DNA from: a virus
Lineage: Duplodnaviria; Caudoviricetes
Strand: one strand, 5' to 3'
DNA length: 52,911 nucleotides
Virus record (IMG/VR): IMGVR_UViG_3300037246_001346
Span: 1-52,911 of that record
Below are positions 1 to 52,911 of the stretch, piece by piece. Each line of letters opens with the position of its first letter. The stretch's first letter is position 1. Made by a program: the position numbers and the translations under genes. The notes beneath the pieces are model-generated. The model did no database searches. It was not told where the DNA came from and saw only the letters and a program-made list of their open reading frames with translations.

Positions 1-126
1 TGCTGGATACGAAATTGACTCAACTGCAGCTGCTCAAATAACTGCTGGTGCCTCTTCTGCGACTGTAGTGGATTCTACGGGATTTTCTCCTGGCATGGGG
101 TTTAGAATATATGGGGCTGGCGTAGC
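1..126. repeat. Terminal direct repeat (assembly overlap), copy 1
   Basis: Bases 1-126 are identical to 52778-52903, indicating a circular or circularly permuted genome of about 52,777 bp. Confidence 0.97.
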
Positions 127-1657
127 CACTGTTCCCTTTGTTGGTCGTATTACTACAGTAGTTGGTAACGTAGTTAGCTTTACTGGCACTACATCAACAA
201 CTGTTGCAATAGGTACCGCAGTTCATAATGAGGATAGCTATGCTATCCAAGACATAATTGACGGGGCTAATTATTCTACAGCAGTCCATCCTCATTTAGC
301 GAGAATGACCATAGACGTTCCTTCTGGACAGTACTTCATATCCAAAACTGTCATTATCAATAATAATCAATTTACTATTAGGGGTGAGGGGACTACTGCA
401 TCTAATTTTTATGCCTTTGGTTCTGACGATGTTTTTGATTTCGACCAAGTTACCAATGTTGTAACTAATGTAGATATTGAAAACTTAACTGTAAACATTG
501 CTGGGGCATACACTATATCAGCATTTGGTACTGTTGCGGGTATTGCAGATTCTCTCGATGATATAAATTTTCGTAATGTTTGGATACAGGGAAATAACGC
601 CAACTCTACAGGGATAAGTGGTCAACTCTCTTTTTATTTTAACCGTCTTACAATTGAAGGCATCGGTAAAGGGATAGATGTTCTTGGTAGTCGTATATAT
701 GGCGATACTTTGCACTTATGGAACTTATCTGGCAATTGCATTACTATGGATGAATTAGTTAATAATGGATTAACCTATGTTCCCGAATTATCCATATCAA
801 ATGTTAGGGTAGAGATATATTCGACCCTTCTCTCTACTAAAAGTGTTTTTGAACTTGCCAACATGGGAGCTGTTAATATCGCAAACTTTCACGGTAAGGT
901 TAATCCATCTGTAACAACGTCATGGAGATATTATTATGTGGCTCGTTTTATAGACAGTAAAAATATTAACATAACAAATTTATCATCAGTTGATTTTCTT
1001 AGAAAAGGTTCAACTGCTCAGGGACTTTACTTTGAAAACTGCGAAAATGTTTTTGGTAGAAATATTACAATTGAAGCCGATCTTGTTCTTGATGCTCGCC
1101 CTTCTTATGGAGTGTATATAAGAAACTGTAAACAAGTGGATATAGTAGCAAATATTATAGGTGTTGAGATTGCAGGATTTGAACTTGTTACGACAGGAGC
1201 AGGGGTCAATTCATATATTACTCTTGGTGGAGTAGTGACAGAAGCATTAGCGAGTGCTGTAAGGTTTGTAGGAGCAACACAGACACAAGTTGATGGTATT
1301 GACCTCAGTGGTTTAAAATTATATGATAATGATACTGGAGTGTCGGGAGCGTTGCCAGTAGTATACAACACATCTGCATATACAACAGTTAATGCCACAG
1401 CCTTACCGATAGATTGCCCGAGTATTATAGACAGTAGTGGTGGGGGGTTAGCTTTAACACTTGCAGATGGCCAGCATGTCGGTCAGCAAAAATATATATC
1501 AATGGTAACTGCAGGTAATAATGCCGACGTTACTATTGCCCATCACGAAACGAATGATAATGAAGTAGCGAGATTTGATGCAGCTGATGAATATTTATTG
1601 CTCGTGTGGACTGGTACTGAATGGGCTACCGTAAATAGTAGCTGTACATTTCCGTAA
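1..1657 (+). CDS. Tailspike/tail fibre with right-handed beta-helix (pectate-lyase-like) domain; 3' part of a gene starting at 52305 (about 709 aa)
   Basis: The ORF is in frame across the circular junction. It contains AIQDIID...IDVPSGQYFISKTV...IRGEG, typical of a tailspike beta-helix start, and I/N/V-rich repeats. It follows the nozzle genes. Confidence 0.8.
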   Translation, partial: AGYEIDSTAAAQITAGASSATVVDSTGFSPGMGFRIYGAGVATVPFVGRITTVVGNVVSFTGTTSTTVAIGTAVHNEDSYAIQDIIDGANYSTAVHPHLARMTIDVPSGQYFISKTVIINNNQFTIRGEGTTASNFYAFGSDDVFDFDQVTNVVTNVDIENLTVNIAGAYTISAFGTVAGIADSLDDINFRNVWIQGNNANSTGISGQLSFYFNRLTIEGIGKGIDVLGSRIYGDTLHLWNLSGNCITMDELVNNGLTYVPELSISNVRVEIYSTLLSTKSVFELANMGAVNIANFHGKVNPSVTTSWRYYYVARFIDSKNINITNLSSVDFLRKGSTAQGLYFENCENVFGRNITIEADLVLDARPSYGVYIRNCKQVDIVANIIGVEIAGFELVTTGAGVNSYITLGGVVTEALASAVRFVGATQTQVDGIDLSGLKLYDNDTGVSGALPVVYNTSAYTTVNATALPIDCPSIIDSSGGGLALTLADGQHVGQQKYISMVTAGNNADVTIAHHETNDNEVARFDAADEYLLLVWTGTEWATVNSSCTFP

Positions 1658-1689
1658 AAATAAACGGGAAGTATGAAAGTAATAACCAA

Positions 1690-2154
1690 GTGAAAAAACA
1701 CATCGCACCCTTCATTCTATACTCGGAGTACCAGTGCAGATGCTGCTCGAGACTTCCGCCCGACTTTTACTACAACGGCGGGGGCAGGGTAGATAGCCCT
1801 CCGTATCTTTATAGGGAACTCTTTGGTGGCTTTAAGACAATTCGTGAGAAATGGGGCAGACCCATAGATATAACTTCTGGTTATGTGTGTTTGAGGCATC
1901 AAAAAGACCTCTATAAGCAGGGAGTAAAAAGCACATTAATCTCTGTTCACAATTTCGGGCTTGCCTGCGACCTCGATTGTAGCGACGAAGAAGAAACAAA
2001 GAGTCTGGCTAAGTTTATAAAAAGACACTGCCCTGACCTGAGACTGGGCTGGCAAACTTATATATACAAAGGGCAGAGCTTCATACATATCGACACGGGC
2101 TACCGGATAAACCCAAGTTATAGTAAGAAATTAGTGAGAGGTGCGGAATGGTAG
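1690..2154 (+). CDS. Peptidase M15A-family endolysin (Zn peptidase)
   Basis: EYQCRCC, ITSGYVC..H, SVHNFGLACD and FIHID motifs. Confidence 0.85.
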   Translation: MKKHIAPFILYSEYQCRCCSRLPPDFYYNGGGRVDSPPYLYRELFGGFKTIREKWGRPIDITSGYVCLRHQKDLYKQGVKSTLISVHNFGLACDLDCSDEEETKSLAKFIKRHCPDLRLGWQTYIYKGQSFIHIDTGYRINPSYSKKLVRGAEW

Positions 2155-2663
2155 CCTTTGACTTTAAGAAAATAGACTGGGAGAAACTGGAGAAGCCCTC
2201 ACCTTTGTTTAGAGTCTTACAGCGTACCGAGGCAAAGGATAAAAAAATAGCACATGAACTAATGAATGGGTTCTTGAATCTTGATGACCGTTTCAGGGAT
2301 TACGAGAGTATTTATAAGTCCATGAACTACTACTTCTACTACTCGTTCAGTATTTTCTACGAGGTGGGGAAATTTCAAGCATTACTGGGTCTGACGAACA
2401 TCATCCCCAGGCATAAGTGTGATATTATGCTAAAGATATTCGACGCAGACTTCTGGGGCAGAGACTTTGTAAGGGAAACAAGGAGTCTACTGAGACTCTA
2501 TATGAAGGAGTTGGAACTGAAGAGAATCTCAGCGGAGTCACCTGACCCAAGAATTGTACGTATAGCAAAAATTATCGGCTTCAAGGTCGAGGGAATACGA
2601 AACAAGGACTTTAAATTCAACGATAAATACTATGACCTTTTCGTCATGGGAATGGAGGAATAA
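2148..2663 (+). CDS. GNAT (RimJ/RimL-like) acetyltransferase-fold protein
   Basis: C-terminal LKRISAE...AKIIGFKVEGIR...YYDLFVMGM; podoviral position between tail and ejection genes. Confidence 0.7.
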   Translation: MVAFDFKKIDWEKLEKPSPLFRVLQRTEAKDKKIAHELMNGFLNLDDRFRDYESIYKSMNYYFYYSFSIFYEVGKFQALLGLTNIIPRHKCDIMLKIFDADFWGRDFVRETRSLLRLYMKELELKRISAESPDPRIVRIAKIIGFKVEGIRNKDFKFNDKYYDLFVMGMEE

Positions 2664-2993
2664 ATGTGTTGCGAAGGAAAACCCGTAGAACAAATTTCAC
2701 AAATAAGCCCGTGGGCTGAACAACTGGGTCAGCAGACGGCAGAAATGATAGGGCAAGGAATGCAGCAAGGGGCGACACCAATGCCGCAAGATTTATTCGG
2801 GGCATACATGGGTGCTGCTCAGATGCCGAGTTTTTCGTTTGGGCCGTTACAATACCTAGACCAGATGTATGGAGGTGGGGGAAATCAGTGGCAACCCCAG
2901 CAGTTTAACCCGATGGATTTTTACCAGTCCATATATCAGCAACAACAGCCGATGCCGCAGAGACAATATGCGCAACCAGCTTCAAGAGGCTAA
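2664..2993 (+). CDS. Q/M/G-rich putative internal virion (ejection) protein
   Basis: GGAGG RBS, low-complexity Q/M/G composition, synteny. Confidence 0.5.
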   Translation: MCCEGKPVEQISQISPWAEQLGQQTAEMIGQGMQQGATPMPQDLFGAYMGAAQMPSFSFGPLQYLDQMYGGGGNQWQPQQFNPMDFYQSIYQQQQPMPQRQYAQPASRG

Positions 2994-3175
2994 ACACAGA
3001 TTCGATAATCGTTTTCCCAAAAATCCGACTCAAACGATATATTTTCGATTTGAAAGGACGCCAAAGGCTCCGCTAAAGACAATGTTTACAGAATCCGTGG
3101 AAAATTTTGCTAGACTACAAAAGGATATAAATAGAAATCGTCTGGAAACAAAATATTCGAGGTTTTTAGAGTAAC

Positions 3176-3204
3176 TTGACTTCCACTTAAGTCTTTGATA
3201 TAAT
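3176..3204 (+). promoter_or_regulatory. Sigma70 promoter for the homing endonuclease gene
   Basis: TTGACT-17 bp-TATAAT with TG extended -10. Confidence 0.8.
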
Positions 3205-3205
3205 T

Positions 3206-4027
3206 ATGATTATGAAACAATACAAAGACAAAAATTGGTTACATAAAATGTACTGGGATAAGAAATTATCGATAAGAAAAATTGCTAAAATTTGTAATAT
3301 CGGCAGGACTACGGTTTTTTATTGGATGAATAAACTTGGTATTCCTCGGCAAGACAAAGCAGACGCGTCTAAAAAATATCTAATAAATGATGCTATATTT
3401 GAGAATTGTGACACTCCAGAAAAGGCATATTGGTTGGGGTTTATTATGGCTGATGGATGTGTACATAAAACGAGTGATAAAAGTTACACCTTAGAAATAA
3501 AATTAAATCATAAAGACAAGGAACATCTATATAAATTTAGGGAGTTTCTTAATTCTGATGTGCCCATAAAAGAACGGTGGGAAACGAGCCCCCTTGTTGG
3601 AATGCGTAAATCCGCCCTAATTGTGATACACCGAAAGAAGATTGTCGAAAGTGTGGAGAAGTATGGAATTATTCAAAGAAAAACTGGCAAAGAACAAATC
3701 AAGAATATCCCCGAGAAATATTACCCCGATTTCATTCGAGGCTATTTTGATGGGGATGGTTGCCTCTGTGGTACTAGAAAAAAAGAGCGAGCGGGGATAG
3801 ATTTGTATTTTACTATTACATGCGCATCAAAATTACTCTTGACGCAGATTCAAAACATTTTAATTAAAAATCGCGGTTTATCTAAGACAAAAATTTACAG
3901 TTCAAAGAAATATTGTTATAATCTGATTTATGGTGGGAATCTTCAAGTCCCAAGGATTTTTAATTATTTATTACAAAACTCTAACGTGAAATTAGAGAGA
4001 AAATATAAAGCATTAACGGAGATATAA
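3206..4027 (+). CDS. Free-standing LAGLIDADG homing endonuclease with N-terminal HTH (likely start 3212)
   Basis: Two motifs, AYWLGFIMADG and FIRGYFDGDG; N-terminal YKDKNWL..MYWDKKLSIRKIAK HTH; AT-richer than its neighbours. Confidence 0.92.
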   Translation: MIMKQYKDKNWLHKMYWDKKLSIRKIAKICNIGRTTVFYWMNKLGIPRQDKADASKKYLINDAIFENCDTPEKAYWLGFIMADGCVHKTSDKSYTLEIKLNHKDKEHLYKFREFLNSDVPIKERWETSPLVGMRKSALIVIHRKKIVESVEKYGIIQRKTGKEQIKNIPEKYYPDFIRGYFDGDGCLCGTRKKERAGIDLYFTITCASKLLLTQIQNILIKNRGLSKTKIYSSKKYCYNLIYGGNLQVPRIFNYLLQNSNVKLERKYKALTEI

Positions 4028-4029
4028 TT

Positions 4030-4629
4030 ATGATAGACTTTACAAATTTTCCCTACCCAGAACAGTGGGGCGAAGCCAGTGATTTTTGGTCACAGATGTT
4101 AAAAACGGGGATGCCGACAGATATTTCTGATTGGTGGAAGTCCCAGCAGACCAAGGCAGGATATAACATAACAAGAGCAGGTAAAGAAGCTGCCGAGCAA
4201 TTCGGACTAGGTGGAATGCGTTATAGCACGCCTTTGGGACAACAGTTAGGGCGCATAGGTGCTGAAACTACTGCAGGAATTATGCCCGAGTATTGGCGTA
4301 TGGGCATGGGTGCTCAGGAAGCCGCTAGGGGACGACAGATGGGTGCAGCACAGAATCTTTGGGGAGCAGGTGGTGATTATGCCAGGTTGCCCATGGAAGT
4401 AGGTGAGAGAATGCTAGGAATGGGTGGGGAAGTACAACGACAGCAGATGGTTGCGCAGTACCCAGCAACGCAGGAATGGTCTCGCATGAGGCCAGAGGCC
4501 AACCCATACCTACAAATGGGTCAACAGTTTCCTTATGGACAGTTTGGACAGATGCCGCAAATGTACCAACCTAGCTTCGGTGGTCAGTTACTAGAAACGG
4601 GTGCCTCGATAGCACCTTGGTTATTATAG
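4030..4629 (+). CDS. Putative internal virion/ejection protein
   Basis: G/Q/M-rich helical composition, GLGGMRYST motif, synteny. Confidence 0.55.
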   Translation: MIDFTNFPYPEQWGEASDFWSQMLKTGMPTDISDWWKSQQTKAGYNITRAGKEAAEQFGLGGMRYSTPLGQQLGRIGAETTAGIMPEYWRMGMGAQEAARGRQMGAAQNLWGAGGDYARLPMEVGERMLGMGGEVQRQQMVAQYPATQEWSRMRPEANPYLQMGQQFPYGQFGQMPQMYQPSFGGQLLETGASIAPWLL

Positions 4630-4639
4630 AGGTGATGAA

Positions 4640-5452
4640 ATGAATGGATACGGAAGAAGAGGATACCCCATGCCGCAAGGTGGTGCGGGCTATAATCCCT
4701 ACAGTAAGTACCCTAATTTCGCGGGCATAGCACAACAGTTCATGCAGAACATGATGATGATGAAGCAGATGAAACAACAAAGAGAACAGCAGACGTGGCA
4801 GAGGGGAATGAGAGAAAAAGAATTTGGATTAAAAGAAAGACAAGCTGAACAAGTACAGCCAACTAAACCACCCACAATACCAGCAAGAGTACAAGAAGCA
4901 ATCGCAGCTACAGATCAGGGTGGTATACCATACGAAGAAATAAACTGGAGTCCTGTAGGGAAGAAGTTAGATGAGTGGCGTGCTAGACCAGAGAAGAAAG
5001 AGGAAGAAGATACGGCAAGAGCAGATGCATATACAAGGCACCGAAATTTGTTAAAAAGTGCACTGACACGATTAGGGAAAGAAAGAACAACATTAAATCA
5101 ACGGTCAAGACCCAGCCAATCAGAACTTGAATCTGGGATAATGCCAGAAAGAAAAAAAGCATTCATGGATGAGTCAAAAAACGTAGAAGAGGCACTTAAT
5201 TTATTAAGCAAGATGGAATCTTATATGGAGAGTGGGTCACCCCTTGGCAAGAGACAAGAAGCTGCCTTGAAGAAAATTATAGGAGACATTGGTGGCGTAA
5301 GAAGCGGGAAAGCATTAGAGGACATTAGAGCTTTATGGGCTAAGGAATTAGAATCACCTCCCCAAATTACCACACGGAAGCAATTTAAAAATAAAAAGAC
5401 AGGTAAATTAGACTGGTTTAGATGGGACGGGAGTAAGTGGATTAAAGAATGA
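4640..5452 (+). CDS. Putative internal virion/ejection protein
   Basis: GAGGT RBS, coiled coil, C-terminal RWDGSKW; synteny. Confidence 0.5.
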   Translation: MNGYGRRGYPMPQGGAGYNPYSKYPNFAGIAQQFMQNMMMMKQMKQQREQQTWQRGMREKEFGLKERQAEQVQPTKPPTIPARVQEAIAATDQGGIPYEEINWSPVGKKLDEWRARPEKKEEEDTARADAYTRHRNLLKSALTRLGKERTTLNQRSRPSQSELESGIMPERKKAFMDESKNVEEALNLLSKMESYMESGSPLGKRQEAALKKIIGDIGGVRSGKALEDIRALWAKELESPPQITTRKQFKNKKTGKLDWFRWDGSKWIKE

Positions 5453-7725
5453 ACGGATTACAAGCCCCCCCAGGGTACGAGGAAATAGAAGAGAAAAAGA
5501 AACCTCTTGCTATGCCTCGAATACTGCCTCCTGGGTATGAAGAAGCACCCAAGAAAGAACTTGAGCCAATCAGAAGAGAACCCGAACTGGGTGATTGGAA
5601 AAAAGAACTTCCAGGGGCAATCAAGGAAACATTAGGGGAGTTACCTGTAGCACAACTCGGGAAAAAGAAATACTGGATAGAGGCTGGTGAGAATCTTAGT
5701 AAGGGGATATCTGGGTTTCTTCAAGCTATAACTGGTATGCCAGGAAGACAGGTAGAAGAAGAAGCGAGGTTAGCCGCCATGAGAGGAGCGGTGGGAGAAA
5801 GACCGTCTCCCGTTAAGGTGGCTGGTATGATCGGAAAAGAAGTGGGGAAGATGGGTTTTGAGTTTGTGGCATTCCTACCGAAAATCGCCATCGCACTCGC
5901 CAAAGACCCAATCAAAGAAGTGAGGGACAATCCTCTCGGAGTCGGACTTCTGGTTGCTTCGGTAGTAGGAGTTTCGGGAGCTAGAATAAGGAGTAAGGCA
6001 AGGACAGGTAAACCGATACTTAAACAGGATATGGCTAAGGCTATAGATTCAATCCCCGAAAGTATTTTAACCAAGAAACAAAAAGCTAAGATAAAACCAG
6101 CACTCCCCGAGCAGATGGAGTTATCATTTGGTAAAGCAGAAGCAATAACTCCAGTACAAAAGATTATAACCGCCCTCAAGGAAGCGAAGCCACTCAGGGC
6201 AAAACAGGAAGTATTATATACGGCAGAGCGTGCCAAGAGGTTCCCAAAAGCAATGGAAGCTCTCGAAAAAGTCAGGGGAAGAAAGGGGTTTGAGGCTGCA
6301 AAAGCAAAGCTGAAAGGTGAAATGGAGAAGGTTGAATTCGAGTCTCTCAAATTGACGCAAGCTGATGTTGAATCGTTATTTAATCAAATTATTGATAGCC
6401 CAGCAGTAGCAGGTATTGAAAAAATACCAGCAGGACTAGGGCTTGCTAAGTTACTCGGAGAAAAGGGCGGTGTAGTACCCACCGCAGGTGAATTAGTACT
6501 ACTCAATAGAGTTTTTCCCAAAGAACTCGTTCAAACCATATTAAGTAAGCGTCCCCGATGGGAAAAGATTAAAGCTGGCTTAATAGAGGCAGCAAATGTT
6601 CCCCGTGCTCTCATGGCATCATACGATTTGTCTTTTATGCTCAGGCAGGGTATATTTCTTGCGGCTCGTTATCCCAAAGAGTTTCTCTCTTCTTTTGCCA
6701 AACAATTTAAGCTATTTGGAAGTGAAAAAGCATTTAAAGCATTAACTGAAAATATAGTTAATCGCCCAACTTATAAATTAGCGAAGCGTGGCAGAGGACA
6801 AAAGGAGTTGGCACTTACAGAGCTAGGTGGGCCTCTTAGCTTGCGAGAAGAGGCGTTTTTTGGAGCAGCGATGGCAGAGAAAATACCCATCGTTGGTCTT
6901 GGCGTCAGGGCATCAAACCGAGCATATACAGGTGCTGCGAATAAACTAAGAATGGATGTGTTTGATCACTTAATAAAGGGAGCCGAGAAAACTGGACGAA
7001 ATCCATGGAAAGACCCTGGGCTTGTAGACAGCATCATTGATTTTATTAATGCGGGGAGTGGGCGTGGTGCGATGCCGAAAGCACTTCAAAAATCTGCCGT
7101 TGCTCTTAATACGGCTCTATTCTCGCCTCGATTGATGAGTTCTCGGATGAGTTTACTTAGTCCCCGTTTTTATTATAAGTTAGACAAGTTTACTAGGAGG
7201 CAGGCATTACAATCTTTATTCGCATTCGCTGGGATGACCACGACTGTTTTAGCGTTAGCGAAGGCGAGTGGTGCTGAGGTAGAAACTAATCTTCTCAGCT
7301 CTGATTTTGGTAAGATTAAAATTGGAGACACCCGCATAGATATTATGGGTGGTTTTCAACAATACATCAGAACAGCAGCACAGTTTACGATGGGCAAAAC
7401 CATCAGCACAACAACGGGAAAGGTCACGAAAACTGGAGAGGGATACAAACCCATATCTAGGGGGCAAATTGTAGGCAGGGGATTAGAATATAAGTTAGCT
7501 CCTGTTGCATCTTTCGCCATTGCTTTATACCGTGGACGGAATATCTTCGGTGGGCCACTCGACATACCCGAAGAGGTTGCCAAGCGGTTCGTGCCGATGG
7601 TCATACAGGATGTAATTGATTTAGCTAAAGATGACCCCGAATTATTACCAGTATCTATTCTGGGTTTTTTCGGTACTGGGATACAAACATACGGGGCAAA
7701 GAAAAAGAAGGGGGTTATTTATTGA
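5449..7725 (+). CDS. Large internal virion/ejection protein
   Basis: 758 aa, PPGYEE repeats at the N-terminus, SSDFGKIKIGDTRIDI C-terminal region; last of the ejection-gene block. Confidence 0.6.
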   Translation: MNGLQAPPGYEEIEEKKKPLAMPRILPPGYEEAPKKELEPIRREPELGDWKKELPGAIKETLGELPVAQLGKKKYWIEAGENLSKGISGFLQAITGMPGRQVEEEARLAAMRGAVGERPSPVKVAGMIGKEVGKMGFEFVAFLPKIAIALAKDPIKEVRDNPLGVGLLVASVVGVSGARIRSKARTGKPILKQDMAKAIDSIPESILTKKQKAKIKPALPEQMELSFGKAEAITPVQKIITALKEAKPLRAKQEVLYTAERAKRFPKAMEALEKVRGRKGFEAAKAKLKGEMEKVEFESLKLTQADVESLFNQIIDSPAVAGIEKIPAGLGLAKLLGEKGGVVPTAGELVLLNRVFPKELVQTILSKRPRWEKIKAGLIEAANVPRALMASYDLSFMLRQGIFLAARYPKEFLSSFAKQFKLFGSEKAFKALTENIVNRPTYKLAKRGRGQKELALTELGGPLSLREEAFFGAAMAEKIPIVGLGVRASNRAYTGAANKLRMDVFDHLIKGAEKTGRNPWKDPGLVDSIIDFINAGSGRGAMPKALQKSAVALNTALFSPRLMSSRMSLLSPRFYYKLDKFTRRQALQSLFAFAGMTTTVLALAKASGAEVETNLLSSDFGKIKIGDTRIDIMGGFQQYIRTAAQFTMGKTISTTTGKVTKTGEGYKPISRGQIVGRGLEYKLAPVASFAIALYRGRNIFGGPLDIPEEVAKRFVPMVIQDVIDLAKDDPELLPVSILGFFGTGIQTYGAKKKKGVIY

Positions 7726-7925
7726 AAAAATCAAAAATAAGAACAGGCGTAGCCTTTGTAATTTGGGCTGTCTTGCTTACTGGTGCTTTTACATTTACCG
7801 CGAAATTCCCCGACGCCAAGTTTGACATATACGCCATGTGGCTGACGGTGGGACTAACAGCATATACGGGGAAGAGATTATTTCAGAGGCATCCAAAGTT
7901 AAATGGTCACTTAAGGGAAAAATAA
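7722..7925 (+). CDS. Putative holin
   Basis: Two hydrophobic segments with basic termini. Confidence 0.5.
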   Translation: MKKSKIRTGVAFVIWAVLLTGAFTFTAKFPDAKFDIYAMWLTVGLTAYTGKRLFQRHPKLNGHLREK

Positions 7926-8180
7926 ATGCATGAAGACGATTATCTAACTGTCGGAGATTTAAAGCGTTGGATAAAAGAATATAAATTACCAGATGATACC
8001 AAGATTTATGTTGAAATGCCATGCAATTGTACTGCGAAATCTCTTAAGGAGGCAAACCTGTCAGACTTAATATTAAAAAGGTCAAAATGGGAAGGAACTC
8101 AAAGATATATTCGAGCATGGGGGCCCTGCCTGAGACTTAAAGAAAAGAAAAGGAATTTATATATAGAGATTTATTACTAA
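7926..8180 (+). CDS. Hypothetical protein, paralog of 30075-30311
   Basis: LTVGDLKRWIK..LPDDTKIY versus LRVEDLKRWLKKLPDETRIY. Confidence 0.6.
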   Translation: MHEDDYLTVGDLKRWIKEYKLPDDTKIYVEMPCNCTAKSLKEANLSDLILKRSKWEGTQRYIRAWGPCLRLKEKKRNLYIEIYY

Positions 8181-8181
8181 G

Positions 8182-8835
8182 ATGAAAAAACTAAGTTCAT
8201 GGATATTAGTTGGCATACTTGTCCTTGGCATAGTTTTTCTTGCCCTCGACAACTGCGGCAACACCGACAAGTACAACAAGCTCAAGGGTGAATACGAAAC
8301 ATACTCTACAATATCGAAGATAATTATAAAAGAGTCTATCCAAGCTATAGATGTACAGAATGATGAAATCGGTATCTTAGCAAAGAAGATAACCTACCTG
8401 CATGGTATTATCGAGGTAAAGGATGAAGACCTTGCCGACAAAGAAGAAGAACTCGGGGAACTTAAGAGAGACTTTGCTGACCTTGAGGAGTGCCAGGCTC
8501 AGTATGATAAGCTAGTCGAGGCATTCTCGCTAGCGAAGGGCATAATAAAAGAACTGGGAAAACCGATAAAATATTATGATGAACATGGAAATAGGAAATT
8601 TAGATACCCAGAGGGAACTGTTACATTTAACTTGAATGAAAAATACGAGAAACAAATCAAAATCTCAACTTCTTATAAAACGATGTATGAATCAGAACAC
8701 ACCCTTAGATTAAGCGGTGAGAGAGTTATTGGGGAAGGTGACAAAGCCCTCAAGAAGATACGGTTATTTTCAAAAGCTAAGACAGGTATCGTCGTAGGAT
8801 TGTCTTTACTTATTCTTTATAATATGGTAAAATAA
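8182..8835 (+). CDS. Membrane-anchored coiled-coil protein, spanin-like
   Basis: N-terminal TM segment, long coiled coil, C-terminal hydrophobic tail; in the lysis region. Confidence 0.5.
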   Translation: MKKLSSWILVGILVLGIVFLALDNCGNTDKYNKLKGEYETYSTISKIIIKESIQAIDVQNDEIGILAKKITYLHGIIEVKDEDLADKEEELGELKRDFADLEECQAQYDKLVEAFSLAKGIIKELGKPIKYYDEHGNRKFRYPEGTVTFNLNEKYEKQIKISTSYKTMYESEHTLRLSGERVIGEGDKALKKIRLFSKAKTGIVVGLSLLILYNMVK

Positions 8836-8839
8836 ATCC

Positions 8840-9097
8840 ATGCCTCACCTCGATTCTAAAAAGTGGGAGAGAGTTATTCTGGGTATACTTGAAAAAGAAG
8901 ATGATTTTCGCGGAGCTTCCTTGAGTAAGAGCTTAGATTCTTTCTTTGCCCCGAGACAAAAGGAAATTATTTTCAGAAGATTATATGGATTCCCCCAGTC
9001 TAAGACGGAAAAAGAGTATTATTCCCGTATAATAAAAAAGAAACTACGAGCTTTGGCGAATCCAATGCTACAAAGACTTGTAAATTATTTACCATAA
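8840..9097 (+). CDS. Small helical, possibly DNA-binding protein
   Basis: FAPRQKEIIFRRL...KTEKEYYSRIIKKKLRALAN, a basic helical pattern. Confidence 0.45.
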   Translation: MPHLDSKKWERVILGILEKEDDFRGASLSKSLDSFFAPRQKEIIFRRLYGFPQSKTEKEYYSRIIKKKLRALANPMLQRLVNYLP

Positions 9098-9106
9098 GGA
9101 AATAAC

Positions 9107-9244
9107 ATGACAGCTGATGATGTGTATCAAGTACTCAAAGACTTTATTAAAAACGATTTTTGCCATCTTCGAAAGAAGGTAGACAAGCTACTCTGGATTA
9201 TTATTACAGGGCTGGTAACTATCATCTTTTTGCTGGTAAGATGA
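9107..9244 (+). CDS. 45-aa single-TM protein, holin/XhlA-like (absent from the ORF track)
   Basis: AAGGA RBS; MTADDVYQVLKDFIKNDFCHLRKKVDKLLWIIITGLVTIIFLLVR; ATGA overlap with the next gene. Confidence 0.6.
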   Translation: MTADDVYQVLKDFIKNDFCHLRKKVDKLLWIIITGLVTIIFLLVR

Positions 9245-9537
9245 CGAAAAAAATATCACCCATAGAAGAACATAAGCAGGCTGACCTGATTCTCATACGT
9301 GAGAAACTTTTAGGTATTATAAGGAATGAATATAAGTGTGATGTGTGTAAGGTTGCCCTAAGAGAAAAAAACCCTGTTTCTAAGGACATAACAGATGCTT
9401 CAAAACTACTTGCCCGTATGCACAAGGCTTTAAGCCCAGAGAAGATACAAGAAAGAACTCCTCAAGAAAAGAAAGCCCCTGAGCTTTCCCCTTCCGAAAA
9501 AGTAGAGGTAGACGACTTATTGAAAAATGAATCTTAA
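9241..9537 (+). CDS. Putative terminase small subunit
   Basis: Lies directly upstream of and overlaps TerL; ATG at 9241 is coupled to the upstream stop. Confidence 0.5.
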   Translation: MTKKISPIEEHKQADLILIREKLLGIIRNEYKCDVCKVALREKNPVSKDITDASKLLARMHKALSPEKIQERTPQEKKAPELSPSEKVEVDDLLKNES

Positions 9538-11110
9538 TCAGGTTCGTTACCTCTGCGACAAATCCTTCTATCATTTTGTCCGCATAATTGGCGGGTCAGT
9601 AAACCAAGGGCGAGATATTATCCCAGAAATCCACAAAAAATTCTGCGATGCATGGCAAGACCCCTCCAACAAACGCATAGGTGCTGGTATGGCTAGAGGG
9701 TGGAGGAAGACGGTAGTTCTCACTGGATGGGATATAATTTATACTTACCTTCGGGATATAGAAGAACGACAACTAATAGGCACAGAAAAAGAGCGACTAG
9801 GAACAGACATATTGAAATGGGTAAAGTTACAACTCATGCAGAATAAACTACTGAGAAAGGTATATGAAGACAAGCTCAAATATATTGATAACATGTGGAC
9901 TAAGAATAATCCATGGAAGGCTACGGCAATAGAGTTACCCAAGAAGGGGTTATATACTTCTCCTAGTGCTCAAGTACTTGGCATCAGGGGTGCTGCCCAA
10001 GGTGGGCATTTCACCACAATACATCTAGACGACATAATCGGGCAGGCAGCCATCGAGTCTGAAATTGTCATGACAGATGCCTTTGACTGGATTGATAACC
10101 TTACCGAACTTTTAGTAGAACCAGATTACATGAAGCTCCATGCAAGTAGGGTGAAGATAACGGGTTCTCCTTGGGGTTCGGGGGATATATATGACTATGT
10201 TAGGAGAGAATTCCCCGAATATAAATGGTTGGTTGCTCCCTGTCAGAAGAATGTAAATTTGAAGGACAAAGAGAATTTTAAATGGATTCAGCACCCTGGG
10301 GTAGCCCACGGAGAATCAAATTTCCCCCTCTTCCCTACAAGTTATTATGAAGACCTGAAGATTAAGAAACCATTTGTATACTGGACACAGCACGCCTGTC
10401 AGCCAGAAGAGGCAACAAGTCTTCATAAATTTGACTCCAAGTGGCTCAAGTATTTTAGATTCGATAAGAGAGACAAGGGACTATATATTATTTGCCTCGA
10501 TGATAAGATGGAGGACACAGAAGAGATTTTCCCGTTATCTGACATTAAACTCTATGGAATTATAGACCCAGGTGCATTTGCCGAAGTTAGGTCAAAGAGA
10601 GGTTCTCGCAATGCCCTTCTTATAGGTGGTCAAGCAAAAGATTCGCACAAGAAGTTTGTAGTACACACAGAAGCCAATAGGATAAAAGAACCAGAGAAGT
10701 TTATTGATATCATATTTGATGCCGACAAAGAATGGAAACCAAGGAAGTGGGAGATAGAAACAGTTGCTGCCCAGAACTATATTTATGAAGACATAAAAGA
10801 AGCACGGAGAAGGCGAGGAACACACCTAAGCATTTCACCCCTTGAAAGAGATGTGAAAAAAGATGCCAAGGACAGTGACATACAAGCTCTTGTCAACTCT
10901 TTTTACATGGGCGAAATATACATAATTCAGGGCATGAAAGATTTTATCTCAGAGTATAGAGATTATCCTGGTGGGTTAACTAATGATTTAATAGATTGCC
11001 TCGGTAAGTTGTTTAAGTATCATATGTCGAGGAAAGAGAAAAAAGACACCCGCCCGAAGCACGCAATGGATGACACACAAGCGGGGAGGTCTTCGGTGAG
11101 CGGTTACTGA
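9527..11110 (+). CDS. terL: Terminase large subunit
   Basis: Walker A-like ARGWRKT, Walker B GGHFTTIHLDD, TGSPW motif, nuclease IIDPG, EIETVAAQ and NDLIDC. Confidence 0.92.
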   Translation: MNLNQVRYLCDKSFYHFVRIIGGSVNQGRDIIPEIHKKFCDAWQDPSNKRIGAGMARGWRKTVVLTGWDIIYTYLRDIEERQLIGTEKERLGTDILKWVKLQLMQNKLLRKVYEDKLKYIDNMWTKNNPWKATAIELPKKGLYTSPSAQVLGIRGAAQGGHFTTIHLDDIIGQAAIESEIVMTDAFDWIDNLTELLVEPDYMKLHASRVKITGSPWGSGDIYDYVRREFPEYKWLVAPCQKNVNLKDKENFKWIQHPGVAHGESNFPLFPTSYYEDLKIKKPFVYWTQHACQPEEATSLHKFDSKWLKYFRFDKRDKGLYIICLDDKMEDTEEIFPLSDIKLYGIIDPGAFAEVRSKRGSRNALLIGGQAKDSHKKFVVHTEANRIKEPEKFIDIIFDADKEWKPRKWEIETVAAQNYIYEDIKEARRRRGTHLSISPLERDVKKDAKDSDIQALVNSFYMGEIYIIQGMKDFISEYRDYPGGLTNDLIDCLGKLFKYHMSRKEKKDTRPKHAMDDTQAGRSSVSGY

Positions 11111-11302
11111 CTACTTACCCGATTTTAGTTCTTTTCTATAATGAATATCCCTGATTCCTGTTCCGATCTCAACACCGCTTCCCATAAAAGTTAATCCATA
11201 TTTCTCAGCAAGTTTTTCAATCTCCTTATCAAAATCAGAATTTATTGTTGGAGTTGTAGAACCTGGAGAACTATTTTGATAATAAATTTTTAAATCTTTC
11301 AT
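11111..11302 (-). CDS. Hypothetical protein, last gene of the leftward operon
   Basis: GGAGGT RBS before ATG 11302; ends KSGK within the junction motif; its stop abuts the terL stop. Confidence 0.7.
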   Translation of the reverse strand: MKDLKIYYQNSSPGSTTPTINSDFDKEIEKLAEKYGLTFMGSGVEIGTGIRDIHYRKELKSGK

Positions 11303-11314
11303 ATTACCTCCCAT

Positions 11315-11399
11315 TGGTGGGTGAGGGGTATGTAATTAGCGCAATTTACATCCCCCCGTTAGGTCAAAAAACGTCTTTCTTGACCTCGGCACCCCACCA
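11315..11399 (-). ncRNA. Candidate structured cis-regulatory RNA (three-way junction)
   Basis: Outer stem TGGTGGGTG/CACCCCACCA enclosing hairpins GGGGTATGTAA/TTACATCCCC and AGGTCAA/TTGACCT. Confidence 0.4.
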
Positions 11400-11409
11400 T
11401 GCCGTGTAT

Positions 11410-11760
11410 TTACAATCCAATCTTCTTAATATCATCACTTAACTCCTTATCCTCACTTACCTTTTCAAATGCCGCCGTTTCTGGCACTTCCTCACCACTC
11501 AACTCCACATACTGCTCTTGTAAAATCTTTATCAGCGGTAGAATAAGGTCGGGGGCAATAGAGAGCCAGTCGTTTGACCTATGAATCCTCCTCTCTACTG
11601 CGTTGTGACGGTGACTCTGCATCTTTAACTCATCCTTGCCCTTAACTTTATAAACCCTTGCTATTTTTAGATACTTCTCCAGCTTAAAGACAAAGACACC
11701 TGCCCGTCGCGGGGTAAGTTCTACGTATCCCCTGTATTTACCTACTGTTGTTTTATTCAT
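11410..11760 (-). CDS. Hypothetical protein
   Basis: 116-aa ORF in the leftward operon. Confidence 0.65.
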   Translation of the reverse strand: MNKTTVGKYRGYVELTPRRAGVFVFKLEKYLKIARVYKVKGKDELKMQSHRHNAVERRIHRSNDWLSIAPDLILPLIKILQEQYVELSGEEVPETAAFEKVSEDKELSDDIKKIGL

Positions 11761-11916
11761 TTTTGCCCCGATTTCTTGAGTAGCTTTACCAGCATCCCCT
11801 CTATGTGGTCTAGTTGCTTTTCTTTTAGTTTTTCTGGGTTAACACAAGCACGATGAAGATAATACCTTCCGTAGTGAATCCCATCCCCGATGCCTTGAAT
11901 CGGCGTGTTACATAAA

Positions 11917-12177
11917 TCACATATCATTTACTCCTCCTCTTTTAGACTCGGTTAATCGTTGAATATTATTCACCCTTTTCCACTCATTCTTTACCCAAGT
12001 TGTTTCGGGTATGCCCTTTAAGATGCCGCCGTACTCCCAGTTGCCACAATTACACCAGTAATCCCATTCCCGTCTGTCGTCTAGCTCAGTAGACATCTCT
12101 CTTTTTATCATCAACTTCTCACATCGCGGGCATCTCTTATGTTCCTTGTAGTTCAAATCAGGAAATTTATACTTCAT
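11917..12177 (-). CDS. Zn-finger hypothetical protein
   Basis: CPRC...CNCG. Confidence 0.6.
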   Translation of the reverse strand: MKYKFPDLNYKEHKRCPRCEKLMIKREMSTELDDRREWDYWCNCGNWEYGGILKGIPETTWVKNEWKRVNNIQRLTESKRGGVNDM

Positions 12178-12470
12178 TTTACCTTCTCAAAGAAACAACT
12201 TAAGAAATTCTTCAGCCTCATTATCACAAAGGCGTTGTCATCCTTCCTGCCCTTCTCTTTCACGACACAAATGGGATGTTTCCCAATCGGGCAGTTATTG
12301 TTACTCTGCTCATAAACATCAGTAAGCCACTTAGGGAGCTTTTGTAATACCTTCGTTTCTCCAGCCAAATGTTCAGTCTCAAAGTCGGCACCACCCAATA
12401 TACCCTTCCTTTCCACACCAAAGAGGCGTGAAATCCTTCGCTCGAACTGCTTCCATCCTGGGTTACCCAT
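12174..12470 (-). CDS. Holliday junction resolvase-like PD-(D/E)XK nuclease
   Basis: WKQFERRISRLFG...GADF...AGETK...PICVVKEKG...VIMRLKNF. Confidence 0.7.
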   Translation of the reverse strand: MGNPGWKQFERRISRLFGVERKGILGGADFETEHLAGETKVLQKLPKWLTDVYEQSNNNCPIGKHPICVVKEKGRKDDNAFVIMRLKNFLSCFFEKVK

Positions 12471-12678
12471 TTTTCATTCCTACCCCTGTTGGGGGTTTTT
12501 TACCCTTACTAGGCCTCGCGCCACGTACCTTACGTGCAGTGGCGGGGCTTACAGAGCGTCTGAGAGGGATATTTTTAGTCCCGACGAGCCTCTGCACACA
12601 CGCGGGGCAAATAATCCCCCTATTATGATTAAGGTTCTTTTCTTTAATCTTTTTCGTGCAGTACATACAGTAGGTCAT
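12463..12678 (-). CDS. Zn-finger hypothetical protein
   Basis: CMYC...GIICPAC. Confidence 0.55.
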   Translation of the reverse strand: MTYCMYCTKKIKEKNLNHNRGIICPACVQRLVGTKNIPLRRSVSPATARKVRGARPSKGKKPPTGVGMKNG

Positions 12679-12884
12679 TTGCCGCGATTTCTTGTTAATT
12701 CAAGTATTAATATGTCTTGAGAAATCTCCAATGATGATAACTTCGGTTCAAGATTAACAGAGTCAGATGTTATTATAGTAGAGCTAGGTACCCTGCAATG
12801 GATTAAACCGCAATAGTAATGGTCTATTGATTTCTCTGGGGTAAAGACAACCGTCCCCCTTCCTTTCTTAATTTCAATCTTCAC
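12675..12884 (-). CDS. Hypothetical protein
   Basis: Overlap-coupled to its neighbours; ends NRGK within the junction motif. Confidence 0.55.
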   Translation of the reverse strand: MKIEIKKGRGTVVFTPEKSIDHYYCGLIHCRVPSSTIITSDSVNLEPKLSSLEISQDILILELTRNRGK

Positions 12885-13096
12885 TCTTTCCTCCTTTGAT
12901 AAACCACGATTCTATTTTTCTTTCTATATTTTACCGTCTTATAATCATCCCTGAAGTAACACAGAGAAACTGTTTTCTTTTTATAGTCTATATCTACCGT
13001 GAAAAAGTGGGTGAGTTCACAATCACAGCAGAATTCAGAATATGCCCCACCATCCTGTAGGACTCGGGGTTCACCACCTATGAGTTTCAGCCTCAT
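12881..13096 (-). CDS. Hypothetical protein (CCDCELTH motif)
   Basis: GAGG RBS; Zn-binding motif. Confidence 0.6.
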   Translation of the reverse strand: MRLKLIGGEPRVLQDGGAYSEFCCDCELTHFFTVDIDYKKKTVSLCYFRDDYKTVKYRKKNRIVVYQRRKE

Positions 13097-13217
13097 TTAT
13101 TATCCTCGGGTGGATGCCACCGTATAAGATAACGCCCGATAATTATATAAATTCCTATAGTAATAACCGCTAATACTGGTGCCGCGAAGGGGAATAACCA
13201 ATCTGTCCACGAACCCA

Positions 13218-13409
13218 TCATTTCTTTTCCCTCCATGAGTATGTCCCGTCTCTTTTTAAATTCGCGGCAGTAGGTAATTTAATCCAATCACACTTAAAAC
13301 ATTTCTCACACGGCATCATGGATACTATCCTTTCATAGTCTGCGTAAGAAGTCAAGAGTAGGGGGCGTTCAAACTTACAATGCCCGCAACGGATCATATA
13401 TTGTGGCAT
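13218..13409 (-). CDS. FmdB-like zinc-ribbon protein
   Basis: MPQYMIRCGHCKFE...CEKC. Confidence 0.65.
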   Translation of the reverse strand: MPQYMIRCGHCKFERPLLLTSYADYERIVSMMPCEKCFKCDWIKLPTAANLKRDGTYSWREKK

Positions 13410-13724
13410 CTAATTCCTAATAGGCTCTCTTTGTAACCACCTTACTGCTGCCGACCTCCCCACGTTTAGCTCCTTATGCCGCGGACACAGACTCCAGCGT
13501 GGGTTCTGCCAAGGCTGGGCACGGAATTTCCTATCACAATCCGTCCTACAGCATACCGTCCACCCACCACTACGCACCCCCCTTGACTGTCTCTGGGGTA
13601 TAGCCCTAGTGGTATTTAATGCCCGATACCGCTTCAGATATTTCCGTTTGCGGACAATCCAGCACTCATCACAGAGTTGTAGTGTGGTATGCTTGGTTAC
13701 CTCTTGCCCGCAGTTACAGTTCAT
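13410..13724 (-). CDS. Cys-rich hypothetical protein
   Basis: CNCG, CDEC, CRTDC and CPRH motifs. Confidence 0.55.
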   Translation of the reverse strand: MNCNCGQEVTKHTTLQLCDECWIVRKRKYLKRYRALNTTRAIPQRQSRGVRSGGWTVCCRTDCDRKFRAQPWQNPRWSLCPRHKELNVGRSAAVRWLQREPIRN

Positions 13725-13736
13725 TTGCCCGATTTT

Positions 13737-13925
13737 TCATTTACAAATATCGTTATGTAGTTGTATTGCTATTATTACTAAGAGAATAAGTGCAATTATC
13801 CCCAGGAATATAGCATCGAATGGGTGGGGCAATTTCTCAAGAAGCCAAGTAAAAAAGATTCCAAAAGCAAGGATGGCAATAAGCCCCACGATAACGATTC
13901 CGAAAGTTAATAACCAACACCACAT
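13737..13925 (-). CDS. Two-TM membrane protein, paralog copy 1
   Basis: Near-identical to 22811-22999; AGGAGGT RBS. Confidence 0.75.
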   Translation of the reverse strand: MWCWLLTFGIVIVGLIAILAFGIFFTWLLEKLPHPFDAIFLGIIALILLVIIAIQLHNDICK

Positions 13926-13934
13926 ATTTACCTC

Positions 13935-14198
13935 CTAATGTCGGGCATCTTTATTCCATTCGATGCCCCGATTTAAGTCATATATCAAGTTGTCTATCTG
14001 GCTAGACATCTCTTCTATCTCTGCCCCTAAATCAGCGAGGGCATTTTTCAGCATATGGTTCTCTTCTGTTAGTAAGTTATTCTCTTTAACTAAAGAAGTA
14101 ACAACTCCCGCGGCAAGTACACACATAATAAGGAATATTGCCGCCAAAACGATGACAACAGCATGCTCATATCTTCTCATGCCCACACCTTCCACCAT
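13935..14198 (-). CDS. TM plus coiled-coil protein
   Basis: Hydrophobic N-terminus followed by heptad repeats. Confidence 0.6.
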   Translation of the reverse strand: MVEGVGMRRYEHAVVIVLAAIFLIMCVLAAGVVTSLVKENNLLTEENHMLKNALADLGAEIEEMSSQIDNLIYDLNRGIEWNKDARH

Positions 14199-14330
14199 TT
14201 GCGTTCATATCTCCAACAAGCATCGAATTCCGTGGGTATGTGATAGACTTTTCCTGGCGTATGTTTAGTATTCCTGGTTACGTTATAAATGGCTGTCCCA
14301 CATATATTTCTTCCTGGTTGATGCTTGCAA

Positions 14331-15131
14331 TTATGGCAATAAACTTTCATGATTATCTCCTGGTGTTATAACCTTATATGTTTGACGGCGGTTATCCGTC
14401 TTGCCGCTGGTACACCCCCTGAAATTCACGACTATATGTTCTACGGTAGCAGCAGGTTTACCCTTTTCTTCGGCATAACTACCACTCCACTCAAGGGCAG
14501 AACCGATGATGTAATTATACCCAACACGCGTTATGATCTTTTTTCTCCCCACATCATACCACGTATAGGGAATTCTGCTTGTGATGTGGAAATGCCCGCT
14601 AAACGTGGCATCTGCGGTAGGCACTATCCTCCGTAGAGCATCAGAGCGGTTTATCTTCCCCCCTGCCGTATATCCTCCGCCGACATTATGATGAAAATAG
14701 CACTTAAAAGAACAGGGGGTCTTACTTTCTACCTGAAAAACGGCATAGCAAGAGAAGCCCTTAAAAGGAACATCTAACTGATAACCAATATATTCTTCTG
14801 GAGTCAGCCCCACTAATCTGTGTGTGCGGCTCTCGTGGTTTCCTGCGATCATAAACAACCCCTTCTCTTTTATAGGTTCAAGCAACTCTACTACATATTT
14901 CATCTGCTCTTTCGGCGGCATAATTTGGGTATACACATCAGACTTACTCCCAATTATTGCATTTTCCATCCAGTCGCCCATCCCTACCCAGTAACCAACG
15001 GGGTCGAGGTAAATTTCCTTAATGACTTTTTTTATAAACCCCTCTTTACACTGCTGACTGCCCATGTGCCAGTCACCGATGGGGTAAAGATTGAAATCTT
15101 TCATTGGGAACTTCTTGTAAAAAAACTTCAT
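14331..15131 (-). CDS. Calcineurin-like metallophosphoesterase
   Basis: GDWHMG, GDWMEN, GNHE, HH and GHFH motifs. Confidence 0.9.
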   Translation of the reverse strand: MKFFYKKFPMKDFNLYPIGDWHMGSQQCKEGFIKKVIKEIYLDPVGYWVGMGDWMENAIIGSKSDVYTQIMPPKEQMKYVVELLEPIKEKGLFMIAGNHESRTHRLVGLTPEEYIGYQLDVPFKGFSCYAVFQVESKTPCSFKCYFHHNVGGGYTAGGKINRSDALRRIVPTADATFSGHFHITSRIPYTWYDVGRKKIITRVGYNYIIGSALEWSGSYAEEKGKPAATVEHIVVNFRGCTSGKTDNRRQTYKVITPGDNHESLLP

Positions 15132-15325
15132 CTTACCTCCTGGTTTACATTGTTATGCGACACGCTATTCTTATCTTTAATTTCCCTCATGGTTTTTTCT
15201 AGCCTTCGGAAAGCATCGCCACAAATATCTTCCCACAAAAGACTTTGATATAATGTGGGGTTCTCTTCTTCCCATGTTAATTTCGTTGGGTATTTAGTTG
15301 ACATAATATCCCTTATCCGACACAG

Positions 15326-15535
15326 TTATCTCACTCTCCGTGCTTTATTCATGCAATCTAAACATCTTCTTGCTGAAGGAATACTTCCCAAAATTGTATA
15401 GAGATATTTTCTTCCAGCTTTAATTTTTGTGCCACATTCAAAACACAAATAATTATTTATCGCCGTTCTTATAGAATCGCTTGCGAATAAACTTATGAAT
15501 CTTCCATTAATATATACTGATCGTAACTTGGTCAT
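15326..15535 (-). CDS. Cassette ORF, Zn-finger hypothetical
   Basis: CFECG...CLDC; bounded by dif-like sites. Confidence 0.65.
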   Translation of the reverse strand: MTKLRSVYINGRFISLFASDSIRTAINNYLCFECGTKIKAGRKYLYTILGSIPSARRCLDCMNKARRVR

Positions 15536-15560
15536 TGTCCTTTAGTTGACATACTTCTCC

Positions 15561-15773
15561 CTATTTACCGCCGATTTCCATGAATCGTCCATAACAAAGA
15601 TAGCAACATATCTTTGGGGATATTCTCCAACCATTCCAAATTATTGGAAGATTCTGTGTTGCTCTTTTTTTATTTGTCTCATTGCTATAGTAGGTGGTTT
15701 TTCTTCCACAAGCACACTTAATATCCAAGACATATCTTGTTATTTTACGTGGTGTTATCGTTCCTTTCTCCAT
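15561..15773 (-). CDS. Cassette ORF, Zn-finger hypothetical
   Basis: CACG...GW...CCYLC; AGGAG RBS; bounded by dif-like sites. Confidence 0.65.
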   Translation of the reverse strand: MEKGTITPRKITRYVLDIKCACGRKTTYYSNETNKKRATQNLPIIWNGWRISPKICCYLCYGRFMEIGGK

Positions 15774-15813
15774 TTCATTCTCCTGAAGTTGACATAATTA
15801 CTATTATGCGACA

Positions 15814-15999
15814 CTATGAAATTGCCCTCCAGGGCAACCTTAAATAGCCATACACACAGCCACCTGTTGTGTCACATGGACACCCAGAACAACGATAATA
15901 TTTGTGTCCTTCTGGACATAGTGGAATCTTTTCTCCATTTTCCCAGCCCATCCACACTATATGCCAAACTATGTGATGAGCTTCTCTAATTTCAACCAT
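15814..15999 (-). CDS. Cassette ORF, Cys-rich hypothetical
   Basis: GGAGGT RBS; CPEGH...CSGCPC; bounded by dif-like sites. Confidence 0.6.
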   Translation of the reverse strand: MVEIREAHHIVWHIVWMGWENGEKIPLCPEGHKYYRCSGCPCDTTGGCVYGYLRLPWRAIS

Positions 16000-16029
16000 C
16001 CTTACCTCCTTTAGTTGACATAATCCTCT

Positions 16030-16221
16030 CTATTTGCCCCGTTTTTTTAATCTAAAGATAATATCGGGAACTACATGAAAATGTGAAATACTCATAAGTT
16101 CTAATTCAACCTCATTCTTACTTTGCTCTAACTCAAAGTGAATATTTGAATCATCCGATTTAGTGCATTTTCTTGTATCTTTAATGGCTTTCTCTAATTG
16201 TTTTAATGTAAATTTTTTCAT
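16030..16221 (-). CDS. Cassette ORF, hypothetical
   Basis: Bounded by dif-like sites; its stop lies inside a site arm. Confidence 0.65.
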   Translation of the reverse strand: MKKFTLKQLEKAIKDTRKCTKSDDSNIHFELEQSKNEVELELMSISHFHVVPDIIFRLKKRGK

Positions 16222-16250
16222 TCTCTACCCTCTAGTTGACATAATCCTTC

Positions 16251-16433
16251 TTATGCGACACTGATTTTTCTTCCGTTATAAGTAAAAGCTATGCCAAGTT
16301 CACCATATACTTTATGTCCATGTTTTTTGGCGTGAATCTTTGCGATTGCTTGAGCATTTTTATAACTCTGGGTTTCCCAATCACAATCATCACATTTTAC
16401 AATGGCATGAATAACACCATATGAATATTTCAT
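16251..16433 (-). CDS. Cassette ORF, C2H2-type Zn-finger hypothetical
   Basis: CDDCDW...HAKKHGH; stop TAA supplied by the XerC-like arm. Confidence 0.7.
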   Translation of the reverse strand: MKYSYGVIHAIVKCDDCDWETQSYKNAQAIAKIHAKKHGHKVYGELGIAFTYNGRKISVA

Positions 16434-16471
16434 CCTCTCTTCCTAGTTGACATATTCTTATGCGACACAGG

Positions 16472-16627
16472 TTATTTATCCGATTTTTCCCCTTCTAGTA
16501 ATTCTTCTATTCTGGAAATTAATTTAGTTGCTTCTTCCCTGTCTTTCTTTCCAGCTTTAATATCATCCTTGATTCTCTTGGCTATCTTTAAGTATCCCTT
16601 AGCAGTTTTTGTCCTAATGTTTCTCAT
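16472..16627 (-). CDS. 51-aa hypothetical protein (absent from the ORF track)
   Basis: MRNIRTKTAKGYLKIAKRIKDD...EKSDK; ends in the junction motif next to the last dif-like site. Confidence 0.5.
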   Translation of the reverse strand: MRNIRTKTAKGYLKIAKRIKDDIKAGKKDREEATKLISRIEELLEGEKSDK

Positions 16628-16760
16628 CAATCAATTCCCTAATTTGTTCATAGGCTACTTCATCATTTGCACCAGACCAAATTTTCGCTTCCTTTGCCTG
16701 TCCCCGTAGCCAAGAAAACCAGTAAAGTAATTCTTCTTTGTTTAATTCAATATTATTCAT
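16614..16760 (-). CDS. Hypothetical protein of the KEELL family
   Basis: GGAGGT RBS before ATG 16760; LNKEELL...AYEQIRELI. Confidence 0.6.
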   Translation of the reverse strand: MNNIELNKEELLYWFSWLRGQAKEAKIWSGANDEVAYEQIRELIDEKH

Positions 16761-16768
16761 ATTACCTC

Positions 16769-17770
16769 CTACCATATTGGTCTTGTCCAACAGCCCACAT
16801 CTGAGAAGTCGTGGCCGTCGCATATCTTGAAAGTCCTCGTCATCCCATTGGGGCTTTCCTTACCACGCCTATTCTTAGCCTTGACTATCTTTATTATCCC
16901 ATCATCTATAGAAAGATAAAGGCGTGACTTCCCGATGCTTTTTGCCCCACCAATACCAAGGTCTACGTCTATGTATTTACCAGCCTTAAAGTCATACCGT
17001 TTTGGGTTCTTTTGAATGGCTACTAGGGCAATACCCTTATCTAACTTGTTGTGTATCTCTTTAAGTGGTGTGCCAATTTCAGCGAAACCCTCTGTCACAT
17101 CAAGGTAGTCTATTAGATTGATTGCGTTTGGTTTAATAACATCCGCAAAGGCATCCTCTCTTTCCCAGAAAGTACATTTCCAGTCTTCCTTTCTTATATC
17201 CCTAAACAACCCCAGGCGTACCGCTAATTCAGAATCACCTGCTTCGTTGATGAATAAATGAATTTCGTGTTTATCCATATTGAGCTTTGCAAACTCTAAC
17301 AGGAATCCCGACTTGCCTGCATCGCTCTTTCCCGCTACCACGATCAGACTCTTGGGATATATCTTAACATACTCCTCTATTCCCAGTGGGAACTTCAACG
17401 GTATTTCTATGGTTGGGGCATCCTGCCAGTTCATAATCTCGCACTCTCTCTCTATCCTACGGTATACCCCCTGTTTTGAACCATACTTCTCAATAACCCC
17501 ACCCTCTCTCAACCGCCTGAGAATGATGCTAATATTCTTCATGTCTTTCCTATGTTGCTCTGGTTCTGTAGACAGGTGTAGACTTTTGACGACTTCCGTA
17601 GAGAAAAAGTAGCCATCTGTAGACATTACGAATTCCTTAACTTCTTCTGCCAGTGACTTTTTATTGGTGATTTCATCCAGTGCCTCGTCTATTGCGGCTT
17701 GTATGTCCTTGTCCTTGCCGAGTTTTGCCGCGACACGTATCTTGCCTAGAGCCTCTTGTGATAGTTTCAT
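16769..17770 (-). CDS. Replication protein: N-terminal wHTH-like region plus RecA-fold (SF4/DnaB-like) helicase ATPase
   Basis: Walker A AGKSDAGKS, Walker B-like LIDYL, VAIQK, KAKNRR arginine-finger region. Confidence 0.75.
   Translation of the reverse strand: MKLSQEALGKIRVAAKLGKDKDIQAAIDEALDEITNKKSLAEEVKEFVMSTDGYFFSTEVVKSLHLSTEPEQHRKDMKNISIILRRLREGGVIEKYGSKQGVYRRIERECEIMNWQDAPTIEIPLKFPLGIEEYVKIYPKSLIVVAGKSDAGKSGFLLEFAKLNMDKHEIHLFINEAGDSELAVRLGLFRDIRKEDWKCTFWEREDAFADVIKPNAINLIDYLDVTEGFAEIGTPLKEIHNKLDKGIALVAIQKNPKRYDFKAGKYIDVDLGIGGAKSIGKSRLYLSIDDGIIKIVKAKNRRGKESPNGMTRTFKICDGHDFSDVGCWTRPIW
17568..17624. repeat. Helically phased GTAGAC-like iterons inside the replication gene (candidate origin)
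   Basis: Hexamers start at 17568, 17578, 17588, 17598, 17609 and 17619. Confidence 0.5.
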
Positions 17771-18030
17771 CCATTGTCCGATTTTACTAACTTCAATAAG
17801 TCCCTCATTGTTTGGTCTTGGGTAAGGTGGGGATCAATTGTGATTGCTCGTATCTCATCAAGTTCTTCCAACCTTGCCTCGATTTGCCGACATGCTTGTT
17901 GTAGCCTTTCTTTTCTTTCACCAAGTTCTGCGGGGGGAATGTCATATCTGAGGCTCTCTAGGTTCGTTACGCTTAATGCAAAAGTATCTATTAATGCTTC
18001 CAAAAGTTCTTCCTTATTTAGTTTACTCAC
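17767..18030 (-). CDS. Hypothetical protein of the KEELL family
   Basis: GGAGGT RBS with GTG start; MSKLNKEELLE. Confidence 0.65.
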   Translation of the reverse strand: MSKLNKEELLEALIDTFALSVTNLESLRYDIPPAELGERKERLQQACRQIEARLEELDEIRAITIDPHLTQDQTMRDLLKLVKSDNG

Positions 18031-18046
18031 CTTTACCTCCTATCTA

Positions 18047-18265
18047 TCACGTTAGATTTCTTATTTGTCCAATTACAAATCTCGCACAAGATTCGCATAA
18101 ATCAATCATTTCTCCGCTTCCATCAAGATAATCGTTCCACGCTATTGAAATTAACTCCCCCAATACCTGCATTTTCTTATTGCACATCTTACATGTTGAA
18201 TGACATTTCCTTGTCGGCAAATCGGGTAATACCTCATATAGAACCTTAGTGTCTATTGTTTTCAT
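18047..18265 (-). CDS. Zn-finger hypothetical protein
   Basis: CKMC...DLCESC. Confidence 0.6.
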   Translation of the reverse strand: MKTIDTKVLYEVLPDLPTRKCHSTCKMCNKKMQVLGELISIAWNDYLDGSGEMIDLCESCARFVIGQIRNLT

Positions 18266-18268
18266 TAC

Positions 18269-18508
18269 CTATCTCCTTAGACTTGGTATTTCTTTCAGAC
18301 TCCGTAAAATGAATTCTAGCTCATCAACCTGTTTTTTCCTGCTCATCTTATAGAAATCTTTCCAATCCAAATCAATTTTAGTTATACAATTCTCCTTATT
18401 GAATTCAATGGCAGTTCCCCATTTAGGGTGTGCAATCGGGATATTGTTTTTATTCAATTTTACCTCCCTGTCTATCACGTTAGATTTTTGCGGGCATCTA
18501 ATAGTCAT
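18269..18508 (-). CDS. Hypothetical protein (start possibly TTG near 18457)
   Basis: Internal GGAGGT RBS follows the palindrome. Confidence 0.55.
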   Translation of the reverse strand: MTIRCPQKSNVIDREVKLNKNNIPIAHPKWGTAIEFNKENCITKIDLDWKDFYKMSRKKQVDELEFILRSLKEIPSLRR

Positions 18509-18710
18509 CGCCCTTTTTGGTTAAACACTTGTACCGCCATGCCTCCCGTATACTCCAGATAGTGCCCCTGTTGAAACACTTTTCGCAAATCATTTCAGAG
18601 TACCCCTCGATATTATAGATAAGACTGTATACGTCATGTTCAAACTGTCGGTGGCAGATGTCACAGCACCAAAATCCCTCAACTTCCTTTATATCTACTG
18701 AGTTAGACAC
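18498..18710 (-). CDS. Zn-finger hypothetical protein
   Basis: CDIC...ICEKC. Confidence 0.6.
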   Translation of the reverse strand: MSNSVDIKEVEGFWCCDICHRQFEHDVYSLIYNIEGYSEMICEKCFNRGTIWSIREAWRYKCLTKKGDDY

Positions 18711-18724
18711 TTACTTGCCCGATT

Positions 18725-18985
18725 TTATGTCCCTATTACAGATATTCCTATCGTAGCCTCGCCACCTTTTTGGTGTTTGTGCGCCTTGAGGATAGTTCCT
18801 GTCCTGTGCATTTCCTTATTCAATTTTTCAACCTCTTTTTCTAATCCTTGTATCTTTTCCTCTATGTATGCGAATGGAGTTCTCTCATCAATCTCATCTA
18901 TCAATTCACCAAATAATACATCGTCATCTCCCGTATCTTCAACCTTGTCTAGTAATTGAGATGTTTTTAATTTTTTTATATCCAT
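18725..18985 (-). CDS. Coiled-coil hypothetical protein
   Basis: GGAGGT RBS. Confidence 0.65.
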   Translation of the reverse strand: MDIKKLKTSQLLDKVEDTGDDDVLFGELIDEIDERTPFAYIEEKIQGLEKEVEKLNKEMHRTGTILKAHKHQKGGEATIGISVIGT

Positions 18986-19028
18986 TTTAACCTCCTAGGT
19001 TATTTTGTGGCATTTTAGTTCTGCTCTG

Positions 19029-19135
19029 AATGAGGGTTTCATGGTGTCTAACGAAGGAGCCCACGAACGTCATTGGTTCGTTGCGGGCCTTACAGCCCAC
19101 CTTCTTTGGTTATAAGTCACCAATTCACCCTCATT
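19029..19135. ncRNA. Candidate long nested hairpin RNA in an intergenic gap
   Basis: Nested pairings AATGAGGGT/ACCCTCATT, TGGTG/CACCA, GAAGG/CCTTC, GCCC/GGGC and ACGAAC/GTTCGT. Confidence 0.4.
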
Positions 19136-19835
19136 TTGTGGCATTTAATTCCTCATATAATTTATCTATTAAATCAAAGACATAATCAAAAATCTGGTTC
19201 TTATAGAGACAAAGGAAACTATCCACACCTATCCCATGCAGTTCCCTAATATGACATTCATGACATAAGGGCAGAAGATGAGAAGAAAGACCGCCAGCCT
19301 TATCAGTCCTTGGAAAATGAGCTTTTTCGCTCTTCCTTTTCTCATGAAATATACAACTATGTTCTCCCACGTAATCTGTATAATTTTTATTTATTCCCCG
19401 TTGCACCTCCTTTTGTGCTGGCATAGGCTGGCGACCCTTCTCTTTGCGTATCTGGTTAAGAAGGTCTTTATATGACCATGTTTTTGCTCGTGAGAGCCAC
19501 TCTACGGGGTCTTTATCAACAAAAGGTAGTATTAGCTGTAGTCTTTTATGCCCAATTTCTGCGAGATACCCGACATCGTAGTTGAGTTCTTCCACGTATT
19601 TCTCAAATAACCTAATATATGAGTAGCAAGTAGATCGGGCAAATCCAATTTCAGGCATAGCTAAGAACTCATTAAAACTACCACACTCTGAATCAAGGTG
19701 TTTAAAAAGTTTCTTATCCCTTATCTGCTTGAACAAATGCCCGAGGTAAATAACTCGGTTAGTTTCGGCAGACTTGGCTTCTACGATTTTGGTGTACAGG
19801 TCAAAGGCTACGTCAGCTTTCTCTGCTTTGTTCAC
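19131..19835 (-). CDS. Helical DNA-binding domain fused to an HNH/DUF968-like Zn domain
   Basis: LGHLFKQIRDKKLF...SFNEFL...ARSTCYSYIRL; AHFPRT..AGG...LPLCHECH.ELH. Confidence 0.6.
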   Translation of the reverse strand: MNKAEKADVAFDLYTKIVEAKSAETNRVIYLGHLFKQIRDKKLFKHLDSECGSFNEFLAMPEIGFARSTCYSYIRLFEKYVEELNYDVGYLAEIGHKRLQLILPFVDKDPVEWLSRAKTWSYKDLLNQIRKEKGRQPMPAQKEVQRGINKNYTDYVGEHSCIFHEKRKSEKAHFPRTDKAGGLSSHLLPLCHECHIRELHGIGVDSFLCLYKNQIFDYVFDLIDKLYEELNATK

Positions 19836-20114
19836 TTATTTGCCCCGATTTCGTGTTCTCCCATGTAATAAATCATGATATCCCGTTGTTACTAAAGCTA
19901 GATTGAGAATATAATTGTTGCGTATATTTCCGTCAACATGATGTACCTCATAATTAGCTGGAATATCTTGCCTCCAATATCGTATCCAATTTGTTTTTGC
20001 CCTCACCCCAAGATTTCTACGTCTTTTTTGTCGCCCATTTCTTTTACTCGATTTATATTCAATGTGCCCATAACGCTCCCTGAGAATTAATTCCCACTTC
20101 TCACGCATTATCAC
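19836..20114 (-). CDS. Small HNH endonuclease
   Basis: VHHVDGNIRNNYILNLALVT..YH..LH. Confidence 0.75.
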   Translation of the reverse strand: MIMREKWELILRERYGHIEYKSSKRNGRQKRRRNLGVRAKTNWIRYWRQDIPANYEVHHVDGNIRNNYILNLALVTTGYHDLLHGRTRNRGK

Positions 20115-20129
20115 CTTCTGTCTACCCCG

Positions 20130-20417
20130 TTAGACATCGGGGCATCCCTCATAGTCCTTAATTTCCCTTAATAACATCTGCACTATCTCCAGTGGCATAT
20201 TCATCTTTTCTTCTAATATTTTGCGGGCATCTTCTACGGGTATAGAAGTCCTGCCAAAATGCCGTATAGCTTGTTGTAATGTCCATCCCTTGTCATAAAT
20301 CTTATTATCACACCACAATAACCCGTATAGGGCGCAAGTGTGGCATGGTTTACAATTAAACTCCTTCGCCCACAAGAGACAAAAGTTCCGCAATATATCT
20401 TTATCGTGTTCCTTCAT
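20130..20417 (-). CDS. Hypothetical protein
   Basis: 95-aa Cys-containing ORF; its stop lies inside the palindrome. Confidence 0.6.
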   Translation of the reverse strand: MKEHDKDILRNFCLLWAKEFNCKPCHTCALYGLLWCDNKIYDKGWTLQQAIRHFGRTSIPVEDARKILEEKMNMPLEIVQMLLREIKDYEGCPDV

Positions 20418-20550
20418 TTCCTAAAACAGTCCCTTATATCTGCCGTGAGGCATAATAAAAAAGCAAGTAATATAAGCCACCCGTGATTATCTTTTATTAC
20501 TACGTGAAAATGGTCAAACACAATAGATGCGATAAGGAAAAGTAGTAGCC

Positions 20551-21195
20551 TCACCTCAACTCCTTCTTTAGTTTATAAATCTCTAGTAGTTTAATGAATA
20601 TTTCCCATGCCGCGCTACCCATCTCGGGGGTAACCTCCTTCTCTATGAAAGACTCACCCTTGGTGCGTGGTATATTTAGTATCCTCACCTTCTCTCCTTC
20701 ATGCCCGTTTTCATATAGTAACTGCTGATACGCGGTGACTTGTATCACCATCTCTGGGTAAAGTCCCTTCCCTGTTTTGAGGTCAATCAGTTCGTTTACT
20801 CCGTCTACCTTAGCGTAGATGTCAGGTGTACCCCCATATCCAAGTCTTTCATTTACCAGGGGAGTTTCTATAAGTATGGGTTCTATCTTCTTCCCCTTTG
20901 CCCAGTGAAAGAAGCTGTCTGCCGCGTTCTGGGCAAAATTAATCTGGTTCATCGAGTAATCATCTGTGCATGTAGTGTTGCCCAGTAGGCTGTCTGTGAC
21001 AATTTTGTGCGCGAGTGTCCCTATCTCAGCCTTATCGTCCACGAATTTGGTTGTGTCAATTCCTTCCAGCCCCTTCCTATTAGCCCAGTTCACCAGTATT
21101 TGCTTATTCCACCCCAGTTGCCCCGTGATGGTAGTTACACCAGGGCATCTCTTACCAGTTTCTAATCTATATCGTTGGTGCGCTTTTGATTTCAC
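20551..21195 (-). CDS. PD-(D/E)XK exonuclease (Cas4/RecB-like)
   Basis: PGVTTI, GTLAH, E..LV...GYGGTPD...LIDLKTG, QVTAY. Confidence 0.85.
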   Translation of the reverse strand: MKSKAHQRYRLETGKRCPGVTTITGQLGWNKQILVNWANRKGLEGIDTTKFVDDKAEIGTLAHKIVTDSLLGNTTCTDDYSMNQINFAQNAADSFFHWAKGKKIEPILIETPLVNERLGYGGTPDIYAKVDGVNELIDLKTGKGLYPEMVIQVTAYQQLLYENGHEGEKVRILNIPRTKGESFIEKEVTPEMGSAAWEIFIKLLEIYKLKKELR

Positions 21196-21384
21196 TTACT
21201 TGCCGCCGATTCTTATCTCTTGATCGTAAGGAAATTCTACACTTACCCCAAAGTTGAAAAGGGTTATTCCGAAGAACCGAAATGATGGGTGTATATCTGC
21301 GTAAATCTCAAGAAGATGAATCGGGAAACAATGACCATCTTTCATGGAACAACTAAGCCAATAATTAGAAAATTCTATCTTCAT
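21196..21384 (-). CDS. Hypothetical protein
   Basis: MKIEFSNYW..., coupled to the upstream stop; ends IGGK within the junction motif. Confidence 0.55.
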   Translation of the reverse strand: MKIEFSNYWLSCSMKDGHCFPIHLLEIYADIHPSFRFFGITLFNFGVSVEFPYDQEIRIGGK

Positions 21385-22067
21385 TTCCCCTCCAAGACAT
21401 ATTTTTCCCACCTTCTTGCTATTGCCACGCCTACCTCGGCATCGTTTTCATTCTCAAGCCTCATCCCACTACCCACGGCCTTCACACAACATTCTCTGAT
21501 AATGTGAACATCCTTAGTGGTCATGTCTACTGTGGTAGACGGGACAGGCTTCATTTCTACCCTTGACTCTTCCTCAACCGACCTATTAATTAATTCTTCT
21601 TGGCTAAGTTCGCTTAGTTCTTTTCTGGAAAGGTCTTTTAAATCTGGTGGTCGTGGTTCTTTTTCAAGCATCCTCTCTACCTCTGCTTCGGGGCTATCCT
21701 TGGGTCGTTGGTCAGATGATGGTTCATCTGGTGGCTTTAAGTCCGCATTCACATCTACATCGGGTACTTTTAACTGGATATTGTTTATGTTCAAAAATCC
21801 CTTCTCGGTTTTGAATATCTCCACCTCGACTTCCGAGCCTTTTTCTATTACCTTACATGCCTGAAATACTTCGGGGGCACTTTGTTCAAAAGCACTTACC
21901 CAGACATCACCCTTTTTGTACCCACCCTTCTTAAGTAGTTCCCAGTCTGTCCATTGTTTCCAGTCCCCCTCGTTAGAGAAAAACGTAGTATTCTCCAGCA
22001 AGACAGAAACGCGGGCATCCTTAAACGTGACAGCTTTTATTGTTCCGTTAAATCTATACTGTGGCAT
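21381..22067 (-). CDS. Putative ssDNA-binding/recombination protein
   Basis: OB-fold-like beta-rich N-terminus and acidic/Pro linker; adjacent to the exonuclease; GGAGGT RBS. Confidence 0.45.
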   Translation of the reverse strand: MPQYRFNGTIKAVTFKDARVSVLLENTTFFSNEGDWKQWTDWELLKKGGYKKGDVWVSAFEQSAPEVFQACKVIEKGSEVEVEIFKTEKGFLNINNIQLKVPDVDVNADLKPPDEPSSDQRPKDSPEAEVERMLEKEPRPPDLKDLSRKELSELSQEELINRSVEEESRVEMKPVPSTTVDMTTKDVHIIRECCVKAVGSGMRLENENDAEVGVAIARRWEKYVLEGK

Positions 22068-22235
22068 CTTCTAAACCTCCTTGCCCGCTATATGCGGGCA
22101 TCTTATAGTCTATTCTTCTTTCACGGGTACGTCAAGAACTTTCTTTATAGAACACACCCACCTAGGGAAAAAGGAGTTGATGCCCCAAGGTGGACTGTTC
22201 GGAGCACCTGTAAAACCCTTCGATGAGTGTGTCTT

Positions 22236-22293
22236 GTAGACAGTTGTGGACGTTTGATGACACTCGTAGAAAGCATGACGACAAACTGTAGAC
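22236..22293. repeat. Second phased GTAGAC-like array next to an AT-rich tract (candidate origin)
   Basis: Hexamers at 22236, 22246, 22256, 22266, 22277 and 22288; AT-rich tract at 22346-22390. Confidence 0.5.
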
Positions 22294-22409
22294 ACTTTCT
22301 TAAACATCTCCCCCCGAGAACACCCCACGCGCACAGGTGCGTGCGTATAAAGAATATAAGAATATTATATAAAGACTAAGTACTAAAACCTTTCTCATAA
22401 AGGGACGCA

Positions 22410-22670
22410 TTATTTGCCCGATTTTGTGATAGTCACGCCGATTTCGTTGAGCATCTCTTTCATGACATCTGCTACATATCCCCAGTTTTTATGTGTTTCC
22501 ACTCTATACTGTGCCTCGTATGCCCACTCCTTGATGTTTTTCTCTATGATAGTAGGTTGGTTCTTTATGATTGCCACGATTTGGTTATATGCCCGCAAGT
22601 CTTTCGGGGGCTTTGTGCGGGGAAATCTATAGGCATATTCCAGGGATTCCAAGAGTTCTTCTTTTTTCAT
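22410..22670 (-). CDS. Hypothetical protein of the KEELL family
   Basis: MKKEELLE...AYNQIVAII; ends KSGK within the junction motif. Confidence 0.65.
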   Translation of the reverse strand: MKKEELLESLEYAYRFPRTKPPKDLRAYNQIVAIIKNQPTIIEKNIKEWAYEAQYRVETHKNWGYVADVMKEMLNEIGVTITKSGK

Positions 22671-22810
22671 TTTTCCCTCCGTCTACCGCGATAGATGAAT
22701 TGGTTGCCGTGTGAGCCTCTACTTGCCGCGGCACACAGCGCGGCAGTAAAAAATCCTACTATACCTCCAATGAAAAGTCCTATAATAAACCATAACATCT
22801 TAGACCTCCT

Positions 22811-22999
22811 TTACTTACAAATATCGTCATGGAGTTTAATTACTATTATTATTATGAGAATAAGTGTTATCGTTCCTATGAATATCGCATCAAATGGGCG
22901 AGGCAATTTCTCAAGAAGCCAAGTAAAAAATACCCCAAAGGCGATAACAGCGATTGTTCCCACAATAACGATTCCAAATGTTAATAGCCAACACCACAT
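22811..22999 (-). CDS. Two-TM membrane protein, paralog copy 2
   Basis: Near-identical to 13737-13925. Confidence 0.75.
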   Translation of the reverse strand: MWCWLLTFGIVIVGTIAVIAFGVFFTWLLEKLPRPFDAIFIGTITLILIIIIVIKLHDDICK

Positions 23000-23008
23000 A
23001 TTTACCTC

Positions 23009-23215
23009 CTATTTGTTTAAATCCCTAGACGCGGGCATATTTTGACCACATCTCTTACATACTTTTTTCTTATTAAATGCCGCGAAATACCTTAGCTCGA
23101 TCATTCCGAAATTCCAAAACTTAAATTCGGGTTCACGTCTATTGGGATAGACACCTTTAGACCAGAGCCAGGATCGCGGCATCCAAAAGAGTATCTCCCA
23201 CTTACCGAAATTCAT
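23009..23215 (-). CDS. Trp/Phe-rich hypothetical protein
   Basis: Overlap-coupled; C-terminal CKRCGQ. Confidence 0.55.
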   Translation of the reverse strand: MNFGKWEILFWMPRSWLWSKGVYPNRREPEFKFWNFGMIELRYFAAFNKKKVCKRCGQNMPASRDLNK

Positions 23216-23382
23216 TTTTCTGTCTCATTTATTCCCCATTTTTCTATGTTATAGCTGGTGAAATATTTTTTCTTGGCTTTTTGTTCCCTGAGAAATTGAT
23301 GGGCTACTGCACTCTTGGAAAATACGCCCAAAATATCCACATCTTCATAACCAGTGTATTTAAGGACTATCCAAACTTTCAT
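23212..23382 (-). CDS. 56-aa hypothetical protein, paralog of 24914-25093 (absent from the ORF track)
   Basis: MKVWIVLKYTGYEDVDILGVFSKSAVAHQFLREQKAKK; AAGGAG RBS. Confidence 0.7.
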   Translation of the reverse strand: MKVWIVLKYTGYEDVDILGVFSKSAVAHQFLREQKAKKKYFTSYNIEKWGINETEK

Positions 23383-23575
23383 TTTATTTCTCCTTGTCTA
23401 CCTTGTCAGTCATCATCTCCTCCCTTTTCATACCAGCATTTCAAGCACATATACCCCGATTCCGTGGCAGCAACCTCATCTCTACTCAAATTAGATCGCG
23501 GGCATTTACAACAGTTGTAATGGTAGATTTCACCAAGCCAGTCAAGGATGTCTTCGTTTCTCATTTTTGCCTCGA

Positions 23576-24034
23576 TTAACCATTAAATCCTGGGTTCTCC
23601 TTATCCCATTTCTGCCAACACTCTTCTTTCGATGAGAATTTCTTACATGAAGAAAACGCCCCACACGCCCAACATTCTTTCCAATCTGGTTTTAGTTTGT
23701 AATTAGCTGACTGATACCACCATGCGGGACAAGTGTACTTCCTCATTTCTGTCCCTTTGATGAATTTGTCACCCCGTAGCCAATCCTTGTAGGGTAATCC
23801 TCCGAATACGGAACTCTCATCAATTCCTATGCCTGGATTACACTTAACTACCCTAATAATGTCATGCCTCTCTCTTCGTTCCTTAAATGGTGTGTACTTG
23901 TGCTTAAAACGGAAACACCCCGTACCTTCACATTTGTGACAAATTACTCCTGCTTTCTTCAACTCGGCAAGACCCTTGTAAATCCCAGTTCCTTCACATG
24001 ACTTACATTCTTCATTAAATTCTATTTCTTTCAT
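23576..24034 (-). CDS. DnaJ-type CxxCxGxG Zn-finger protein
   Basis: CKSCEGTG and CHKCEGTG. Confidence 0.7.
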   Translation of the reverse strand: MKEIEFNEECKSCEGTGIYKGLAELKKAGVICHKCEGTGCFRFKHKYTPFKERRERHDIIRVVKCNPGIGIDESSVFGGLPYKDWLRGDKFIKGTEMRKYTCPAWWYQSANYKLKPDWKECWACGAFSSCKKFSSKEECWQKWDKENPGFNG

Positions 24035-24228
24035 TCTTTCCTCCCATCTACCCCGCTAGACAGATCGCGGCATAACTTCTCTATACTCTCTTTTAACTTA
24101 TCATATGCCCGCAACCTTGCCACGATTTCATGCGTGTACTCTTCTATTTCATTAGGAGTGTAATCAGTTTGTTCTGGGTGATAAATTATATTGTCGAAAA
24201 ATCCCACAAGGTCTTCTGTTCTTATCAT
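24031..24228 (-). CDS. Hypothetical protein
   Basis: GGAGGT RBS. Confidence 0.6.
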   Translation of the reverse strand: MIRTEDLVGFFDNIIYHPEQTDYTPNEIEEYTHEIVARLRAYDKLKESIEKLCRDLSSGVDGRKE

Positions 24229-24593
24229 GTTACCTCCTTATTTGCCCCAATTTTCTTACCGCAAAATGGGCAGTGGGTAATTTCAAATATTAAATTATCC
24301 CTCTCATCTACTATATAAACTTCTCCCCCTGAACTAATTTCAATGTATCCATAATCGCACTCTACGAACCCCCCGAAATCTTTGCAACAATATTTCATTT
24401 TAGTAATTCGGTTTTTGTCACCTTGCTTCCTTATTTGTCCTGATTTTTCTTCGACTGTGCAAGGTTTACCGCACTTGGCGCATACCCAATTTATTTTTGA
24501 CAAATCCCAAGATTTGGGCAATGAATCTTCTCCATTGTACAAAATATAATCTTCTGGAGTCATTACTCCCAGGTTGCAACACTTACTTTTCAT
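24225..24593 (-). CDS. Zn-ribbon hypothetical protein, possibly two fused small genes
   Basis: SKCC...CAKCGKPC followed by MKYCCKDF...HCPFCGKK. Confidence 0.55.
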   Translation of the reverse strand: MKSKCCNLGVMTPEDYILYNGEDSLPKSWDLSKINWVCAKCGKPCTVEEKSGQIRKQGDKNRITKMKYCCKDFGGFVECDYGYIEISSGGEVYIVDERDNLIFEITHCPFCGKKIGANKEVT

Positions 24594-24859
24594 TTCCCCA
24601 AGGCTCTCCCTATTGCTTGTTGCCGATATTTATTATAAGCTTTTTCTGTAACAAATCTTATCCCACAGTGTCCCAAGTATTCATCTGAAAAATTAGCAAG
24701 TGTAAGCCCATTGAATTCCCTTCCATCATCCATCTTGAGGTTAACAAATACCCCAAACTTATCTTGTTGTTGACTTGTTATGATCCCACATCCCCCATCA
24801 TTCGCCATATCTCCAGTGTAATAAATCCTCGTTCCTTTTTCAAGGTTTTCCTTATTCAT
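24590..24859 (-). CDS. SH3-like beta-barrel hypothetical protein
   Basis: LEKGTRIYYTGDMAN..G.G.I; AAGGAG RBS. Confidence 0.6.
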   Translation of the reverse strand: MNKENLEKGTRIYYTGDMANDGGCGIITSQQQDKFGVFVNLKMDDGREFNGLTLANFSDEYLGHCGIRFVTEKAYNKYRQQAIGRALGK

Positions 24860-24913
24860 TTCATCTCCTTTTATTAAATTTATTACTTGCCCGATTTTCG
24901 GGCATCTCTAATA

Positions 24914-25093
24914 TCATGTTATCTCCTTTTGCCCCGATTTTACTTCCCATTTTTCTACATTATACGAGACGAAATGCTCTTTTTTTGCTTTCTGTTCTTT
25001 CATAAATTGGTGAGCTACTGCACTTCTATGGAATACACCCATGATATAGACATCTTCATAGCCTCTGTATTCGATAACTATCCAAACCTTCAT
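24914..25093 (-). CDS. Hypothetical protein, paralog of 23212-23382
   Basis: MKVWIVIEYRGYEDVYIMGVFHRSAVAHQFMKEQKAKK; GGAGG RBS before 25093. Confidence 0.7.
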   Translation of the reverse strand: MKVWIVIEYRGYEDVYIMGVFHRSAVAHQFMKEQKAKKEHFVSYNVEKWEVKSGQKEIT

Positions 25094-25313
25094 TTTTCCT
25101 CCTTGCCTCCTCCTTATTTGTCTTACCCGATAGACGTTTCGGGGCAATACCTCTGCTTAACCACCTACTAGCTCTATTCTCCCACTTCAGCACCTTATTA
25201 CTCCCATAAATCCTCAGACCACATTCGGGGCAAATAATCTTAACCTCATCTGCGGGCAATACAAAGAATAAGGGCATCATACAGTTGGGACAAAATGTTG
25301 TTATTTCGTTCAT
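25056..25313 (-). CDS. Zn-finger hypothetical protein
   Basis: CPNC...CPECG. Confidence 0.45.
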   Translation of the reverse strand: MNEITTFCPNCMMPLFFVLPADEVKIICPECGLRIYGSNKVLKWENRASRWLSRGIAPKRLSGKTNKEEARRKNEGLDSYRIQRL

Positions 25314-25645
25314 TTCTTCACCTTTCTTTATGAAAATCTTGAATAGCCTGAAACCGCACCCCCTCAAAATCTTCCCATTTTAAATTATTTTCTGCGCAAT
25401 AATCCTTGACGGCTTCTAGGGTATCCCCACAAAAATCAAGAGTATTGTGAACTACCCAAGAAATCTCGACCTCATGTTTACTTTTTTCCATTACATTCTC
25501 CTTTCTATTTGCCCCGATTCAACCTCTTCAATAAGTGAGCGAATAAAGTCAGTTACCTGTTTTAGACTGAATGTTTCGTAATACAGATAATTATAAAGCT
25601 CTACTGCCTTTCCTTTTAACCATTCCTCTGTAATCTCCGACTTTA

Positions 25646-26038
25646 TCATTTCATCCCCTTATTTTGCTCCGATTTTCCCTCCTCAAGCACGGCTAATACG
25701 GCTTTCAGGCAAGCTTCGAGTGGGGTTTTGCCACTCCCTACTTGTTGAGTTTCCGTATACTCATCCATCCATAACCACCACTCTTTTTCATCTCCCTCAT
25801 CGTGGATTAAAAGCACATGGTCTTGGCATCGTTCCCTCAAAAACTCCAAGCAGTCGGATATAGTCCAGAGAGGGATAATCTCATCTGTAGTAACAATGTC
25901 CTTGGTTTGTTTAAATGGCATTGACCACAAATGTATTTCATCTTGATAAAAATACATATCACTTTTTTCGATGTCTTTCCTGTGCTTCTCCGCTACCTGC
26001 CTACACAGGCTTATTTCTTTTTTGGTGAATTTATTCAT
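25646..26038 (-). CDS. Hypothetical phage protein
   Basis: IPLWTISDCLEFL...GKTPLEACLKAVL; strong RBS. Confidence 0.7.
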   Translation of the reverse strand: MNKFTKKEISLCRQVAEKHRKDIEKSDMYFYQDEIHLWSMPFKQTKDIVTTDEIIPLWTISDCLEFLRERCQDHVLLIHDEGDEKEWWLWMDEYTETQQVGSGKTPLEACLKAVLAVLEEGKSEQNKGMK

Positions 26039-26070
26039 TTTTATTCTCCTTTATTTAAATTACCCGATGT

Positions 26071-26313
26071 CTAACCCGATAGATTCCTTATTGCTTCTTT
26101 AATGTCTTTTAATCTGGAGTGTCCAAGCTCTTCTCCACTTGGCATAACTAATACAAAGCACAAGGGAATAGCTGAGACACTTTGAGGAAAGCCACAATAC
26201 CAGATGATTTTTCCCCCTTGCCTCCCAAATTCCCTCAAATTCTTACTCCAGGCGGTTTTCCCACACCATTTTTCCCATTGTTTAGCTACATAATTACATT
26301 CTAACTTATCCAT
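26071..26313 (-). CDS. Hypothetical protein
   Basis: GGAGGT RBS; stop lies inside the palindrome. Confidence 0.6.
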   Translation of the reverse strand: MDKLECNYVAKQWEKWCGKTAWSKNLREFGRQGGKIIWYCGFPQSVSAIPLCFVLVMPSGEELGHSRLKDIKEAIRNLSG

Positions 26314-26919
26314 TTAACCTCCTTTATTTGTCTACCACGTTAGAATCGTGGCAAGTATAATCTTCTAAGTCCCATAGTAAATCCATTTGATCTACCCATT
26401 CATTACAGCACTCGCATAATTGTTTAATCATTTGCTTGCCCTCTTCTATTCTTCTTATCCTCGGTTTTTATTTCTACTCCCAGTTCTTGGAGCATTTTAA
26501 TTAATTCCCCTCTAATAAATTCGGCATCGTCTTGCATCCATCGGCGAACCCACTTATCTATAAACTCTTTACCTGCTTTCATTTTTTATTCCTTTCTCCT
26601 TTTATTACTTGCCCCGATTTTATATCCTTTTCGATCTTATAGAATACATACTCTGCTACCTTCCTGAATAGTCCTTGACTCATAAATATCTTAACCCATT
26701 TCTTTTTTATTTGTTGTTTAGTCATTATTTAATCCTTGATGAATAAACCTGGTGTTTTCCCTTGTTGTGGGTAGCACAGGCCGTATGGCCATGCCGATTT
26801 TCAAAGTCAAGTAACGCCTGGGCTACGTCAACGTCATCGGTTTCAGTTATTAATTCAAGCTCTTGACTAAAATACCAAATTGTCTTATTCGTCATGTTGT
26901 CTCCTTTTTATTCATTTAG

Positions 26920-27141
26920 TTATTTGCCCCGATTTAATATAATCTTAATCTGCTTCAATAATACTATCTTTGTTTCCATTTCTAATTGGATTAAAGCTAA
27001 TGGGGCGTTGATTTCGATAAGTGCAGGCTTATAATGAAAACGTGCATCATCCTCTATTTCTTTAATACCCTTATCAATAAACTTAATTAATTCGTTCATC
27101 ATTATATAAGCCTCTGATTTGTGTTTATCTTTATTACACAC
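26920..27141 (-). CDS. Hypothetical protein
   Basis: INAPLALIQLEME motif; ends NRGK within the junction motif. Confidence 0.6.
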   Translation of the reverse strand: MCNKDKHKSEAYIMMNELIKFIDKGIKEIEDDARFHYKPALIEINAPLALIQLEMETKIVLLKQIKIILNRGK

Positions 27142-27305
27142 TCTCTTTCTTCTAAATTATTAAGCGGTCTACATTCCTTAACTTTACAATCTTGACAATA
27201 CCAAGTTACGTTGATTCTCCTTTCCCATGTATCTGATTTGGGACAATGAAAATGTAATAGCCTTACAGTTTTTTTTTCAATCATTATATTCTCCTTTTTA
27301 TTCAT
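27102..27305 (-). CDS. Cys-containing hypothetical protein
   Basis: First ORF downstream of a leftward promoter. Confidence 0.5.
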   Translation of the reverse strand: MNKKENIMIEKKTVRLLHFHCPKSDTWERRINVTWYCQDCKVKECRPLNNLEERECVIKINTNQRLI

Positions 27306-27313
27306 TTGCCCTT

Positions 27314-27341
27314 ATAATACGCCCATTAAAGTAAAAGTCAA
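27314..27341 (-). promoter_or_regulatory. Leftward sigma70-like promoter
   Basis: TTGACT-16 bp-TATTAT; same layout as 28027-28054. Confidence 0.6.
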
Positions 27342-27567
27342 GTCTTTTCTTTCATCACCCCTGTAAAATAATTATCCAACAGGGTAGACAGCTATTTGTT
27401 TATTTCTTTTGGTAAAGTTACGATATACATAACTTCATTAAACAAGATAAATCGCGGCATCCTATACCTACCCCTTGCGGACTAACCAGATCACCCACTG
27501 GTGAGGCTCTCATACGTTTTGGCCTAGTGTCTACCTTGATAGACAAATAGCAATAGACAAAGAAATA

Positions 27568-27594
27568 GGGCAGTTTAAAGTCATGCCCAGGACT
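27568..27594 (-). ncRNA. Compact H-type pseudoknot candidate
   Basis: AGUC-CU-GGGCA-U-GACU-UUAAAC-UGCCC. Confidence 0.45.
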
Positions 27595-27613
27595 ATGGAT
27601 TATTGTTCGATTA

Positions 27614-27994
27614 TTAGCCTAATAACCCCTCTACATCTCTTTGAAAGTTTAATAAGGATGTGTAACAATTAGCTCCACCCGTATAATCTTCTTCACTTTG
27701 TGCTGTTCTTATTAGGATATCATCTACCCATTTACTAGGAAAGTGTCTTACATCTGAAATGGAAAAGTAAACGAATTTGTCATGTTTTCTAATAAATCCA
27801 CTGAGAATATAATGCCCTCTTGAATAATTGAGTAAACTGGCGTCTAGTTGAGATTTAATATAACTTTTGAATTTCCTTGCGAATACAATAAAATCTTCTC
27901 CAGTTATCCCACCGCTTGAAAATTCCCATGCCTTGAAATCTTCTAAGTTACTGGGAACCTCCTCCTCATAAGTTACAACTTTTGTTCTTATCAT
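27614..27994 (-). CDS. Hypothetical early protein
   Basis: AAGGAG RBS; YFSISDVRHF...ILIRTA...DYTGGANCY. Confidence 0.75.
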   Translation of the reverse strand: MIRTKVVTYEEEVPSNLEDFKAWEFSSGGITGEDFIVFARKFKSYIKSQLDASLLNYSRGHYILSGFIRKHDKFVYFSISDVRHFPSKWVDDILIRTAQSEEDYTGGANCYTSLLNFQRDVEGLLG

Positions 27995-28026
27995 ATTATC
28001 ATCTCCTTTTATTTGATTTACTCCTT

Positions 28027-28054
28027 ATAATATATCCACAAACACAAAAGTCAA
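28027..28054 (-). promoter_or_regulatory. Leftward sigma70-like promoter
   Basis: TTGACT-16 bp-TATTAT at the strand-switch point. Confidence 0.6.
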
Positions 28055-28095
28055 GCTTTATTTTCATTTATTTTATCTAACCAGGTAGACAATCC

Positions 28096-28124
28096 TTGAC
28101 ACAAGTCGCGGCATGACTTATAAT
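28096..28124 (+). promoter_or_regulatory. Rightward consensus sigma70 promoter
   Basis: TTGACA-17 bp-TATAAT; palindrome at 28075-28090 just upstream; GTCGCGGCA in the spacer. Confidence 0.85.
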
Positions 28125-28144
28125 AAATAAAGAGGTAAAGAACA

Positions 28145-28288
28145 ATGACTACTAAAGATTTAATTGAATGGTTAAATAAGATTGTCCTTGGTAATGATAT
28201 TCCAAGAGAAGAGCAACTAAGGGAAGAGATTATCAAGAGATTGGAATGGGCTAGGTTACAAGGATACGATTTTAGAAAGTCGGGATAA
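28145..28288 (+). CDS. 47-aa hypothetical protein (absent from the ORF track)
   Basis: GAGGT RBS; MTTKDLIEWLNKIV...RKSG; downstream of the consensus promoter. Confidence 0.6.
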   Translation: MTTKDLIEWLNKIVLGNDIPREEQLREEIIKRLEWARLQGYDFRKSG

Positions 28289-28590
28289 GGAGATAACGAA
28301 GTAGATAAGAGTGAGGGCGTAGTATGGTGCTAACAATACATAGTCCTGTTCTGTCCTGTGTGTTGCTATTAAGTTAGTCTACTATGCCCCTTTCACTCCC
28401 AGTCTGTAATGATTACAAGTTTGTAACGGTTACAATTCATTAGAGTGTATGACGTTCGGTGCTTGTCTCGGTTCACCCTCACGCCTCACCCTCACCATAT
28501 CCAAACTCCCCATTACAGGGTAGATTACCCCATGATCACGCCTAAATAGGGTAGATAACGCACTCCCGACACGCCCAACAGGGGTGGAGT

Positions 28591-28618
28591 GGTTCGCATA
28601 ACAGTTATTATGTCTACT
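28591..28618 (+). other. dif: Solitary dif-like XerC/XerD recombination site
   Basis: GGTTCGCATAA CAGTTA TTATGTCTACT versus E. coli dif GGTGCGCATAA TGTATA TTATGTTAAAT (arms match 10/11 and 8/11); lies in the largest non-coding region. Confidence 0.75.
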
Positions 28619-28870
28619 ACACACACCATCCACTATGCCCATAGACACCACAAAGAGACCCGTTACCCCCTGGGGGTGATTAGTGTTGAAGATAACCTCG
28701 ATTTAAGTACAGAGGGTATTTCACAGCATAAAGGGGTCTATCAGGGGTGGGGGTGTTTATGGTGTATGTGGTATTTAAATACGGGGTATATTTTGGGAGC
28801 ATATCGGGTACTGTGCTTATAATTGTCTCTCGGGGAAAAGGCTTAAATCTCCATGGGCGGGATAAAACAC

Positions 28871-28899
28871 TTGACAATAGATATGCCACGGTGTATATT
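28871..28899 (+). promoter_or_regulatory. Rightward sigma70 promoter
   Basis: TTGACA-17 bp-TATATT followed by an AAGGAGG RBS. Confidence 0.8.
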
Positions 28900-28915
28900 A
28901 GATAAGGAGGTAAAT

Positions 28916-29137
28916 ATGTATATTTTACAAAAAGAACCCGACGAGAAAATAATCGGTAAATGGAGTGGTTGTAAACCGAGGGCGACCTTGAAGGATGAGT
29001 ATGGTGGGGTGGCTCATATTATTAATGATGACCATTGTTATGTTTTATTACTAAATAGTGGGCATGGTTTTGTAGCAGTTAAACATTGGTTTAAGGAGGC
29101 TGTTGATGCGGTACAGTCTTTACCCCTCCCCGAATAA
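28916..29137 (+). CDS. Hypothetical protein
   Basis: AAGGAGGT RBS places the start at 28916. Confidence 0.65.
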   Translation: MYILQKEPDEKIIGKWSGCKPRATLKDEYGGVAHIINDDHCYVLLLNSGHGFVAVKHWFKEAVDAVQSLPLPE

Positions 29138-29139
29138 CG

Positions 29140-29352
29140 ATGATTTCAAGATACGAGTTATTGTGTAGGCTACGTCCCAAGAGGTATGAGTGGTGTGTAG
29201 GGTTCAAGAATAAGCATGGCTTCACAGAGTACATAAGATTGCCCGCAAAAAAGTATAAGGGGATAAGAGAGGATTGGGAAGAAGGGGGGAAAGAGGTCTT
29301 TTGTCGGTGGCGGGTGGTAAACATTAATATTACGGAAGAGCAATGGAGGTAA
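29140..29352 (+). CDS. Hypothetical protein
   Basis: Continues the operon. Confidence 0.5.
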   Translation: MISRYELLCRLRPKRYEWCVGFKNKHGFTEYIRLPAKKYKGIREDWEEGGKEVFCRWRVVNINITEEQWR

Positions 29353-29355
29353 AAA

Positions 29356-29592
29356 ATGAGAATATTTAATTTTCACTTAATGACCGACAGGTTATTTAGG
29401 GTAGAGAAAAGGAAAGCGGAGAAGGTCGGTCATCGGATAGCCCTGTCTAAGCTCAGGGGTGCTGACAAGGTTATTGTTGGGGGGCATTATGTTTTTAGGG
29501 GTAAGGTAATAAAGGAGAAGTTGGTATTCATTGGGGATGACAATTATATTATGGGTTGTGATTTTAGGGGTGTTGGGTTGGAGATGATTTGA
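29356..29592 (+). CDS. Hypothetical protein
   Basis: GGAGGT RBS. Confidence 0.6.
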   Translation: MRIFNFHLMTDRLFRVEKRKAEKVGHRIALSKLRGADKVIVGGHYVFRGKVIKEKLVFIGDDNYIMGCDFRGVGLEMI

Positions 29593-29619
29593 GGTTTGCC
29601 ACGAAATTAGGAGGAAAGA

Positions 29620-30000
29620 ATGGATACATCAAAAGAATACATCAAGATGTGTGATTGCCCTGAGATTCAGGAACACAGGAAACATGATGGTGGAGATTGG
29701 CTATGTACTCCTGAAGATGGACATTCTTGGGCAACATGGCAAAAAGTACATGGTAAATCAGAAGAAGAAATAAGAAAATTTATGGATGGCCTACTGTGGC
29801 TACCCCGTCAAGACCAGATACAGGAGATGCTGGGGATTACGAGTCATTCGTGCATAACTCTCGCAAATAAATTTGCTGAATTTTGCTGTACTGATGGAGA
29901 CGAGAGTAGTATGGAACAACTATGGCTTGCTTTTTATATGTATGAGGAGCACAAGAAGGTGTGGGATGGGAAGAAGTGGGGTAAGAAATCGGGCGAATAG
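29620..30000 (+). CDS. Hypothetical phage protein
   Basis: MDTSKEYIKMCDCPEIQ...WLPRQDQIQEM...SMEQLWLAFYM; ends KSGE in a junction-motif variant. Confidence 0.75.
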   Translation: MDTSKEYIKMCDCPEIQEHRKHDGGDWLCTPEDGHSWATWQKVHGKSEEEIRKFMDGLLWLPRQDQIQEMLGITSHSCITLANKFAEFCCTDGDESSMEQLWLAFYMYEEHKKVWDGKKWGKKSGE

Positions 30001-30074
30001 GAAATTAGATTACGTATTGTTTATGGTGTATGTGAAGTTTTATTTCGTATATACCGCGATTTTAGGAGGTAAAG

Positions 30075-30311
30075 ATGCCAGAATTTGGTCTAAGAGTAGA
30101 AGATTTAAAAAGGTGGCTAAAGAAGTTACCTGACGAAACGAGGATTTATTACCAGAGGATAGAGGATGTTTATTTCGAGAAGCATGGATGGGACAGTACG
30201 GTCATAAAGAGAGAAAAGGGAGACGAGTCTTATCAGGGAGACTATGCATGGCTTCAGGGTATTTTGTTTGATAAGAAGAAAAATATTCTTTATCTAAGCG
30301 CACATTATTAG
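30075..30311 (+). CDS. Hypothetical protein, paralog of 7926-8180
   Basis: GGAGGT RBS; shared DLKRW..LPD.T.IY. Confidence 0.65.
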   Translation: MPEFGLRVEDLKRWLKKLPDETRIYYQRIEDVYFEKHGWDSTVIKREKGDESYQGDYAWLQGILFDKKKNILYLSAHY

Positions 30312-30432
30312 GAGGTGAGTATGTTTGAATGGTTGATGGATTTAGCGAATGAAACATCGGGTTTCATAGATGATTCTTTTTATAAACTTGAAATGTGGAT
30401 AAGGGGTATTGCTAAAAAATTTAGGAGGCAAT

Positions 30433-30891
30433 ATGAGGGAAATTAAATTTAGGGCTTGGCACAAAAAGGATAAAAAAATGAAGAGTGTCACTGCTGTGGA
30501 GTTGCCTAGTATGCAGGTTAGGGTTACAGACCCCAGTAGGATGGCGCGGGAATGGTGGCACGACAATTTTATGGTCCTCATGCAATACACGGGCTTAAAG
30601 GACAAGAACGGAGTAGAGATTTACGAGGGGGACAACATTAGCGATGGTCATATAACGAGGGAAGTAAAGTATGCCGACGGGCAATTTTACCCGTTTAATG
30701 AATATCTAGACGAGAGAGATGAGTTCACCATTTTAGGTGGATTGTATGACTTTGAGGTTATTGGTAATATTTATGAAGATGCCCGCGAATTGAAAGCCGA
30801 GTGGGTAGACATGAATAAGTATGACTTGGCATGGGATGAGAAAAAGATGGGGTTGAAGAAAAGAAAAAAGTCTAATGCGGTAGACAAATGA
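30433..30891 (+). CDS. YopX-family protein
   Basis: MREIKFRAW...MQYTGLKDKNGVEIYEGD...EVIGNIYE. Confidence 0.9.
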   Translation: MREIKFRAWHKKDKKMKSVTAVELPSMQVRVTDPSRMAREWWHDNFMVLMQYTGLKDKNGVEIYEGDNISDGHITREVKYADGQFYPFNEYLDERDEFTILGGLYDFEVIGNIYEDARELKAEWVDMNKYDLAWDEKKMGLKKRKKSNAVDK

Positions 30892-31097
30892 CAGCAGACC
30901 AAACTTATAAACACTTAATGAAGGAGTCCAGGTCTTATCTCGGCGACATTATCAAGAAGTACTCAAAAGCAAATACTGAGAAAGAGAAGGCTTGGAGGGT
31001 GCTTTTGACTTACAAACACTTCTTTAAGATCGCGGCAAAACTGTGTATGCTGCACGAGGACATAGAGAACGGGAAGTTTAGGGAGAGAGACCTCTAA
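30888..31097 (+). CDS. Hypothetical protein
   Basis: ATGA overlap with the YopX gene. Confidence 0.6.
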   Translation: MTADQTYKHLMKESRSYLGDIIKKYSKANTEKEKAWRVLLTYKHFFKIAAKLCMLHEDIENGKFRERDL

Positions 31098-31134
31098 AGT
31101 AGTTCATATGACCAATGAAATCGCGGGCAAATAA

Positions 31135-31368
31135 GTGAGCACTCATAGAGAAATAGAAGAAGTATACTTCAGAGATATAAGGAGAAAATCCAAGATGATT
31201 AAAACCATTGGAGAAACCCTAGGTGAGATACAGGGAGAACGAAAGATATGGGTAGACATGGAATTTGTAGAAACGTGGGCTAAGGTATTTGCGAAATCAT
31301 TGTATTCTGACATGCTCCACGAAGTAAAGTGTATGCTCAGAGAAGCGGGCATATCTATAAAGAAGTAA
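31135..31368 (+). CDS. Hypothetical protein
   Basis: C-terminus resembles that of 22410-22670 (ML.E.G..I.K). Confidence 0.55.
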   Translation: MSTHREIEEVYFRDIRRKSKMIKTIGETLGEIQGERKIWVDMEFVETWAKVFAKSLYSDMLHEVKCMLREAGISIKK

Positions 31369-31402
31369 GTAATCCCGTCAACCAACCAAATTTCCTTTAA
31401 CG

Positions 31403-31466
31403 GTCTACTAATATAGACAATAGTCTATCTGATTAGACCGAAATCCAAGGGTTGAAGTGATATAGT
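31403..31466 (+). promoter_or_regulatory. Tandem GTCTA-N6-TAGAC palindromes upstream of an extended -10 (candidate regulated late promoter)
   Basis: Palindromes at 31403-31418 and 31423-31438; TGATATAGT at 31458-31466. Confidence 0.5.
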
Positions 31467-31710
31467 TTAAGTAGAGGGAGATGTATAAGTCCAAGAAGAA
31501 ACCGAAGAAAGAATCTCCTGCGCTTAAGTTTATACGTGAAATGCGCGAAAAACAATGGGAACAAATTTGTGGTAATAAGAACCACAATCGTGGTATAAAA
31601 GACCACAATAAATAGGGATAGCGACTGGAAACAGTAGGGATCACAAAGCTACATTAAAAGATTGAGGGAAGTAGTAGCTTATGCCGCGATTTGTCTAACG
31701 AGGTGGATTA

Positions 31711-31932
31711 TTGAAGCATAATTGCAAAGCGAAAGATGAAGATGGTTTGTCATATTTTGAAGATGCAATCATAGATGGCATTATAGAATATGACGATTTT
31801 TATGACGCATATTTAGTTTTTTATTATAAAGAAAAGAAGGTTTTATTTTGGACAAGAAGATGGGGAACAGCAGACATTCTCCAATATTGCCCTTACTGTG
31901 GCAAGAAATTAACTGAGGCAACTAAAGGATAG
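31711..31932 (+). CDS. Zn-ribbon hypothetical protein
   Basis: YCPYCGKKL. Confidence 0.55.
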   Translation: MKHNCKAKDEDGLSYFEDAIIDGIIEYDDFYDAYLVFYYKEKKVLFWTRRWGTADILQYCPYCGKKLTEATKG

Positions 31933-31934
31933 AC

Positions 31935-32117
31935 ATGCCGTGTAAACTCAAAAAACATACGCCGATAAAGTCGAAAGCCCAGAGGGGTCTATTTGGGGCA
32001 GAATTAAAGCGTAAGAGAGCGGGCAAGAAAGGCAAAACCAAGATGTCTAAGGCTATTTTACGCAAACATCTAAAGGAGTCAAGGGGCAAGAAACTGCCAA
32101 GGCGAGTAAAGAAGTGA
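31935..32117 (+). CDS. Highly basic small protein
   Basis: K/R-rich with PIKSKAQRG; upstream of the portal gene. Confidence 0.65.
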   Translation: MPCKLKKHTPIKSKAQRGLFGAELKRKRAGKKGKTKMSKAILRKHLKESRGKKLPRRVKK

Positions 32118-32469
32118 AGTGTCCTCATTGCCAGCAAGAGATGCCCGACCCCATAATATGGTGCCCAGACCGACCAGTGAATTATGATGTTCTCGATTCG
32201 TATACTACTATCACCGATTCTACTACGTTAGACAATGAGTATTATACGTACATCGTGGGACACGAGTAAAAATCGGGATATATTTAAGGATAAAAAAGTA
32301 TATAAGAAATGGCAACGAAGAAAAAAGCGACCAAAAAGCAAAAAATAGAAGCTACTAATAACGTGCCGTTCAATTCCTGGATGGGGAAGCCACTTCCTTG
32401 TCGGGCGGTAACAATGCAGGATGCTCTATGTGGTCATTTGCTCGCAAGGGTGAAAAGTGGGGCATCTAG

Positions 32470-33087
32470 ATGATAACAAAGGATTGTCTTGCTTGCAGGA
32501 CAAGGTTCCTTGTATACCCATATAGGCGGTTTACTGCCAGGTACTGTTCCAAGAGTTGTCGTGGGATAGCAGCGAGTAGGAAAAAATGGGCAAACCACGT
32601 GCCACGCATAATTTCGTGCCCAGGTTGTGGGAAAGAAGAACTTCATCACAGTAAAGGATTTTGTCATCGTTGTTATAATAAATTTATTTGGGCAAATAAC
32701 CCGAAGAAAAAAGAATATGACGGAATGTATTATCTGGAAAACAAGGAACAGATAAAGAAGAGAATCAGTGAATATAATCAAACATTGGCTGGAAAACTAG
32801 TTAAGAGGAAGAATTATTATAGTCGTGGTGGAAAAGACCAATATGACCCACGAGAAGTTAAGATGGCTATCTATTTTAACTTTTTTAAATATGGGGGACA
32901 TTACTGTGAGAATTGCAAAAAGTTTTTGGGTGATTCTCATGATTGGTCTTATCAAGTAGACCATATTCATGCTCTAACAAGGGGTGGGGCAACCGAGTTT
33001 GACAATTTGCAAATTCTATGCCAACCATGCAATTTGAGTAAGCGGGGCAAAACCATTGATTATAGATTTAGGGAATTAAATGCCTAA
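32470..33087 (+). CDS. HNH homing endonuclease with N-terminal Zn fingers
   Basis: CLAC..RYCSKSC, CPGC..CHRC, CENC...VDHIHALTRGG...DNLQILCQPCNLSK. Confidence 0.9.
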   Translation: MITKDCLACRTRFLVYPYRRFTARYCSKSCRGIAASRKKWANHVPRIISCPGCGKEELHHSKGFCHRCYNKFIWANNPKKKEYDGMYYLENKEQIKKRISEYNQTLAGKLVKRKNYYSRGGKDQYDPREVKMAIYFNFFKYGGHYCENCKKFLGDSHDWSYQVDHIHALTRGGATEFDNLQILCQPCNLSKRGKTIDYRFRELNA

Positions 33088-35065
33088 AAAGAAACAAATT
33101 ACCCAGAAACAGAAAGTAGAAGCGACGAAGTCAGACGTTTTGGGCTATAAGGGGGGTATGCTCATTGACCTCGATAGGGTCATGGACGGTGGGAACACCC
33201 TGCGTAATGTTCTTTCTCAGCACCTAAAGGAGACTTTACTTGTAGAGAGGGATAACGACATAAAACTTCGGGCAAATATAGATAAATGGCAGAAGCAGTA
33301 TAAGGGTATTAAACCACCCAAATCCTGGCCTTGGCCTGATTGTGCTAATGTCGCGGTGCCTGTTTCAAGGTCAAGGACAGATATTGCGCATGTTCGTCTT
33401 ATAGAGTCTATTTTCGGCAGGAAGAAGATTGTCATTGTCAAGGCGATGAAGAAAGAGTTCATCGGCATAGACAAGAAGATCGAAGATGCTTTTAACCACT
33501 TCCTGAAATATACCATAAAATTAAAAAAGAACCTTAACTCACCGTTACTCCAGTGTACGAAGATCGGGACTGGGGTTATAAAGCTTGACCACATAGAGAA
33601 AAAGCGTACTGTTTACAGGTATGCCACTCCACAGGAGGAGGTAGAACCCAGCATTCACAAGTATAGTCTGGCGGGAACAAGTAACAAGGCAGTAAAATAT
33701 ATAGAAACACTCTATCGCGGGCCAACTATTTACCCGATTGATAGGTCTGATTTTATAATCTCATCCGATGCCACGAGTATTGAAGATGCTTACTTGGTGG
33801 GGTTTAGGTTTAATTTAAGAAAACCCCAGATTGAACTCAGGGTTAGACAGGGGCTTTACAGCCGAGAACAAGCTGATCTCATAACAAGTCCGACAGAACC
33901 GAGTGAGGTAAAGAAGACCAGGGCAGAACTTCAGGGAAAGGAACTCAAGAAGACAGAATATGAGAAACCGCGTGAATTCTGTGAACTCTGGTTTGATTAT
34001 GATGTTGACGAAGACGGGGAAGAAGACAGTATAGTTGTTACGTTTCATGAGGAAACGGGGGCAATTCTAAGGGCGATATATAACCCCATTTTTAAGCAGT
34101 TCAAGCCGTTTCAGGGTTTTGTCTTTTATCCCACAGAGAACGCCTTCGACGGAGAGGGTGTTTGTGAGATTTTAGAGAATCTCCAGATTCAGGTAGATAC
34201 GATTGTGAACCAACGCCTTGACCGTGGGACTGCGATAAACTGTCCATGGTATCTGGTGGATGAAGACAGTGAGTTGGCAAAAAGGATTGGTAACAGGATA
34301 AAGCCAGGTGAAATTGTCCGAGAAAGCGGTGATTTAGACAAGGTAATAAGGGAAATGAGGTTCTCTGATGTTCCTCCTTCGGCTTTTCAGGAGGAGGCTG
34401 GAACTGTTAGATACATGGATCAGGCTGTCGGGGTTACTGCTGATGTTATGGGCATTTCAACGACAGACCGCCCAGTTTTCCGAGAAACCATGGCACATCT
34501 TGGAGAAGCCTATAAAAAGTTCAATTATGGTGCTGAAAACGTAAGAGAAGATATAGTTGAGAGTATTTATAAGCTTTTCGAAATGTTTACTCAATATCAG
34601 CCCTCCTACACGTATTATACACGGGAGGGTGGGGTATTGGAAGAGAAGACGGTAGATTTTCCCGTAGGAGCGATTAGAGACGGTTTTAACATAGAATTAT
34701 ACGCCTCCAGTGATGAGATAAACCAGGATGCGAGGCGAGAGAAGAATATGACCGTGTATCAGATTCTCAAAGACTATATGACGGGAATCGTCGGCATGGG
34801 ACAATTCATAACAAATCAGATGGTGCCCAGTGATTTTAAAAAGCTACTCATCAAGGCTAATGAGGTGAGTGCCAAGATGCTGACCCGTGTTTTTGATGAT
34901 TTTGATGTAAGGGATGCGGATGATTTGGTGTTGGATATATCGGAGATAATCGACATACAAAAGGCACTAGCACAGTCAATCGACATGATACCGCCCGAGC
35001 AAAAGGCGAAAATGATGGCGGCACAGCAGGCTCAGGGACAGAAACCTGGAGGTGAGGGTGGCTGA
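33080..35065 (+). CDS. Portal protein (P22/podovirus-like)
   Basis: 661 aa; SWPWPDCANVAVP, IGTGVIK, FDGEGVCEILENLQ...NQRLD; precedes scaffold and capsid genes. Confidence 0.85.
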   Translation: MPKKKQITQKQKVEATKSDVLGYKGGMLIDLDRVMDGGNTLRNVLSQHLKETLLVERDNDIKLRANIDKWQKQYKGIKPPKSWPWPDCANVAVPVSRSRTDIAHVRLIESIFGRKKIVIVKAMKKEFIGIDKKIEDAFNHFLKYTIKLKKNLNSPLLQCTKIGTGVIKLDHIEKKRTVYRYATPQEEVEPSIHKYSLAGTSNKAVKYIETLYRGPTIYPIDRSDFIISSDATSIEDAYLVGFRFNLRKPQIELRVRQGLYSREQADLITSPTEPSEVKKTRAELQGKELKKTEYEKPREFCELWFDYDVDEDGEEDSIVVTFHEETGAILRAIYNPIFKQFKPFQGFVFYPTENAFDGEGVCEILENLQIQVDTIVNQRLDRGTAINCPWYLVDEDSELAKRIGNRIKPGEIVRESGDLDKVIREMRFSDVPPSAFQEEAGTVRYMDQAVGVTADVMGISTTDRPVFRETMAHLGEAYKKFNYGAENVREDIVESIYKLFEMFTQYQPSYTYYTREGGVLEEKTVDFPVGAIRDGFNIELYASSDEINQDARREKNMTVYQILKDYMTGIVGMGQFITNQMVPSDFKKLLIKANEVSAKMLTRVFDDFDVRDADDLVLDISEIIDIQKALAQSIDMIPPEQKAKMMAAQQAQGQKPGGEGG

Positions 35066-35309
35066 TCTTGAGAGATATATTGAGAAAGTTGAGGAAGAAC
35101 GGGATATCACGGTTAAGGGTGCTTTTTGGTCTGAACTTATGGCGGGAATATTAGAATATCGGAGAAAAGCTTCTAAAAACCTTGAGACTTATGAGGATAT
35201 CAAAATAGAACAAGGTAAAATCCAGGCTTATGATAAAGTTTTGGGTTTGCCAGATAAAATAATTGCTTTTATAAGAGAAAAGAACGAAAAGCGGGCAACG
35301 AACCGCTAA
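35052..35309 (+). CDS. Small head-assembly protein between portal and scaffold
   Basis: EQGKIQAYDKVLGLPD motif; synteny. Confidence 0.6.
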   Translation: MRVADLERYIEKVEEERDITVKGAFWSELMAGILEYRRKASKNLETYEDIKIEQGKIQAYDKVLGLPDKIIAFIREKNEKRATNR

Positions 35310-35341
35310 AATATAAGCCCTACGGGGCTGAGGAGGACTTA

Positions 35342-36196
35342 ATGGCAACAAAGGAACCAGGGAATGAACCTGCTCCTAAACCTGAGCCTAAAAAGCCAGT
35401 AGAGGAACCAGGGAACATACCTGAACCAAAGCCAGAGCCAGAACCTGAACCTCCCGAACTTTCAGAGCGTTTTCAAGGTAAAAAAATTGAAGATGTAATC
35501 GAGATGTTCGAGAAGGCTGAGAAGGAAAGAGATAGGTCGGGGACTGAGGTCGGTAATCTCCGAAAGGATATTGACGACATCAAGAATACCGCATCTTACT
35601 ATCAGAATATGGCTCAAGATTTGCAGACAAAGCAGGAGAAGGGCGGGGCGCAACCCGAGGGTGAGGCAACACCTGACCTTACGGGATTTTATGACAACCC
35701 ACTTCCTCTGTTGCGACAGGAAATTCAGAGTGAACTTAAAAAAGATAGGGAAACAAGGGAAAAAACTGAGGGGGACAGAGAGATTCAGAGAGCTAGTATG
35801 AATTTTGCCGCAGGAAGAAGCAGGTCAATGGAAGGTAATCCTGATTTATTTAGGGGTATCGAAAAGCGACTTGAAGAAGGAATGTGGCAATATTATAAGA
35901 GTGGTAGAGTTTCTGCCGATGAACTCAGAGACCCCGAAACATGGGAGAACGGCGCAAGGATGATCCACATGGCGAATAAAGACTGGGATCGAATTGCACC
36001 ACCCAAGGTAGTACCTGTTTCACCTACGGAGACTGAAAAACCTGGTGCTGCAAAAAAAACGTCAGAAGAAGAAGCTCCCAGAATGGAGCTTGATGCTTTT
36101 GGCGAAGAAATGAGAGAACATGCCGTAAAAGGCGGCATGGACGAAAAAGAGTTTAATAAGTTGGTGCAGGAAACGAGGAAAAGGGAGGGCAGATAA
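35342..36196 (+). CDS. Capsid scaffolding protein
   Basis: PE-rich acidic N-terminus, RFQGKKIEDV..., GTEVGNLRK coiled coil. Confidence 0.75.
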   Translation: MATKEPGNEPAPKPEPKKPVEEPGNIPEPKPEPEPEPPELSERFQGKKIEDVIEMFEKAEKERDRSGTEVGNLRKDIDDIKNTASYYQNMAQDLQTKQEKGGAQPEGEATPDLTGFYDNPLPLLRQEIQSELKKDRETREKTEGDREIQRASMNFAAGRSRSMEGNPDLFRGIEKRLEEGMWQYYKSGRVSADELRDPETWENGARMIHMANKDWDRIAPPKVVPVSPTETEKPGAAKKTSEEEAPRMELDAFGEEMREHAVKGGMDEKEFNKLVQETRKREGR

Positions 36197-36657
36197 TGTT
36201 ATTAAGAGACATTAAGCTCGTAGACTTGAATCGTTCAAAGATTAATAAGAAGAAATCCAACCCTGAAAAGGGGATATATGAATTCGAGCCTAACGGTAAG
36301 GTATATGTATCTTGGAATGACCCCGCTACTCGTCCGCAGCATTATGTCAAGTGGAATAGAAATACTGATTACGACATTGCGAAGTGGAGAACCTTGTGGA
36401 ATTATTCAGAAGTTACTACAAAAGACCCATATTGGCCTGAAGGAATGAAAATCAACAATGAGGGTCATTATGTGTATCGAACTGATATGATTCTCATGAA
36501 GTGTCCACTGGCAGATTATGTGGCGAAGCGAAAGCGGGAGATTGAGAAGTCAGAACTTGCCGTGGCATCTAAGCGGAAAGAATACGAAGCGATGGCGAGA
36601 CAGAAGGGTGTAGAGGTGATTGATATAGAGCAGAGAATCTTCAGCGAATCAAAGTAA
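36196..36657 (+). CDS. Head-module hypothetical protein
   Basis: DMILMKCP motif; located between scaffold and capsid genes. Confidence 0.6.
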   Translation: MLLRDIKLVDLNRSKINKKKSNPEKGIYEFEPNGKVYVSWNDPATRPQHYVKWNRNTDYDIAKWRTLWNYSEVTTKDPYWPEGMKINNEGHYVYRTDMILMKCPLADYVAKRKREIEKSELAVASKRKEYEAMARQKGVEVIDIEQRIFSESK

Positions 36658-36711
36658 ACTTTTTCTTCTAATCCTAAACCAGCGAAAAATTTAAATGGAG
36701 GAAATTTAGTT

Positions 36712-37155
36712 ATGGCGACGATAGGTTTTCAATTAGCATATGGTAATCCCCATGTAGTACATCTTCCCGAGCACGGGACTTCCAGTAGTTTTACTCCTGG
36801 TGATTTGGTTGCAGTTGCTGGCGGGAAGGTTCAGCTTATTGCTGACGGTACTTCAACTTCTCAAGTTTTTGGCGTGGCCCTGAAAGGTTATACTGGCACC
36901 ACGAATTCATCAATTCCTGTGCATGTGATTTCACCAGAGGATATTTTCATTGCACAAATGGAAACAACCTCAACCACGACTGATATTGGACAAGACCTTG
37001 GAGTAATTACTACGGCTGGCAGTCAAGTAGTTGATACCGATAGTGCCACTGGGGTGGTTTCTGTTATTGACTTTTTTGAACCAGTGGGTACGGGAGATAA
37101 GGTTCTAGTTAAGTTCATTCCCGCTATTTTACAGGGTTCTGGGTATTCAACCTAA
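36712..37155 (+). CDS. Capsid decoration/cement protein
   Basis: FTPGDLVAVAGGKV...VFGVA; G/T/V-rich; immediately before the MCP. Confidence 0.65.
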   Translation: MATIGFQLAYGNPHVVHLPEHGTSSSFTPGDLVAVAGGKVQLIADGTSTSQVFGVALKGYTGTTNSSIPVHVISPEDIFIAQMETTSTTTDIGQDLGVITTAGSQVVDTDSATGVVSVIDFFEPVGTGDKVLVKFIPAILQGSGYST

Positions 37156-37170
37156 TAAGGAGAAAATGAT

Positions 37171-38097
37171 ATGGGCGTATTAAGAACAAATTGGGATACC
37201 AGTACAAATAAAGATGTCTTTAAAACTTTGGTTGATGATTGGTTTAATAGTACCGATAGAGCACCTATGGTTGAATGGCCTAGTATGTTTCTAGACCTTA
37301 AAACCAAGGACGAGTACGAAAGAAGGGGTAGAATCGCTGGATTAACGCTTCCACAAGCTGTTCCTGAAGGCGAAAATATCCCCATCCAAAAACCCAAGTT
37401 TGATGACACTATGGATCATACACAGGCATCTTACGGGACTGGTTATAGGATTACCGACAGGATGAAAAAGTTTGAGAAGATTGGACTTTTTGAGTTCTTG
37501 ACAAAGAATCTCAGAATGAACATGGATGAAGGTAAAGATGTAGAGGTTGCAAAGTTGTGGAATAATGTTGCTGCTACGACTTATGCTACGGGTTTTGATG
37601 GAACATCTACCCCATTAGCATCTGCAACTCATTACTGCCTTGATGATACACCAACTGCATATAGCAACTATTTGAATGCGGCTCTGAGCACAAGTTCCTT
37701 AGAGTCTGCTTTGAATTATTTCGATTACATGTACGACGACCAGGCAAATATCTTTACAGCTAGTCCAGATACTCTCTATGTGAGTTACGCATTAAGGGTA
37801 ACGGCAGGAGAGATTCTTAGAAGCGACAACAAGGCTGACGAGATGTCCAACACACTCAATGTTTTCCCTGATTGGGGATTAAAGACATTTGTGTATCACA
37901 GATTGACGAGCGAGACGGCTTGGGGTTTACTAGCGAAGAATCATCCAAAATATGATATCTTTGTTTACAGTTCATATGATCCCGATGTCGTTGTTAAGCC
38001 TTCACCTGATAGGACTAGAGATACGGAAGTTAGTTCTTTGCAGTATTTCACTTTCGGGTTCGGCGATCCACGCTTTGCCTACATCGGAGATACTTGA
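37171..38097 (+). CDS. Major capsid protein (HK97 fold, Mu gpT-like)
   Basis: VPEGENIP, YGTGYRIT, GFDG..LASATH, ALSTSSLESA, PDTLYVS, FGFGDPR. Confidence 0.85.
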   Translation: MGVLRTNWDTSTNKDVFKTLVDDWFNSTDRAPMVEWPSMFLDLKTKDEYERRGRIAGLTLPQAVPEGENIPIQKPKFDDTMDHTQASYGTGYRITDRMKKFEKIGLFEFLTKNLRMNMDEGKDVEVAKLWNNVAATTYATGFDGTSTPLASATHYCLDDTPTAYSNYLNAALSTSSLESALNYFDYMYDDQANIFTASPDTLYVSYALRVTAGEILRSDNKADEMSNTLNVFPDWGLKTFVYHRLTSETAWGLLAKNHPKYDIFVYSSYDPDVVVKPSPDRTRDTEVSSLQYFTFGFGDPRFAYIGDT

Positions 38098-38111
38098 TTT
38101 ATGGGAATAGT

Positions 38112-38208
38112 AGGGATTAGCAAGATAATCCCTTAGTAAAAAAATTGGGGAGTCGCTTTTTATATATATTGTCCCTAGGGACTTTCTTGGAAGGGAGTGG
38201 CTCCCTTT
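38112..38208 (+). terminator. Hairpins after the MCP gene (terminator or stability element)
   Basis: AGGGATTA/TAATCCCT stem; GGGAGTCGCT/AGTGGCTCCC stem enclosing the palindrome GTCCCTAGGGAC. Confidence 0.5.
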
Positions 38209-38233
38209 ACTACAAATTTAATGGAGGAAAAAT

Positions 38234-39181
38234 ATGACTGTTGCACCTGATATGTTACAACAATTTGGTGGAGCACCCGTTGGTTCAGACCATAGGTTTG
38301 AGGGCTGGTGGGGTGCAACTACCTTTTTTGTAGATTATGACCATGGTACTGCTGGCGCACGGGGAGATAGTATGGATGCACCCACGAAACATATACGTGT
38401 TGCCATTGCCAATGCTAGCGCAGGTGATACGATTTACGTGCGTCCCCGTGATTTTTCAAGTGGTACATACGGAGAAGACCCACGGAAGATAACACCTGAT
38501 ACAGCAGCTAATTGGACTACGGTCGGAAAACCCAATCTGAGTATTATTGGAACAGGGAAAGGAATGGGACACGCTGGTGTTCATAAGTGTTGGGTTGGTG
38601 GATATAGTGGAGTTACTACTGCTGTTTTCAACCTCTACTCACCTGGGTGTGTTATAGAGAATTTTAGAATGCAGCCGCACACTGGGGCTACAAGTGGGCT
38701 GATTTATAGCATAAACAATGCTACTGCTAATTACAATGGTGGAAACGAGACGATTATCAATAATGATTTTCATGATGGTACTTCTACTTGCCCAGCATTG
38801 AAATTTAATGCTACTTGGCAGATGGAAATTGCTTACAATCGGTTTTTAAATTGTGATATAGGGATGTATTGGGACGCCACTTATAGTAATCCAGCGATTA
38901 TCCAAATACACGATAATAAATTTCTAATTACGGCTTCTGAGGGAAAATGTGATTGTCAAACAGCTGGTGTTGTAAATCGATTTTTTGCCTATAGGAATTA
39001 TCATGCTGGTGCTCAATATACTGGGGGTTCGCCGAATAAGTATTTTAGTTTTGCTTCCGCAAGTACAGGTTCTATTCAGAATAGTTATTTTGGAGTTGCT
39101 GATACAACTGATACTGCTTCATTCTCGTTAAATAATATAACACAAAGTGGAAATTACAGTTCGGTAGGGCTAATAATTTAA
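38234..39181 (+). CDS. Beta-helix virion protein (head fibre/spike-like)
   Basis: FFVDYDHG...AIANASAGDTIYVRP and parallel beta-helix repeats. Confidence 0.7.
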   Translation: MTVAPDMLQQFGGAPVGSDHRFEGWWGATTFFVDYDHGTAGARGDSMDAPTKHIRVAIANASAGDTIYVRPRDFSSGTYGEDPRKITPDTAANWTTVGKPNLSIIGTGKGMGHAGVHKCWVGGYSGVTTAVFNLYSPGCVIENFRMQPHTGATSGLIYSINNATANYNGGNETIINNDFHDGTSTCPALKFNATWQMEIAYNRFLNCDIGMYWDATYSNPAIIQIHDNKFLITASEGKCDCQTAGVVNRFFAYRNYHAGAQYTGGSPNKYFSFASASTGSIQNSYFGVADTTDTASFSLNNITQSGNYSSVGLII

Positions 39182-39202
39182 GATATCTAATAGCTAAAAA
39201 TA

Positions 39203-39230
39203 AAGAGGGGAGATTGAATTCTCCTCTCTT
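39203..39230 (+). terminator. Putative intrinsic terminator
   Basis: 11-bp stem AAGAGGGGAGA/TCTCCTCTCTT; weak U tract. Confidence 0.5.
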
Positions 39231-39242
39231 ATCCTTAATTTC

Positions 39243-39890
39243 ATGAAGACTGTCATTTGTTGTATGCATTTATCTTGGGAGTATGTACCCAAGGTATTCG
39301 CATTGAGTCTTTTTGATATGGCTCAATATGCCGCTGGGAAATATAATTTGGGAATAATCACCAACGGTGGTTGTTACGGAGATTCATCAAGAGATAACAT
39401 TGCTCGGAAAGCAATGAAGTACAACCCAGATTATATTCTCTGGCTTGATGCCGACCAAACCTATCCCGCTAATACCCCCGAAATCTTAATGAAGCATATT
39501 GATGATGGTAAATTAGTGGTGGGTGGAGTTAGTCCACTGAAGAAGAAATCAGACAATGGGTTAGATGGCAAGCCTTCGATATGGGATTTAGATATTGTGT
39601 CTAACCGTGTTAGACATCGTGAGATTTTTTTGCATCAGGGTTTAGTTAAGGTAGAAGGAATGGGGTTGGGGGGAATCATGGTTAATCCAGAAGTGTTTAA
39701 AACCATGGAATATCCTTGGTTTCGCCGTGTGTGGAATGAAAATGAAAAAGTGTTATTGGGAGCTGACTTTTCGTTTTATGCAAATTGTAAGAAAGCAGGT
39801 ATAGATGTCTGGTGTGATACTGATTTGATTTTCGGGCACATGGAAGTAAGGCCGATAGAATTGAAGGAGAAAAAAAGACTATTGATATAA
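39243..39890 (+). CDS. GT-A fold (GT2-like) glycosyltransferase 1
   Basis: SRDNIA, WLDADQ (DxD), GLGGIMV, PWF, GADFSFY..C. Confidence 0.85.
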   Translation: MKTVICCMHLSWEYVPKVFALSLFDMAQYAAGKYNLGIITNGGCYGDSSRDNIARKAMKYNPDYILWLDADQTYPANTPEILMKHIDDGKLVVGGVSPLKKKSDNGLDGKPSIWDLDIVSNRVRHREIFLHQGLVKVEGMGLGGIMVNPEVFKTMEYPWFRRVWNENEKVLLGADFSFYANCKKAGIDVWCDTDLIFGHMEVRPIELKEKKRLLI

Positions 39891-40465
39891 TGTCGCATGA
39901 CCCATACATTGTCATTGGCACAGGAAGAAGTGGCTCAAGTACAGTTGCGGGGATATTGCACAATAAGATGGAAGTTTTCATGGGTCAGGAGTTTCGCAAA
40001 CCAGATGAAAAGAACCCAGATGGATTTTGGGAAGATGTTGAGTTCGCGAGTCCAAACTGGAAATTCCTCAACGGGAAGATTAATTATCCAGAATGGATAG
40101 AGAAGATTTTCGCGGTAATTGCAAAGAGAAAAAATCAAGGTATCCCGTGGGGATTTAAAGACCCAGATGCCACTCATTTTCTTGGTATGTATTTATCGTT
40201 CTTCAAAAATCCTAGGATTATTAGATGCCAGAGAAAGAAGGAACTTGTTGTTGCAAGCCTTATCAAGAGCTTCGGGCATACTAAAGAATATGCAAAGAAC
40301 CTCTGGGATATGAAGGAGACAATCCTTGACTACATTCTTGCTGATAGAGATTGTCTTATTATCTATTTTGATGAAAGAAAAATTTCAGATGTAGAGATAA
40401 TAACAGCGGTAGGAGAGAAATGGAATGGTGGAAATAATTATCAAGTGGAAGTCCAAGCACGGTAA
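39890..40465 (+). CDS. Sulfotransferase-family protein
   Basis: PAPS-binding loop IGTGRSGSS, NPDGFWED and WGFKDP. Confidence 0.85.
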   Translation: MSHDPYIVIGTGRSGSSTVAGILHNKMEVFMGQEFRKPDEKNPDGFWEDVEFASPNWKFLNGKINYPEWIEKIFAVIAKRKNQGIPWGFKDPDATHFLGMYLSFFKNPRIIRCQRKKELVVASLIKSFGHTKEYAKNLWDMKETILDYILADRDCLIIYFDERKISDVEIITAVGEKWNGGNNYQVEVQAR

Positions 40466-40640
40466 AACCCGAAGCGAAATAGAGAAAAATATGATAAAGG
40501 CTGGTTTCGGGAGTAGTTTAACGGCAGAACAGATTGATAAATGTGCATACTTAGAAAGAAGGGCGAAAGAAAAACATGGTTTAACCGAAAGCTCCATGAG
40601 AACAACAAATATTAATAGGGTAAAAACAGGAAAGAAGTGA
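40425..40640 (+). CDS. Hypothetical protein
   Basis: Overlap-coupled within the cluster. Confidence 0.5.
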   Translation: MVEIIIKWKSKHGKTRSEIEKNMIKAGFGSSLTAEQIDKCAYLERRAKEKHGLTESSMRTTNINRVKTGKK

Positions 40641-41278
40641 TTCCTGTAATTGGGAAGAAGCGTCCAGAGATAGCGTGTTGTATACCGCTTTCATGGGAGT
40701 TCATTCCCAAGTATTTCTTTCTTAGCTGGTATTTGATGCAGGCCTATTCTCTTGGGCGTTATGAGATGAGGTTGCTTTTCGGTAACAACTGTTACTTGGA
40801 CGAAATGCGAGACAATCTAGGAAAGTCTGCCATGGAACACAATCCTGATTACATCTTATTCTTAGACGCAGACCAGTTCTACCCCCAAAAAACACCTGAA
40901 ATCCTGATGAAACACGTTGACAGTGGTAAGTCTGTAGTCGGGGGATTAACACCAGGCAAGGGTACTCAGATACCATTGGTGTATAGCATAACTAATCCCG
41001 AGGGAATAATTAAAAGAAGAAAAGACGTCAAGCTGGGGCAGGGAGTGATTAAGGTAGATGCGATGGGTTTTGGCGGAATTATGATGACCCCGAGGGTTCT
41101 TGAGGATATGGATTTCCCCTGGTTTAAAACTCAGTGGAATCCGAAGATAAAAGAACGTCCAGGTGAGGACACTAAATTTTATGTCAACTGTAAGGAGTTC
41201 AACATCGACGTTTGGTGTGATACGAACTTGGCTTTCGACCACATCATAACGCATCCAGTAAGCATTGAGGAATCGTGA
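40637..41278 (+). CDS. GT-A fold glycosyltransferase 2
   Basis: FLDADQ, GFGGIMM, GEDTKFY..C. Confidence 0.85.
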   Translation: MIPVIGKKRPEIACCIPLSWEFIPKYFFLSWYLMQAYSLGRYEMRLLFGNNCYLDEMRDNLGKSAMEHNPDYILFLDADQFYPQKTPEILMKHVDSGKSVVGGLTPGKGTQIPLVYSITNPEGIIKRRKDVKLGQGVIKVDAMGFGGIMMTPRVLEDMDFPWFKTQWNPKIKERPGEDTKFYVNCKEFNIDVWCDTNLAFDHIITHPVSIEES

Positions 41279-41832
41279 AAGTAATTATTATTGGAAAGGG
41301 TGCGGGTTGGCAGAGAGCACCTGATGAGGGCGAGACTTGGGGAGTTAATAACCTATGTCTAAGGAGAGATGTGGAACTTTCATTTAATATGCACGATTTG
41401 GATAAACATCGAGACCACCCACTTTTTAAGAAAACCATAGAACATGTGAACAGGTATAGTATTCCTATAGTAACCCAGAAAAAATATCCTCATATCCCAA
41501 CCTCTATTCCGTTCCCCCTAAAAGAGATGCCGCGGAAGTATTTCGGTAACAGCATAGACTACATGATTGCTTACGCTATTCATCAAAGAGCTACGCATAT
41601 AGATATGTACGGAGTTGTGATGGAGGTCGGTACAGAATATACACTACAGAGACCAAGCTTAGAATACTGGATAGGATATGCAGAGGGATGTAGAACCATA
41701 GTTACGATTCATGAACCAACTTGTGTTTTATATAATTCCAACGGATTATATGGCTACGATTGGGATGAAGAACATTGCGAACATGTTCTGTCAAGGTCGG
41801 AAAATCAAGTAAGTATTGAGGAGACTTCATGA
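41275..41832 (+). CDS. Rossmann-like sugar transferase (sialyltransferase/Maf-like fold)
   Basis: VIIIGKG, TWGVN, NSIDYMIAYAI, IDMYGV, QRPSLEYWIG, LYGY. Confidence 0.55.
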   Translation: MKVIIIGKGAGWQRAPDEGETWGVNNLCLRRDVELSFNMHDLDKHRDHPLFKKTIEHVNRYSIPIVTQKKYPHIPTSIPFPLKEMPRKYFGNSIDYMIAYAIHQRATHIDMYGVVMEVGTEYTLQRPSLEYWIGYAEGCRTIVTIHEPTCVLYNSNGLYGYDWDEEHCEHVLSRSENQVSIEETS

Positions 41833-42400
41833 CATGTGTCCACTTTGCTTTATAGGCATAAAGGGTGTTTCGGAATTTCGGGCATTCGGTTACCAGAGCA
41901 ATATACCAGGATGGACAAAATCAATGGAACTAAGTTGGCTTTATGTGGTAGCCCAAGTAATGGATAGCATCGTAGAGATTGGCAGTTGGGTGGGCAGGTC
42001 AACAGATGCCCTATTGAGTGGATGTAAGGGAGCTGTTTGGACAGTTGACCATTTTAGGGGAAATGGGGAGCACACAAAAGAACAAGTGAAGGGCATTCAA
42101 AAAGCCTTCCTTAGAAATGTTGGTCATTATAAGAATCTTGAACTTTTAAAAATGAGTAGCTTAGAGGCTGTTAAAAAATTTGAAAACAAATCTGTAGACA
42201 TGGTTTTCATTGATGGTGGGCATGAATATAAGGAGGTAATGGCTGATATAAAAGCATGGTTGCCGAAGACCAAGAAGTTAATATGTGGTCATGATTACGG
42301 CGAGGGTTTTAAGGGAGTGAAACGTGCTGTGGATGAAATTTTCGATGATGTAAATATTTTTAGTTCAATTTGGATAAAACCAATTAAGGAGGCTTCATGA
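41816..42400 (+). CDS. Class I SAM-dependent methyltransferase (Methyltransf_24-like)
   Basis: VEIGSWVGRST, VDHF, VFIDGGHEY, CGHDY. Confidence 0.9.
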   Translation: MRRLHDMCPLCFIGIKGVSEFRAFGYQSNIPGWTKSMELSWLYVVAQVMDSIVEIGSWVGRSTDALLSGCKGAVWTVDHFRGNGEHTKEQVKGIQKAFLRNVGHYKNLELLKMSSLEAVKKFENKSVDMVFIDGGHEYKEVMADIKAWLPKTKKLICGHDYGEGFKGVKRAVDEIFDDVNIFSSIWIKPIKEAS

Positions 42401-43020
42401 AGCGCATAGTTGTATGTGTCCCACTTTCTTGGAGTTTTGTTCCAACTTTGTTTTTTCATAGTTGGAATCAAATGATGTATTATTCACAGGGCAAATATGA
42501 ATTACTACTTCTTTCTAGCAGTAGTTGCTACATGGATACGATGCGCAATAATTTAGTTGATGCAGCTCGCCGCCACAAGCCTGATTATATATTATGGTTG
42601 GATGCAGACCAACTTTATCCAGCGAATACCCCCGAGGTCTTAATGGCGCATATTAATAGTGGGAAATCTGTGGTTGGTGGATTAACGCCCAGGAGCGTGG
42701 ATGGTGATGTAAACGTGTATGAACTTGTCCATAGTGAAGGAATTATTTCACCATTACTAAATGTTGTGCCAGGTCGTGGTTTAATTAAGGTTGGTGCTAT
42801 GGGGATGGGTGGAGTGATGGTAGATCCCGAGGTATTTGATAAACTCGACTTGCCATGTTTCACGATGCGCTGGAATTCACAACTTGCACGCTACCCAGGT
42901 GAGGATATCCAGTTCTATGCTAATTGCAAGAAGAAGGGAATTGATGTTTGGTGCGATACTAACTTAGTTTTCGGGCATATAGTTACTAGGGCATTAACTA
43001 TTGAGACAGATAAGAAATGA
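42397..43020 (+). CDS. GT-A fold glycosyltransferase 3
   Basis: WLDADQ, GMGGVMV, GEDIQFY..C. Confidence 0.85.
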   Translation: MKRIVVCVPLSWSFVPTLFFHSWNQMMYYSQGKYELLLLSSSSCYMDTMRNNLVDAARRHKPDYILWLDADQLYPANTPEVLMAHINSGKSVVGGLTPRSVDGDVNVYELVHSEGIISPLLNVVPGRGLIKVGAMGMGGVMVDPEVFDKLDLPCFTMRWNSQLARYPGEDIQFYANCKKKGIDVWCDTNLVFGHIVTRALTIETDKK

Positions 43021-43211
43021 AATATTGTTGCAACAGGTTCAAGATGGCTGTGGTAGATGAAGTTATTAGTTCACCAGGACACAGGTTGCCTTGTTCTGAG
43101 TTCTTTTCAAAGAAATTTTTTATAAAAAAAGCTAAAGAGCCTAGTGGTCTTTGGTTTTATATGTATGTCGAATATTGCCCCTCTTGCGGGGAAAAGGTAA
43201 TGGAGAAATAA
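43017..43211 (+). CDS. Zn-ribbon hypothetical protein
   Basis: MKYCC...YCPSCGEK. Confidence 0.55.
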   Translation: MKYCCNRFKMAVVDEVISSPGHRLPCSEFFSKKFFIKKAKEPSGLWFYMYVEYCPSCGEKVMEK

Positions 43212-45410
43212 ATGGCAGACCAAGCAAATTTTCCTGATATTTATATAGATGGCAGTTCGGCTGGAGATGGTTCATTGGCAAGTCCGTATAGTGATTTCGG
43301 TGATATAAACTGGGATGGCGGAGGTGACAATGATGTTTCTGTTGCTGTAGCTGCCAATGAGGATGTTGTGATTCATCTCTTGGAAGGTATCGAGTGGCAA
43401 GAGCAGTTGACAATTGGCACATCTGGTTCGGCGGCACATCCGATTACTATTACAAGCTACGGGAGCGATGTTGCCCCGATTGTATCTGGAATGAGGGACG
43501 TAGTTGGATGGAGCACGGGAGGAAACTGGGTAGAACCAGGAGAGCAAGAGGATAACGGACTAGGGGTAACAATGGATACCGATAGTACGTTTGACCCCTA
43601 TAATTTCCGTATGTGGATAGCTGCTGCTACAATGTCAATAGATGGAGATGAGGTTAGAGTAGAGCTGACAGCTCATTCAACTGATGAAACCACCATAGCA
43701 ACAGTATTCATTGGCGAAAAGGCTGCTTCTGGTGATGATTGGGACATGGAACCTGGGACTATTAAAGAGTTGCTTTTTAGTGCTGGTTCTGGTTGTGTAA
43801 TGGCTGGTGGAACGACATTATATAGTGATTGGGAGACGTATAATTTCGATAAAACTAAGGACTACATTATTTCAATTGGTCAGACAAATAATTATCGTAA
43901 AGACAATGTTTGGGTTGCAGACCACGGTTTTTATAAACAAAATGGAGAGGCAGAGGCAGGGGACGCAAATGTGACTGGATTTAGTGTAAATGCTACATCT
44001 TATCTCTTAAGTGAATTGGGGGTTAAAAGTGGTGGTGGTACAGGTACTTATGTTCTGAGTTTAGCGAACAATCCCCGAAGATTGGTAATAGACGAAACAG
44101 AGTATATTCAAGCTGAGTCGGCAGAAGACATAGATTCTACCTACAGATGGTTTTATGATCCTGGGGGGACGGAGTTACACCTTTACGCTACAGAAAACCC
44201 TGCTACTGATTATTCAAGTATGTATTATGCTGCTAATGTTCATGGTATCTTTATAGATGGTGAATCATACATAACTATTCAAGACCTAGAGGTTCAGGGT
44301 GGTGTGTATGGGATTACAATATATGAAGAAAGCTCTAATATTCTTATACACGATTGTACTGTTGCTAAATATACAGCTATCCAAGGAATTAGGATTATAG
44401 GAGAAACAGATGATGATTATACTCAAGTCGAGGACGTTGAGATTTATGATTGCACGATTGATGCCGATTTTCATAACTCTGCTGCCGATTGGCAGAATGC
44501 TTTTCCTGCTGACGGTATTCTTGTTGGCGATAGTGTTATTAACTGTAAAATTCACGACAATTTTATTGCCGATTGGGTTCACTCTTGCATACACATAGCT
44601 GGTATTACTGCTAATTGTGAGACTCAATACATCGAAGTATACGACAACACTCTGGATGCAGCGAATACAAATTACTGTAGAGGTTTGAGCATGGTTGGGT
44701 TAGCGGACGGACAAGTAGCATTTTGTAAGGCTTATCGAAACCTCATCCAGAATACTACCGTAAGAAATCAGATTCTTGGCGACCATAATGAGTTTTACTA
44801 CAACATTATTCATACTGTAACTGAAGCTCCCTACAAGGGTGCTACTAATGTTTCTGATGGTATCGGGCTTTTTGCATCGGCAGCAAATAAGAAATGCCAC
44901 GATAATAAAATCTACAATAATGTTATTTACAATACCGCAGACCACGGAATATTTGTTTACGGCAATACTGGTTACGGAGATGTTGTGGACAATCTGCTAA
45001 GAAATAACATCGTTATGAATTGGGGTGCTGGCATGTATGGGATTCATGTAGAAGACGATGCCACAGTTTTAAACAACACATATCAAAATAACCTACTCTA
45101 TAAATCAGGTGAAAGTGACGTTGTTTCTTATCGAGGAACACTCAGGACAATAGCAGAGTTTAATGGCGAGGATGGTGGTGATGGTGATGTGATACAAAAT
45201 AATATTGGTGGCGACCCCCTTATGACCGACCCCGCAGGTGATGATTTCACTCTTCAACTTACTTCGCCCTGCATTAATACGGGAATAGACGTTTCTCTAA
45301 CTACGGATTATGCGGGAGCTATAGTTACTGCCCCACCTAATATAGGGGCTTATGAAACCGTGCTTCCAGGTGGGGGTGGGCTTTCTATGTCCATGGGTAT
45401 GAAATTATAA
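43212..45410 (+). CDS. Large beta-helix (pectin-lyase-like) virion protein
   Basis: GDGSLASPY, SGSAAHPITITSYG, N-rich beta-helix repeats, DFTLQLTSPCINTG...PNIGAYE. Confidence 0.8.
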   Translation: MADQANFPDIYIDGSSAGDGSLASPYSDFGDINWDGGGDNDVSVAVAANEDVVIHLLEGIEWQEQLTIGTSGSAAHPITITSYGSDVAPIVSGMRDVVGWSTGGNWVEPGEQEDNGLGVTMDTDSTFDPYNFRMWIAAATMSIDGDEVRVELTAHSTDETTIATVFIGEKAASGDDWDMEPGTIKELLFSAGSGCVMAGGTTLYSDWETYNFDKTKDYIISIGQTNNYRKDNVWVADHGFYKQNGEAEAGDANVTGFSVNATSYLLSELGVKSGGGTGTYVLSLANNPRRLVIDETEYIQAESAEDIDSTYRWFYDPGGTELHLYATENPATDYSSMYYAANVHGIFIDGESYITIQDLEVQGGVYGITIYEESSNILIHDCTVAKYTAIQGIRIIGETDDDYTQVEDVEIYDCTIDADFHNSAADWQNAFPADGILVGDSVINCKIHDNFIADWVHSCIHIAGITANCETQYIEVYDNTLDAANTNYCRGLSMVGLADGQVAFCKAYRNLIQNTTVRNQILGDHNEFYYNIIHTVTEAPYKGATNVSDGIGLFASAANKKCHDNKIYNNVIYNTADHGIFVYGNTGYGDVVDNLLRNNIVMNWGAGMYGIHVEDDATVLNNTYQNNLLYKSGESDVVSYRGTLRTIAEFNGEDGGDGDVIQNNIGGDPLMTDPAGDDFTLQLTSPCINTGIDVSLTTDYAGAIVTAPPNIGAYETVLPGGGGLSMSMGMKL

Positions 45411-45426
45411 ATTATGGAGGAAAATA

Positions 45427-45729
45427 ATGGCGAATGTATGGAATAAAACCAGTATGCTTTGGAAGGTAGACAGTAAGGATACTAACGCTGCCTTGACTGA
45501 CCTTGCACCTGGATTCATTAATCCAATTGTTTATGATGTTGTTTACATCCCCGCTGCTGCGGATAATGCCGTAACCTTTCAGACAGGGAGTAGCGAGGAT
45601 GCTATTGTTTTAAAGGCTGGTGCTTCTGATGCTTCTCCAGTTCATCTACCTTTTATTGGTGGAAGACATGTTCCAGGGTTAAAATGTACAGCTATTACTG
45701 CTGGCACAGTATATGTTTATCTTAAATGA
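45427..45729 (+). CDS. Small virion structural protein
   Basis: Beta-rich; strong RBS. Confidence 0.55.
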   Translation: MANVWNKTSMLWKVDSKDTNAALTDLAPGFINPIVYDVVYIPAAADNAVTFQTGSSEDAIVLKAGASDASPVHLPFIGGRHVPGLKCTAITAGTVYVYLK

Positions 45730-45998
45730 AATTCATGCGCTTCAACCCCGAAGACCATATCGGGGAGAAGTTTAGAGCATGTCATTTGTGCGGTGGAGAT
45801 TGGTTTGAAACTGACGAAGATACCGAGCAAACAAACTACTATGGTAGATTGTACCCAGAGAGTTTAATGGCGGAAAGAGATGGTTTTTGGTACTGCTTGA
45901 GTCATTACACATGGCGTTTTCAGCACAAGGACGAAGATGATGAGCCTTGGGACGAACCCGACCACGATCGGGAATTACCAGAAAAGGGGATTGTATGA
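45726..45998 (+). CDS. Zn-binding hypothetical protein
   Basis: CHLCG...YCLSH. Confidence 0.55.
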   Translation: MKFMRFNPEDHIGEKFRACHLCGGDWFETDEDTEQTNYYGRLYPESLMAERDGFWYCLSHYTWRFQHKDEDDEPWDEPDHDRELPEKGIV

Positions 45999-46315
45999 TG
46001 CCTAAAATACCCGACGAGATATTAAAAGAAGCCCTCAAGGGAATAAGACCCCTCGGAAGTAATCTTTACATCTATGTCTTACCAAGGGCTGAAAAGATTG
46101 GTTTAATTGTAACTGCAGGTGCTGCCCAGCGAACCGAAGAGGCTATTGTTATAGCCAAGGGTAAGGGAGTGGAAGAACTGGACATTGGGGATAAGATACT
46201 CATTTCTTATAGCGAAGGAACTCATATACAATTACCAGAAACTTATTCTAAAGAGCCGCGGCATAGAATCATTATTGAGCACAATATTCTTGCAGGGGTG
46301 AGTGAAGATGTATGA
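45995..46315 (+). CDS. groES: GroES-like co-chaperonin
   Basis: IRPLGSNLYI, GLIV mobile loop, VIAKGKG...IGDKILI, IIIEHNILAGV. Confidence 0.75.
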   Translation: MMPKIPDEILKEALKGIRPLGSNLYIYVLPRAEKIGLIVTAGAAQRTEEAIVIAKGKGVEELDIGDKILISYSEGTHIQLPETYSKEPRHRIIIEHNILAGVSEDV

Positions 46316-46499
46316 CCCCAAAACGGTTAAACTCACTGAACCCATTAAGAGTATTGTGGAGTGGGTTGAAGAGCTTGAGAGTGATATTGGTCTATACAAC
46401 GAGAAGTTGGCTCGATTTGAGAAGAGGATGAAACAGTTCGAGAAGGGTATCAAGGCTTTTGATGAGAAGATGGACAGAATAGAGAAGTACGCAAAATGA
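46302..46499 (+). CDS. Coiled-coil hypothetical protein
   Basis: Heptad repeats; overlap-coupled. Confidence 0.55.
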   Translation: MKMYDPKTVKLTEPIKSIVEWVEELESDIGLYNEKLARFEKRMKQFEKGIKAFDEKMDRIEKYAK

Positions 46500-46813
46500 T
46501 ATCACACATTATGAAGGTGTACAGTGGTACTGCTACCACAGATGGCAATACACACGCCACCCCAGTAAAGACGAAGTTTTCTGGGGAAGCTGTATTCTTT
46601 CTTGACATTACTGCCATTACTGGCACTCTCGATTTAGAGATTCAAACTTATAACCCACGGACGAAAAAGTGGCATAAACTGGCAACATTTGACCAGAAGA
46701 ACGGGACGGGACAAGATGAGGGATTCATTGAATACGGGTTGGGAGAAAAGATAGCTTTAAAATACAAGGTGAGTACGAGTGCTACTTTCACCTTGGATGT
46801 GAGCTTGAAATGA
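46496..46813 (+). CDS. Small beta-sandwich virion protein, paralog of 48150-48491
   Basis: Shared Y.GT.T..G...A.P, E.V.FLD.T and KW.....FD. Confidence 0.6.
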   Translation: MISHIMKVYSGTATTDGNTHATPVKTKFSGEAVFFLDITAITGTLDLEIQTYNPRTKKWHKLATFDQKNGTGQDEGFIEYGLGEKIALKYKVSTSATFTLDVSLK

Positions 46814-47092
46814 GTTTACGGCTACATAATCGCCTCAAGGCGAGGTCGCCTAGTTTTAAAATATGGATACCAGAACCACCTTGGTGGAGAAAACTTTGGT
46901 GGGGGATTAGAAAATGGCTGATACGTTTCATTTACATAATAGATTAAGAACAGACGTTTCTGCAGACTTATGTAACTTAGAAGTGTCTGCTCTTGAGCGA
47001 AAAGATTTATTGCAAAGACTTCTTTTGCAACTTAAAAAATCAAATAAACACCTCCAGTCTATGACTGATGAGGAAATTTTGGAGGATTAACA

Positions 47093-47677
47093 ATGAGTTT
47101 AATTGAAGATGGTAAAGGCAAGGGATATAAAGCAGAGGTTGATAATGAAAATATGTTAAAAGTCCATGCTGTATCACAGACAGTAGAACATCATGTCAAT
47201 GAAGAACACGGTGACGCATACCATTGCGTATTTAGCCAATCGCCAACCGCAGCCGATGATTGTATTTTTTACATGATTAATAACAGTGATGACCATGACC
47301 TGATTGTAGAGGGTGTGTGCCTTGGATTTAAAAATGCTGATGGTGATGACCCAGAAATTTATTTTCAGATTAGTGATACAGGAACAAGGAATAGTGCAAC
47401 TGCATTAACGCCAACTAATTGTAATGGAAGTAGTGGTAAAGCTGCCGATGGGACTTTTGAGAAGGGTGCTGATTTAGATGGCAGTCCTGCTACATTGACG
47501 GGTGGAGTAGTAATTGAAAGATACTTATTTGCCAGTGTGCAAGACCAAACCTCAACGCTTTTTAATTTTGAACAGGATATTATTTTACCAAAAAATAAGA
47601 CCCTGACTATATGGGCGAATGATGCACAAGCGACTTATTATGTGACTGTAATTTTTAATTTCCACATGCCTAAATAA
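47093..47677 (+). CDS. Virion structural protein
   Basis: MSLIEDGKGKGYKAEVD; DIILPKNKTL; GGAGG RBS. Confidence 0.6.
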   Translation: MSLIEDGKGKGYKAEVDNENMLKVHAVSQTVEHHVNEEHGDAYHCVFSQSPTAADDCIFYMINNSDDHDLIVEGVCLGFKNADGDDPEIYFQISDTGTRNSATALTPTNCNGSSGKAADGTFEKGADLDGSPATLTGGVVIERYLFASVQDQTSTLFNFEQDIILPKNKTLTIWANDAQATYYVTVIFNFHMPK

Positions 47678-48153
47678 TGCCAGTAAAATCTACTATAATA
47701 AAACCAGGGACGGGTAAAGCTATCTGGACACCAGATGGGATGTATGCCCCTCTCGTGGGGACAACTACAGAAGCTCGGACATATGGGCAGTTCAAGACTG
47801 CTTCTATTACAGAAATAACGCTGGGCACAACAATCGTTGCTCCACCATCGAATGAATCTATTGTTCTGACGGACTTGATAATCTCGGCGGAGAAGAAGAA
47901 TCTGGGCATAGATACATTAAGATTCCACGATGGAACAAACACGGTGAATATTATGGTTACTAGTGTTGCTGACTCTCCAGTTAATATAGCGATTGCATTT
48001 GCGGGACATTGGCATGGATGGAAAGACGCATATCTTCAGGTAGTGCAAGCTGGGGCGAACCATTATTATAGTGTGTCAATAGGATATTATTTTATGCCTA
48101 AAGAATTGACAGAGCTGTATGCTAGATGGAATAACCTACGAGACGTGAGATGA
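47677..48153 (+). CDS. Virion structural protein
   Basis: Beta-rich; coupled start. Confidence 0.55.
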   Translation: MPVKSTIIKPGTGKAIWTPDGMYAPLVGTTTEARTYGQFKTASITEITLGTTIVAPPSNESIVLTDLIISAEKKNLGIDTLRFHDGTNTVNIMVTSVADSPVNIAIAFAGHWHGWKDAYLQVVQAGANHYYSVSIGYYFMPKELTELYARWNNLRDVR

Positions 48154-48491
48154 GAACATCCGATGAACAAATATACGGTGGGACAGTTACGGAGAATGGA
48201 GACTCTTACGCTGCCCCGATTAACGTCAAGGGTGCTGGTGAGGTTGTCTTATTCTTAGACGTAACGGTAGCAAGTGGCACAAACCCGACTTTAATAGTAA
48301 AACTAATGACCCAGGATACGATAAGTACCAAGTGGTTTGAGATAGGAAAGTTTGATACAGTATCGAGTGTAACAACCGATACTACTCCTATCATAAATGG
48401 ACTTGGTTCATTTTTAGGGTGTGTTTGGGAAGTTGGCGGTACTGATAACCCAAGTTTCACATTTGCTTTAAACGCAAGTATAAAGGATTAA
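48150..48491 (+). CDS. Small beta-sandwich virion protein, paralog of 46496-46813
   Basis: FLDVTVASGTNPTL...VGGTDNPSFTF. Confidence 0.6.
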   Translation: MRTSDEQIYGGTVTENGDSYAAPINVKGAGEVVLFLDVTVASGTNPTLIVKLMTQDTISTKWFEIGKFDTVSSVTTDTTPIINGLGSFLGCVWEVGGTDNPSFTFALNASIKD

Positions 48492-48495
48492 AAAA

Positions 48496-48669
48496 ATGGC
48501 ATTCACTCGAAATGGAAATGATATAACACTTAATGTTGATTTTTCTATATCTTATAAAGATCACGTAACTACTGTTCCCCCCACGGGGATGCACAAAGTA
48601 AAAAATATTTATTGGAACCCTGAAACAGGGAACTATGATGTGGAGCATGAAGATACTCCACAAGAATAA
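48496..48669 (+). CDS. 57-aa hypothetical protein (absent from the ORF track)
   Basis: AAGGA RBS; PPTGMHKVKNIYWNPETG. Confidence 0.55.
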   Translation: MAFTRNGNDITLNVDFSISYKDHVTTVPPTGMHKVKNIYWNPETGNYDVEHEDTPQE

Positions 48670-48725
48670 GAAATTAGGAGATATAAATGGCTTGGAAAAA
48701 ACTTTTATATAATTAGGAGAAAAAC

Positions 48726-49409
48726 ATGGGAGACAAAACTTTCACAGAATTCAAGTCAGAACTACTCTGGGCGTTGGGCAATCTTGACTCAAGCGATGTA
48801 AATTCCATGGAAGGAATCTGGGTGAATTCTAGTTATCGTTCACTAACGAGTCGGAATAAATTTTACAAGTTTAAAGTTCCCAAGACGTTCACCTTCCCCG
48901 AACTCGACACCTCGACCACAGCGACGGGCAATGATGGGGATGCTTATATATCGAAACCTTCAGATAGCATATTTGTTCATACGGTCTGGGACATGACCAC
49001 CGACAATATGTTGAACTACAAAGACCACAGTTGGTATGTAGAACAAACTGGGCGGGCAGATGCTAATAGTGAAGGCGAGGCATCTGACTGGACTCCATAC
49101 AGCAATAAACTCTACCTCTACCCAACACTCGACGATGAGTATAATTTTACGATTTACTACAGAAAGCGTGTCGCCGACTTGACGGGTACAGGAACTACTG
49201 TTATTGGTGCAGAATGGGATGAGCCGACTCTGATGTTTGCCGTAATGCGTGGGTATATGTTTTTGCGAGATTTTGATAAAGCTAAACAGTGGAGAGAGGA
49301 GTTTATATTAACGATACAAGACTTAATGGGTATGCAGGAGAGACAGGCAAGGTACACAAGAGACCGCCTTATACCCTCAGTAATGCAAACCCAGAAACAT
49401 GGATACTAA
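48726..49409 (+). CDS. Head-tail adaptor (tail tubular protein A-like)
   Basis: TFTEFKSEL, LYLYPTLDDEYNFTIYY; synteny. Confidence 0.7.
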   Translation: MGDKTFTEFKSELLWALGNLDSSDVNSMEGIWVNSSYRSLTSRNKFYKFKVPKTFTFPELDTSTTATGNDGDAYISKPSDSIFVHTVWDMTTDNMLNYKDHSWYVEQTGRADANSEGEASDWTPYSNKLYLYPTLDDEYNFTIYYRKRVADLTGTGTTVIGAEWDEPTLMFAVMRGYMFLRDFDKAKQWREEFILTIQDLMGMQERQARYTRDRLIPSVMQTQKHGY

Positions 49410-49612
49410 TGCCTGATAAGTTCAAGATAAAAGAAATTATATTAGAACAGATATATTTTAACTCTGAGGTTGCGAGATTCTTGGGCAGTTTCGATTCTCA
49501 ACATGATAAAGATATAATCGGGGCAACCCTGGATTTTATTAAAAAAACATACCCAGAATTTATTTCTACCCTAAACGGGGAGTTAGTTCTGGAAGAGACA
49601 ACGGAGGATTAA
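49409..49612 (+). CDS. Hypothetical protein
   Basis: TAATG-coupled start at 49409. Confidence 0.5.
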   Translation: MPDKFKIKEIILEQIYFNSEVARFLGSFDSQHDKDIIGATLDFIKKTYPEFISTLNGELVLEETTED

Positions 49613-50020
49613 ATGGGGATTCCGAACGAAGGATTAGTCGAATTATGCGGATTGGCAGGGGATAGTGGCTCTCCAACTGAATTTACATACTTGGCAACGG
49701 GTCAGGGCGATACAGCTTTTGCAATTACCGACTCAGCTCTTGAGGATGAGATAGTTAATGCAGATAGCCTTGGGCTCAAGAGAGTAGTAGCGACGGTAAC
49801 AAAAGAAGACACAAACATAACAGACGACACGCTGCAACTCACAACAACATTCACGGTAGTAGGGACTACGACGATAAAAGAGGTTGGAGTAACTAATCAT
49901 GCTACTAAGGGTCACGCGAATGAAAGATGGCTCAGTAGAACCGTACTTACAACCCCGAAGGATGTCGTAAGTGGTTCGAGCTATACTTTGACTTATAAAA
50001 TAATTTTCACGAGGGCTTAA
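49613..50020 (+). CDS. Virion structural protein
   Basis: YLATGQGDTA...DSALEDE, IKEVGV, YTLTYKI. Confidence 0.6.
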   Translation: MGIPNEGLVELCGLAGDSGSPTEFTYLATGQGDTAFAITDSALEDEIVNADSLGLKRVVATVTKEDTNITDDTLQLTTTFTVVGTTTIKEVGVTNHATKGHANERWLSRTVLTTPKDVVSGSSYTLTYKIIFTRA

Positions 50021-51072
50021 TGCAGCGTTATATGATTCGTCCACTACAACACGGACTTGATTTAAGCCACTCGTCTCTTAATGCGCCCTTCCCCTACGCT
50101 TATTGGCCTTCAAAGAATTTCAGGGTTTCTCAGCATAGTGCACAAAAGCGATGGGGTTACAATACTACTGACAGGGAGTTGGGTGGGAGTGCTGAGGTTC
50201 AGGCGATTGTTCTCTATCAGATTAAGGATGGAACTCGCTTTACACTTTATCTAACTGATACTGATTTAATCAGGAAGGATGCAGGTTTAGCAACTGATGA
50301 CTGGACTTCTATTAAACAAGCTGCTTACACTGTGCCAACTGGTGATCGGTGGACATGGTGTATCATTGACGATACGTTTATTTTTACTAACGGCAATACT
50401 AATGTTCAAGTTTCATCTGGGGGTAATACTGCTACGGATTTAAGCGCAGATATCAAAAAGGCAAAGTACTGTATTCCATATGCCAATAGGCTCTTTGTTG
50501 CTAATTATGGCTCTACTCTTGACCCATTGGGTATTGCATGGTCTAAGGAAGGAGACCCGACAGATTGGACAGACAGTACCGCTGGTGCTGGGATATTAAT
50601 TGAAACAAAGGATTTCATCACAGGCTTGGGGGTAGTGGGTGCGAGTATTGTTATTTACAAGTCTGACTCCATAGCATTTGGGCACAGAACTGGTGATGCG
50701 GTAGCTCCCATAAGTATTCCCCAAACAAGAGAACGGCGTGGCATTGGCTTAGTGGCACCGTATAGCCTTATTGATTTCATGGGAACCAATGCCTTTATTG
50801 GCAGGAACGACTTCTATGTTATTGAGGGTGACCGTCCAGTTGCTATCGGGGAAAAAATGCGGGACAAGTTTTTTGACATAATTGACCTCGATGACATTAA
50901 GGAAGTTTATGGTTGGGAAAATAACATAACAAACGAACTTTGTTGGACAGCCAACACAAACGAAGGTAGACTTATCTTCGCCTGGGATTATAAATTAAGA
51001 GAGTGGAGTGTTTATGAGTTTGCGGCAGATTTTATAATGGCAGGAAAAGGTACAATATCAGAATCAACATGA
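50020..51072 (+). CDS. Tail nozzle/DNA stabilization protein (P22 gp10-like), N-terminal beta-propeller part
   Basis: YANRLFVAN, IAWSKEGDPTDW, ITGLG, GIGLVAPYS, VAIGEK. Confidence 0.7.
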   Translation: MQRYMIRPLQHGLDLSHSSLNAPFPYAYWPSKNFRVSQHSAQKRWGYNTTDRELGGSAEVQAIVLYQIKDGTRFTLYLTDTDLIRKDAGLATDDWTSIKQAAYTVPTGDRWTWCIIDDTFIFTNGNTNVQVSSGGNTATDLSADIKKAKYCIPYANRLFVANYGSTLDPLGIAWSKEGDPTDWTDSTAGAGILIETKDFITGLGVVGASIVIYKSDSIAFGHRTGDAVAPISIPQTRERRGIGLVAPYSLIDFMGTNAFIGRNDFYVIEGDRPVAIGEKMRDKFFDIIDLDDIKEVYGWENNITNELCWTANTNEGRLIFAWDYKLREWSVYEFAADFIMAGKGTISEST

Positions 51073-51084
51073 GGATAATATAAA

Positions 51085-52308
51085 ATGGCTATTCCTGGTC
51101 AACCAAGTGCGCCTTCGAATTTGTCTGCCTCGACTACTGGCGATGAAAAAGTAACTAATGGAAAGTTTACCGCAGCTGCACCTTGGACATATGGACACAC
51201 TAATAGTCTAGATGGATGGTCTTACGACGGAACAAATAATGAAGCTGATTGTGATGGGAATCAAACTGCTGGAGTTGATTTAAAACAAGATATTTCAGCA
51301 GCTGCAAGTGAAAGATATAAACTACGATACAAGGTTAAAAATTATGTAACGGGAACGGTAACTTCTCGAATTGGTGGAGTTGATGGAGAGGAGAGGTCAG
51401 CAAATGGGACATATTATGATTATATCACTGCTACGGGAACGGGGAACCTTAAATTTCAGGCAGATGCAGATTTTACTGGAAGCGTTGATACCGTAAGTGT
51501 AAAAAGAATATTTACTGGAAATACCATACGGACAACTTGGACTAACGGTACTACTTATACTCTTATTTATATCTTACACAAAACAGTTGGAAGCTGGGAA
51601 ATTATAGATACATTGGGTGGGAGTGTAACTTCGTATGAACATGAAGGTGTTTCGACAAATGTTCTTCATTATTATCAGGTACAGGGGTATCGCGGTATAT
51701 ACGAGGAACCACTTTCAGACCTCTCAAATAGTGATTCTGCCGCATGTTGGGTAGATACCCTGACTGAAGAAGTTGCAATAGACGAATCTATAGCTGATTA
51801 CGCAACTGGTTCAACTATTTCAGACACTATAACCGAGACAGTAGCGGTAGCAGATTATGTAATAGATGCCAAGGATATAATAACGAATTATGTTTATTAT
51901 TTAGGCACAGCAACTGGTGGGATTTATGAATATGGCGGTTTTTACAAAAGCGATGCAGGGACGGCTATCACGGCACGATGGGAGAGTAAGGATACAGACT
52001 TTGCCGACCAGAGCATAGAAAACTCGGACAAGTTTAAGACAGTAGAGTTTGTGAGACTTCACTATATAGATAAATCTGCTGGTGCTCGCATTTCCATAAA
52101 GGTCAGTACAGATGGCGGGGCAAGTTGGACTACGAAAACAAAGAGCATCGGGACGGGAAACAGTAAGGGGAAGATTAAGGATTTCTACTTTATAAAAACG
52201 GGGCAGATATTCAGGTTTGCCATTGAGAGTATCTCTACCACCGACGAATTTCAATGGGTCGGGCTCGAAGCATTTTACTCTTTGGGCGGGGATGGTTTCG
52301 CAGCATGA
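51085..52308 (+). CDS. FN3/carbohydrate-binding-like domains fused to a gp10-like C-terminal domain
   Basis: PSAPSNLSA...YYQVQGY (FN3-like); DAGTAITARWESKDTDF, VSTDGGASW and GQIFRF. Confidence 0.6.
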   Translation: MAIPGQPSAPSNLSASTTGDEKVTNGKFTAAAPWTYGHTNSLDGWSYDGTNNEADCDGNQTAGVDLKQDISAAASERYKLRYKVKNYVTGTVTSRIGGVDGEERSANGTYYDYITATGTGNLKFQADADFTGSVDTVSVKRIFTGNTIRTTWTNGTTYTLIYILHKTVGSWEIIDTLGGSVTSYEHEGVSTNVLHYYQVQGYRGIYEEPLSDLSNSDSAACWVDTLTEEVAIDESIADYATGSTISDTITETVAVADYVIDAKDIITNYVYYLGTATGGIYEYGGFYKSDAGTAITARWESKDTDFADQSIENSDKFKTVEFVRLHYIDKSAGARISIKVSTDGGASWTTKTKSIGTGNSKGKIKDFYFIKTGQIFRFAIESISTTDEFQWVGLEAFYSLGGDGFAA

Positions 52309-52777
52309 GCGTAGCGCGCATAAAAGACATACCTTACCCCGAGGATTTGCACGGAGTTCCCGAGATAAAGGAATACCTCAAGAGACTTTACACTGCATTA
52401 CAGGAAGAACAGTCGGAGAAGATAGAGGATTTTGATGTCTTGAAAATGGATAATGTTGGCTGGGAAGATGTTCGGGCATATGCAAATAATACAAACAAAC
52501 AAGATGGACTAGCCAATGCAATTAGTAAAATTGGCTCTACGGAAACAACGCTACTTATCCCCAACCAACAGGATGTAACCGCTAACGCTACTGTTCCCGC
52601 AAATGTTACTTTGTGGTTTTTACGGGGTGGTTCAATCAATGTGGGTGCCTTTGATTTGGATATTAATGGTAGAATAATAAACCCAGACAACCATTATATT
52701 CTTATTAAAAACAGTACTGGAACTTGGGCAATAAACAGGATACAGCAGCAAAACATGAATATATTATGGACTGGAGC
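52305..52777 (+). CDS. Tailspike/tail fibre 5' part (continues at position 1)
   Basis: ATG overlaps the upstream TGA; MSVARIKDIPYP...EDVRAY...ATVPANVTLWF; no stop before the junction. Confidence 0.8.
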
Positions 52778-52903
52778 TGCTGGATACGAAATTGACTCAA
52801 CTGCAGCTGCTCAAATAACTGCTGGTGCCTCTTCTGCGACTGTAGTGGATTCTACGGGATTTTCTCCTGGCATGGGGTTTAGAATATATGGGGCTGGCGT
52901 AGC
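52778..52903. repeat. Terminal direct repeat (assembly overlap), copy 2
   Basis: Identical to 1-126. Confidence 0.97.
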
Positions 52904-52911
52904 AGATCGGA
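52904..52911 (+). other. Illumina adapter remnant
   Basis: AGATCGGA is the start of the TruSeq adapter AGATCGGAAGAGC and breaks the repeat match. Confidence 0.85.

Follow-up and report, generated by a model that had tools for sequence, protein, structure and literature searches.

dif-like junctions between single small genes in the early operon of a tailed phage from marine sediment

Described systems built on dif sites or short direct repeats

The dif site, at which dimers of the host chromosome are resolved, is the substrate of the recombinases XerC and XerD. Sites of the Xer/dif type consist of two imperfectly inverted arms of ~11 bp with the conserved inner sequences CATAA and TTATG, and known Xer sites need a centre of 6–8 bp. 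The sites described here, in a tailed phage, have arms with these inner sequences. In the pdif modules of Acinetobacter plasmids, small gene modules are placed between 28-bp dif copies with the 11-6-11 layout of Xer sites (PMC10132070). The phage array likewise holds small gene modules between such copies on a mobile replicon that is free of recombinase genes, and in both cases movement is deduced from comparative genomics. According to PMC10132070, pdif modules are flanked by oppositely oriented sites (C/D then D/C), whereas the sites of the phage array are all direct repeats. In addition, half of the phage spacers are not 6 nt long, each unit is a single gene of 58–70 aa fused to its translation signals, and the replicon that carries them is a tailed phage.

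The PeSL of T4-type phages were overlooked in the initial annotation, which knew of no precedent in tailed phages for a direct-repeat dif array with single genes. As described in PMC2839356, these short direct repeats stand between small non-essential genes of a hyperplastic early region, and modular shuffling takes place at the repeats. The phage array is similar in its short direct repeats among small genes and in the shuffling between relatives: direct repeats flank small ORFs of a variable region, and indels or replacements are found at the repeats when relatives are compared. On the other hand, a PeSL consists of a sigma-70 promoter and a terminator and recombines by homology, whereas the sites of the phage array show no promoter, terminator or stable fold and are copies of a site-specific recombination target.

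IMEXs (CTXphi, VGJphi, TLCphi; temperate microviruses and tailless vibriophages) are viruses without an integrase whose dif-like sites match the host dif. In the available accounts, these filamentous, micro- or tailless viruses have one attachment site or a pair, which serves integration. The phage studied here showed no match to PF00589 (tyrosine recombinase) or PF00239 (serine recombinase) across its 52.9-kb genome, as expected from the annotated lack of a recombinase of its own, and it carries a solitary canonical site at 28591; the solitary sites of its phage group fit the IMEX picture. No integrated copy of the phage and no relative of its terminase were found when 121 Aminicenantia genomes were searched with the terminase, which is no evidence against Aminicenantia as host. 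The literature surveyed on Xer-exploiting viruses describes no array between genes. In an integron, as in the phage array, cassettes of one promoterless gene follow one another in the same orientation, with a recombination site bounding each. Unlike an integron, the phage has neither an integron integrase nor any tyrosine recombinase, and no attI or Pc platform; in contrast to attC, its sites of 22–28 nt are double-strand dif-type sites and are not folded.

The array and its cassettes

The window, by which we mean the whole stretch of 52,911 nt that was analysed, contains seven junctions on the minus strand between 15142 and 16468, each with one or both of the arms GTGTCGCATAA and TTATGTCAACT. 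All array sites are direct repeats in this one orientation, and the array coordinates that follow refer to the minus strand. Both arms are present in four of the seven junctions, the right arm alone in two, and a left arm with a degenerate right arm in one; the centre is 6 nt long in three of the four two-arm sites and 2 nt long in the other. Direct reading of the sequence confirmed the 28-bp sites of the initial annotation with their arms and centres: GTGTCGGATAA-GGGATA-TTATGTCAACT at 15296..15323, in which GTGTCGGATAA is a variant of the left arm, GTGTCGCATAA-TAGTAA-TTATGTCAACT at 15787..15814, and GTGTCGCATAA-GAAGGA-TTATGTCAACT at 16234..16261. Three further positions had been listed as variants. 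One of them, at 16445..16468, is indeed a junction with a 2-nt spacer, GTGTCGCATAA-GA-ATATGTCAACT, followed by the ribosome-binding site and start of a 60-aa gene, but the other two proved to have a right arm only: GTATGTCAACT with one mismatch at 15544..15554, in a hybrid junction after …GGCGGTAAATAG, and TTATGTCAACT at 16013..16023, in a hybrid junction with the order gene-end motif, AGAGGA, right arm, ribosome-binding site. The gene-end motif of these two hybrid junctions is not dif-like and occurs about 12 more times in the operon, indicating that the conserved joints of the window phage need not be Xer sites. The last junction (15142..15163), directly before the ribosome-binding site of a phosphoesterase gene, had been taken for a half site; its left arm (15153–15163) is not bare but adjoins CA and the degenerate right arm ATGTAAACC, which agrees with the right-arm core at 7/9 positions and has an equal short form in another phage contig (G004, at 5413).

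The arms are concentrated in the array. Allowing at most one mismatch, the right arm was found nine times in the window against 1.59 expected, a count of at least nine being reached in 0/100 shuffles, and six of these nine matches lie in the array. The left arm was found five times against 0.53 expected, always inside the array (5/5). Successive right arms are 248, 243, 226, 221 and 211 nt apart, in agreement with the annotated period of 211–248 bp. The source is a tailed phage of marine sediment, and the array separates six tiny early genes.

Each of the six intervals contains exactly one ORF, as annotated, and the ORFs encode 58, 69, 70, 61, 63 and 60 aa in order of increasing coordinate. 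No mutual resemblance was detected among them by BLASTP at E<1e-3, and paired Cys/His motifs were recognised in four of the six. The description of the cassettes as mostly Zn-finger-like and mutually unrelated stands, but all Pfam matches are below cut-off, so that "Zn-finger-like" describes what can be read in the sequence and assigns no family. The 60-aa ORF (16251..16433) is C2H2-like, again with Pfam below cut-off, and its closing V-A-stop codons double as the left arm of the site that follows; it is present at ≥85% in runs X2–X4, and in viral contigs it has one weak match (38% identity). The 63-aa ORF (16030..16221) ends in the other gene-end motif (…CGGGGCAAATAG), and its region is matched by a 152-nt contig of run X2 with four differences. 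For the Cys/His-rich 61-aa ORF (15814..15999), depth in the bin 15821–15937 was nil in X2 and X4 and 0.21 in X3, values that come from assembled contigs only, at a likeness threshold of 85, with uncovered parts proving no absence. The Cys-rich 70-aa ORF (15561..15773) has a 23-aa match of 65% at the end of contig L159, beside a right arm, and the 69-aa ORF (15326..15535), with two CxxC pairs, has one 94%-identical protein in a set of 5.8 billion proteins. The 58-aa ORF (15128..15304) begins with MSTK…, its start codon being the right-arm ATG of the site 15296–15323, and reads through the last left arm.

These genes form part of a block of 1,628 nt (15134..16761, minus strand) that contains eight small genes and every array site, and that is absent from a close relative. 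The block is bounded by a 9-nt direct repeat, AGGAGGTAA, at 15133–15141 and 16762–16770. At its head are two overlapping small ORFs (16614–16760 and 16472–16630, together 16472..16760, minus strand) with no dif-like site between them. The block is flanked on the same strand by genes for a DnaB/RecA-like P-loop protein of 333 aa upstream (16769..17770; phrog_19, E=2.4e-5) and for a metallophosphoesterase or DNA-repair-exonuclease-like protein of 266 aa downstream (14331..15131; phrog_7339, E=1.9e-32). Each joint follows the stop codon of a small gene and precedes the ribosome-binding site of its downstream neighbour; the stop is often supplied by the left arm (…GTC GCA TAA) and the start sometimes by the right arm (ATG TCA ACT…).

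dif arms in bacterial chromosomes and in other phages

The initial annotation compared the arms with E. coli dif, a weak comparison; the proper one is with the dif-type sites of uncultured sediment bacteria. The 10+6+10 pattern TGTCGCATAA-N6-TTATGTCAAC was matched 99 times, once in each of 99 stretches of genome contigs from bacteria and archaea, against about one match expected by chance in 596 Gb by our own estimate. These are exact matches to both arms. A T follows the pattern in 92 of the 99 matches, as it does in the phage sites. The site was single-copy in all five Aminicenantes genomes checked, and when centres of 0–10 nt were allowed, all 16 chromosomal matches had one of 6 nt. In 61 loci the oriented site had 1 kb or more to either side, and in 45 of these the left side showed the higher GC skew (p=2.6e-4), with the sign pattern +/- in 30 and -/+ in six. 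XerD was detected above cut-off in 5/5 and XerC in 3/5 of the site-carrying Aminicenantes genomes, which are candidate hosts only. Since the site is single-copy, has a 6-nt centre, lies at a switch of GC skew and would be expected about once by chance, the arms are genuine dif arms, identical to the single-copy skew-switch sites of XerC/XerD-bearing bacteria. The centre GGGATA of the window site at 15296 was also found in a single bacterial MAG (L049). Centres that end in TA do not set array sites clearly apart and were dropped as an argument, being present in 75/99 chromosomal, 5/13 array and 6/15 solitary viral sites.

Similar arrays were found in about ten phage contigs of several lineages, at differing positions, among them contigs with little or no gene content in common with the window phage (G001–G004, L159 and L029). 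Over all phages examined, 6 nt is the commonest spacer length (13 of 28 two-arm array sites), and the other 15 sites have spacers of 0 (two sites), 2 (four), 3 (three), 4 (five) or 5 nt (one). The short forms are kept across phages, GA in four contigs and GTGA in two, which fits a role that is independent of Xer geometry; the 2-nt type of 16445–16468 recurs in G005, G004 and L029. The canonical forms are shared as well. The 28-mer with centre TAGTAA (15787–15814) is identical in G005, and its centre and right arm recur in G001; the GTGTCGGATAA-GGGATA type is common to the window phage and G005, and its centre is again present in G001. The order TAGTAA, another site, GGGATA, 2-nt type is the same in the window phage and G005. 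Centres were identical between phages in 8 of 69 pairs, compared with 2.3 or 1.6 expected (P=0.016 and 0.006, shared ancestry ignored). No homologue of any window cassette was detected in the other arrays at E<1e-3.

Relatives of the phage itself are scarce. A blastn comparison of the region with 50,697 GenBank phage records gave no match, the portal protein has only distant uncultured relatives (24–25% identity) and no cultured one, and the helicase-like protein has no relative in viral contigs. A search of viral contigs with a 16-nt pattern made of the right arm and the ribosome-binding site returned mostly chance matches in GC-rich contigs; the sole new array was that of L159.

Turnover at the joints and its explanation

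As had been proposed, relatives differ in the genes that lie between the sites, and the changes break at the sites or inside them. Cassette subsets differ between runs X2–X4, and run X4 contains a copy of the 69-aa cassette (~89% identity) with different junctions at both sides: upstream it adjoins a site similar to 16232–16262, and downstream it diverges at 15311, within the centre of the site 15296–15323. A cassette that G005 and L159 have in common (86% aa) has different neighbours in the two, its homology starting from the ribosome-binding site and ending short of the left arm. The idea that breakpoints of gain and loss fall within the sites holds for the X4 copy but not for a near-identical relative in X3, which is without the whole 1.63-kb block and whose breakpoints are in the two identical 9-nt ribosome-binding sites, not in dif-like sites. 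This joint (sides of 176 and 103 nt, with five and eight differences) is the only long-sided one in the X2–X4 data. Joints running from site to site and joints that go back, with sides of 21–36 nt, were rejected as evidence of excision, as they may be circles, other gene orders or sites of foreign organisms. Depth in runs X2–X4 spikes at three canonical sites, where the 28-mer is common to many genomes; a spike is also seen in the helicase gene (16874–16990), so the spikes are not site-specific.

Joint types, defined by arms and centre, recur in related as well as unrelated phages from one habitat, and the window phage and G005 have the same types in the same order with differing genes between them, suggesting that single genes are exchanged at cognate joints. 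In our main reading, to which, together with the XerC/XerD mechanism set out below, we give a probability of about 0.45, the sites are junction linkers of distinct types that derive from dif and enclose single-gene cassettes, host-type dif copies being used as joints in a variable early operon. Single genes are probably swapped at the joints, and Xer catalysis at the canonical half of the sites is plausible. The identity with dif, the spread of the arrays and the turnover of cassettes at the joints are observed; we infer that host XerC/XerD created the joints, and crossover by these enzymes may continue at joints that keep the 11-6-11 geometry. Differing centres would bar recombination within one array, while a same-centre site of a co-infecting relative would remain exchangeable. 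Short-spacer and one-arm joints would be decayed, fixed copies, which could persist because they still supply a stop, a ribosome-binding site and a start together with 20–24 nt of identity for homologous exchange.

A substantial but smaller chance goes to the joints being conserved linkers between which genes are swapped by homologous or microhomology recombination, through phage or host functions. XerC/XerD would then have no present part, and dif would be the relic of an old capture or a convenient conserved 22–28-mer. The short-spacer and one-arm joints are conserved and placed as well as the canonical ones, a second junction motif that is not dif-like runs throughout the same operon, the indel that removes the block in the close relative has identical 9-nt ribosome-binding sites at its two ends, and an exonuclease gene (phrog_298, E=7.4e-27) is present in the phage. 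In T4-type phages, short direct repeats of the PeSL can drive shuffling and the formation of mini-circles, according to PMC2839356. Linkers of this kind leave unexplained why both dif arms are copied exactly, in the right order and orientation and mostly with a 6-nt gap, and why solitary canonical sites are present in the same phages; moreover, no single-strand-annealing protein was recognised among ten early proteins compared with Pfam (none over cut-off).

Strict placement at gene boundaries, one gene per unit, typed centres shared between phages and turnover at the joints would all be unexplained if the array consisted of XerC/XerD binding sites used without recombination, soaking up or recruiting the recombinases or FtsK, for instance to disturb dimer resolution or to aid the processing of phage DNA. 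We regard this as unlikely, even with numerous exact copies of the two arms in a region expressed early, arms that are better conserved than their spacing, and solitary sites by which the phage group shows interaction with the dif system. It is improbable, too, that the motif is a signal in RNA or translation (stop, ribosome-binding site and start between cistrons, or a hairpin for processing) with an incidental likeness to dif. Its fixed position relative to stop, ribosome-binding site and start would suit such a signal, as would the left-arm TAA that ends many upstream ORFs (…VA*) and the right-arm ATG that in several phages acts as the start codon or heads an in-frame leader (MSTK…). However, predicted RNA folding is weak, with hairpins of -3.1 to -6.1 kcal/mol (z -1.5 to +0.35), no role in translation is evident for the outer arm bases, and a 20-nt exact match to both chromosomal arms in 99 genome stretches cannot be chance. 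Very improbable is a regulatory cassette of the PeSL type, with early promoter and terminator stem-loop: the layout of short direct repeats around small ORFs in a variable region is analogous (PMC2839356), but between 14900 and 17000 promoter-like sites numbered 7 against 7.1 expected, none of them at a site, terminator-like sites numbered 0, and folds are weak.

Returning to dif-derived junction linkers, even this conservative reading provides a clean case, with a provable cellular dif sequence, typed centres and several phage lineages, and the three canonical joints, lying next to four decayed ones, allow direct biochemical comparison. Tiny early phage genes are often genes of host takeover or anti-defence. 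If XerC/XerD exchange does occur, a universal housekeeping recombinase would drive the flux of accessory genes in tailed phages, in parallel with integrons and pdif modules and with no enzyme encoded by the element, and the movement of tiny early genes between unrelated phages would be explained.

The integron-like platform driven by host XerCD, as put forward in the initial annotation, finds support in the dif-type sites, the lack of a phage recombinase and the turnover at sites; against it are the roughly half of array sites with no 6-nt centre, the two hybrid junctions of the window and the X3 indel in ribosome-binding sites. In its fullest form, which we consider doubtful, it would be a recombinase-free platform in tailed phages of uncultured sediment bacteria: XerC/XerD would exchange genes at same-centre sites between co-infecting or co-resident genomes, the centres would act as addresses (stable in cis, exchangeable in trans), and a solitary site would serve XerCD-dependent lysogeny, making these phages the first tailed IMEXs. 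The solitary sites raise the question of whether tailed phages with no integrase enter lysogeny through dif. That of the window phage, GGTTCGCATAA-CAGTTA-TTATGTCTACT (28591..28618, plus strand), lies outside the array in a non-coding divergence region, and further canonical ones stand in non-coding DNA at 17287 and 13656 of G005 and at 2731 of L146. The G005 site at 17287 is the counterpart of that at 28591, with a conserved left flank, and the solitary-site centres CAGTTA, CGGTTA and GGTATA occur in chromosomal sites too.

Layout of the array

The 52,911-bp virus record looks complete and was identified as a tailed phage by its portal (phrog_1216) and large terminase (phrog_38). Its small early genes form a long minus-strand operon from about 11.1 to 28 kb, in which eight small ORFs are flanked by genes for a DnaB/RecA-like protein (16769-17770) and a metallophosphoesterase (14331-15131). 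The last six of these ORFs encode 60, 63, 61, 70, 69 and 58 aa, with dif-like junctions between them. Direct reading of the minus strand revealed three canonical 11-6-11 sites (16234-16261, 15787-15814 and 15296-15323), one site with a 2-nt spacer (16445-16468), two right-arm-only junctions (16013-16023 and 15544-15554), and a left arm with CA and a degenerate right arm behind it (15142-15163). The right arm (at most one mismatch) occurs nine times in the window against 1.59 copies expected, and the left arm five times against 0.53. The tandem dif-like array with one gene per unit described in the initial annotation is borne out by this reading and by arm counts above chance, and comparison of all six array ORFs confirmed that they are mutually unrelated, as had been proposed.

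Every junction runs from the stop codon through the left arm, a purine-rich spacer and the right arm to an AGGAGG-type ribosome-binding site, 1-3 nt further on, and the start codon. The 60-aa ORF (…S-V-A-stop) ends on the TAA of the left arm, and a …VA-stop ending is also found in many array ORFs of other phages. The start of the 58-aa ORF (MSTK…) is the ATG of the right arm, which likewise starts ORFs in the array-carrying contigs G001, G002, G003, G004 and G005. RNA folds at the sites are weak (-3.1 to -6.1 kcal/mol, z -1.5 to +0.35).

Several known systems were compared with the array. An integron was excluded by the lack of an integrase, and a strict pdif module was excluded because the two sites that bound such a module face opposite ways, according to an excerpt of PMC10132070. 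Among the behaviours described for tailed phages, that of PeSL cassettes comes nearest, judging from an excerpt of PMC2839356; promoters and terminators of the PeSL type were rejected, the array region having 7 promoter-like sites where 7.1 are expected, none of them at a site, and zero terminator-like sites. Titles and abstracts retrieved by full-text literature search contained Xer-exploiting filamentous, micro- and tailless viruses and Acinetobacter pdif modules, and no dif-type site array between tailed-phage genes.

Chromosomal origin of the arms

The pattern TGTCGCATAA-N6-TTATGTCAAC, derived from the phage, was scanned against one genome per species (185,579 species). We found 99 genome stretches with 99 matches in 99 loci (one each in the 80 loci listed), where about one match is expected by chance according to our estimate (20 fixed bases, 596 Gb). 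By label, the matching genomes are mostly Aminicenantes; further matches, with identical flanks, come from low-GC MAGs labelled 'uncultured Eubacteriales', and the other labels are Eisenbacteria, Terriglobia/Acidobacteria, Myxococcota, Kiritimatiellae, Nitrospirales and some Burkholderiales-like MAGs. T directly follows the pattern in 92 of the 99 chromosomal loci, as it does in the phage. The site was single-copy in all five Aminicenantes genomes checked, and with 0-10 nt permitted, the spacer was exactly 6 nt in 5/5 matches from five Aminicenantes genomes and in 11/11 matches from 7 of 201 same-phylum genomes. When the 61 loci flanked by 1 kb or more on each side were oriented by the site, GC skew was higher on the left than on the right in 45 (binomial p=2.6e-4), which is the behaviour of a terminus site; the skew pattern was +/- in 30 loci and -/+ in six. 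XerD exceeded the NCBIfam cut-off in 5/5 Aminicenantes genomes and XerC in 3/5. The exact matches, single copy, fixed 6-nt spacer, skew switch and presence of XerD/XerC demonstrate that both arms in the phage exactly reproduce a genuine chromosomal dif-type sequence; the joints thus originate, as sequence, in the Xer/dif system. The dif identity claimed earlier stands through this exact match, but not through the comparison with E. coli dif, which is weak.

The version closest to the phage is the low-GC Aminicenantes-type …ATTG-TGTCGCATAA-GGTATA/GGGTTA-TTATGTCAACT-AAT, with a locus GC of 0.31-0.43; the phage GC is about 0.41. The window sequence is present in a marine-sediment run, and no terminase relatives were found in the 121 Aminicenantia genomes searched. 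Two dif-type copies were seen on separate contigs in four MAGs (L055/L068, L074/L111, L060/L062 and L098/L118), and many genome matches lay close to a contig end (about 150 nt or less), as expected if dif-integrated elements duplicate the site and break assemblies.

Arrays in other phages and gene turnover at the joints

Scanning 2.9 million viral contigs for both arms with 2-8 nt between them gave 22 stretches in two classes. Fifteen hold one solitary site each, with a spacer of 6 nt in 14 and 8 nt in one, and no ribosome-binding site after it; the remaining stretches are arrays that lead into a ribosome-binding site and start. Taking together the viral scan, metagenome relatives and one further viral contig, the array carriers are the window, G005 (the same as L006/L017/L139), L142, L013, G001, G002, G003, G004, L029 and L159. 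By tblastn, the window, G005, L142 and L013 form one phage group with L146, and G001-G004, L029 and L159 have few or no genes in common with the window in the parts compared. The array is located between the helicase and phosphoesterase genes in the window, about 1 kb downstream of the phosphoesterase gene in G005 and L142, and at the far end of the operon in L013; L007 and L009 had no array within ±6 kb. The helicase and phosphoesterase genes are directly adjacent in G005 and L149, and their junction is occupied by HNH-type endonuclease genes in L138 (1-257; phosphoesterase 88% identical), L140 (~560-1214) and L141 (~50-705), and by small genes in L137. This junction is an insertion hot spot.

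Two phages conserve a composite of a right arm, about 26 nt (…TTTTAAGGG.GA.T…) and a full 11-6-11 site with the centre [C/G]GACTA (minus strand; L135 of G002, ~6038-6102, and L020, ~13398-13462). In G003, one cassette start (…AAGGAGGCAAAAATGACACAAGAAG…) was seen near both ends of the 44-kb contig (L133 6251 and L132 692) behind differing site variants, reflecting either a duplicated cassette or terminal redundancy.

Centres are shared between phages. The window and G005 carry one and the same 28-mer around the centre TAGTAA, and G001 matches it in the centre and right arm. The variant left arm GTGTCGGATAA with the centre GGGATA is common to the window and G005, and this centre also occurs in G001 and one bacterial MAG. 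In addition, GGGAAA was found in G003 and L142, [C/G]GACTA in G002, G003 and L142, the 2-nt form (GA) in four contigs and GTGA in two. The window and G005 have the same order of TAGTAA, one junction, GGGATA and a 2-nt-type junction. Identical centres occurred in 8 of 69 between-phage pairs, against 2.3 expected from chromosomal centres (P=0.016) or 1.6 from the column composition of the arrays themselves (P=0.006), P values that disregard shared ancestry of the phages. Identity between phages ends at the site edges, and no window cassette had a homologue in any other array at E<1e-3. Three cassettes are common to different contigs. For the one in G005 and L159 (86% aa), DNA homology extends from the ribosome-binding site to just before the left arm, and the neighbours differ on both sides.

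Population data consisted of assembled contigs from the metagenome runs X2-X4. In X4 record 27 (435 nt), the 69-aa cassette (~89% identity) is preceded by 5 other letters and then by 31 nt that correspond to 16232-16262 and make up a full site; the window has a hybrid with the right arm alone in this place. On the downstream side, the match is lost at 15311, after the first two bases of the centre of the site at 15296-15323. Cassette subsets differ among the runs (matches of at least 85%), although absence from these short contigs is unproven: X2 contained the 63-aa (152 nt, 4 differences) and 60-aa cassettes and no match to the 69-, 70- and 61-aa cassettes, and X4 contained the 69-, 70- and 60-aa cassettes and none to the 61- and 63-aa cassettes. 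The remaining site-to-site contig joints have short sides and were set aside as evidence. Genes turn over at the joints, which we take to be dif-derived, typed linkers bounding single-gene cassettes.

Possible agents of exchange

Some features weigh against an active Xer platform. Among 28 two-arm array sites the spacer is 6 nt in 13 and shorter in 15 (0 nt in 2, 2 nt in 4, 3 nt in 3, 4 nt in 5 and 5 nt in 1), as against 6 nt in 16/16 chromosomal sites with no deviation. Short-spacer forms are conserved between phages, which argues that they are kept for something independent of Xer geometry. At two window junctions the right arm is fused to a different gene-end motif, …ATCGGGGCAAATA[A/G], which translates to …R-G-K-stop in one frame and ends about 12 other, unrelated early genes of the operon, with the ribosome-binding site next (for example at 26933, 26618, 25518, 24938, 24251, 22423, 19849, 16043 and 11772, minus strand). 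Furthermore, the single solid indel involves ribosome-binding-site microhomology. X3 record 20 (279 nt) links 15133 to 16762; its two sides, of 176 and 103 nt, have 5 and 8 differences and indicate a close relative without the entire 1,628-nt block. The ends of the gap carry a 9-nt direct repeat, AGGAGGTAA (15133-15141 and 16762-16770), which lies outside the dif-like sites and represents two ribosome-binding sites, one ahead of the phosphoesterase gene and one ahead of the first small gene. The block is a microhomology-type gain or loss of eight genes together.

The reading that we favour, with a probability of roughly 0.45, is that the joints were created by XerC/XerD, which may still be active at the half of them with canonical geometry. 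Unlike centres would keep the array from deleting itself and act as addresses from one genome to another. Joints with a short spacer or a single arm would be relics that have become fixed and that double as a source of the stop, ribosome-binding site and start. Its main rival, which we regard as possible though somewhat doubtful, is that present-day exchange is purely homology-driven; an exonuclease in the early operon (phrog_298, E=7.4e-27; 20551-21195, minus strand) could serve such exchange, but no annealing protein partner was recognised by Pfam among 10 neighbouring early proteins. The remaining probability is divided among decoy, translational and regulatory readings.

Six-frame searches of the whole phage genome detected no tyrosine or serine recombinase domain, in agreement with the initial annotation that the phage lacks a recombinase of its own. 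A solitary site, GGTTCGCATAA-CAGTTA-TTATGTCTACT, is located at 28591-28618 (plus strand) in a non-coding region where transcription diverges. Its counterpart in G005 keeps the left flank (…CCAACAGGGGTG…GGTTCGCATAA) and has the centre CTACTA instead; G005 has a second solitary site with the centre CGGTTA, and L146 has one with GGTATA. Solitary sites of relatives lie in non-coding DNA (L136 of G005, 17287-17314 and 13656-13683; L146, 2731-2758), and the centres CAGTTA, CGGTTA and GGTATA are each known among the chromosomal sites of the scan. The solitary canonical sites in the window, G005 and L146 show that the phage group keeps dif-type sites outside its arrays, in the manner of Xer-exploiting elements, and they suggest that a tailed phage may use XerCD for integration or to resolve dimers. 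L097 (1860-3160 and 7156-7183), a contig of a Desulfobacterales-labelled MAG, carries a canonical dif-type site and a site with a 5-nt spacer that precedes a ribosome-binding site and start. It also encodes a homologue (45%) of the window gene at 25646-26038, and may be a phage contig binned into the MAG or a prophage near dif.
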